DNA of 64,000 nt from Pristiophorus japonicus (GCF_044704955.1 NC_091980.1:128092001-128156000), one strand, 5' to 3'. Shown: positions 1 through 64,000, numbered from the stretch's first letter. The notes: a model not told the origin generated them from the letters alone. Numbers and translations are program-made.

Positions 1-330
1 CCACACCCCCCCACCCCCCACACACACACCCCCCCTCCCCACCCCCAACCCCACACACACTCATCCCCCCCCACACACACACACACACACACACACCACA
101 CACACATACCCCCTCCCACCCCCACCCCCACACACAGACACACACCACCCTTCCCACACACACCCCCACCACTCCCACACATACACACACACACCACCCT
201 TCCCACACACACCCCCACCACTCCCACACATTCACACACACAGACACACACCACCCTTCCCACACACACCCCCACCACTCCCACACATACACACACACAG
301 ACACACACCACACACACACACTTGCACCCG
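1..330. repeat. (CA)/(CCA)-rich microsatellite with ~50-60 bp higher-order repeats
   Basis: Directly visible CA runs and a repeated 'cacaccacccttcccacacacacccccaccactcccacac' unit. Confidence 0.9.
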
Positions 331-942
331 CACCCCTCACTGTTAGATACAGAGAGAGAGAGACAATACAGAGAGAGACACTGACAGAGACACCTTACCT
401 TCACATAAAGGTAGGACTTCTATTTTTTATTGATTGATTACTTATTACTTTGGTCTTGGTGCTTTCGCTGCAGGGTTCCTTCTATTTTTTATTAATTAAT
501 TGCTCATTACTTCTTGTGCTTCATTTTGTGTTTGGTACCTTAAATGTACTGCTTTGTTTAGTGCTTAGCGCTTTAAATGTACTTTGCTTCTTTAATGTTG
601 TTGTGAAGGTGTTTATGGTGTTTAATGCTTCCTACCCGCCGTCTCTGGCTGTGCCTGCACTAAATTTAACTCGAGGTAAGGTTTTTCAGAACTTACAATA
701 GTGGACACTTACTCCATCCTAAGTTAGTTTGTAGTAACTTTTCGCTGTCGAAACTTGCAAAACTGGCCTGAGTGGCTGGACACACCCACTTTTGAAAAAA
801 AAGTACCTTATCTAAAGCCAACCTAAACTAACTCACTAGAACTGGAGCAAACTAATATCCGAGAATTGCAATTTCTAACATACTCCAAACTAAACTAGTT
901 GCTCCAAAAAACTAGGAGCAACTCCACCCGAAACTTGGGCCC
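331..942. mobile_element. Right part of a non-autonomous DNA transposon (Harbinger-like MITE); left boundary probably outside the window
   Basis: Ends in 'gaaacttgggccc', similar to the TIR of the MITE at 50977-51879; absent from the paralogous site near 36820. Confidence 0.5.
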
Positions 943-1795
943 TGAAAGTGAGTTCCCAGGTAGTTGAAGAGACCAATGTGGGAACTATAGTCTCTGTCAC
1001 AGGTAGGGCGGACAGTGGTTGAAGGAAAGTGGGGCTGGGGAGCCTGGGTTGACACACGCTCTTTCTGCTGTCTGTGCTTGGATTCTGCTTACTCTCAATG
1101 ATGAGACTCGAGGTGCTCAGCGCTTTCTTGGATGCTGTTCCTCCACTTTGGGTGGTCTTGGGCCAGGGACTCCCAGGTACCGGTGGGGATGTTGCACTTT
1201 ATTAAGAAGGTTTTGAAGGTGTCCTTGAAGCGTTTCCTCTGCCAACTGGAGCTTACCTGCCATGACGAAGCTCCGAGTAGAGCGCTTGCTTTGGGAGTCT
1301 CGTGTCAGGCATGCGGACGATGTGACCCGCCCAACGGAGCTGATCGAGCGTGGTCAGTGCTTAGATGCGGGGCGAAGTTGGCCTCAGCGAGAACACTAAC
1401 GTGGTGCGTCTTTGCTCCAAATGGATTTGCAGGATCTTGCAGAGGCAGTGCGAGTGGTACTTCTCCAGTGTTTTGAGCTGTTGCCATATAGGAGGTTGGT
1501 TATCACTATTGTCCTGCAGATCATAAGCTTGGTACCAGTTTTGAACATTCCGTTCCTCAGGTGATCGAAGGCTGCGCTGGTGCACTGGAGGCGGTGTTAG
1601 ACCTCATCATTGATGTCTGCCCTTGCTGACAGTAGGATATGGTAAATGGCCCATGTTGTCCAAGGCCGCGCCTTGGATTTTGATGACCCGGGACAGTGCT
1701 GCAGTCAGGTTGGTGGAAAGACCTTTGTCTTACAGATGTTTAGTGTAAGGCCTATGCTTTTGTACACCTCTGTGAGGGTGTTGACGCTGGCTTGG
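943..1795 (-). mobile_element. RTE-clade LINE 3' fragment, degenerate
   Basis: Decayed RT C-terminal coding sequence (TEVYKSIGLTLNICKTKV); paralogous to 36800-37710. Confidence 0.8.
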
Positions 1796-2958
1796 AGTTC
1801 AGCATTAACATTTGAATCCACACAAATGGGTGAAGCAAAGAAATGGAGATCCACTGGGACTTGGACAGGATGATTGCTATTTGGTATGAAATGCACAATG
1901 GGAGCAAATACAACTGGATACATTGGGTTGATGAATTTGTGTATTTGGCATTGGGGCTCAGGATGGGGCAAATGTTTTTCCAGAGCCGTGTTTAAAATTT
2001 TGGGCCTCTTTATTTGTGCATTTACTCCACCTTCCAGCAGGATTATATTTTGTTGGAGTGTAGTTGCACAGGTATTCCTTCAATACCTTATTTATGTGAG
2101 CATAGATTATATTGGCAAGTTATTCAATCGCAATGGGAGCAGGCAGAAGAGAATCTGTCCCAGAACCACCACACTTGGGTATCCATACTAACCAATGAAG
2201 CTATGACAGCAAACTAATGCCACCTGTTGCTTTCCTGCTTTACCCAATTACAGTCCCCAGGCTTAAATGCTCTCAGACATGACTGGTGTGTACAGCAGGT
2301 GTTACTCTACCTACAAAACTTAATGTCTACAGCAGCAATGGTGAATTTAGTTACTGAACTCCATGCAATAATAAGTCGACAAGATCTACAGCAAACACTG
2401 AATACAAACTGCTAATTCCAGGGCTTTCCCCCCACCAAAATGGTGAAACTCTGATTTACTGGAAAGTGCTGCTGGTGCTTAACACATTTCACAGCAACTT
2501 GAATTTTCATTTATGTAAGGGCCCAGAGCATGTTCACTCAATCTCTGACATTCCCTCAACCTATTTTAGACAATCCCTAAAACCTACTTCTAACCATGCT
2601 TTGTCCCTCAGTCAGTATCACATGAGGCTGTTAATGATCTGAACACACCCTTCTACATTTTAGATCTTGTGTCTAAATAGCAAACTCAATATACCGACAT
2701 ACATCAGAGGTAAATCAATTTGGATAAGACTGAATCCCATAACACTATCACAAAGGGTAGTGTAATTCTGGTTATGTTAATTGATAGATAAAGCAACCAC
2801 TCACATACAAGGAGACAAAACCAGTCCATTGTTGAATAGTTTATTTAGTTATGTTACATGTCACATCTTAGCTCATTGTACAAAGCAGAAGCCATCATTC
2901 CTGACAGGATGGGGGTCCTAATTATATAAATACAATAAGCTTGAACCCGTCAGTCAGT

Positions 2959-5107
<2,149 letters not shown>

Positions 5108-5184
5108 CAAGATTCTTTTTCACAAATCTAAACTTTGTGGAAACAACAAACTCCTGTAAAGATTCAACCAACTGCTTATGCCTG

Positions 5185-5350
5185 TATTTATACTGCTGGA
5201 TAATCCAGGGTGTGGCAGCCTGCAGGATGACTGACAGTCCTCAATAACCAATCAGAAGTTGCAGCCTCTCAGAGCACCAATCACGTAATGGGAGGAGGGG
5301 AGATGGACTCCCAGAGTCAGTCAGATCTTTGAAGAATGAGCATCATTGGC
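5185..5350 (-). promoter_or_regulatory. Ferritin copy 1 proximal promoter: TATA box and three CCAAT boxes
   Basis: TATAAATA on the minus strand at 5185-5192, ~80 nt upstream of the ATG; CCAAT at 5248 and 5277, ATTGG at 5345; the block is conserved upstream of all four copies. Confidence 0.7.
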
Positions 5351-5784
5351 TGACAACTCAATGAGGATCTCAATTGTCCAAACTTTCCTCAAACACAGTT
5401 CAAATATCCAGAATCACAGGTTAAAATGAATCCTCTATTATTTAGGCTAATCAATTGGGAAAAACTGAAAACATCAGTGCTCCCTTCCAAACATGACAAG
5501 TCAGTGTCTTTTTAATAGTTATGGATTGTTCAGTGGGTTGGTCATTTGCAAGTATCTGCGGGTTTGATGCAACATCCAAAATGATCGGTGAGTATGCAAA
5601 GCAACCAAAAGTGGGTCAGATGAATGCAAATTGCTTGTGATCAATGTGTCAAACACAAATACTCAGATACTCCATCACTTACAAGTTTAGCTCAAATGTG
5701 GAGAGGAACATGCGATGTTCAGTTCTTGTTTTTTATCATGACATTTTGGAAACAATGAAACAGACTGCAGTCCAAAAAGAAAGA

Positions 5785-6235
5785 CAAGCATTTACATAGC
5801 GCCTTTCACAACCTCAGGAAATCCCTGAGAATTTTACAGCCAATAAGGTACTTTTTGAAGTGCAGTCACTTTTGTAATGTAGGAAATGTGGCCGCCAATT
5901 TGCACATGGCAAAACTCCAGAAACAGCAAGGTGAACATGACCACATTATTTGTTTTCAGTGACATTGGTTGAGGACTAAAAATTGGCCAGGTCACAGGGG
6001 ATAACTCCCCTATTCTTCTTCAAAGTAGTGCTCTGAGATCTTTTATGTCCAACTCAGAGGGCAGTCAGCACCACGGTTGACCATCGCATCCTAAAGATGA
6101 CAACTGCGACAGTGCAGCACCCCCTCATTACTGCACTGTAGTGTCAGCCGAGATTCCGTGCTCACGTCTCTGTCGTGGGGACTTGAACCCACTACCTTCT
6201 GACTCAGAGGCGAGAGTGCTACCCATTGAGTTCAT
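5785..6235 (-). mobile_element. tRNA-derived SINE (SacSINE1/DeuSINE-like)
   Basis: Minus-strand head 'ctcaatgggtagcactctcgcctctgagtcagaaggtagtgggttcaagtccc' with A/B boxes; paralog at 53030-53482. Confidence 0.7.
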
Positions 6236-6559
6236 CTGACTGATCTCCGGAACTTAAAACTCTCAGTTACCCACTACGCCAATATCTATCTCAATCATCT
6301 GTGAAATCTCTACGTTATCAGCCTCCGGTATTCCCAGACTCAGCTCCTGTGTTAGAACACGTGTTAGAGCTGAACGCAGAGAGAGGCTGGGAAATATAAA
6401 ACAAGATTGAAACAAACAGCAGGAGCTTGAGCCAAGTGCTGCACAGCAAGGGGAAGGCAGGCTGAAGAGATGGAGAAAGCAGCCAGGTAACTATAGTAGG
6501 AACGACTGGAGATTTGGTCTCATTGCTTAGCGCTTCATCTGAGTTTGCAACATGCCCAA

Positions 6560-6965
6560 GTTTGGATGTTGTTGGCAAGGTCGATATTTATTGCCCATCC
6601 CGAGCGGCCCTGAGAAACCACTGGTGAGACTCCTTCTTGAACCATGTTCAGGTGCTCAATGGTTGAGAGACGACTTGCTCGGTCACTTCAGAGGGCAGGT
6701 AAGAATCAACCACATTACTGTACAAATAGAGTCACATATAAGCTGGACGAGGTAAGGGTGGCAGGTTTCCTTCCCTAAAAGGAAATTAGTGAGCCAATTG
6801 GATTTTTACAACAATCCTAAAAGTCCATGGTTACTGATATCAGTTTGTTTTAAATTTTAAACTGAATCCAAATGATGGTGGGATTTGAACTCACATTCCG
6901 TGTACTATTGGTCCAAGCCTCTGCATTACTAGACCAGTAGCATAACCACTGCACTATTGAACCCC
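6560..6965 (-). mobile_element. HE1-like SINE
   Basis: tRNA-like head near 6960 and a 3' tail shared with the HER1-like LINE end at 34520-34600. Confidence 0.65.
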
Positions 6966-7599
6966 TAACATACAGCTTGAAAAAAGGCTGAATCTCCTTT
7001 ATTCATTCTCTATGGAAATTGGCCTAGTTCACAGAGGCTGGTAGTTATGTCCAATGTATATATTAGCAGTTTACATTAAGATCCCCAACTATGTTACCAA
7101 TTTTTCCTTTCCATACGCAAATTTAGCGAGGCCTCATCCGATGTTCCTTGTGCTTTGGATCAATACCTGCTTCAGCGAACACTTTCCTGTGTTCGCAAAA
7201 TTGAAAGACTTTCAGCAGTAATTCTTGGATGTTGTCTATTCAGAAGGTGCAGACTCTGTACTGTAACAGCACGCCCTTGGCAAAGTGGTTCAAACATGAG
7301 GGACGAGTTCTTCCCGTGACGAGATTACACTAAAATCTCTTTCTCCAGTTCATCCAAATTTAAAACCAGTTAAAGGCTAAGATTAGACTTGTAGCTATGA
7401 CCATCTTAGGCCACCATTGAACCAAAGTCATTAGTCTGGAGGGGAAGAGATTAAAACAGCCACATGCCCAAGCAAATCAGGTTTGATCAAGATCACAACC
7501 AATTTCTCAGCAGAAGTAGTTCTTGTTCAATGCAAGGTCACACGACATTGATCTGAAAATGTGCTCAGTTACTTAAAAGAAGAAAAGGAACAAAAGCAA

Positions 7600-7816
7600 A
7601 ATATTGCAGGGGCTGGAAATCTGAAATAAAAACAGAAAATGCTGGAAATACACAATAGGTCAGGCAGCATCTATGGTGAGAGAAACAGAGTTAACGTTTC
7701 AGGTCAATGACCTTGCGTCAGAACTGGAAAAAGTTAGTGATGTAACTGATTTTAAGCAAGTGCAGGGCACGGAAAGTGTTGGGGGAGGGGAGGAAAGAAC
7801 AAAAGGGAACGTTTGT
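7600..7816 (-). mobile_element. Penelope-like element terminal segment carrying a hammerhead-ribozyme motif
   Basis: Continuous with 16070-17400 across the Gypsy insertion (empty site at 46560-46575); minus strand CTGACG(C)A-AGGTC-ATT-GACCT-GAAAC-GTTA at 7689-7725. Confidence 0.7.
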
Positions 7817-9650
7817 TGTTATGTATGTATGTAAACCTTACCAAAATGTAAGACTTGCCAGTAGAGGGCACACCTGTGGGAGACCTAAGGGGTCACCTGT
7901 GCACCCTGGGCCAAGCAGGTATTAAAAGGGATCCACTATGCTGCATCCTCACTCAGGAGTCTGAATAAAGAGGCCAAGGTGACAACACTTTAAGCTTGCG
8001 ATATAGTCCTATGGATTTATTCTGAACATAACAAATTAGCGACGAGTAACGGATCACGAACTTTCATATGGTAATGGCTGCCATTGGTATTCTTCAGTGA
8101 TTTGTTGAGGGTGGTGATTGGGAAGCCTTTGTTGAGGGCCTGGACCAGTACTTTGTGGCCAATGAATTGGACATGGCTGAAAAGAGATCAAATGCAGGGC
8201 GATTCTCCTCACCGTATGTGGGTCATCGATATATGGCCTCCTTAAAAATTTGCTGCCACCAGTCAAACTAACGGACAAATCTTACGCAGAGCTGTGTACG
8301 CTGGCTAATGAACATCTCAAGTGAAAGGAGAACATCCTGATGGCCAGGTACTGCTTTTAGATGCACCGTCGCTCTGAGGACCAGAACGTTGCGAGTTCTG
8401 TCACCGACCTAAGACACCTTGCGGGGCAGTGCAACTTGCAGGATCTTTGGGGGGAAATGTTGCGGGACTTTTTCATGCTTGGAATTGGCCATGAGGTCAT
8501 CCTTTGCAAACTGCTGTCTGCCGAATCCCTAGATCTGAGCAAGGCCATCACGATAGCCCAAGCCTTCATATCCACAAGCGATAACACGAAACAGATATCC
8601 TCATATAATTGAAGCTCACCGGCAAGCACCGTGCATAAAATAATGTTTTCAGCAGGCAGAACGGCACAGGGCAGGGTCCACACGATTGCAGAGGCCAGAC
8701 CAAGGCCTAGAGTGACTCAGAGTCCGCCGTGTGGCGTAAATGTGTATCCATTTGCACCATGTTGGCGCTGCGGGGGCAGCCAGACTGCTCATCAATGTCG
8801 ATTCAAATCCTATGTGTGCAAGGGCTATGGAACAATGGGGAACCTCCAGCAAATGTGCAAACGATCTCTGACACACCACGTGGCAGAGTCAGGAGAGGAT
8901 CCAGCGAGGATCATGATGAACAAGCAGGAGAGGCAACCTGAGGATGAAGAGGAAGTATATGGGATACACACCTTCACCACCAAAAGCCCTCCGATAATGT
9001 TAGAAGTTCATCTTAACGACACTCCGGTCTCAATGGAACTAGACACGGGGGCGAGTCAATCAGTTATGAGCCAGAAGGCATTCAAGAGGCTGTGGGGCGA
9101 CAAAGCACAGCGACCCAAGCTGATCCCGATTCAAGCAAAGCTGCACACCGACACCAAGGAACTGATACCAGTTATTGGTAGTGCAGACATAAGGGTATTC
9201 CATGAGGGAGCAGTGCATGATTTACCACTGTGGATTGTTTCAGGTGATGGGCCAACACTGCTTGGCAGGAGGTGGATGGGGAAGATTCGATGGAACTGGG
9301 AAGAGCTCTGCCTACCGTCTCCGGCGAATGGAGTCTCCCCTTCTCAAAGGCAGAGCAAACCCCCACCTTCAGCTGAACCAGGCATTGAAGTGCAGATCCA
9401 TTTGCAGATCCCCGAGGCACAGGCCGCTCCTCACAACCACGAGTAGGTAAAGTTCAACCGAGCAGCGGTATAGTCGTGGTACCCACCACCTGAAGCCGAC
9501 GACCTCTTCGCGATGATGGAAGAGGCTCCAGGTCGGCCATGCAGAGTGGGACTCCGGCCGAAACGATCCAAATGTGTCTTCCCGACGCCAGAGGCAAAAT
9601 ACCTGGGGAGGAAGATCACGGCAGTCGATATCACGGACACGGATGAAAAT

Positions 9651-9765
9651 GCATCCAGACCACTGGACAAGATTGCGTCCAGACCATGGGATGAGATCGC
9701 ATCCAGACCACGGGATGATAGAGCATCCAGACCACAGGACGAGAGAGTGTCCAGACCACGGGAGC
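9651..9765 (+). repeat. 24-bp tandem repeat, ~5 copies, inside G1
   Basis: gcatccagaccacNggatgaNaNN units encoding ASRPxDxx. Confidence 0.85.
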
Positions 9766-10614
9766 TCGCCACAACGGAATGGAAGAATGTGTCGCCCAGC
9801 AAGGAAGACGAATGGGTTTGGGGCAAAGGTAAAGGGGCGACCACTGTGAAGGCCAGGCACCCACTCTGCTCCAATAAATTGTGTGCACTATGTAACCCTT
9901 GTGAGCGGTCTTTCGTGGCCAATGATGTATCATTATATAGGGTTGGGGGTACCTTATAACAAGCCAAATTAGCCAACCGGTCATATATGTATCTGACAAA
10001 GTACTCATAACAAGTGATGAGTTAATGCACAGGGTCGGGTGTGTTGTACAGCAAGCCAAAGTAGTGGGCAAACCCCAACCAGTTGTACATGTATCCAACA
10101 AAGTATTCATAGCAAGTGAGATGTTACCGCACGAGGTCGGAAGTGTTGTGCAGCAAGCAAAAGTAGTGGGCGAGCCCCAAAACGATTGAACATGTATTCA
10201 ATAAGTTAAATAAAGCATCAGCCTGTATTCACGGGACTAAAGAGATGTAGCAAAGAGTGTCCCAATATGTGCTCGAGTCAGACAAGCTGCTCATCCCACA
10301 AGCTTGGGAAGCAGAGGCACCATTATCGATGCGTTGCTTCAAGAATGTCTAACTCTGTCTGTGCACTGTAACATGATCCGCCACGGGCCAGACACTGAGA
10401 GTGGCACTAATGCCCTCAGTTGGCTACCGTTGCCCACAACCGGGGTGGAACAGCACAGCCTGTAGACCCACTCATGGTCGTGGAAGTCCTCGAAAGCAAT
10501 GGGTCAACCGTAACGGCCCCCCAGCTTAGGATCTGGACATGCCAGGATCCCAGGTTACCAGTTGCCAAAGGTGAACTGCGAGACGGGATGTGGCAACCTA
10601 GCCATCGCAGAGAC

Positions 10615-13600
10615 TGTTATATAGGTACACTTGTATATGCTCTGTACAATCACTAGAGGGCTCATCCCCTGGAGTCCCAAGGGATCCCATAATCCCTTGG
10701 GAGCACAGGTATTTAAGGAGGCCACACAGGTTCAAGAGGCACTCTGGAGACCTGAAATAGAAGACTAAGGTTGCACTTTATTTTAAGCTCACAGTGTTCA
10801 GTCTGACACTTTTTCCAGACATAACAACTGGCGACGAGATACAGATAGCAAACCCAAAGATACAGAGAACAGTGGGCATCCTGGAGAAATTCTCGGAGGG
10901 ACATGATTGGGAAACTTATGTGTAGCGACTCGACCAATAATTTGTAGCCAACAAGCGAGATGGAGATGAGAACACTGCCAAACGAAGGGCGATCCTCCTC
11001 ACCGTCTGTGGGACACCAACATATGGCCTCATGAAAAATTTGCTTACTCCAGCGAAACACATGGAGAAATCATAAGATGATTTGTGCACACTGGTCTGAG
11101 AGCATTTGAACCCGAAGGAAAGCGTTCTAATGGCGAGGTACCGGTTCTACACCGACAAAAGGTCTGAAGGTCAGGAAGTGGCGAGTTATGCTGCCGAGCT
11201 AAGACGTCTTGCAGGACATTGTGAATTTGAAGGACATTTGGAACTCATGCTCAGAAAGTTTTTGGACTTGGCATTGGCCACGAAACCATACTTCGCAAAC
11301 TTTTGACTGTAGAGACCCCAACCTTGAGCAAGGCCATAGCGATAGCCCAGGCGTTAATTGCCACCAGTGACAATACCAAGCAAATCTCTCAGCACATGAG
11401 TGCTGCTACAAGTACTGTGAACAAAGTGATGCTGTTTTCATCGCAATGTACAGGGCATGTCACACATGCTTGCAGCTGCATGTCTGCCGATGTCTCCACC
11501 ATCAAGGGTGATGAATGCTAGGCCATTAACACCTTGTTGGCGCTGCGGGGGTGATCATCATTTCCATTCATGCCAATTCATAGGGTACGTTTTCATGGGC
11601 TGTGGAACAATGGGACATCTCCAACGTATGTGCAGGAGAGCTGCAAATCCTGTTAATCCTGCAAACCATCATGTTGTAGATGAGGACAGATCTATGGAGG
11701 ATCACGACGAACCAGAGCCTCAGACCGAGGAGACAGAGGTACACGGGGTGCACACATTCACTACAAAGTGTCCCCCGCAAATGCTGAATGTTGAACTAAA
11801 TGGACTCCCGGTGTCAATGGAGTTGGACCAAGGCGCGAGCCAGTCCAACATGGGCAAAAAGACTTTTGAAAGATTGTGGTGCAGCAAAGCCTCAAGGCCA
11901 GCCTTAATTCCAATTTGCACGAAACTAAGAACTGATTCCTGTAATCAGCAGAGCTACCGTAAAGGTCTCCTATGGTGGAGCGGTGCATAAGCTACCACTG
12001 TGGGTGGTAACGGGGCGATGGTCCCACGCTGCTCGGCAGGAGATGGCTGGGAAAGATACACTAGAACTGGGACAACGTCCGAGCGCTATTGCCCACTGAT
12101 GACACTTCGTGTGCCCAGATCTTAAACAAATTTCCTTCGCTGTTCGAACCAGGCATCGGGAAATTTCAAGGAGCATAAGTGCAGATCCACCTAATTTCGG
12201 GGGCGCAACCCATCCATCACAAGGCGAGTGCAGTACCGTACATGATGAAAGAAAGGGTAGAGATTGAGCTAGACCAGCTGCAAAGAGAGGGTGTCATTTC
12301 ACCAATCGAGTTCAACGAGTGGGTCAGTACTATTGTCCCAGCCCTCAAGAGAGACGGCACCGTCAGAATCTGTGGCGATTACAAAGTAACTATCAATCAT
12401 TTCTACTCGCAGGACTAATACCCACTATCAAAGGCCGACGACCTCTTTGCAATGCTGGCGGGGGGAAAGGTGTTCACAAAGCTGGATCTGACTTCAGCCT
12501 ACATGATGTAGGAACTGGAGGAATCATCTAAGGGCCTCACCTGCATCAGCACGCACAATAGTCTTTTTATTTATAACAATGCCCGTTTGGAATTCGATCA
12601 GCGGCGATATTCCAGAGAAACATGGAAAGCTTACTGAAGTCGGTCCTGCACATCATGGTCTTCCAGGACGACATCTTGGTCACAGGTCGGGACACAGTCG
12701 AGCATCTGCAGAACCTGTAGGAGGTTCTTAGTCAAATCAACCGCGTGGGCTCAGGTTAAAACACTAGAAGTGCATTTTCCTGGAGCCTGAATTGGAGTTC
12801 TTAGGAAGGAGGATTGCGGCGGATGGCATCAGGCCCAGCAACTCGAAGAAGGGGGCAATCGAGAAGGACCGAGGCCACAGAACATGATGGAGTTGCGGTC
12901 GTTTCTAGGACTCCTGAACTACTTTGGTAACTTATTTTCGGGTCTCAGCACACTGTTAGAACCAATGTATGTCTTACTGTGAAAAGGGGATTAATGGGCA
13001 AGTGGCAAAAGCCAAGAAAATGCCTTCGTAAAAACGAGAAAATGTTTATGCTCAAACAAATTGCTTGTGTTGTATATTCCATGTAAGCGTTTGGTAGTAG
13101 CATGTGATGCGTTGTCATATGGCATCGAGTGTGTATTGCAACAAGCTAATGCTTTTGGGAAACTGCAACTGGTTGCTTGCACATCCAGGAGTCTGTCTAA
13201 GGCTGAGAGAGCCTACAGCATGATTGAAAAAGAAGCATTAGCTTGTGTCTATGAGGTAAAGAAAATGCATCAATATCTGTTTGGGCTAAAATTCGAATTG
13301 GAAACTGACCACAAGCCACTCATATCCCTGTTTTCCGAGAGTAAGGGATAAATACGATTGCATCGGCCTGCGTCCAGCGATGGGCACTCACATTGTCCGC
13401 ATAAAACTACGCCATCCGCCACAGGCAAGGCAAAGACAAATGCGCTGATGCTCTCAGCAGACTGCCATTGCCCACCACGGGGATGGAAATGGCGCGGCCC
13501 GCAGATTTAGCCATGGTTATGGAAGCAGTTGAGAGTGAGCATTCACCCGTCACTGCCCGGCAGATCAAAACCTGCACGAGCCAGGACCCCCTATTGTTCC

Positions 13601-15148
13601 TCGTCAAAAACTGTGTGCTTCACGGGAACAGGTCCAGTGTCCCTGTAGAAATGCAGGAAGAAATAAAGCCGTTCCAGCGGTGCAAAGATGAAATGTCTAT
13701 ACAGGCAGACTGCCTTCTGTGGGGCGATCATGTAGTGGTACCTAAGAAGTGCAGAGACACCTTCATCAGTTACCTGCACAGTACCCACCCAAGCATTGTA
13801 ATGATGAAAGCGACAGCCAGATCCCACGTGTGGTGGGCCGGTATTGATGCGGACTTAGAGTTCTGCGTGCACAGATGTAATACATGGTCGCAGTTAAGCA
13901 AAGTACCTAGGTAGGTGCTGCTAAGTTTATGGTCTTGGCCCGCCAAACCGTGGTCTAGGGTACATATCGACTATGCAGACCCGTACTTGGCTAAAATGAT
14001 CCTTGTCGTTGTAGATGCGTACTCCAAATGGATTGAATGTGAGATAATGTCGGCTAGCACGTCCGCTGCCACTAATGAAAGCCCGCGGGCCATGTTTGCC
14101 ACACAGGGCCTACCCGATGTGCTGGTGAGCGACAACGGGCCATGTTTTACCAGTGCTGAGTTCAAAGAATTCATGACCCGCAAGGGATCAAACATGTCAC
14201 ATCTGTCGCGTTTAAACCAATATCCAATGATCAGGCAGAGAGAGCAGTGCAAACCATCAAGCAGGGCTTGAAGAGGGTAATGGAAGACTCACTGCAGACT
14301 CGCCTATCCCGAGTCCTGCTTAGCTACTGCCAGAGACCCCACTCGCTCACTGGGATCCCACCTGCTGAACTGCTCAAGAAAAGAGCACTTAAGACATGGC
14401 TCTCGTTAGTTCACCCTGATCTACATGAACAGGTAGAAAGCAGGCGGCTTCATCAAAGTGCAGACCATGATAGCGCAAATGTGTCATGCGAAATTGAATT
14501 CAATGGTCCTGTATTTGTATTAAATTATGGACAAGATCCCAAGTGGCTTCCCGACACTGTTGTGGCCAAAGAGGGGAGCAGGGTGTTTTGGGTCAAACTT
14601 TCAAATGGACTAATTCACCGGAAACACTTGGACCAAATAAAACTCAGATTCACGGACTACCCTGAGCAACCCACTTTTGACCCTACCTTCTTTGACCCCC
14701 CCAACATACACGCCAGTGGCAACCAGCACCACGGTTGACCACGAAGCAGAACCCATCATCCACAGCAGCCCAGCAGGACCGACCACATTAGGCAGCCCAG
14801 CAAGGCCAGCTGCATGGCAGACCAGCGAGGGCCCAACAATTGATTCTCTAATACCAGCTTTCACACCGAGACAATCAGCCAGGGCAAGAAGAGCCCCAGA
14901 TCGACTCACATTGTAAATAGTTACACTGTTGGTATTGGGGGAGAGTGTTGTTATATATGTATATTTGTATATGCTCTGTACAGCCACCAGAGGGCTCATT
15001 CCCTGGATCCCATAATCCCTTGGGAGCACAGGTATTTAGGAGGCCTCACAGGTTGGAGAGGCACTCTGGAGACCTGCAATAAAAAACTAAGTTCACACTT
15101 TACTTTAAGCTCACAGTGTTCAGTCTCACTCTTTCTCCAAACATAACA
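10615..15148 (+). mobile_element. Gypsy LTR retrotransposon G2, full-length but disrupted, nested in G1
   Basis: LTRs 10615-10826 and 14949-15148; PBS 'tggcgacgag'; TSD gagac/gagaa; gag, PR, RT (FQDD), RNase H (ACDA..YG, TDHKPL) and integrase (SDNGPCF) with stops and frameshifts. Confidence 0.93.
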
Positions 15149-16069
15149 GAGAAGAAAGACCCATCCCAATGTTGCAAAGTAAGGCGGGGTGGCTACACAC
15201 AGTCGGTGGTCCGGGGCCCCCATACTGCGGCCTAAGTTCCACAGGGAGCACTAGGCCCCCCGCCATTATCAAAAGTCTCAAGGCCATTGTGGCCATCCTG
15301 GGCTTGCCAGACCTCAGGGACAGCGACAATAGCTTGTAGGAGGCAGCCCAAATCACTAAACCTCGCACCACGTGTGTCACGGTAGACTCACTACAGACCC
15401 GGATAGCCTGGGTGCAACGCAATCACCAGACAGAATCACTCAGAACCGAGCCTTCTGTATGCCACCAGCAGAGAATGCACCATAATTGCACTGCCCCTCC
15501 ACGCGACATCAGATTAAGTGATGTAGACCATGTTCAGGGCCCCAGTTGTCCTGCTAGCACCGCTTTAGCCAAGGGGGTGAATGGAGTGTATGTGATGAAA
15601 ACGGAGTAGTTGATTTTGAAACCATGCACCGCGCTAATGAGTAAAGCATTTGGACAAGCCCAAACTGCGAACTACAGATAACCAGGAACCACTGTGAAAG
15701 AACCTGGCCCCCAGCGACCCACCAACACCATCAACTTCACCATCGATGAACCCGCCACATCAGGACTTCAACCCAGGTGATCGACCCGGGGACGTGGGGT
15801 GCCAGATCGCCTCAACTTACAAATAACTTGTACATAAGACTTTGGGGGGAGTGATGTTATGTATGTAAGTAAACCTTTCCAAAATGTAAGACTTGCCACG
15901 ATGGAGCACACCTGTGGGAGACCTAAGGGTCACCTATGCACCCTGGGCAAGCGGTTATAAAAGGGCATTCACCATGCTGCATCCTCAGTCTGGAGTCTGA
16001 ATAAAGAGACCAAGGTCACAACAGTTTGAGCTTACAATGCAGTCCTGTGAATTTATTGTGGACATAACA

Positions 16070-17400
16070 TTTATGATCGGGTGGAAGGCCGAAGTGATTA
16101 AATGACAAAAGGTAAGAAGGTACAAAGCAAAAGGAGGTGGTAATGCGACAAGTAAAGGAACAAAAGATGGGTCTAGAAGAGATGTAAATGGGTGCAACAG
16201 GATCATCAACAGCTGCCATCTGAAAAAGATAGGGACAGAGGTTTTGGTCTGAAATTGTTGAACTCGATGCTGAGTCCAGAAGGCTATAACGTGCCGAATA
16301 GAAAGCTGAGGAGCTTATGTTGAGCTTTGTTGGAACATTGTAAGAGGCCGATGACAGAGAGGTCAGAGTGGGAGGGGAGTGGAGAATTAAAGTGACAGGC
16401 GACCGGAAGTTTGCAGACTGAACAGAGCTGTTTTGCAAAGCGGTCACCCAATCTGCATTTGGTCTCCCCACTGCCGACTCTCAACAAGGGCAGACATCGA
16501 CGACAAGGTCCAACACCGCCTTCAGTGCAGCTTTCGGTCGCCTGAGGAAGAGAGTGTTTGAAGACCAGGACCTCAAACCCGACACCAAGCTCATGGTCTA
16601 CAGAGCAGTGGTAATATCTGCCCTCCTATTTGGCTCAGAGACATGGACTATGTACAGCAGACACCTCAAAACACTGGAGAAGTACCACCAACGTTTAGTC
16701 CGCTAGATCCTGCAAATCCACTGGGAGGATCGGCACACCAACATCAGTGTCCTCGCTCAGGCCTACATCCCCAGCATCGAAGCATTGACCACGCTCGATC
16801 AGCTCCGCTGGATGGGCCACATCGTCCGCATGACTGACACATGACTTCCAAAAGAAGATTAGATCTCCCCAATTTCGAGGAGACTACATTGTGAGCAGCG
16901 AACAGTATACTAAATTGCAAGAAGTACAAGTAAATTGCTGTTTAATCTGGAAGGAGTGTTTGATGCTCTGAGCAGTGGGAAAGGAGGAGGTAAATGGGCA
17001 GGTGTTACATCTCCAGCACTTTCGTGGGAATGTGCTATAGGAAAGGGAGTGAGTGCTGTAGGTGATTGAGGAGTGTTCCAGAGTGTCACGGAAGGAGAGG
17101 TCCCTTCGTAATGCTGAACGGGGAGGGAAAGGGAAGAGGTGTTTGCTAGTAGGATCGCTCTGAAGGTAGCAGAAATAAAGGAGGATGAACCGTTCAACAT
17201 GGAGGCTGGTGGTTTGGGAGGTGAGGACAAGGGGAACTGTATCGTGGTTCTGCGAGTGAGGGAAAGGGCTGAGAGCAGAACTGCGGGAAATGGAACGCAC
17301 ATGGTCAAGGGCCATGTCAATCATGGAGAGGATATGAAGCTGAAATCTCAACTCAGGGTCAAATGGCCTGGAAGAGGGATGGAGTCGGTGGCTAGGGAAT
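16070..17400 (-). mobile_element. Penelope-like retroelement remnant (GIY-YIG endonuclease region), interrupted by an RTE fragment at ~16475-16860
   Basis: ORF 16884-17351 with VPLVLT, C..CNTCPF, FTCTSCNLVYC, followed by GETKCRLGDRF; paralog at 46350-48365. Confidence 0.8.
16475..16860 (+). mobile_element. RTE LINE fragment
   Basis: FGRLRKRVFEDQDLKPDTKLMVYRAVV; paralog 46965-47710. Confidence 0.8.
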
Positions 17401-17821
17401 GCAGTTTGTGGTGGTGATGTTAATTTTAAAAATAAATGCCTGATTCATGTTGGTAAGACTTTTGTTAAATAGATTTAAGCTGAGCTGATCGCACTCGCCA
17501 AATGTTACAGAATAGTGCAAGACATTAACCTATTGTGACACCATATTCTAGAATGCTAATACTCACTGAACCATGGGACATTAGGAGGTTAAATATACCG
17601 AGTGTAAGAGACAAGATGGGTCCATACTCAACATGGATATTTTCTCTTCCCTTGTTTTGGCCTCATTGGCCTATTCGGAAGAACGTGAGACGGAAGCAGC
17701 TGAGATGACTATGTAGGGGTAAAGCAGTCTTTGAGCTCACACTGAGTGTCGAGTAAATGGAGGGTGCAAGTAATGTCAGAGGTAGTGGTTAGCACTGGAG
17801 AAAGGCAGTTTGGATTTGTTC

Positions 17822-19911
17822 TCAGAATCATTGAAATTTACAGCACGGAAGGGAGCCATTTTAGCCCATCGTGTCCGCGCCGGCCGACCAAGAGCTATTC
17901 AGCCTAATCCTATTTTCCAGCTCTTGGTCCATAGCCCTGTAGGTTACGGCACTTTAAAGTGCACATCCAAGTCTTTTTTAAATGTGGTGAGGCTTTCTGC
18001 CTCTGTCATCCTTTTAGGCAGTGAGTTCCTGACCCCCACCATCCTCTGGGTGAAGACATTTCCCCTCATATCTCCTCTAAACCGCCCCTCAATTACTTTA
18101 AAACTATGCCCTCCTGGTTGTTGACCCCTCTGCTAAGGAAAGCAAGTCTGTCCTATCGACTCTATCCAGGCCCCTCAAATTTATACACCTCAATCAGCTC
18201 CCCCCTCAGCCTCCTCTGATCCAGAGAAAATAGACCGAGCATCTTCAATCTTTCCTCATAGCCAAAATTGTCCAGCATTCTTGTAAATCTCCTCTGCATC
18301 CTTTCCAGTGCAATCACATCTTTCCTGTAATGTGGTGACCAGAACTGCACACAGTACTCCAGCTGTGGCCGAACCAGTGTTTTATACATTTCAAGCATAA
18401 CCTCCTTGCTCTTGTATTCCATGCCTCGCCTATTAAAGGCAAATAACCATATGACTTCTTAACCACCTTAGCTACCTGGTCTTCGACCTTCAGGGATCTG
18501 TGGACCTGCACTCCTAGGTCCCAATTTTCCTCTGCACTTTTCAGTGTTGTACATTTAAAGTGTATTACCTCCCTTGTTAGACCTCCATTAATGCATTACC
18601 TCACACTTATCTGGATTGAATTCCATTTTCCACTGTTCTGCTCACCTGACCAGTACATTGATATCTTCTTGCAGTCTGCAGCTTTCTTCTGCTTCATCAA
18701 CCACACAGCCTATTTTAGTTGAATTTGAAAACTTTTTAAATCATACTTCCAACATTCAAGTCCAAGTCACTGATATATACACCACAAAAAGCAAGTGACC
18801 CAGCACTGAGCCCTGTGGAACCTCACTGGATACAGCCTTCCAGTCACAAAAACACCCATCAACAATGTAGGGTGTTTGTTTTTTCACTCTGTCCTGATTC
18901 CTAGACCTCGGAACTTATAGTGGGAAAGGACAACATGTAGTACAACATTTTAGGCTTAACCCAGTGAAGGTTTTATTATGCAACAAAAACTAACTAAAAC
19001 TACAGAACTAGATATACAATCACCAAAGATTCGTGGTCCTTGATTCCGTGGCCTGCTGTTTCTTCTTCCAGCTTTTCTCTGCAGTTTCTGTTCCTTTTCT
19101 GCTGCTTCTTCTTGTGTTGCCTGTCCGTCTTCAGTTGTCTGTCCTCCTTCTTGTGAGCTGCTTTTTGCTCACATATTTTTCCAGGTTTTGAATAAGTTTC
19201 CCCACTGGGCCGAGATCTGATTATCGATATGGTGATCTGTTTAACTGTTTGTGGTGATGTGTTTGAATGGCTACTAATTTGCACACGGAGTCGACAATGC
19301 AAAAGATATTTCCTTATGATGAATGCTGTTATCCAAAAATTGGCATTCCATGGGGTCCTTTGTTGTCCGGTCTTTTTACAGACTCGATGTCTGCAGTGGC
19401 TGTTTTCCCCACCCAAGGTCAATCAAGTTCAAAGCATCACGTAACAACTCCATTGTTGTTATGCAAGAAGTCAGTTTTATGTCCTTGACCACAGAATGAC
19501 CTTAATTGTCCAGATTCATTCAAAAAGCTTGGATCAATCAATTTTTAGTTCATGGTCTGTGTTTTTTTGAAGATTAGTAACATTACAACCATCAGCCTTT
19601 GCTTCCTGTTCCTGAACCAATTTTGGATCCAACTTGCCTCTTTGCCCTGGATCACATGGGTTTTTATTTTTATGACCAATCTGCCACGTGGGACCTTATC
19701 AAAAACTTTGCTAAAATCCATATGCACCATATCATATGCACTACCCTCATCGACCCTCCTGGTTATCTCCTCGAAAAATTGAATCAAGTTACAGACACGA
19801 CCTTCCCTTAAAAAATCCATGCTGACTGCCCTTGATTAATCCATGTCTTTCCAAGTGAAGATTTATCCTGTCCCTCAGGATTTTTTCCAATAACTTTCCC
19901 ACCACTGAGGT
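17822..19911 (-). mobile_element. CR1 LINE 3' portion, interrupted by a solo LTR; continues at 24416-24545 beyond G3
   Basis: RT motifs DFSKVFDKVP and LVRPQLEYCVQFWSPH. Confidence 0.88.
18866..19587 (-). mobile_element. Solo LTR (~720 bp) of unidentified family
   Basis: TGTA...TACA termini; acaa/acca 4-bp TSD within the CR1; AATAAA on the minus strand near 18972. Confidence 0.6.
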
Positions 19912-22900
19912 TGGAATAAAGAGCTTCATCTGGTGGACTACTGCTCCACCTAGTGGACTACTGTGGTAATGCAACCATTGCTGGAACTACAATAAAAGCA
20001 TCAGGTGACAGGTCACCTGACAAGTTCCTATGTTGAACCATCTTGTAAGTGTGTGTTTGTGATGTTGTAGAGAATATATCACATTGGCTATGAAGGATAA
20101 GATTCTTGGATACCCTAGCTGAAATTTTTGTTGGTGAATGATTTCAGCCAAACAGCAGAGAGACGAGAGAGGTCCTTTGTGTTAACAACTAAACATACAA
20201 GGTAAATTACAAGCACACTAGGATGAAATGAAGAGTCCAGATGGCTGCGCCTATGGGTATAATAGGGCGCTTGGGTGAATTCCATTAAGACCAAGAGACT
20301 TTTGGAGTGTATGTGGAGCGGCTAGAAATGTTTTTTTTACTGCAAATAGTATCATCGAAGTCCCCGAGGATGAAAATCATAACCGGGTTGTTTTAGAAAG
20401 AAAACGGGATATTTTCCTGACTGAAGCAAGCCCCTGGGCATATGAAACCCTGAAAATGTTGCTTCTTCCCGTCAAGCCATAGGACGTATCACTTATGGAG
20501 ATTAGCACTGCAGTCCAGAGCCACTGGAAATTGCTGAATGTTACCGTTTTGGGAAACAAGATCAATTCATTGACGAAAGTATCAGTGAGTACATTGTAGC
20601 ATTAAAAAAGCTATCCATTTACTATCATATCAGAAACTTTCAGGACCGAGCATTGCGTTACCACTTTGTTTGTGGAATGAAAAATGAAGTGATCAGAAGA
20701 AAGTTGTTGACAACCCCTAACTTGTCAGACAGCTATGTCAATGGATATGGCCAGCTAATATTCCATGAATTTCGTATCATTTCCAGTCGTCGGACAACTG
20801 AGGGTGAAACACTTACAGGTTAAAAGTGAAAGGCAGTTGGGCCCCAACGTCTCAGCAACTGGCCAAGTTAACAGAGCATTGAAATCGTGCTATCGGTGCC
20901 TGGGACAACACATTGATCAAAGTTGTCCGTATGTGAAGGCAGAGTGTTTCTTCTGCAAGAAAACTGTGCATCTTGCAAAGGCATGCTGACTGAAGAGTAC
21001 ATCAACTTTCAAGGCTATAAGTAAAAATCCCCAGAGATGACAGAGAATTGAAGAAAAGCAACAGGATGAAGAGATACATGTCATCAGGGGCACGAGGATA
21101 TCTAACAGCGATTCGGGAAGTATCCTCATCCAAGTAGACATTGTAGGAACCAGGATACCCATGGAAATCGACACTGGTGAATCCGTGAGTGTAGTACGGG
21201 AATCGCTAAATCTTGACAAGTTGAGTGATTTTCCACAGTCAAAGCTAAAACTGCAAGGCTAATCAGGAGAGAAAATCCCTTTGGTAGGACGTATCAACGT
21301 ACCGGTGAAATACAAAGATCAATTTCAGAGCTTCCCTCTATTTGTAGAGGCAGGAGACAAGCCTGCCTTACTAGATAGAAATTGTTTGGGATCACTGAAG
21401 CTGGATTGGAATGAGACTTTTCTTGTTGAAACGAGATTTGCATTCAAGGAAGGTGTTTTGTGAAACAGGCAGTCCGATCCATGATCTCAAGGCAAGTGTC
21501 AGGGTACAGAAGGACGCTAGACCAGTTTACTGCAAACTATGTCCCGTACCATACGCACTCAAGGAGAAAGTTGAGCAAGAACTCAAAAGACAAGAAATTG
21601 AGACCATTATCTCTAAGGTAGATCTATGTAATTGGGCTACACCCATTGTTGTTCTACCTAAGTCAGATGGTAAGGTAAGGTTGTGTGGTGATTATAAAGT
21701 AACCGTAAACCAGGTTCTCAAGGGTAAGCTCCCAAATACATTGCCAAATGTAGAAGATTTGTTCACAATGCTGACAGATGATCAGATCTTCTCAAAGTTA
21801 GATCTCATAAATGCCTACATTCAACGTGAACTCGATGAGGAATCCAAGTCATGGTTGATTATAAATACTTATCTAGGCCTAGATCAATTTAATAGGCTAC
21901 CATTTGGAGTGTCTTCTGCCTCCACCACATTCCAAGGAGTGATGAACCAGATTTTGCAAGGCATTGAAGAGGTAGTATGTTATTAAGATGACATACTCAT
22001 TTCAGCAACAAACAGGCAAATCTGTAATAACGTATTGAATGAAGTGCTCAAATGGCTAGAGAAGCACAGAGTACGAGTGACTGCGCACAAGTGTGAGTTA
22101 TTTAAAAACTCAGTGGCGCACTTAAGGCACAGAGTCGACAAAGATGGTTTGTATGAAACCAAGGGAAAGCTGGGTGCAATTAGAAATGCACCCACTCCCA
22201 AGAATGTCAGTGAACTTCGATCATTTTTGGGTCTTTTGAACTATTATGGGAAGTTCGTACCAAATTTGGCTACAGTGTTACATCCACTGAATGAGCTGTT
22301 GGCTCACTATGCCGTACCTAAGGAGATCAAATGGGCATGTGATGCCTCTCAGTATGGAGTTGGTGCAGTGATCTCTCATGTACTACATCGTGGGGCGGAT
22401 TGCTTTTGCTTCACGCATTCTTTGTGCCAGTGAGCGTAAATATGTGCTAAATCGAAAGGGAAGTTTTGGCATTAATTTCTGGGGTCAAGAAGTACCACAA
22501 ATACTTGTATGTTTGTAAGTTTATCATTACAGACCATAAGCCTCTGACAGTCATCCTCCATCAAAAGTCCCCAATTCCAACCTTAGCTGCAGCCCGAATG
22601 CAGAGATGGGCTTTGATTCTGTCAGCAGATATGTATGACATTGAATACAGATGATCAGCTGATCACAGTAGTGCTAATGCTATGTCTAGATTACCTTCTC
22701 CATCAGAAGTTACAGCCAATAGGGAAGAAGTGTTCTATATTTCATACATTGATGAAGTGAAATTCACAGCTGAAGAGACTGGTAGAACAACCAAATGTGT
22801 CTCAGTTATGTCAAAGTTGTTTGATTACATCGCAAATCAGTGAAAGATATTCATCCATACTTCGCTCGTAGGATTGTATTATCAGTGGATAAAGATTGTA

Positions 22901-24415
22901 TCATGTGGGACACAAGAGCGAATATACCAAATAAATTCTGGTCCAGATCATTAGGAGATCTTCATGACCAGCACCTGGGAATGTGCTTGACCAAGAGTTT
23001 TGCACGCACTTATTATTATTGTGGCCAGATCTAGATAAAGATATAGAGTACATCATTAGTCAGTTTACAACATGTCAATCGGTAAGCATGAAACCACCAT
23101 CAGTACTATTACAGTGAAGGAAATGGCCTCCCAGGGTGTGGCAAAGGTTACATATCGATTTTGCTGAGCTAGAAGGAGAGCAATTGTTCATTGTGATTGA
23201 AAGCCATTCGAAGCAGGTCGAGGTATTTCCAATGTTTAAAATAACAATAAAACAGTAGACAATTTGCAAATATAATTTTCTTCTTATGGCCTCCCAGAAG
23301 AAATTGTGTCTGATAATGCACCACAATTTTGTTTAGAAGAATTTGCATAGTGCACGAGCAGAAATGGTGTGAAATATATCAATGTTCCACCATACCACCG
23401 TGCTTCAAATGGTGCAGCAGAGCGCACATTACAAATTGTAAAATGTGCCCTCATCAAACAAATGTTTTATTCAAATCCAAACAAACAGTAGCTGTCGTTG
23501 GACCACAAATTGGCTAATTTTCCAATTACTTATTGTAATACTCATCTAACTACTGGTAGAACACCAACAAAGTTGTTTCTCAAACGACAACAAAGAACCA
23601 GGTTCTCGTTGTTAAAGCCAAACTTAGCAGTGTCAGTAGAAGAGAAACAATTAAGACAGAAAGAGCATCATGATAGAGGTAGAGTAAGAGAGAGAAGTGC
23701 GAAATTAAATCAGAAAGTGAGAGTGAAGAACCATCACCATAAATGGTTAAAGTGGTTACCATGAAGAGTGGTGAAGATATGTGGTCCTCGCACATATTTG
23801 ATCAAGATTTTTGATCATGGAAAGGTTAGATTTTTTCACATTGATCGTATTGTACCTACAGATATGGAAGCAGTTGAAAGTTGGAATGATTTGATTAATT
23901 CCGACTCATCGGATAGTTTTGTTACAAGTAGAGTATCAATAGCAAATCCTGCATCAGATGGACTGGAAATAAGCCCAAGAGAAAATCAAAATTTAAGTTT
24001 GAGTCTGAGTCAGGCAGACAAACAGTCTGAAGTTGTAGAGTTCAAATGTAGATCAAGGGCATCCCTTGGAGGAAAACTTTCCTCAGGCTTAGCCTAGAAT
24101 GAATCTAAGTTCGACACCATGTTTGCTAAGTTCTGTTCGAGAAACAGGTATCCTCTTCGAAACCGAGAAGAATATAAATCAATATATTTTGTTATGTATA
24201 ACCATGCAAGTTTTGTATGATGATTATTTTGTTATAATTACTTCTTTATTACATTTCTCCCCTCCTTAATGAAGAACGCCATCTAGTGGACTACTGTGGT
24301 AATGCAGCCATTGCTGGAAATACAATAAAAGCAACAGGTGACAGGTCACCTGACATGTTGCTGTGTTGAAGCCATCTTAAGCATGTGTTTGTGATGTTGT
24401 AGAGAAGATACCACA
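19912..24415 (+). mobile_element. Gypsy LTR retrotransposon G3, degenerate, inserted in a CR1
   Basis: LTRs 19912-20083 and ~24245-24415; TSD gaggt/gagat restores the CR1 sequence; CYRCLG knuckle, IDTG protease, RLCGDYK, RLPFGV, TDHKPL and integrase remnants. Confidence 0.9.
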
Positions 24416-25704
24416 GAGATTAGGCTGACTGGCCTGTAATTACTCAGTCAATCCATTTCTTTCCTTTTAAACAGATATACATTAGCAGTCCTCCAGTACT
24501 TTATCACACCTGTAGCCAGAGAGGACTGGAAAATGATGATCTTATCCAGGCTGAGCTTTAATTAATAGTATTTCTCTGTGGAGGAGGAGAGATGGACCCC
24601 CCTTGCCGTGGACAGCAGGCTCAAATCCAGGCTGCATCTTTGAACATGACAGGAATTATTTTGACTTTAAAAAAATTGATGCAAGGGTTTGGAAATTTAC
24701 AAATGAGATGCCTCTTAAATTTAGTTTTCACACTAATTTCTGTGAGGTATATTTAAACTGGTGGTGATATCCACAACCTGACTCTCCACTGACAGGCTGT
24801 GGGCACATTCCTCAGTTGCTGCGGCCCTTCATTGCTTGTCCCTCCTTGTATTGGGAATGAATACATTTGGAAGGGGAATTATAATTTGAGCTTCCTTACA
24901 TACATACATACATACCTGTGAGTAGTGCAGAGTGTTTCCTATAATTGGAGCAGTGTTGCAAATCCACCTGTGTACAATTCATCCAAATCCAAATTGCCTC
25001 ATTGCAAACACACTGATGGGGAACATTAGTGTGTGTAAATTAGCAACTAAAAAAAAACAAAACAAAACAGTGCCTGAACAGCAAAAGAACTTCAATGGCT
25101 ATGAAGTCCTTTGGGCTGTCCTGAATGAAAGGCAGCAAATCAAGCAAAATTTGATTAACCTTGACTCAGGCGCTCACACATTTGTCTCTGCAGTTGTCAG
25201 TCAACTATGATCTTATGCAATGGTGGAACAAGCTCAAGGTGCCATTGGGCATGCTCCTACTTCTGTTTTTCGGTATTAGCATGGAGTGGGGTGAACATTG
25301 ACCCGATATATTCAGGTGATTATATAGATAAACAGTTAACCATTAGCACAGTCCTGAGTTCAAAGCGAGGAACACATGTCTGAGTATCCAACTCAACACA
25401 TGGATATACACCAGAGGAAAAATAAATTTCATAGGACTTAATCTATATAAAAAAAAACTGTTACACAACTCAGTCTTGTTTGATGTAAACCACTTTTGTT
25501 AATTGAAAAATAAACAACCATCTCAAATATACATGATGACAAAATCCAGTCCAATGTTGAACATTTTATTGACAGTTATGTTACATTTCACATCAAGCAC
25601 ACAGGTCACACAGCTCTTCGTACAAAGTCATAAGCCCCAATTGCCGACAGGACAGGAGTCTAAATTTTAGGAATACAAGTACTAAACAAATCCCGTCAGT
25701 CAGT

Positions 25705-27568
<1,864 letters not shown>

Positions 27569-27638
27569 CTTGATTCTTTAATCAAATCTAAACTTTGTTG
27601 AAACAACAAACTGGGATGTAACTTACCTTAAATGCCTG

Positions 27639-27810
27639 TATTTATGCTTTGGTATAATCCAGGGTGTGGCAGTATAGATCATGAGTGACAGCCCTCAATA
27701 CCCAATCAGAAGTTGCAGCCTCTCAGACCACCAATCAACTAAAGGGATAGGGGAGATGGACTCCCAGAGCCAGTCAGATCTTTGAAGAATGAGCATCATT
27801 GGCTGACAAC
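27639..27810 (-). promoter_or_regulatory. Ferritin copy 2 promoter (CATAAATA variant plus CCAAT boxes)
   Basis: Aligns with the copy 1 promoter block. Confidence 0.6.
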
Positions 27811-27924
27811 TCAATGAGGATCGAAATTGTCCGAACTTTCCTCAAACAGAGCTCAGATATCCAGAATCACAGGTTTAAATGAATACCCTACTCTTTAGGC
27901 AAATCAATTGGGAAAATCTTAAAC

Positions 27925-28215
27925 CATAATTGCCCCCTTTTTAAAGGGGAATGAACAATAAGTTCAAATGTGACAAAAGTAACATAAAAACTTTTTAAAT
28001 TATAATTTAGTTCCCTGTATCCACCCTGCACTCCAGTCCCTCTGGTGCACACCTGTCATGGAAAGCCTCCAACATACCAGCAGACAACGCTCCAGGGACA
28101 GCCGGGGCATGGACATAGCTGCGGAAGAGAGGCAGGCAGACGGAGCGAACTCCCCATCGACCGTGCTCTGCCTGGACCAGGTAATGACCACCTTGAAAGG
28201 TTAATTGAATCCTCT
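27925..28215 (-). mobile_element. Old Tx1-clade LINE 3' remnant
   Basis: MLEAFHDRCAPEGLEC matches the Tx1 ORF2 C-terminus at 61060-61144; paralog 52410-52700. Confidence 0.8.
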
Positions 28216-28329
28216 GTTGTTTATGAGTCAGTGTCTTTTTAATAGTTCTGGATGCTTCAGTGCGTGTATGAGGATCACCATCGTTCATTGGGTTGGTCAT
28301 GTGCAGGTATCTGTGGGTTTGTTGTAACA

Positions 28330-29505
28330 TCGAAACATAGTGGTTGTGGGCCCAATTTTGGCACGTGATATCAAGAATTGGCTGAGTGCACTGGAGATAG
28401 AAAAGATTATGGGCTGCGACAACATTCCGGTTGTCGTGCTGAAGACTTGTGTTCCAGAACGAGCTCTGCCTCGAGCCAAGCTGTTTCAGTACAGCTACAA
28501 CACTGGCATTTACCCGACGAAGTGGAAAACCACAAAAATCAGGACAAAGCAAATTCGGCCAAATACTTCCCCCATCAGTCTACTCCCAATTATCAGCAAA
28601 GTGATGCAAGGTGTCATCAATTGTGCTAACAAAGTGTTATTTACTCACCAATAACCTGATCACTGATGCTCATTTGGGTTCTGTCAGGACCACTGAGCTC
28701 CAGACCTCATTACAGCATTGGTTCAAACGTGGACAAAAGAGCTAAATTCCAGGGAGAGGCCATTCGGCCCATCGAATCTGTGTCAGCTCATTCAACTATT
28801 GAATCTGTTTCCACCACCCTATCAGGCAGAGCATTCCAAATCCTAATCACACGTTGAGTTAAAAAATGTTTCTTCATGTCGCCTCTGGTTCTTTTGCTAA
28901 TCACCTTAATTCTGTGCCCTCTAATAATTGACCCTTCAGCCATTGGAAATAGTCTCTATTGATTGACAGAGCTAAGTGATCCCACAATAAATGGATCAGA
29001 TCAAAGCTTTGCAGTCCTGCCACATCCAGTCATGAATGATGGTGGATAATTAAACAACTAACTGGAGGAAGAGGCTCCATTAATATCCCCATCCTCAATG
29101 ATGGCGGAGCCCAGCACACGAGCGCAAAAGACAAGCCTGAGCATTTGCGACTACCTTCAGCCGGAAGTGACTCATGGATGATCCATTTCAGCCTCCTGCT
29201 GAGGTCCCTACCATCACAGAAGCCAATCTTCAGACAATTCAATTCACTTCATGTGATATCAAGAAACTGCTGAGCTCACTGGATACAGCAAGAACTAACC
29301 GTGCCTCTAGCCAAGCTGTTCCAAATACAGCTACAACACTGACATCTACCCGACAATGTGTAAAACTGCCCAGGTATGTCATGCCCACAAAAGCCTGGAC
29401 AAATCTAATCCAGCCAATTACTGCCCCATCAGTCTTCTCTCACCCATCAGCAAAGTGATGGAAGGTGTAGTCGACAGTGCTGTCAAGCAGTACTTACTCA
29501 CCAAT
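28330..29505 (+). mobile_element. HER1-like (CR1-group) LINE fragments
   Basis: DNIPVVVLKTCVPE and NPANYCPISLLSPISKVME; resumes at 33375 after the CR1 insertion. Confidence 0.75.
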
Positions 29506-32500
29506 GGAAGACCAGCAGGAAGAGCAGTGCAAGGAAGGTAGTGCAGGGGTCCCCTGCGGTCATCCCCGTGCAAAACAGATACACCGCTTTCGGTACTGTT
29601 GAGGAGGATGGCTCATCAGGGGAGGGCAGCAGCAGCCAAGTTCATGGCACCGTGGCTGGCTCTGTTGCACAGAAGGGTGGGAAAAAGAGTGGGAGAGCTT
29701 TAGTGATAGGGGACTCTATTGTAAGGGGAATAGATAGGAGTTTCTGCGGCCGCAACCGAGAATCCAGGATGGTATGTTGCATCCCTGGTGCAAGGGTCAA
29801 GGATGTCTCTGAGCGGTTGAAGGACATTTTGAAGGGGGTGGGTGAACAGCCATTTGTCATGACAGCTCTTTTGCTAATCGAGAGAAAAACGAGACAAGAG
29901 ATGTCTCGGAGCGGCTGCACAGCAATCTGGAGAGGGAGGGTGAACAGCCAGTTGTCGTGGTACATGTAGGTACCATCGATATAGGTAAGAAGCGGGAAGA
30001 GGTCCTACAAGCTGAATTTAGGGAGCTAGGAGTTAAATTTAAAAAGTAGGACCTCAAAGGTAGTAATCTCTGGATTGCCACCAGTGCCACGTGCTAATCA
30101 GAGTAGAGGGAGCAGCATAGTTAGAATAAATACGTGGCTTGAGCAGTGGTGCAAGAGGGAAGGATTCAAATTCCTGGGACATTGGAACCAGTTCTGGGGG
30201 AAGTGGGACCTGTACAAAAGGGACGGTCTGCACTTGGGCAGGACTGGAACTGATGTACTGGGGGTAACATTTGCTAATGCAGTTCGGGAGTGTTTAAACT
30301 AATATAGCAGTGGGATGGGAACTGATGCAGCAAGATAGGGCGAAGTAATATGGAGTCAGAAACAGATGGTAGAAAGGTAAAAAGCAACAGTGGAAGGCCG
30401 AGTAAACAAAGGCAAGAAACAAAAAGGGCCACACTACATCATAATTCTAAAAGGACAAAGGGTGTTAAAAAAACAAGCCTGAAGGCTTTGTGTCTTAATG
30501 CAAGGAGTATCCATAATAAGGTGGATGAATTAACTGCCCAAATAGATGTTAACGGATATGATTTGAATGGGATTACAGAGACGTGGCTCCAGGATGATCA
30601 GGGCTGGGAACACAACATCCATGGGTATTCAACATTCAGGAAGGATAGAATAAAAGGAAAAGGAGGTGGGGTAGCATTGCTGGTTAAAGAGGAGATTAAT
30701 GCAATAGTTAGGAAGGACATTAGCTTGGATGATGTGGAATCTATATGGGTAGAGCTGCAGAACATCAAAGGGCAAAAAACATTAGTGGGAGTTGTGTACA
30801 GACCTCCAAACAGTAGTAGTGATGTTGGGGAGGACATCAAACAGGAAATTAGGGGTGCATGCAATAAAGTGGCAGCAGTTATCATGAGTGACTTTAATAT
30901 GCATATAGATTGGGCTAACCAAACTGGAAGCAATACGGTGGAGGAGGATTTCCTGGAGTGCATAAGGGATGGTTTTCTAAACCAATATGTCGAGGAACCA
31001 ACTAGGGGGGAGGCCATCTTAGACTGGGTGTTGTGTAATGAGAGAGGATTAATTAGCAATCTTGTTGTGCGAGGCCCCTTGGGAAAGAGTGACCAATATA
31101 TGGTGTAATTCTAAATTAGGATGGAGAATGAAACAGTTAATTCAGAGACCATGGTCCAGAACTTAAAGAAGGGTAACTTTGAAGGTATGAGGCATGAATT
31201 GGCTAGGATAGATTGGTGAATGATACTGAAGGGGTTGACTGTGGATGGGCAATGGCAGACATTTAGAGACCGCATGGATGAACTATAACCATTGTACATC
31301 CCTGTCTGGCGTAAAAATAAAAAAGGGAAGGTGGCTCAACCGTGGCTATCAAGGGAAATCAGGGATTATATTAAAGCCAAGGAAGTGGTATACAAATTGG
31401 CCAGAAATTGCAGTGAACCTGGGGATTGGGAGAAATTTAGAACTCAGCAGAGGAGGACAAAGTGTTTGGATTAGGGCAGGGAAAATAGAGTACGAGAGGA
31501 AGCTTGCAGGGAACATTAAGACGGACTGAAAAGTTTCTATAGATATGTAAAGAGAAAAAGGTTAGGACAGACAAACGTATGTCCCATGCAGTCAGAATCA
31601 GGGGAAGTCATAACGGGGAACAAAGAAATGGCAGACCAATTGAACAAGTACTTTGGTTCGGTATTCACTAAGGAGGACACAAACAACCTTCCGGATATAA
31701 AAGGGGTCAGAGGGTCTAGTAAGAAGGAGGAACTGAGGGAAATCCTTATTAGTCGGGAAATTGTGTTGGGGAAATTGATGGGATTGAAGGCCGATAAATC
31801 CCCAGGGCCTGATGGACTGCATCCGAGAGTACTTAAGGAGGTAGCCTTGGAAATAGCGGATGCATTGACAGTCATTTTCCAACATTCCATAGAGTCTGGA
31901 TCAGTTCCTATCGAGTGGAGGGTAGCCAACGTAACCCCACTTTTTAAAAAAGGATAGAGAGAGAAAACAGGGAATTATAGACCGGTCAGCCTGACATCAG
32001 TAGTGGGTAAAATGATGGAATCAATTATTAAGGATGTCATAGCAGCACATTTGGAAAGAGGTGACATGATAGGTCCAAGTCAGCATGGATTTGTGAAAGG
32101 GAAATCATGCTTGAAAAATCTTCTGGAATTTTTTGAGGATGTTTCCAGTAGAGTGGACAAGGGAGAACCAGTTGACGTGGTATATTTGGACTTTCAGAAG
32201 ACTTTCGACAAGGTCCCACACAAGAGATTAATGTGCAAAGTTAAAGCACATGGGATTGGGGGTAGTGTGCTGACATGGATTGAGAACTGGTTGTCAGACA
32301 GGAAGCAAAGAGTAGGAGTAAATGGGTACTTTTCAGAATGGCAGGCAGTGACTATTGGGGTAGCGCAAGGTTCTTTGCTGGGGCCCCAGCTGTTTACATT
32401 GTACATTCATGATTTGGATCAGGGGATTAAATGTAGTATCTCCAAATTTGCAGATGACACTAAGTTGGGTGGCAGTGTGAGCTGTGAGGAGGATGCTATG

Positions 32501-33374
32501 AGGCTGCAGAGTTAATTAGATAGGTTAGGTGAGTGGGCAAATGCATGGCAGATGGAGTATAATGTAGATAAATGTGAGGTTATCCACTTTGGTGGTATAA
32601 ACAGAGAGACAGACTATTATCTGAATGGTGGCAGATTAGGAAAAGGGGAGGTGCAACGAGACCTGGGTGTCATGGTAAATCAGTCATTGAAGGTTGGCAT
32701 GCAGGTACAGCAGGCGGTTAAGAAAGCAAATGGCCTTCATAGCGAGGGGATTTGAGTACAGGGGCAGGGAGGTGTTGCAACAGTTGTACAGGACCTTGGT
32801 GAGGCCACACCTGAAGTATTGTGTACAGTTTTGGTCTCCTAACTTGAGGAAGGACATTCTTGCTATTGAGGGAGTGCAGCGAAGGTTCACCAGACTGATT
32901 CCCGGGATGGCGGGGCTGACATATCAAGAAAGAGTGGATCAACTGGGCTTTAATCACTGGAGTTCAGAAGAATGAGAGGGGATCTCATAGAAACGTTTAA
33001 AATTCTGACGGGTTTAGACAGGTTAGATGCAGGAAGAATGTTCCCAATGTTGGGGAAGTCCAGAACCAGGGGTCACAGTCCAAGGATAAGGAGTAAGCCA
33101 TTTAGGACCGAGATGAGGAGAAACTTCTTCAGCCAGAGTGTGGTGAACCTGTGGAATTCTCTACCACAGAAAGTTGTTGAGGCCAATTCATTAAATATAT
33201 TCAAAAAGGAGTTAGATGTAGTCCTTACTACTAGGGGGATCAAGGGATATGGCGAGAAAGCAGAAATGGGGTACTGAAGTTGCATGTTCAGCCATGAACT
33301 CATTGAATGGCAGTGCAGGCTCGAAGGGCCAAATGGCCTACTCCTGCACCTATTTTCTATGTTTCTATGTTTCG
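29506..33374 (+). mobile_element. CR1 LINE, 5'-truncated (ORF1 SGNH esterase part plus ORF2 APE-RT with stops)
   Basis: VIGDSIVRG and DGLHL esterase motifs; ITETWL endonuclease; KFADDTK RT; (tttctatg)n tail. Confidence 0.93.
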
Positions 33375-34612
33375 ATATTCTGTACACTGATGCTCAGTTT
33401 AGGTTCGCCCAGGACCACTCATCTGCAGTACTCATTGCAGCCTTGGTTCAAACATGGACAAAAGAGCAGAATTCTATGTGAGGTGAGAGTGATGGTCCTT
33501 GACATCAAGGCAGCATTTGACCGTGTGTGGCATCAAGGAGCCTTGGTAAAATTGAAGTCAATGGGAATCAGGGCGAAAACTCTCCACTGGCCGGAGTCAT
33601 ACCTAACACCAAGGAAGATGGTTGTCAATTATCTCAGCCACAGGACATCGCTGCAGGAGTTCCTCAGGACAGTGTCCTGGGCCCAACCATCTACAACTGC
33701 TTCTTCAATGACCATCCATCCTTCATAAGGTCAGAAGTGGAGATGTTTGTTGATGATTGCATAGCGTTCAGTTCCATTCGCAACTCCTCAGAAAATGAAG
33801 CAGTCCATGGCAAATGCAGCAACCTGGATGAGATTTAGTGTGAGGCTGATAAATGTCAAGTAACATTTGCACCACACAAGTTTCAGGCAATGACTACATC
33901 CAACAAGCGAGAGTCTAAACACCTGCCCTGAACATTCAAGAGCATTACTAACACAGAATCGCCTACCGTCAACACCTGGGAGTCACCATTGACCAGAAAC
34001 GTACCTGGACCCGTCACATAAATACTGTGGTAACAAGAGCGGGTCAGAGGCTGTGAATTTTATGGCAAGTGTCTCACCTCCTGACTCCCCAAAGCCTTTC
34101 CACCATCTACAAGGCACAAGTCAGGAGTGTGATGGAATACTCTCCACTTGCCTGGATGATTGTAGCTACTACAAAACTCAAGAAGCTCGACACCATCCAT
34201 GACAAAGTAGCCCACTTGATTGGCACATTCAACATTCACTGCCTCCACCACCAGCGTACCATGGCTGCACCATCTACAAGATGCAATGCAGGAATCACCA
34301 AGGTTTCTTCAGCACCACCTGCCAACCCGCGAACTCTAACAACTAGAAGGACAAGGGCTGCAGGCGCATGGGAACACCGTATTCCCATCCAAGTTACAAA
34401 CCATCCTGACTTGGAAATATATTGCCATTCCTTCATCGTTGCTGGTACAAAATCATGGAACTCTCTCCCTAACAGCACTGTAGGAGTACCTTCACCACAA
34501 GGACTGTAGTGGTTCAAGAAGGCAGCTCACCACAACCTTCTCAAGGGCAATTAGTGATGAGCAATAAAAGCTGGCCTTGCCAGTGATGCCCACATTCCGC
34601 AATGAATAAAAA
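33375..34612 (+). mobile_element. HER1-like LINE 3' part
   Basis: LDIKAAFDRVWH, FVDDC and VRSVMEYSPLAW; 3' tail 'ggcagctcaccac...gcaataaa'. Confidence 0.8.
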
Positions 34613-35121
34613 AGACATTAACATGGAAAGACAAAAGGAGACAATTTAATTGCCCCAGTGCAGTTCTCAGTAAAGTTTCTAAATTAACTTGTAAACACTG
34701 GATTATTGCAGCTCCAGCATCAACAACATTTGAATCCATTCATGGAAGAGAAGGGGCCAAAGGGAGATCCAATAGGATTTGGAAAGGATGATTGCTTATG
34801 GTATGAAATGCACAACAGGATGAAATACAAATGGATACATTTATGGTGGAGCTGTTGGTATTGGTTATAAATTGATGGAATAGGCATGGGTGAGGACAAC
34901 AGGGGGAACGCTTTCAGGAGAAGTATCTATTTAATTTGGGAGTTTTCCTTTTTGCATTTAATGCATTTAATCCTTGCCTAATTCCTTATACATGTGGGAG
35001 CCTAGTCAGTGAGTGTTGGCAGATTAGTCAACCATGAGGTGGGGTGGGATGGGTGCCAGCACCAAGAACAATAGGGTACCGATGTGGGATATGGTAGAAT
35101 AGTGGTTATGCTACTGGATAA

Positions 35122-36757
35122 ATAGGTAGGAAAAATAAAAAAGCAAACTATTATTTAAATAGGGAGGGATTACAAAATGCTGCAGTACAGAGGGATCTGG
35201 GAGTCCTTGTCCATGAAACTTACAAAGTTAGTATGCAGGTACAGCATTTAATTGGGAAAGCAATCGAATATAGTCTTTGATTTCAAAGGGGACGGAGTAT
35301 AAAAGTAAGCAAGTCCTGCTACAACTGTACAGGACATTGGTGAGACCAACACCTGGAGTACTACATACAGCTTTGGTTTCCTTATTTAAGGAGGGATATA
35401 CTTGCAATGGAGGCAGTTCAGAGAAGGTCCACGAGGTCGATTCCTGAGATGAAGGTGTTGTCACATGGAGAAAGGATAAGCAGGTTGGGCCTATACTCAT
35501 TGGAGTTTAAAAGACTGAAGGGTGATCTTATTGAAACGTAAAAGATTCTGAGGTGTCTTGACAGGGTAGATGCAGAGAGGATGTTTCCCCTCATGGGGGA
35601 AACTCGACGTCGGGGGCGTAGTTTCAGAATAAGGGGATGCACATTTAAAACAGAGGGTTGTGAATCTTTGGAATTCTCTACCCCAGAGATCTGTGGAGAC
35701 TGGGTCACTGAATATATTTCATCATCATCATCATCATAGGCAGTCATTCGGAATCGAGGAAGACTTGCTTCCACTCTTAAAATGAGTTCTTGGGTGGATG
35801 AACATTCGAATTCGAGAGCCACAGACTCTGTCACAAGTGGGACAGATAGTCGTTGAGGGAAGGGGTGGGTGGGACAGGTTTGCCGCACGCTCTTCCTGCT
35901 GCCTGCGCTTGATTTCTGCAAGCTCAGCGCCCTCCCGGATGTACTTCCTCCACTTAGGGTGATCTTTGGACAGGTGTCAGTGGGGATGTCTCACTTTATC
36001 AGGTTGCTTTGAGCGTGTCCGTGTAATGCTTCTGCTGTGCACCTTTGCTCATTTGCCATTAAGGAGTTGAGAGTAGACTACTTGCTTTGAGAGTCTCGTG
36101 TCTGGCATGCGAACTATGTGGCCTGTCCAGCGGAGCTGATCAACTGTGGTCGGTGCTTCAATGTTGGGGATGTTGGCCTGGTTGAGGAAGCTAATGTTGG
36201 TGCATCTGTCCTCCCAGGGGATTTGTAGGATCTTGTGGAGACATCGTTGGTGTATTTCTCCAGCGATTTGAGGTGTCTACTGTTCATGGTCCATATCTCT
36301 GAGCCATACAGGAGGGTGGGTATGACTACAGCCCTGTTGACCATGAGCTTGGTGGCAGTTCTGAGGGCCTGGTCTTCAAACACTCTTTTCCTCAGGCGGC
36401 CGAAGGCTGCACTGGCACACTGGAGGCGGTGTTGGATCTCGTCATCAATGCCTGCTCTTGATGATAGGAGGCTCCCAAGATGTGCTGTCCTCACCGCACA
36501 GCACTGCCCCCATGTTATCAACATCCACGGCGCGGCCCTGGACAACGTGGACCACTTCCCATATCTCGGGAGACTGAATATATGTAAGGTGGAGATCGAC
36601 AGATTTCTGAACGATAAGGGATGCCAGGGTTATGAGGAGAGGACAGGGAAGTGGAGTTGAGGCCATGATCAGATCAGCCATGATCTTATTGAATGGCAGA
36701 GCAGACTCGAAGGGCCAAATGAGCTACTCCTGCTCTTATTTCATCTGTTCTTATATA
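35122..36757 (+). mobile_element. CR1 3' fragment inserted in an HE1-like SINE head, itself interrupted by an RTE
   Basis: CR1 RT C-terminus at 35122-35717 continues at 36573-36757 and ends in a CR1 tail; SINE head halves at ~35090-35120 and 36758-36790. Confidence 0.8.
35718..36572 (-). mobile_element. RTE LINE insertion with (TGA)n tail and 5' inversion
   Basis: TSD actgaatatat at 35707-35717 and 36573-36583; minus-strand RTE 35718-36479; inverted segment ~36480-36572. Confidence 0.85.
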
Positions 36758-36799
36758 AGTAACCCAGAGGCCTGGACTAATGATCCAGAGTCAAAAATG

Positions 36800-37710
36800 T
36801 GGGTGACTTGCTTCCACTCTAAAAGTGAGTTCTCAGGTGGCTGAAGAGACCAATGTGGGACCTGTCACAAGTCGGGCAGAAAGTAATTGAAGGAAAGCAG
36901 GGCTGGGGAGCCTGGGTTGACACACGCTCCTTCTGCTGTCTGTGCTTGGTTTCTGCTTGCTCTCAGCGATGAGACTCGAGGTGCTCAGCGCTCTCCCGGA
37001 TGCTGTTCCTCCACTTTGGGTGGTCTTGGACCAGGGACTCCCAGGTGCCGGTGGGGATGTTGCACTTTATCAAGTCGGCTCTGAGGGTGTCCTTGAAGCG
37101 TTTCCTCTGCCCACCTGGAGCTTACCTGCCGTGACAAAGCTCCGAGTAGAGTGCTTGCTTTGGGAGTCTCGTGTCGCGCATACGGACAGTGTGACCCGTC
37201 CAACGGAGCTAATTGAGCGTGGTCAGTGCTTCGATGTGGGGGGGATGTTGGCCTAAGCAAGAACACGGATGTTGGTGCGTCTTTGCTCCAAATGGATTTG
37301 CAGGATCTTGCAGAGGCAGTGCTGGTGGGACTTCTCCAGTGTTTTGAGCTGGTTTGCTGTATATCGTCCACGCCTCTGAGCCACATAGGAGGGCTGCCTT
37401 CATTACAGCCCTGTAGACCACAAGCTTAATGCCAGTTTTGAAGTCCTTGTCTTCAAACATTCCTTTCCTCAGACGACCGAAGGATGCGCTGGCGCACTGG
37501 ACCTCATAATCGATGTCGGCCCTTGCTGACAGTAGGCTCCCGAGATATGGAAAATGGTCCATGTTGTCCCAGGCCGTGCCGTCGATTTTGATGACCAGGG
37601 GGAGTGCTGTGTGGCGGGGTCAGGTTGGTGGAGGATCTTTATCTTACGGATGGTTAGCGTAAGGCCTATGCTTTTGTACGCCTCAGTGAGGGTGTTGACG
37701 ATGGCTTGGA
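36800..37710 (-). mobile_element. RTE LINE 3' fragment (paralog of 943-1795)
   Basis: DHFPYLGSLLS...FGRLRKGMFED. Confidence 0.82.
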
Positions 37711-38963
37711 GTTCAGCATTAATATTTGAATCCATTCACAGGGGTGAAGCAATGAAATGAAAATCCACTGGGGTTTTGACAGGATGATTGCTATTTGGTA
37801 TGAAATGCACAATGGGAGCAAATGCAACTGGATACATTGGGTTGATAAATTCAGGTATTTGGCATTGGGGCTCAGGATGGGGCAAATGTTTTTCCGGAGC
37901 CTTGTGTTTAAAATCTTGGGCCTCTTGCTTTGTGCATTTAAAGAAATACATTTACTGCTTCTTCCAGCAGGATAATATTTTGTTGGAATTTAGTTGCACA
38001 GGTAATCCTTCAATACCTTATTCATGTGAGCATAGATCATGTTGGCAAGTTATTCGATCACGATAGGAGCAAGTGGAAGAGAATCTTTCCCAGAACCACC
38101 GCGCTCGGGTATCCACACTAAACAATGAAGCTTTAACATCAAGCTGATGCTTTCCCTGCTCACCCAATTGCAGTTCCCGACATTCAATGCACTCAGACAT
38201 TACTGGTCTGTACAGTAATTGCTGCTTTACATACAAAGCTTAACAAAGTCTACAGCAGCAGTCAGTTCAGTTACTGAACAAACTGCAATAATAACTGAAT
38301 AGGATCTGCTGCAAATACTGAATACAAACTGCTAATTACAGGGCTAATATTAAAGAGGATGCTAATCCAGGTCATTTTCTTCCACAGACTGAAATAATGA
38401 AACTCTGATTTACTGGAAAATGCTGCCGATGTTTAACGTGTTACAACAACTTTTATTTTGTTACACTGAATTTTCAGTTATGTAATAGCCAAGAGAATGT
38501 TCACTAGAGGGAACAGCTATTTTTATACTGCTCTGAAGCCTAAGCTCTGCCATTCCCTCTCTAAATCTATTTAAGACACTCCCTAAAACCTACCTCTGAC
38601 CATGCTTTATCCCTCAGTCAATATCTCATGGATGTGTTCAGACCATTACCATCCCCTTGAACATTTTAGGTCTTGCAACACATTTCTGCATAATCAGAGT
38701 CAATACTTCAATATGTCAGAGGAAAACCAAATTTGATTTGACTGAATCCCATAACATTGTTCCATAACTCAGTGTAATTCTGCTTAATTGAAAGATACAC
38801 AACCACTCATACATACAAGGAGACAAAACCCAGTGCAATGTTACTCAGTTTTATAGTTATGTTACAGTTCACATCTTAGCTCTTTGGACAAAGTCATAAG
38901 CCATCATTATATAATTAGGACCCCAGTCCTGCAGGCAAATACAAAAAGCTTGAACCAGTCAGT

Positions 38964-41152
<2,189 letters not shown>

Positions 41153-41515
41153 CTAGATTCTTTTTCACAAATCTAAACTTTGTAGAAGCAATAAACTGAA
41201 ACGTAGCCAACCTCAGACAACTGTAGAAATTCAAGCAACCGCAAATGCCAGTATTTCGACTGCTGAACAACCCAGGGTGTGTGTGGCACACTGCAGGATG
41301 AGTGACAGTCCTCAATACCCAATCAGAAGTTGCAGCCTCTCAGAGCACCAATCAAGTAATGGGAGGAGGGATGATGGACTCCCAGAGCCAGTCAGATCTT
41401 TGAAGAAGGAACATCATTGGCTGACAACTTAATGAGGATCTGAATTATGCTAACTTTCCTCAAACACAGTTCACATATCCAGAATCACAGGCTCAAGTGA
41501 ATCCTCTATTCTTTA

Positions 41516-44500
41516 TGTAAAGTCCTGTCCCCCTCAGTACAGATTCACACGAGGCATGTAGTGAAGTCAAGATCACTCTGAACCTGCACTTTTATTTCAC
41601 AGCTCTGGAATGCTGCACTTGCCTGAGACCTGTCCTTGTATACCTGTCTCTTGCAAGTGCACCTCTGGTGGTAAGGTATGCTGGTGGTTACAGGTCATAT
41701 CTTATTACAGCCATGTGTAGCATGTTAGGATACAGTTATATATAATAATGTAAGATACATGACATCACCCTCCCGCAAGGTCTTATTGTCTTTATAGGTT
41801 CAGTCTCTCAGGTGGTCTACGCTCTCGCATGGAGCGTCTGAGTTGTGGTTCAGTTGTTTGCCTTGGTGTCTGTTTTTCTTTGGGAGCGGTTGCTGGTATC
41901 TTGCCTGAGCTGTCTGTTTCGATTGGTGTGATTATTGTTGACTTACCTGGGCTGTCTGTTGGGATTGTCCTTTCCCTCAGGTTGTTCCCTCTGTCTGTCC
42001 ACCAGGTGTGGTGCGAGTTCCACATTGTAGTGTGCCTCTGGTTCCGCAGTGTTGTTGGTAAATCTGCTTTTAACTTGGTCTACATGCCTCCAGCAGGTTT
42101 TGCCATTGTCCATTTGTACTACCAGTAGCCTGTTTCCTTCCTTGTCTGTTACTGTCCCTGCAAGCCATTTGGGACCCCTGCCACAGTTTAGTACAAACAC
42201 TTTGTCCCCTATCTCATTCCATCTCCCCCTCGAATTTCTGTCATGGTACTCAGTCAGCTTATGACGCTTTGCCTCAATGATTGCGTGCATGTCTGGGAGG
42301 ATTAATGAGAGCCTTGTTTTTAAAGTCCTTTTCATCAACAGTTGCTCGGGGGGGATCCCAGTCAGTGAGTGCGGACGAGACCTGTATGCCAGCAGCAGTC
42401 GTGATAGGCGACCCTGCAGCGTGGGACCTTGGACTTTAAGCATGCCTTATTTAATGATTTGCACTGCTCTCTCCACCTGGCTGTTGGAGGCCGGCTTGAA
42501 CGGTGCCGTCTTGACGTGATTTATGCCGTGGTCAATTAGAAAATCTTGGAATTCTGCACTGGTGAAACACGGACCATTGTCACTGACCAATATGTCAGGG
42601 ATTCCGTGCGTTGCAAACATGGTTGCGAGGCTCTCCACAGTGGTGGAGGTCGTGCTCGAGTTTAAAATGGTGCATTCGATCCACTTTGAAAATGCATCTA
42701 CAACTACGAGGAACATTTTGCCCATGAATGGACCCACATAGTCTACGTGCACCCTCCACCACGGTTTGGTAGGCCAGGGGCTCAGTGGAGCGTCCCTGGG
42801 GGCATTGCTGAGTTGGGCACAAATGGTGCACCTTCGGACGCAGAGCTCCAAGTCCGCGTCAATACCAGGCCACCAGACGTGGGATCTGGCTATGGCCTTC
42901 ATGAGAACGATCCCCGGGTGCTCGCGGTGGAGCTCCCAGACAAATGCCTCTCTGCCTCGCAGGGGTATGACTACTCGGTTGCCCCACATCAGGCTGTCTG
43001 CTTTTAGTGACAGCTCATGCATGCGTCTGTGAAAGGGTTTTAATTCCTTGGGGCAGGCATCGCGAGCCTCTGCCCAGTCACCAGTTAGGACACAACTTTT
43101 TACTCAGGATAACGTGGGGTCACTGGCCGTCCAAGCTCTGATTTGGTGAGCCGTCATGGGCGAACCTGTGGACTCAAAGGCACTGATTGCCATGACTATC
43201 TCACAGTCCTGTTCGTCAGACCCTTCCGTGGTCGCCAGGGGTAGCCTGCTGAGCGCGTCGGCACAGTTATCTGTGCTTGGTCTGTGCCTTATGGTTTAGT
43301 CGTAGGACGCCAGAATAAGTGCCCACCATTGAATTCGCGTCGAGGCGTTGCCGTTTATTGCCTTGCTCTCAGATAGGAGGGATGTGAGGGGCTTGTGGTC
43401 GGTTTCTAACGCGAACTTGGCTCAAAAAAGTATTGGTGCATCTTTTTGACACCGTACACGCACGCGGGGCGCCTCCTTCTCGACCATTCCGTAGCCGCGG
43501 TCTGCCCGCGAAAGTGACCTGGAGGCATAAGCTACGGGTTGTAATTTGCCCGCACTATTGACATGTTGCAAAATGCACCCGACCCCATACGCTGAAGCAT
43601 CGCATGTGAGAACTAGTTTTTTACCTGGGTCAAAGAAAGTCAGAACACAGAAGGTTGCGTGCCTTATTGAAGGCGCGTTCCTGGGCGTCCTCCCAAAACC
43701 AATCGCACCCCTTCCTGAGTAGCACGTGGAGAGGCTCCAGCAGCGTGCTTAAATTCTGCATAAAGTTCCCAAAGTAATTGAGTCGCCCGAAAAAGGCGTG
43801 CCGTTCTGAGACATTCCAAGGCCTGGGTGCCAGGCGAATTGCTTCTGTTTTGGACTCTGTTGGGCGGATTCCATCAGCGGCAATCCTTCTGCCCAAAAAT
43901 TCAACCTCGGGTGCGAGAAACAGGCACTTGGATTTCTTGACTCGTAGGCCTACCCGATTCAGCCGCTTTAGTACTTCCTCCAAATTACGGAGATGGGAGT
44001 CGGTGTCCCTGCCCGTGATAAGTATGTCGTCTTGAAATACAACCGTCCCCGGGATGGACTTGAGCAGACTCTCCATGTTGCGCTAGAATATAGCAGCTGC
44101 CGACCTGATGCCGAATGGGCATCGATTGTACATGAAAAGGCCTCGATGTGTGTTGATGGTGGTGAGTAGCTTGGATTCCTCGGTCAATTCTTGTGTCATA
44201 TACGCAGATGTGAGGTCTAATTTTGAGAAAAGTTTACCTCCTGCCAATGTGGCAAATAAGTCCTCCGCTCTGGGCAGCGGGTACTGGTCCTGTAGGGAGA
44301 CTCTGTTTATTGTAGATTTGTTGTCCCCACAGATTTGTACGGATCCCATGACTGGGACGATGGGACTTGCCCAGTCGCTAAATTCCACAGGTGATATAAT
44401 GCCTTCCCGCAGAAGCCTGTCTAGTTCGTGTTCAATCTTTTCCCTCATCACATAGGGTACAGCTCTGGCCTTGTGATGGACTGGTTGAGCATTCTGTGAT

Positions 44501-46227
44501 GTAGATTTTGACTTTGGCCCCTTTGAAAGTGCCCACACCTGGCTGAAAGAGATGTTCAAATGGCTTTATAACTGTTGAGCAGGAGGTCCGTTCCTCTAAT
44601 GACACGGCATGGACATCATCCCATTTCCAGTTTGTTTTGCCAGCCAGCTTCTCCCCAGCAGGGCTGGGGGGTCTCCGGGGACAATCTACAGGAGAGGTTG
44701 GTTCACTGTCCCTTTGTGTGTGACAGAGAGCATGGCGCTGCCGAGGACTGGTACTTTTTCTTTGGTATAGGTCCTTAGTGTGGTGTCGACCCTTGTGAGT
44801 TTTGGTCTGTCTCTTTTATGCGGCCACAGTTGTTCAAATTGTTGAGCGCCCATGAGAGATTGATTCACTCCCGTATCCAGCTCCATGTTGACACATATCC
44901 CGTTGAGTAGGACCCTCATCATTATAGGAGGGGTCCTGTTGTAGGAGCAACGGCCATTGATCGTGTTGACCTGCTGTACATCGGTGTTCCGGGTACTGTC
45001 CCCACCATCTTCTGGTCTGCTTTCCGACCCATCTGATTCGTATACCAGCTGAGCTGCCGTTTTTTTGCACATGCGGACCAAATGCCCTGTATATTCACAA
45101 TTTCTGCAAACAGCCTGCTGAAATCGACATCCCCTTGATGAGTGCCCACCCCCACACCTCCAACACAGACCTGTTCCATTGTTCAAAGTGTTTCCAAAGA
45201 ATGAGCTGCGTCTGGCTGATCTCTCTTGAGCTTCTCTTGGTTTGTAGTTGATTGTTCGCATTGTGGGTTGATGAGGTGTGAACGGCCGTTACTGTGGCCC
45301 TTGATTGCTTCTGCCTGCTGTCGAGAGCTGTTCTCCCGGTTTTGTCTGTGTGTGTGGATAGCAGCTTGTTTAGTGATGTGAAATTCTTGTTCCGATATTT
45401 CGTTATCTGCATTGTAAATCAACCTCGTTTCTTCTTCCCCTACCAAGAATGTCTGTGCAACCAGTGCTACTGCCTCTAAGGTCAGGGTCTTGGTCTCTAT
45501 GAGCTTTCGGAGTATGCCTGCGTGGCCGATTCCTTCAATGAAAAAGTCTCTCAGCATTTCTCTCCTCAGTTCATCAGAGAACTCACATAAACTAGCCAAC
45601 CTCCAAAGTTCCGCCACGAAGTCGGGTATGCTCTGGCCCACACAGCGTCTCTAGTTGTAGAACCTGTGTCTGGCCATGTGTAGGCTGCTCGCTGGCTTCA
45701 GGTGGTCTCTTAACAGTGTGCTCAATTCTTCAAACGACTTGCTTGCTGGTTTCTCGGGTGCCAACAGATCCTTCATTAAAGCAGATGTTTTCGAGCCACA
45801 GCTGGTCAAGAGATGGGCTCTTCTCTTGTCTGCCTTATTGTCGCCTAACCAGTCTTTGGTTACAAAGCTTTGCTGGAGCCTTTCTATAAAGTCCTCCCAA
45901 TTGTCTCCCGCATTGTGCTTTTCATCTGATCCGTTGTTCGCCATTCTGTGGATTCTGTAATCCCGTAACTCGTCCCCACTGTAAAGTCCTGTCCCCTCAG
46001 TACAGATTCACATGAGGCATGTAGTGAAGTCAAGGTCACTCTGGACCTGCACCTTTATTTCACAGCTCTGGCATGCTGCACTTGTCTGAGACCTGTCCTT
46101 ATATACCTGTCTCTTGCAAGTGCACCCCTGGTGGTAAGGTATGCTGGTGGTTACAGGTCATATCTTATTACAGTCATGTATGGCATGTTAGGATACAGTT
46201 ATATATAATAAAGTAAGATACATGACA
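41516..46227 (-). mobile_element. Gypsy LTR retrotransposon G4, disrupted ORFs, no TSD
   Basis: LTRs 41516-41764 and 45980-46227; PBS-like 'gtggggacgag' and PPT on the minus strand; gag (45944 down), MELDTG, FQDDILI, SDNGPCF. Confidence 0.93.
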
Positions 46228-46349
46228 ATGCCCAAGAAAATCAGGTTTGACCAAGATCACAACCTATTTCTCAGCAGAAGTCGTTCTTGTTTAATGCAAG
46301 GTCACATGTCATTGATCTGAAAATGTGCTCAGTTATTTAAAGGAAGAAA

Positions 46350-48365
46350 AGGAACTGCAGGGGCTGGAAATCTGAAAGAAAAACAGAAAATGCTGGAAAT
46401 ACTCAACAGGTCAGTCAGCATCTATGGAGAGAGAAACAGAGTTAACGCTTCAGGTCGATGACATTTTGTCGGAACTGGAAAAAGTTAGAGATGTAACAGG
46501 ATTTTAAGCAAGTGCAGAAAGAGGGAAAGGGGTGGGGGAGGGGAGGAAAAAACAAAAGGGAAGGTTTGTGATAGGGTGGAAGGCCGGAGTGATTAAATGA
46601 CAAAAGGTATGAAAGTACAAAGCAAAAGCAGATGGCAATGGGAAAAGTAAAGGAACAAAAGTTGGGTCTAGAAGAGATGTAAATGGGTGCAGCAGGATCA
46701 TCAACAGCCACCAGCTGAAAAAGATAGGAACAGAGGTTTTGGTCTGAAATTGTTGAACTCGATGCTGAGTCCAGAAGACTATAACGTGCCTAATAGAAAG
46801 CTGAGGAGCTTATGTTGAGCTTTGTTGGAACAGAGTAAGAGGCCGATAACAGACAGGTCAGACTGGGAAGGGAACGGAGAATTAAAGTGACAGGCGACCG
46901 GAATTTGCAGACTGAACAGAGGTGTTTTGCAAAGCGGTCACCCAATCTGCATTTGGTCTCCCCAATGCCTACTCTCAACAAGGGCAGATATCGAAGACGA
47001 GGTCCAACGCACCTTCAGTGCAGTCTTCGATTGCCTGAGGAAGAGAGTGTTTCAAGACCAGGACCTCAGACCCAGCACCAAGCTCATTGTCTACAGAGCA
47101 GTGGTAATAACCGCCCTTCTATATGGCTCAGAGACATGGACTGTGTACAGCAGGCATCTCAAAAGACTGGAGAAGCACCACCAATGTTGAATGCGCAAGA
47201 TTCTGCAAATCCATTGGCAGGATAGGCACACCAACATCAGTGTCCTCACTCAGGCCAACATCCCCAGCATCGAAGCATTGACCACACTTGATCAGCTCCG
47301 CTGGACGGACCACATCGTCCGTATGTCTGACATGAGACTCCCAAAACACTTGGAGCTCCTACACGGCAAGTGAGCCGCAGGTGGGCACAAGAAATGCTTC
47401 AAAGCCTCCTTGAAAAGTATATCATCCTCATTGCCACCTGCTAATCCCTGGCCCAAGACCACACAAAGTGGAGGAAACACATCATGAAGGCGCTGAACAC
47501 CTAAATTCTCTTGCTGAGAGCATGCTGAAGCCAATCATCGACAGCGGAAGGAGCGCACAGCAACCCACCCTCCCGTTCCACCACACCACCATCTGCCCCA
47601 CCTGTGACAGAGAATTTACACATCACGTTGAACTCTTCAGTCACCAGAGAACTCATTTTGAGTGTGGAAGCAAGTCATCCTCGACTCCGAGGGACTGTCT
47701 AAGAAGAAAAGAGGATTTGGTCTCCCCGATGTAGCAGAGACCGCATCGTGAGTGTAAAGTGCTGTCCCCTCAGCACAGATTCACACGAGGCATGTAGTGA
47801 AGTCAAGGTCACTCTGGACCTGCACCTTTATTTCACAGCTCTGGAATGCTGCACTTGCCTGAGACCTGTCCTTATATACCTGTCTCTTGCAAGTGCACCC
47901 CTGGTGGTAAGGTATGTTGGTGGTTACAGGTCATATATTATCGTCATGTATAGCATGTTATAATAGTTATATATAATAATGTAAGATACATGACATCGAG
48001 TAGCGAAAACAGTATACTAAATTGCAAGGAGTACAATTAATTCGCTGTTTGAACTGGAAGGAGTGTTTGGTGCTCTGAACAGTGGGAAGAGAGGAGTTAA
48101 AAGGACAGGTGTTGCATCTCCTGCACTTTCATGGGAATGTACTATGGGAAAGGAAGGGGGTCTTTTGGGTGATTGAGGACCAGAGTCACGGCTGCGCAAG
48201 TCACTTCACAATGCTGAAAGGGGAGGGAAAGGGAAGATGTGTTAGCGAGTAGGATTGCTCGAGGTGGCAGAAAAGGCAGAGGATGATTCATTGAATGTGG
48301 ACGCTCGTGGTCGGGAAGGTGAGGACAAGGGGAACTGCATCGTGGATCTGCGAGTGAGGGAAACT
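46350..48365 (-). mobile_element. Penelope-like remnant (paralog of 7600-7816 plus 16070-17290), interrupted by an RTE (46965-47710) and a solo LTR
   Basis: IGETKCRLGDRFAKHL; degenerate hammerhead motif at ~46438-46477. Confidence 0.75.
47753..47995 (-). mobile_element. Solo LTR of the G4 family
   Basis: Highly similar to 41516-41764; flanks gtgag/tcgag; empty site at ~16890. Confidence 0.9.
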
Positions 48366-49362
48366 GGCAGTCCTTCCATAACTTATTCATGTGAGCATTG
48401 ATCATGTTGCCAAGTTATTCTATCATGATCGGAGCAGGAAGAGAAGCTGTCCCAGAACGACCACACGAGGGTATCCACACTAACCAATGAAGCTGTGACA
48501 GCAAGCTGATACCAATTATTGCTTTCCCTCCTCATCCAATTGTTGTCCCCGGGGTTCAATGCACTGACACTGCTGCTCTGCTGACAAAGCTTAACAGGAA
48601 GTCTACAGCAGCAGTGGTGAGTTCAGTTCCTGAACAACCTACAATAATAACTGAACAGGATCTGTAGCAACTCCTGCAGACAAACTGCTATTTCCAGGGC
48701 CAATGCACTTATTAAATAGGATGCAAATCCAGGACTTTTTCTTCACTGATCTGAAATGGTGAGCCTGAGTGGGAAATGTTGCTGGTGTTTAACACATGTT
48801 GCAGCAACTTTTATTTTGTTGTATGGAGTTATCAGTTATGTAATAGCAGAGAGAATGTTCATGAGTGGGAACAGGTATTTTTAATCCGCTGACTAGATAC
48901 CACGCTCTGCCATTCCCTCTCTGAACCTATTTAAGACACTCCTTAAAATTTACCTGTGACCATGCTTTATCCCTCAGTCAATATCTTGTGTGGCTGTTCA
49001 TGGTCTGAATGCACCCTCATCCATTTCACACCCTGCAACAAGTATCTGAATATGCAACTCAAACCCCAGTGGAAAAACAAATTTCATACGACTAAAACCC
49101 ATAACATTGTTGCACAACTCAGTGTGATTCTTGTCTGATGTCAGTCATGTTATTTTTAATTTAACAACCACTCAAACAAACAAGGAGACAAAACCCAGTC
49201 CAATGTTGAACAGTTTATTTACAGTTATGTTACATTTCACCAAGAGCCTCGGTCTCACAGATCTTTGTCCAACATTGCAAGCCTTCATTCCCTACAGAAC
49301 AGGTATCCCAGTTATTATACATACAAGTACTAAACACAATAAGCTTGATCCCATCAGACAGT

Positions 49363-52065
<2,703 letters not shown>

Positions 52066-52409
52066 CTTGATTCTTTTTCCCAAAACTAACGTTTGTTGAG
52101 ATTTAACCAACCGCAAACTCCTGTATTTATACTGCTGGATAATCCAGGGTGTGGCAGGTTAGATGATAAGTGACATTCCTCATTACCCAATCAGGAGTTG
52201 CAGCCTCTCAGAGCACCAATCAACTAAAGGGAGGAGGGGAGCTGGACTCCCAGAGCCAGTCAGATCTTTAAAGAATGAGCATCATTGGCTGACAACTCAA
52301 TGAGGATCTCAATTGTCCTAACTTTCCTCAAACACAGTTCAAATATTCAGAATCACAGGTTTAAAGGAATCCTCTACTCTTTAGGCTAATCAATTGGGAA
52401 AAAAATTAA

Positions 52410-52700
52410 ACCATGTGTCCCCTTTATAAAGATGAATAAACAATAAGTTCCAAATATGACAAAACTAACAAGCACTTTTCAAATTATAATTTAGTTCCCT
52501 GTATCCACGCTGCACTCCAGTCCCTCTGGTGCCCACCGTTCATGGAAAGCCTCCAACATACCGGCAGACACCGCGTGCTCCCTCTCCAGGGACACCCAGG
52601 CACGGACATAGCCGCAGAAGATAGACAGGCAGACGGAGAGAACACCCCATCGACTGTCTCTGCCTGGACCAGTTAATGGCCACCTTGAAAGGTTCATTGA
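52410..52700 (-). mobile_element. Old Tx1 3' remnant (paralog of 27925-28215)
   Basis: VSLEREHAVSAGMLEAFHERWAPEGLEC. Confidence 0.8.
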
Positions 52701-53029
52701 ATCCTCTGTTGTTTGCGAGTTAGTGTCTTTTTAATAGTTCTGGATGGTTCTGTGAGTTGGTTATTTGCGGGTATCTGCGGATTTGCTGCAACATCCAACA
52801 GATCAGTGAGTGTGCAAAGCAACCAACAGTGGGTCAGATGAATTCAAAGTACTCATGATCAATATGTCAAACCCATATTCCAGATGCTCAGATACTCCAT
52901 CACTTCCAAGTTTAGTGAGCACCTGTACACACATCAGTTAGAATGTGGAAGGGACCATAGGATGTTCAGTTCGTGTTTTTTATCATTACATTTTAGAAGC
53001 AATGAAATAGACTGCAGGCCAAAAAGGAA

Positions 53030-53482
53030 GACTTGCATTTATATAGCACCTTTCACAATCTCAGGCTGACCCTGACTGCTTCACAGCCAATGAAGTACCT
53101 TTTGAAGCACAGTGACTCTTGTAATGTAGAAAATATGGCAGACAATTTGCACGCAGCAAGGCCCCACAAACAGCAAGGTGAACATGACCACATTTTCTGT
53201 TCTCAGTAACATTGGTTGAGGAATAAATATTGGGCAGGTCACCGGGGATAACTCCCCTGCTCTTCTTCAAAGTATTGCTATGGGATCTGTTATGTCCAGC
53301 TCAGAGGGCAGTCAGGGCCACGGTTGAACATCTCATCTGAAAAACGACAACTCCGACAGAGCAGCACTCCCTCATGACTGCACTGTAGTGTCAGCCGAGA
53401 TTCTGTGTTCACATCTCTGGAGTGGGGACTTGAGCCCACAACCTTCTCACTCAGAGACGAGAGTGCTACCCACTGAGTCCAC
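53030..53482 (-). mobile_element. SacSINE1-like SINE (paralog of 5785-6235)
   Basis: tRNA-like head near 53480; aligns with the copy upstream of ferritin 1. Confidence 0.7.
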
Positions 53483-53929
53483 CTGACTGATCCCCGAAAC
53501 TAAAAGCTCTCAGTTACCCACTCTGCCAATAACTAACTCAATCATCTGTGAAATCTCCAATTTATCTGCCTCCGGTGATCGCATTCTCATCTCCCATGGA
53601 ATAACATGTGTTAGAGCTGAGCGCAGAGAGAGGTTGGGAAATATGAAACAAGATTGATACAAACAGCAGGAGCTTGAGCCAAGTGCTGCACAGCAAGGGG
53701 AAGACAGGCTGAAGAGATGGAGAAAGCAGCCAGGTAACTGTAAAAGGAACTACTGGAGATTTGGTCTCATTGCTTTGAACTTCGTAACATGCCCAAGTTT
53801 GGATGTCACTGGCAAGGCCGACATTCATTGCCTATCCCTAGTTGCCCTGAGAAGGTGCTGGTGAGACTCCTTCTTTGAACCATGTTCAGGTACTCAATGG
53901 TTGAGAGACACCTTGCTCGGTCACTTCAG

Positions 53930-55197
53930 AGAACGTTTGTTGGAATTTTTTGAGGCTGTAACAAACAGGATGGATAAAGGGGAACCAGTGGATGTGGTGT
54001 ATTTGGAATTCCAGAAGGTATTTGACAAGGTGTCACATAAAAGGTTATTGCACAAGATAAAAGTTCACAGGGTTGGAGGTAATATATTAGCATGGATAGA
54101 GGATTGGCTAACTAACAGAAAACAGAGAGTTGAGATAAATGGTTCATTCTCTGGTTGGCAATCAATAACTAGTGGGGTGTCGCAGTGATCTGTGCTGGGC
54201 CGCCAACTATTTACAATCTATATTAACGACTTGGAAGAAGGGACTGAGTGTAACGTAGCCAAGTTTGCTGATGATACAAAGATGGGAGGAAAAGCAATGT
54301 GTGAGGAGGACACAAAAATACATAGGCAGGCTAAGTGAATGGGGAAAATTTGACAGATGGAGTATAATGTTGGAAAGTGTGAGGTCATGTACTTTGGCAA
54401 AAAAAAAATCAAAGAGCAATATCTTATTTAAATGGAGAAAGATTGCAAAGTGCTTCAGTACAGTGGGACCTGGGGATACTTGTGCATGAAACACAAAAGG
54501 ATAGTATGCATGTATAGCACGTGATTAGGAAGGCCAATGGAATCTTGGCCTTTATTGCAAAGGGGATGGAGTATAAAAGCAGGGAAGTCTTACGACAGCT
54601 ATACAGGGTATTGCTGAGGCCACACCTAGAATACTGCATGCAGTTTTGGTCACCTTACTTACGGAAGGATATACGAGCTTTGTACGGGGTACAGAGACTA
54701 TTCTCTCGGCTGATTCCGCAGATGAGGGGGTTAGCTTATGATGATAGATTGAGTAGACTGGATGTTTACTCGTTGGAGTTCAGAAGGATGAGGGGTGATC
54801 TTATAGAAACATTTAAGATAATGAAAGGGATAGAAAAGATAGAGGCAGAGAGGTTGTTTCCACTGGTCGGGGAGACTAGAACTAGGGGGCACAGCCTCAA
54901 AATACGGGGGAGTCAATTTAAAACCGAGTTGAGAAGGAATTTCTTCTCCCAGAGGGTTGTGAATCTGTGGAATTCTCTGCCCAAAGAAGCAGTTGAGGCT
55001 AGCTCATTGAATGTATTCAAATCACAGATAGATATATTTTTAACCAAAAAGGGAAATTAAGGGTTACGGGGAGCGGGCGGGTAAGTGGAGCTGAGTCCAC
55101 GGCCAGATCAGCCATGATCTTGTTGAATGGCGGAGCAGACTCGAGGGGCTAGATGGCCTACTCCTGTTCCTAATTCTTATGTTCTTATGTTCTTATA
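53930..55197 (+). mobile_element. CR1 LINE 3' fragment
   Basis: KFADDTK and RPHLEYC motifs; (ttcttatg)n tail. Confidence 0.9.
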
Positions 55198-55469
55198 GGA
55201 TTGGAAAGGATGGTTGCACCTATTTTCTATGTTTCTATCGACAACATTTGAATCCATTCATGGATGAGAAGGGGACAAACAGATATCCAGTAGGATTGGA
55301 AAGGATGATTGCCATTTCGTATGAAAAGCACAATGGAATGAAATACAAATGGATACATTTATGGAGGAGCTGCTGGTATTGGATTTATAAATTGATGGAA
55401 CAGACATGGGGGAGGGGAGAACGGGGGTGGAAAAGTTTCAAGAGAAGTATCTATTCAGCTAATTAATTA

Positions 55470-55745
55470 AATAAACCTGGAATAAAAAGCCAGTGTCAGT
55501 ACTGGTGATCATGAAATGAGCAGATTGTCATAAAACCCATGTGTTTCTCAAATCTCCTTTTAGGGAAACAAACCTGCCGTGCTTACCCAGTCTGGCCTAT
55601 ATGTGAGTCCATGCCCACAGCAAAATGTTTGATTATCAACTGCCCTCTGAAATGGCCCAGTAAGGCATTCAGTGCTGCAAGGTGGTTCAACTTCAAGGGC
55701 AATTAGAGATGGGCAATAAATGCTGGCCTTGAGCTCAGACATTGC
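55470..55745 (+). mobile_element. HE1-like SINE 3' part
   Basis: 'caagggcaattagagatgggcaataaatgctggcc' tail. Confidence 0.6.
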
Positions 55746-56274
55746 TGGTCTGTATGGCAGTTACTTGCTCTTTTCCCACACAGCTCAAGAGGAAGTCTAT
55801 AGCAGCAGTGGTATGTTTAGTTTCTGAGTTACCCGCAGTAATAACTCTGAATGCAAAGAGCACAGATGTATTTAGGTGGGAAGCTAGATAAACACATGAG
55901 GCAGAAAGGTATAGAAGGATATGCTCATAGGTCGAGATGAAGTGGGGAGTGAGGAGACTCACATGGAGCTTAAAATACATGTATGGCCCAGTTGGGCTGA
56001 ATGGTCTTTTTCTGTGCTGTAAATTCAATATAATTCTTAAAACACAGGCACCTGTGATGTTTTTCAAATCAACTGAGCTGAAGACTTTGTCAGAAACAGG
56101 AAGTCGTCAAATCCATCAGTCGCAAACCCAGGCCGACTGATGGAATTGTGGCTCATCAATATATGAAATTTTGTGACATCGATACCCGAAAAGTGCCTTT
56201 GAGAGTCGCAAAGACATTAACATGGAATGGCTGAAAATGGCAGTTTAATTGCAAAGAATACAGTGAATCGTCTC

Positions 56275-56494
56275 TGTACTCACTCCTGAGCTTGTATATC
56301 CTTCCTTAAGTAAGGTGACCAAAACTGCACGCAATACTCCAGGTGCGGCCTCACCAATACCCTATACAGTTGCAGCAGGACCTCCCTTTTTTTGTACTCC
56401 ATCACTCTCGCAATGAAGGCCAACATTCCATTCGCCTTCCTGATTACCTGCTGCACCTGCAAACTAACTTTTTTTTGGGATTCATGCACAAGGA
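56275..56494 (-). mobile_element. CR1 RT C-terminal fragment
   Basis: HESQKKVSLQVQQVIRKANGMLAFI...RPHLEYCVQFWSP. Confidence 0.85.
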
Positions 56495-56497
56495 GGG

Positions 56498-56589
56498 AGC
56501 TGTGTGGTGCAATGGATAGCGCATTGGACTTCTAATTAGTATGTTTGTAAAGCATTCAAAAGTTGAGGGTTCGAGTCCCCCTAGAGTCA
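56498..56589 (+). tRNA. tRNA-Arg(TCT)-like copy with a 19-nt intron (56535-56553); probably a pseudogene or retrocopy
   Basis: AGCTGTGTGGTGCAATGGATAGCGCATTGGACTTCTA[intron]ATTCAAAAGTTGAGGGTTCGAGTCCCCCTAGAGTCA resembles vertebrate intron-containing tRNA-Arg-TCT; mismatches in the acceptor and T stems. Confidence 0.8.
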
Positions 56590-56595
56590 GATTTA

Positions 56596-56868
56596 TGCAT
56601 CATCACGCCCGGCAACCAAATTTTAATTTGATTTTACGTTTTAAAATTTAATTTGTTTTAATTGCCAGTGCTTTTAGTGTCCCCCTTCCCTTTTATAGGG
56701 GGCACTGGGGAAAAATTGTGATTTTAGTGCCCAAAAAAAAAAACAAAAAAAAAACACAAAAAAAAAACAAAAAAAAAGGAAAAAAAGGGCCTTGTAAATG
56801 TCTGGTGTGTCACCCAGCTCGGGTGGCATGGTTTAATGTTTTGTTTTACAGATAAACTCTAAAAGAGT
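56596..56868 (+). mobile_element. Tx1 3' tail fused to the tRNA copy
   Basis: Near-identical direct repeat of 61109-61383. Confidence 0.85.
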
Positions 56869-59800
56869 TTCACGCACAAGGACCAATCGTGGAGCAGTGG
56901 AGGCGTGTCCTGCACAGTAGGAGCTGAGCTGCTGAGAGAGGAGCAGCTATCAACCTTAGCTCCTGCCTGGAAGGCCTAGAGAGCCCTGAGACCAGCCCAG
57001 GAAGAGGAGGAAAGGGCTAGCTTGCTACCCATTCAACATCCGGAGGGAGCGGAGGAGCACAGAAACAATTTAACATTTAATACAACTACAGAGAGTTGGA
57101 GAGAGGGGGAAAAACAACAACCTGTGTGGAAGGAGGGACAGTCTACAACATTCTACAGGTGGGTGTTGGTGCATTTCCCCGTAAAGACTTTGCTGTATCG
57201 GTGGGGGGAGGAAAGAAGACCACTTAGGGCCGGAACATCGCGGTGGGTGTGTGTGGGTGGAAGTGTGTGTGGGGGCCTTGCTTACAACTAGGCCCACACA
57301 CAATTGACCCCCCCCCCCCAATTGCCTAGCCTGGGAGAGCTGGAGCTACCAGGCTGAAGATTTTATTTACCACCTCTTTAAACATCGTTAGGAGTGTGTG
57401 CCTGGTGGCTCTAGCTGCCCCAGGTGAAGACATCTTCTCCCCTCACCTGAAGACCACCCCAAAGACTATTGTGTGTTTTGCCATCTGGGGATTGCACCCA
57501 CCCACAGCTGCGAGGGGAGACCTGCCCTCGCAGTCCCCCCCCCTTCCCACCCCCCTCTCTCTTTCTCTGTTACTCTCTGTTTCTCCCCTCTCTCTCTGAG
57601 AGCCCTTTTTCTCCCAAATTAATTGAGAAAAAACAATTGAGACAACTGAGCAGAGGGAGCAAGGCCCCTCCCCAATTGCCAACTAGGGGAGAGGTGTGCC
57701 TCGTTAAGAGCTCCTCTGCTCAGTCTTACTATAAGAGGCCAATTAAGACCATTAAGGCCTGTGACTTTGGGGTGGGTGTAGCCCTTAAAGGGACCCCGTG
57801 ATGGCGACCCCATCCACGCCGGTGGCAGGGCCAGCGAAGACATATGCGCAGGTGGCAACCGCTTCCACGGCACCTCCTGCGCCACCCGCTGCCCTGCCAC
57901 CATTCAGACTTATTACAAAAAAACACGGGGTCAAGAGCTACACTCACCCCACAATGAGCATCGAGGAGTGCGTGCGGGCGATGGCTGGGGTAGTCGGCCC
58001 CTCGGCCATTGTCGCAGCCTCCAAGATGTCTGGGAAGGCCGTGTTCTTCCTGGGGTCGGAGCGGGCGGTGTCCCTGGCCCTTGAAAAGGGGCTCACGGTG
58101 GGCGGGACGTTCCTGCCGGTGGACTCTCTCGAGGCCACCGCGCAGAGGGTCATCATTTCAAACGTCCCGCCCTTTGTTCCCGCTGAGCTCCTCCTCCCTC
58201 ACCTACACCAACTGGGTCAAGTCGTCCAGGACCCGGCCCTGCGGACGGTGTACGAAGCGAAGAAGGCCGCGCTGAAGGACCTGCAGCTCGACGGGTCCCG
58301 AGGCGCATTCGTGAGGTCGCGGATCCGGTTCCTGCGGGATCTGGACCGCGGCTCCCCCTTCTTCTACTCGCTGGAAAAAAGGCAGAGTGTCCGTAAGCAG
58401 CTCTTGACGCTGCTGGCCGACGACGGCTCTTTCGACTCGGATCCGGAGGGCGTCAACAACAGGGCCCGTGAATATTACGGGGCTCTGTTCTCTCCGGATC
58501 CGTCCAGCGAGGAAGCGCGTAGAGTTTTGTGGGAGGACCTGCCGAAGGTCAGCCCGGAGGGCGCCGAAAATCTGGAAGCTCCGCTAAGCCTGGCGGAGCT
58601 GACCGGTGCCCTCGACCGGCTCTCGAGGGGAAAATCCCCGGGGCTGGACGGGCTGACCGTGGAGTTCCACAGTGCGTTCTGGGACGTCCTGGGGAGCGAC
58701 TATGCGCGGGTCTTGGGAGAAAGTCTGGCGACCGGGGAGATGCCCCTCTCTTGGCGCAGGACAGTCATCGTCCTGCTGCCTAAGAAGGGCGATCTCCGCC
58801 TCCTTAAGAACTGGCGCCCGGTCTCCCTCCTCAGCACGGACTACAAAATCTTCGCCAGGGCGATGTCTGCTCGCCTTGGTGCCGTGCTGGACCACATGAT
58901 CCACCCCGACCAGTCCTACACGGTCCCGGGCCGGACAATCCACGACAACATCCATCTGGTCCGGGACCTCATCCATTGTTCCCAGGAGGCTGGTCTGTCG
59001 GTCGCCTTCCTATCCCTCGACCAAGAGAAGGCGTTCGACAGGGTGGATCACGACTATCTGCTCGGAACTCTGCGCGCTTTCGGGTTCGGGACGCATTTCG
59101 TCGCCCGGATCCGACTTTTGTACGCCGCCGTGGAGTGTCTGATTAAGGGTAACGGGTCCTTGACGGCGCCCCTTCGCTTTGGGAGAGGGGTGCGCCAGGG
59201 ATGCCCCATGTCCGGCCAGTTATACGCCGTTTGCGTGGAGCCTTTCCTGCGCCTCCTGCGGACGAGGTTGATGGGACTGGCTCTGCAAGGGCCGGGCGTG
59301 GAGGTCGTCCTCTCGGCTTACGCCGATGACGTGCTCCTCGCGGTAGAGGATCCCGCTGACCTGCGGAGGATGCGTGAGTGCCAGGAGATTTACTCGGCCT
59401 CGTCCTCCGCCAGGATCAACTGGGAGAAATGTTCCGGACTCCTGGTGGGTCAGTGGCGGGTGGACTCCCTGCCGGAGGAGCTCAGGCCTTTTGCCTGGAG
59501 CACGACCCATCTCCTCTATCTGGGAGTCTACCTTAGCCCCGACGAGGGAGCCTGGCCGGCGAACTGGCAGGAGCTGGAGGCCAAGGTCGCCGCTCGCCTA
59601 GGGCGCTGGACAGGACTGCTCCGAGTGCTGTCCTACAGGGGTCGAGCGCTAGTCATAAACCAGCTGGTGGCTGCAATGTTGTGGTACCGGCTGGTCACTT
59701 TGACCCTTCCCCCTGCGTTTGTCGCCAAGATACAGAAGAAGCTGGTGGACTTCTTCTGGAACAACAGGAAGCACTGGGTCTCTGCTGCGGTCTTGAGTCT

Positions 59801-61383
59801 CCCGCTTGAGGAGGGCGGTCAGTCGTTGGTGTGCGTCAGCGCCCAGCTCGCGACTTTCCGTCTTCAGACCCTGCAGAGATACCTTTACGTCGAGCCCCCT
59901 CCTAGGTGGTGTGCTCTGGCGACGTATTTCTTCCGCCAGCAGCGCGACCTCAATTACGACACGCAGCTCCTGTTTGTGAACTTGGGGGGTGTCAGGACCG
60001 CCCTCCGGGAGCTGCCTGTCTTTTACAGGGAACTCATCAGGGTCTGGAACAAAGTCTCCACCAAGCGCAGCTCTCCGCCGGCTGGAGTGGCGGCCGTCCT
60101 GCAGGAGCCGCTGCTCGGAATCCGTATCTCCACGACCGAGGTTTTATGTGGCGGTCGGAAAAGAGGGCTGTGGCTGGTGAGGTGACCAGGGTCAGGGACC
60201 TGCTCGATGGCGGAGGAGCAGGCTGGATGGCGCCAGACACGCTGGCACGGCGCCTAAATTCTGCCAACGTCCGCCACACGGCCGATGCCATCGAGTCGCT
60301 AAAAACAGCTCTGGGCCTTGACTCCGTTAGGTGCATCGAGGAGGCTCAAGCACGTGGGGAGATCCCGTCCGAACTGACCCCCGTCCGGACGGAATTCCTC
60401 ATCGGCGCCAAACCCCGGAACCTCCCTCGGGGGCCGGCGCCTCACAACTTGAGCCGCCTCGGGGAAATCCCCTCCGTGCCTTTCAGTTCCGCGCGGAGGG
60501 GTTTCTTGTACGGGCTGCTCCTGCACACTCTCAACTTTGCCATCCTCGCCTGCCGTCCGGACACGCCATGGCGTACCATCTTGCCGTCCGGAGGAGGCAG
60601 GGGTCCCCGATGGAGGGCACTCTACGCAGGGGTCCTCCCACTATTCGTCAGGGACTTGGCCTGGAGGGTGGTGCACGGAGCAATGCCGTGCAACAAATTT
60701 TTAAGCCGGTTCACGGACTCCCAGGCCGCCTGCAATTTCTGCGGTCTGGAGGAGTCCGTGTTCCATGTTTTTATTGAGTGCACGAGGTTGCAGCCCCTGT
60801 TCCATTATTTGAAGGGGCTGCTCCTGAAATTCTGGCTGCACTTCAGTCCCACTCTCCTGATCTTTGAGCAACCTGTGCGGAGGGGAGCGGGTAGGTCCGA
60901 AGGCCTCCTCGTAGGACTGCTCCTGGGCAGGGCCAAGGGTGCCATCAGCCGGTCCAGGCAGCGGGCGGTCGAGGGGGTCGTTCAACCTGACTGCCTGCCT
61001 CTCTTCCGCTCTTACATCCGGTCCAGGGTGTCCTTGGAGATGGAGCACGCGGTGTCCACCGGTATGCTCGCGGCCTTCCGCGAGAGGTGGGCACCGGAGG
61101 GACTGGAGTGCATCATCACGCCCGGCAACCAAATTTTAATTTGATTTTACGTTTTAAAGTTTAATTTGTTTTAATTGCCAGTGCTTTTAGTGTCCCCTTC
61201 CCTTTTATAGGGGGCACTGGGGAAAAATTGTGATTTTAGTGCCCAAAAGAAAAAAAACAAAAAAAAGAAAAACACAAAGAAAAACAAAAAAAGGAAAAAA
61301 AGGGCCTTGTAAATGTCTGGTGTGTCACCCAGTTCGGGTGGCATGGTTTAATGTTTTGTTTTACAGATAAACTCTAAAAGAGT
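56869..61383 (+). mobile_element. Young Tx1-clade (L1 group) non-LTR retrotransposon with an internal deletion
   Basis: GC/CpG-rich; ORF1 N-terminus, RT and C-terminal zinc finger (CNFCGLEESVFHVFIEC); A-rich 3' UTR; outer boundaries are inferred. Confidence 0.88.
57798..61144 (+). CDS. Tx1 ORF1(N-term)-ORF2(RT) in-frame fusion lacking the endonuclease; one frameshift at ~60117
   Basis: ORF 57798-60185 joins KTYAQV/VIISNVPPFV (ORF1) at ~58217 to KSPGLDGL, WRPVSLL, LDQEKAFD, QGCPMS and YADD; continues in ORF 59906-61144. Confidence 0.8.
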
Positions 61384-61533
61384 TTCATGCACAAGGACCA
61401 ATGGTGGAGCTTTGGAGGCGTGGCCTATTCAGTTGGAGCTCTGCTGTTGTGAGAGAAGGAACTCCCTGCTTTAGCTCCTGTCTGGAAGGCCTGGAGTGAA
61501 CCCAGAGAACAGCCCAGGAAGAGGAGGAGAGGG

Positions 61534-64000
61534 CTGCAAATTTTGTTCCACTACACTTTGTCCCCTCTTCCAGGTCATCTACGTATATTGTAAACAGTTG
61601 TGGTCGCAGCACCGATCCCTGTGGCACACGACTAACCACCGATTTCCAACCCGAAAAGGACCCATTTATCCGACTCTCTGTTTTCTGTTAGCCAGCCAAT
61701 TCTCTATCCATGCTAATACATTTCCTCTGACTCCGCGTACCTTTATCTTCTGCAGTAACCTTTTGTGTGGCACCTTATCGAATGCCTTTTGGAAATCTAA
61801 ATACACCACATCCATCGGTACACCTCTAGCCACCATGCTCGTTATATCCTCAAAGAATTCCAGCAAATTAGTTAAACATGATTTCCCCTTCATGAATCCA
61901 TGCTGCGTCTGCTTGATTGCACTTTTCCTATCTAGATGTCCTGCTATTTCTTCCTTAATGATAGCTTCAAGCATTTTCCCCACTACAGATGTTAAACTAA
62001 CTGGCCTATAGTTACCTGCCTTTTGTCTGCCCCCTTTTTTAAAAAGAGGCGTTACATTAGCTGCTTTCCAAGCCACTGGTCCCTCCCCAGAGTCCAGAGA
62101 ATTTTAGTAGATTATAACGAATGCATCTGCTATAACTTCTGTCATCTCTTTTAATACCCTGGGATGCATTTCATCAGGACCAGGGGACTTGCCTACCTTG
62201 AGTCCCATTAGCCTGTCCAGCACTACCCTGCTAGTGATAGTGATTGTCTCGAGGTCCTCCCTTCCCACATTCCTGTGACCAGCAATTTTTGGCATGGTTT
62301 TTGTGTCTTCCACTGTGAAGACCGAAGCAAAATAATTGTTTAAGGTCTCAGCCATTTCCACATTTCCCATTATTAAATCTCCCTTCTCATCCTCTAAGGG
62401 ACCAACATTTAGTTTAGTCACTCTTTTCCGTTTTATATATCGGTAAAAGCTTTTACTACCTGTTTTTATGTTTTGCGCAAGTTTACTTTCATAATCTATC
62501 TTTCCTTTCTTTTTGCTTTCTTAGTCATTCTTTGCTGTCGTTTAAAATTTTCCCAACCTTCTAGTTTCCCACTAACCTTGGCCACCTTATATGCATTGGT
62601 TTTTAATTTGATACTCTCCTTTATTTCCTTGGTTATCCATGGCTGGTTATCCCTTCTCTTATCACCCTTCTTTTTCACCGGAATATATTTTTGTTGAGCA
62701 CTATGAAAGAGCTCCCTAAAAGTCCTCCACTGTTCCTCAATTGTGCCACGTTTAGTCTGTGTTTCCAGTCTACTTTAGCCAACTCTGCCCTCATCCCACT
62801 GTAGTCCCCTTTGTTTAAGCATAGTACGCTCGTTTCTGACACAACTTCCTCACCCTCAATCTGTATTACAAATTCAACCATACTGTGATCACTCATTCCG
62901 AGAGGATCTTTTACTAGGAGATCGTTTATTATTCCTGTCTCATTACACAGGACCAGATCTAAGATCGCTTGCTCCCTTGTAGGTTCTGTAACATACTGTT
63001 CTAAGAAACAATCCCGTATGCATTCAATGAATTCCTCCTCAAGGCTACCCCGTGCGATTTGATTTGACGAATCGATAGTAGGTTAAAATCCCCCATGATT
63101 ACTGCCATTCCTTTTTCACATGCCTCCATTATTCCCTTGATTATTGCCCGCCCCACCGTGAAGTTATTATTTGGGGGCCTATAAACTACGCCCATCAGTG
63201 ACTTTTTCCCCTTACTATCTCCAATCTCCACCCACAATGATTCAACATTTTGTTCATTAGAGCCAATATCGTCTCTCACAACTGCCCTGATATCTTCCTT
63301 TATTAACAGAGCTACCCCACCTCCTTTCCCTTCTTGTCTATCTTTCCGAATTGTCAGATACCCCTGTATGTTTAATTCCCAGTCTTGGCCACCCTGCAAC
63401 ACGTTTCTGTAATGGCCACCAAATCATACCCAATTTTAATGATTTGTGCCGTCAACTCTTTTATTTATTTTGAATGCTCCATGCGTTTAGGTAGAGTGTT
63501 TTAATACTAGTTTATAAACCATGATTTTTAGTGTTGACCCCTCCTGCAGCCCCTTTATATTCATACATATTGTCCCTTCCTATCACCTTGTGGTTTACAC
63601 TTACCCCAGTGCTACTCTGCTCTGTTGCCTCCTGCCTTTTGCATTCTTTCTTGGGGTCCTGTTCATCTGAGCTCTCACCCACTCTAACTAGCTCAGAGCC
63701 CTCTCCTGTGTTCCGAATACTCCTCGCATTGAGGCACAGAGCTTTCAGGCTTGCCTTTTTATTACACTTTGATCATTTAGAATTTTGCTGTACAGTGGCC
63801 CTTTTTGTTTTTTGCCTTGGGTTACTCTGCCCTCCACTTTGACTCATCTCCTTTCTGTCTTTTGCTTTTCTCTACTTTTGTTTCCCTCTGTCACCCTGCA
63901 TTGGTTCCCATTCCCCTGCCATATTAGTTTAACTCCTTCCCAATAGCACCAGCAAAGACTCCCCCTCGGACATTGGTTCCGGTCCTGCCCAGGTGCAGAC
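61534..64000 (-). mobile_element. CR1 LINE ORF2 (APE to RT), cut at KFA(DD); runs beyond the window
   Basis: GVVYRPPN, KSPGPDEMHPRVLKE, NYRPVSLTS, DFQKAFDKVPH, QGSVL. Confidence 0.92.

Follow-up and report, generated by a model that had tools for sequence, protein, structure and literature searches.

In the window, the 64,000-nucleotide stretch of Pristiophorus japonicus DNA analyzed here, a tRNA-Arg sequence that retains an intron runs almost directly into the 3′ end of a Tx1 retrotransposon, and the two lie between copies of a 14-mer. An earlier note on this DNA had left a choice between a retroposed pre-tRNA/Tx1 chimera, a nascent SINE dependent on Tx1, and the footprint of a Tx1 that targets tRNA genes. 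How the two sequences came to be joined, and whether the joining was a single accident or one of many similar events, is the question addressed here.

The Chimera in the Window

All of the parts and coordinates in the earlier note were recovered in the sequence, and both Rfam and ARAGORN support tRNA-Arg(TCT) as the head. The chimera (56481..56882) and the elements around it, including three copies of the target-site duplication (TSD), are as follows.

56262..56494, minus strand: host CR1 LINE, C-terminal side of ORF2, up to the target site; open reading frame at 56280-56531 (minus)
56481..56494, plus strand: TSD, copy 1 (native CR1 sequence); identical 14-mer left of other insertions
56495..56594, plus strand: retrocopy of the primary tRNA-Arg(TCT) transcript, from Rfam, ARAGORN and flank comparison; 3-nt leader 56495-56497, tRNA 56498-56589, intron 56535-56553, trailer 56590-56594 with its last three bases the T of the terminator
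56595..56595, plus strand: single extra A at the head/Tx1 junction, unlike most source genes and unlike the Tx1 base before the break
56596..56868, plus strand: 5′-truncated Tx1, last codons of ORF2 and 3′ UTR without a poly(A) tail; unit positions 6869-7141
56869..56882, plus strand: TSD, copy 2; 14-mer match
56883..61383, plus strand: second Tx1 of the stack, both ends complete; unit positions 1-1345 then 3980-7141, with an RVT_1 hit
61384..61397, plus strand: TSD, copy 3; 14-mer match after the 3′ end of the long Tx1
61398..61533, plus strand: third Tx1, a 5′ stub truncated by a deletion, with a divergent 5′ UTR; 74% to unit 1-133, TSD included
61534..63490, minus strand: host CR1 resumed; ~94% over 1.3 kb to the right flanks of other insertions

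The tRNA (56498-56589) scores 32.9 bits in Rfam, where the gathering score is 29, with model positions 1–71 aligned. With introns allowed, ARAGORN calls a tRNA-Arg(TCT) with a 19-nt intron; run without introns, it called no tRNA gene in the window. Internal A and B boxes are present by the match to the tRNA model, and the A box also fits the pattern used below to find other heads. The 14-mers at 56481-56494 and 56869-56882 differ by one mismatch, and the window has five matches to the 14-mer at up to two mismatches, as compared with 1.21 expected; none of 100 shuffles reached five. The earlier note does not mention the third copy (61384-61397). That the 14-mer is Tx1's own sequence or an LTR-like repeat was ruled out, as the 23,495 empty sites show it to be native CR1, and CR1 continues beyond it. 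Outside an A-rich run, the Tx1 tail (56596-56868) is identical to the downstream copy at 134 of 135 and 81 of 82 aligned bases; the run itself (56733-56786) lies inside the Tx1 3′ UTR and was ruled out as a poly(A) tail. The tRNA and the truncated Tx1 have the same orientation and share one TSD, as in small-RNA/LINE chimeras of the U6/L1 type. Because no TSD separates head from tail, they are attributed to a single event, and two separate insertions were ruled out.

The stack continues from the chimera into the deleted Tx1, the Tx1 stub and then CR1. The second Tx1 has an internal deletion of ~2.6 kb, with ORF1 fused to ORF2 and the endonuclease gone, and the sequence at 56596-57018 is repeated at 61109-61535. 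The left part of the host CR1 is 92–93% identical to the left flank of other insertions, and the resumed CR1 begins ~230 bp past the target (position 224–232 of the right flanks). The earlier remark that CR1 does not resume right after the second repeat was correct in that another Tx1 5′ end comes next, because Tx1 stacks at its target; CR1 does resume, but at 61534. Window positions 54475-64000 and G000:C4:128.29-128.31 Mb form a segmental duplication with 98–99% identity, in which the twin's stack is longer by one full-length Tx1 unit. Two older CR1 copies in the window, at 35204-35217 and 54477-54490, have one-base variants of the target and no insertion.

A 25-mer spanning the tRNA-Tx1 junction was found, at up to two mismatches, at two places in 5.9 Gb, once in the window and once in a twin at a distance of 143 kb, the flanks of which are 98–99% identical to those of the window; the evidence on the junction is that of the assembly, with two copies. 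In a search of sequencing runs for words from this region, four DNA runs from one sample contained at least half of the words, and these runs may be the assembly's own source; RNA runs shared no more than 0.07 and are not taken as evidence. The nascent SINE of the earlier note, a tRNA head with A and B boxes amplifying together with its Tx1 tail, has the anatomy of head plus LINE tail in its favor, and passages of PMC4494074 describe a crocodilian Tx1-Mar that mobilizes SINEU. A SINE would, however, have many dispersed copies with one head-tail junction, and this junction, at up to two mismatches, occurs only in the window and its duplication twin; therefore there is no SINE family at that stringency. 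Furthermore, Pol III would probably terminate at T-runs within the first 60 bases of the tail and so fail to reach the Tx1 end, and other Arg(TCT) heads (L004, L020) are joined to different partners. We regard an emerging SINE of this structure as very improbable; taken alone, the window chimera is a dead one-off copy that was not amplified.

Native tRNA-Arg(TCT) loci have upstream and downstream flanks in common; of these, the window copy has retained the 3-nt leader and the trailer as far as the T-run, and nothing more. Among 30 loci examined (40 of 219 candidates were scored), the source type closest to the window head is that of L003, at 95% and with shared variants, and the first base of the head is also the first base of the tRNA-Arg in one of the chains described below (L004). 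As judged from its sequence, the head represents an entire primary Pol III transcript, with leader, intron and trailer into the T-run. The extra A at 56595 may be templated, since one source locus (L010) also carries an A there. Several contigs carry a duplicated unit, 9 kb or more in length, that contains many degenerate tRNA-Arg(TCT) copies (L003, L005-L019, L023-L028, L211 and L213), and these copies may supply the captures with poorly processed precursors.

Dewa-like Tx1 families target tRNA arrays, inserting at a fixed offset, and the tail in the window begins 6 bp past the tRNA. The window as the footprint of a Dewa- or Kibi-like Tx1 just downstream of a real tRNA gene, the remaining proposal of the earlier note, is nonetheless hardly credible. 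None of the 22 tRNA-Arg loci with native flanks (among the same 30) has this Tx1 within 1.5 kb, let alone at a fixed offset, the native flanks are lost on both sides of the window copy, with CR1 in place of the tRNA gene's own upstream flank, and there are thousands of insertions at the CR1 site without a tRNA.

A Tx1 Element Inserted in CR1 Coding Sequence

The 7,141-bp Tx1 unit has matches to PF03372, PF00078 and PF13966 (zf-RVT, at its cutoff) and comprises an APE endonuclease, a reverse transcriptase (RT) and a C-terminal zinc motif; every copy inspected has stops or frameshifts. Across 728 aligned residues of the endonuclease and RT, its ORF2 and Xenopus Tx1L are 53% identical (E value 9e-243). 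Tx1L is the closest relative of ORF2 that has an informative name, whereas human L1 ORF2 reaches only 227 bits. The presence of ORF1 and ORF2 and the closeness to Tx1L place the element among the non-LTR retrotransposons of the Tx1 clade, and it has the sequence-specific insertion and fixed-length TSD of that clade (22–23 of 30 tails on target, 14-bp TSD).

Tx1 inserts in the antisense orientation at one site in the RT-coding region of CR1, and the empty site on the CR1 strand translates as RDLGVLVHESQK. Filled sites, comprising the end of the Tx1 tail, the 14-mer and the CR1 continuation, gave 6,064 exact matches in the genome (0 for the reversed control) and the empty target gave 23,495, so that about a fifth of exact sites are filled, in a ratio that compares two different patterns and includes some duplicates among the filled sites. 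A pattern restricted to the tail gave 364 matches, of which the first 30 loci were examined regardless of flank. The tail was followed by the 14-mer with up to two substitutions in 22 of the 30 and by a 14-mer with a 2-bp insertion in one more; seven were off target, so the specificity is strong but not strict. Five of these seven still begin TTCA, and one off-target copy (L319) also has a 14-bp TSD. At the 5′ side, there are 80 direct junctions at 63 distinct Tx1 positions, at which the identical 14-mer follows the CR1 left flank. The 14-mer, which the earlier note had offered as an unproven TSD, is borne out by these other insertions; a target within CR1 was not among the readings of that note. 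Insertion with duplication regenerates the target, so that subsequent copies stack there, and one array consists of CR1, four 7.1-kb Tx1 units with the 14-mer between them, and CR1.

Amplification of a composite CR1 was considered as the source of all 6,064 filled sites and explains only part of them: four of the 30 share a 32-bp insert, and the other breakpoints are diverse. In those four (L062, L063, L065 and L068), an identical 32 bp of Tx1 tail with the TSD lies inside CR1 at four dispersed places, and the CR1 copy with this insert seems itself to have been amplified. In another arrangement (L020-L022, L029 and L030), CR1 is followed by a truncated pre-tRNA-Arg, a partial 5S and a different Tx1-like tail at the CR1 target; it recurs on several small contigs with shared flanks and suggests a second family that uses this target. 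In L067, L077, L080, L086 and L087, only ~10–12 nt of the Tx1 end are present, as insertions or final segments and also without a head, which suggests frequent early stalling of TPRT. A LINE aimed at the coding sequence of another LINE, with about a fifth of exact sites filled on the comparison above, is a target class not found in the open-access literature searched, where we also found no report of a Tx1 that targets CR1; Repbase, Kojima and Fujiwara 2004 or the supplements of PMC4494074 could list it.

Captured Small RNAs at the Target Site

A pattern made up of the CR1 left flank, the TSD and an A-box consensus gave 61 matches at 60 sites, and its control gave none. By manual reading, the 60 heads comprise 52 of tRNA type and eight of SINE type, the latter presumably HE1-like; with evident duplicates removed (L104, L177, L180 and L179), they represent at most 56 distinct events. 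The tRNA-type heads are Val, Arg, Asp, Tyr, Gly, iMet, Trp, Gln, Leu, Glu, Asn and Ser, although these are degenerate copies and some labels are uncertain. The first base is a purine in 54 of the 60. The intron is kept in all 16 first-position heads of intron type (13 flagged by ARAGORN and three read from printed clusters), and CCA follows none of the 45 first tRNAs called by ARAGORN. Beneath the heads, the Tx1 part is 11–13 nt in 30, longer in 25, absent in three and unclear in two. Sense heads outnumber antisense heads by 60 to 1, the antisense control with a B-box pattern having given two hits, one real and one a chance match, but the two patterns are unequal in sensitivity. Rfam gave no match in 20 of the examined loci, a set that does not include L085. 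Ten loci (L091, L113, L117, L153, L164, L176-L178, L180 and L275) contain a tRNA-Arg family with TCG in the best copies and a 16-nt intron; to our knowledge, human Arg(TCG) genes have no intron.

Such captures make up ~2–3% of truncated 5′ junctions. The filter that defines 1,693 of these junctions is passed by 31 of the 60 heads, or 1.8%, which is a lower bound. Among the first 100 filtered junctions on one contig, taken without selection, three have small-RNA heads (interval ~0.6–9%, n = 96) and three others resemble mutated empty sites. Because the A-box pattern requires an exact left flank and a full-length head in sense orientation, it under-counts tRNA halves and truncated heads such as L073 and L280. 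On the sequence evidence, the approximately 60 captures appear to be independent and mostly single events. No report of the capture of many unspliced precursors in chains was found in the open-access literature searched.

At least nine of the 60 heads hold two or more RNAs (seven by detection, and L159 and L173 by reading). When an RNA is an internal member of a chain, its first base mostly coincides, give or take about two bases, with the one found where that RNA is outermost (L004, L112, L114, L117, L164, L174, L188 and L206). In the longest, L004 (1294-1790; G000:C1:232.466 Mb), Ile, 5S, Arg, Val and an internally deleted iMet follow one another with no spacers; this locus has no CR1 target and no Tx1 tail, and no TSD was seen by eye. 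In 10-kb stretches around two native Arg genes there is only one other tRNA gene, 3 kb away. Some chains, such as L099, could be read-through products of native gene clusters. L320 (G000:C7:222.64 Mb) has two opposite chains within one TSD, an antisense Tyr precursor and 5S, followed by two sense tRNA precursors and an 11-nt tail, and this arrangement fits twin priming with jumps at both ends.

Initiator tRNA is also found at the target with no Tx1 sequence. The iMet trailer is joined directly to the target in 23 matches (L187-L209, L316-L319), all of them read-through copies with varied 5′ ends; two tandem arrays account for seven, and additional heads are present on three, one of these heads presumably 7SL-like. 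In L317, which has apparently native flanks, the trailer continues as AAGA(G/A)TTCAT, corresponding to the Tx1 end and the first bases of the target. This match suggests that RNA-DNA pairing aids priming and that the Tx1 RNA reads through into the target. The iMet read-through RNA is a candidate proto-SINE.

Mechanism and Comparison with Known Systems

Our preferred interpretation, with a probability of roughly 0.75, is that the window contains a one-off retrocopy of an unprocessed pre-tRNA-Arg and the last 273 bases of a CR1-targeting Tx1, likely joined by template jumping of the RT, and the retroposed chimera of the earlier note is supported in this form. The Tx1 endonuclease would make one nick at the CR1 site and another 14 bp from it. 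TPRT would then start at the 3′ end of the Tx1 RNA, which lacks poly(A), probably aided by pairing of read-through target bases with the nicked strand, and synthesis would stop early, after 273 nt in the window and ~11–13 nt in half of the captures. The enzyme would jump to a nuclear Pol III precursor, at its free oligo(U) 3′ end, and copy it to its first base, sometimes repeatedly, before the cDNA is joined to the TSD. We infer jumping by the Tx1 enzyme from the structure of the DNA.

Primary Pol III transcripts have a 5′-triphosphate and a 3′-OH. RtcB joins a cyclic-phosphate end to a 5′-OH, and ligation is sharply lowered by a 3′-OH donor or a 5′-triphosphate acceptor in experiments excerpted from PMC6789731. 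Serial end-to-end jumping, on the other hand, is described in vitro for R2 RT in parts of PMC8594491. Whole precursors with poor ends for RtcB, together with jumping by R2 in vitro, therefore favor jumping at the target over ligation by RtcB. We consider it unlikely that the pre-tRNA was first joined to a fragment of Tx1 RNA by RtcB or another ligase and that the chimera was then retrotransposed. Ligation has a precedent in U6/L1, where a full-length sense small RNA ending in T's sits on a truncated LINE (passages of PMC6789731 and PMC11838501), and RtcB does act on intron-containing tRNAs. Moreover, extracts ligated 5′-triphosphate substrates, probably after cleavage, and other ligases may exist (again from passages of PMC6789731). 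However, the heads here are whole unspliced precursors rather than 5′ exons, chain members begin at the first base and so at the triphosphate that is a poor RtcB acceptor, 30 of 60 heads lie on only 11–13 nt of Tx1, and the chains on both strands in L320 need synthesis at the target.

The native flank past the terminator matches the Tx1 side of the window junction at six of seven bases (seven of seven for L008), offset by the extra A, and homology may therefore have guided the switch. The stalled cDNA would in that case have annealed to a read-through tRNA transcript or to tRNA gene DNA past the terminator, and short overlaps are also present at some other junctions (L113, L154 and L159). Such annealing is nevertheless quite unlikely, as the match is offset by one base and the head ends precisely with the 3-nt leader, as for RNA rather than DNA. 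Microhomology with the TSD is also not enriched at the direct 5′ junctions, where two or more bases are shared in 6 of 63, as compared with 7.2% expected (p = 0.3).

The preferred reading of template jumping can be extended from the window to the family. We give somewhat better than even odds to the proposal that serial, ligase-independent jumping by this Tx1 has stored nascent germline Pol III transcripts as a genomic library at a single site and that the family presents SINE birth in progress, with iMet RNA inserted without Tx1 at ~20 places and 5S, tRNA and 7SL heads stacked in single events. There is debate over template jumping and RNA ligation as the source of small-RNA/LINE chimeras, and U6 provides most of the in vivo evidence. 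With thousands of insertions at one fixed target, both a denominator (~2–3% of truncated junctions) and many independent junctions become available. The chains that begin at first bases point to template jumping in the germline by an enzyme related to that of L1, and composite 5S/tRNA SINE heads could arise directly in this way.

Several of these features have already been described, namely transposon-targeting Tx1 elements, tandem stacking around the TSD, small-RNA heads and U6/LINE chimeras (passages of PMC4494074 and PMC4476161). Tx1L of Xenopus laevis (YTX2_XENLA), with which the present ORF2 shares 53% identity, likewise belongs to the Tx1 clade and inserts into another transposon, Tx1D (from a passage of PMC4494074); its target is a piggyBac-type DNA transposon, whereas that of the element described here is the RT-coding region of a CR1 LINE. 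The crocodilian Tx1-Mar/SINEU system, as presented in the same passages of PMC4494074, is similar in having a transposon-targeting Tx1, tandem copies around the TSD, small-RNA 5′ heads acquired by template switch, and non-autonomous RNAs that share the target. The targets named in the text of that article, apart from its supplements, are Mariner, Harbinger, LTR elements, microsatellites and U2, and not CR1 as here, and its heads are U1/U2 in amplified families, whereas those at CR1 are diverse pre-tRNAs in mostly single events.

U6/LINE-1 chimeras resemble the captures in that a full-length sense Pol III RNA ending in T's lies on a 5′-truncated LINE within one TSD (passages of PMC6789731 and PMC4476161), and rare triple chimeras of U6/LINE type are known (PMC4476161, in part). 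U6 has a cyclic-phosphate end and is joined by RtcB (PMC6789731, in part), whereas here the precursors are of many types and as many as five RNAs form a chain (L004). Human tRNA/LINE-1 chimeras similarly have tRNA sequence on a truncated LINE with a TSD but, in the portion of PMC11838501 concerned, comprise 21 loci that are typically tRNA halves and mostly antisense; the heads at the CR1 target are full-length, unspliced and mostly sense, properties that our search pattern favors. The serial jumping of the Bombyx mori R2 RT is an in vitro activity of an enzyme of the R2 clade, from the parts of PMC8594491 that describe it, whereas the insertions at the CR1 target are a genomic record and involve an L1-related Tx1 enzyme.
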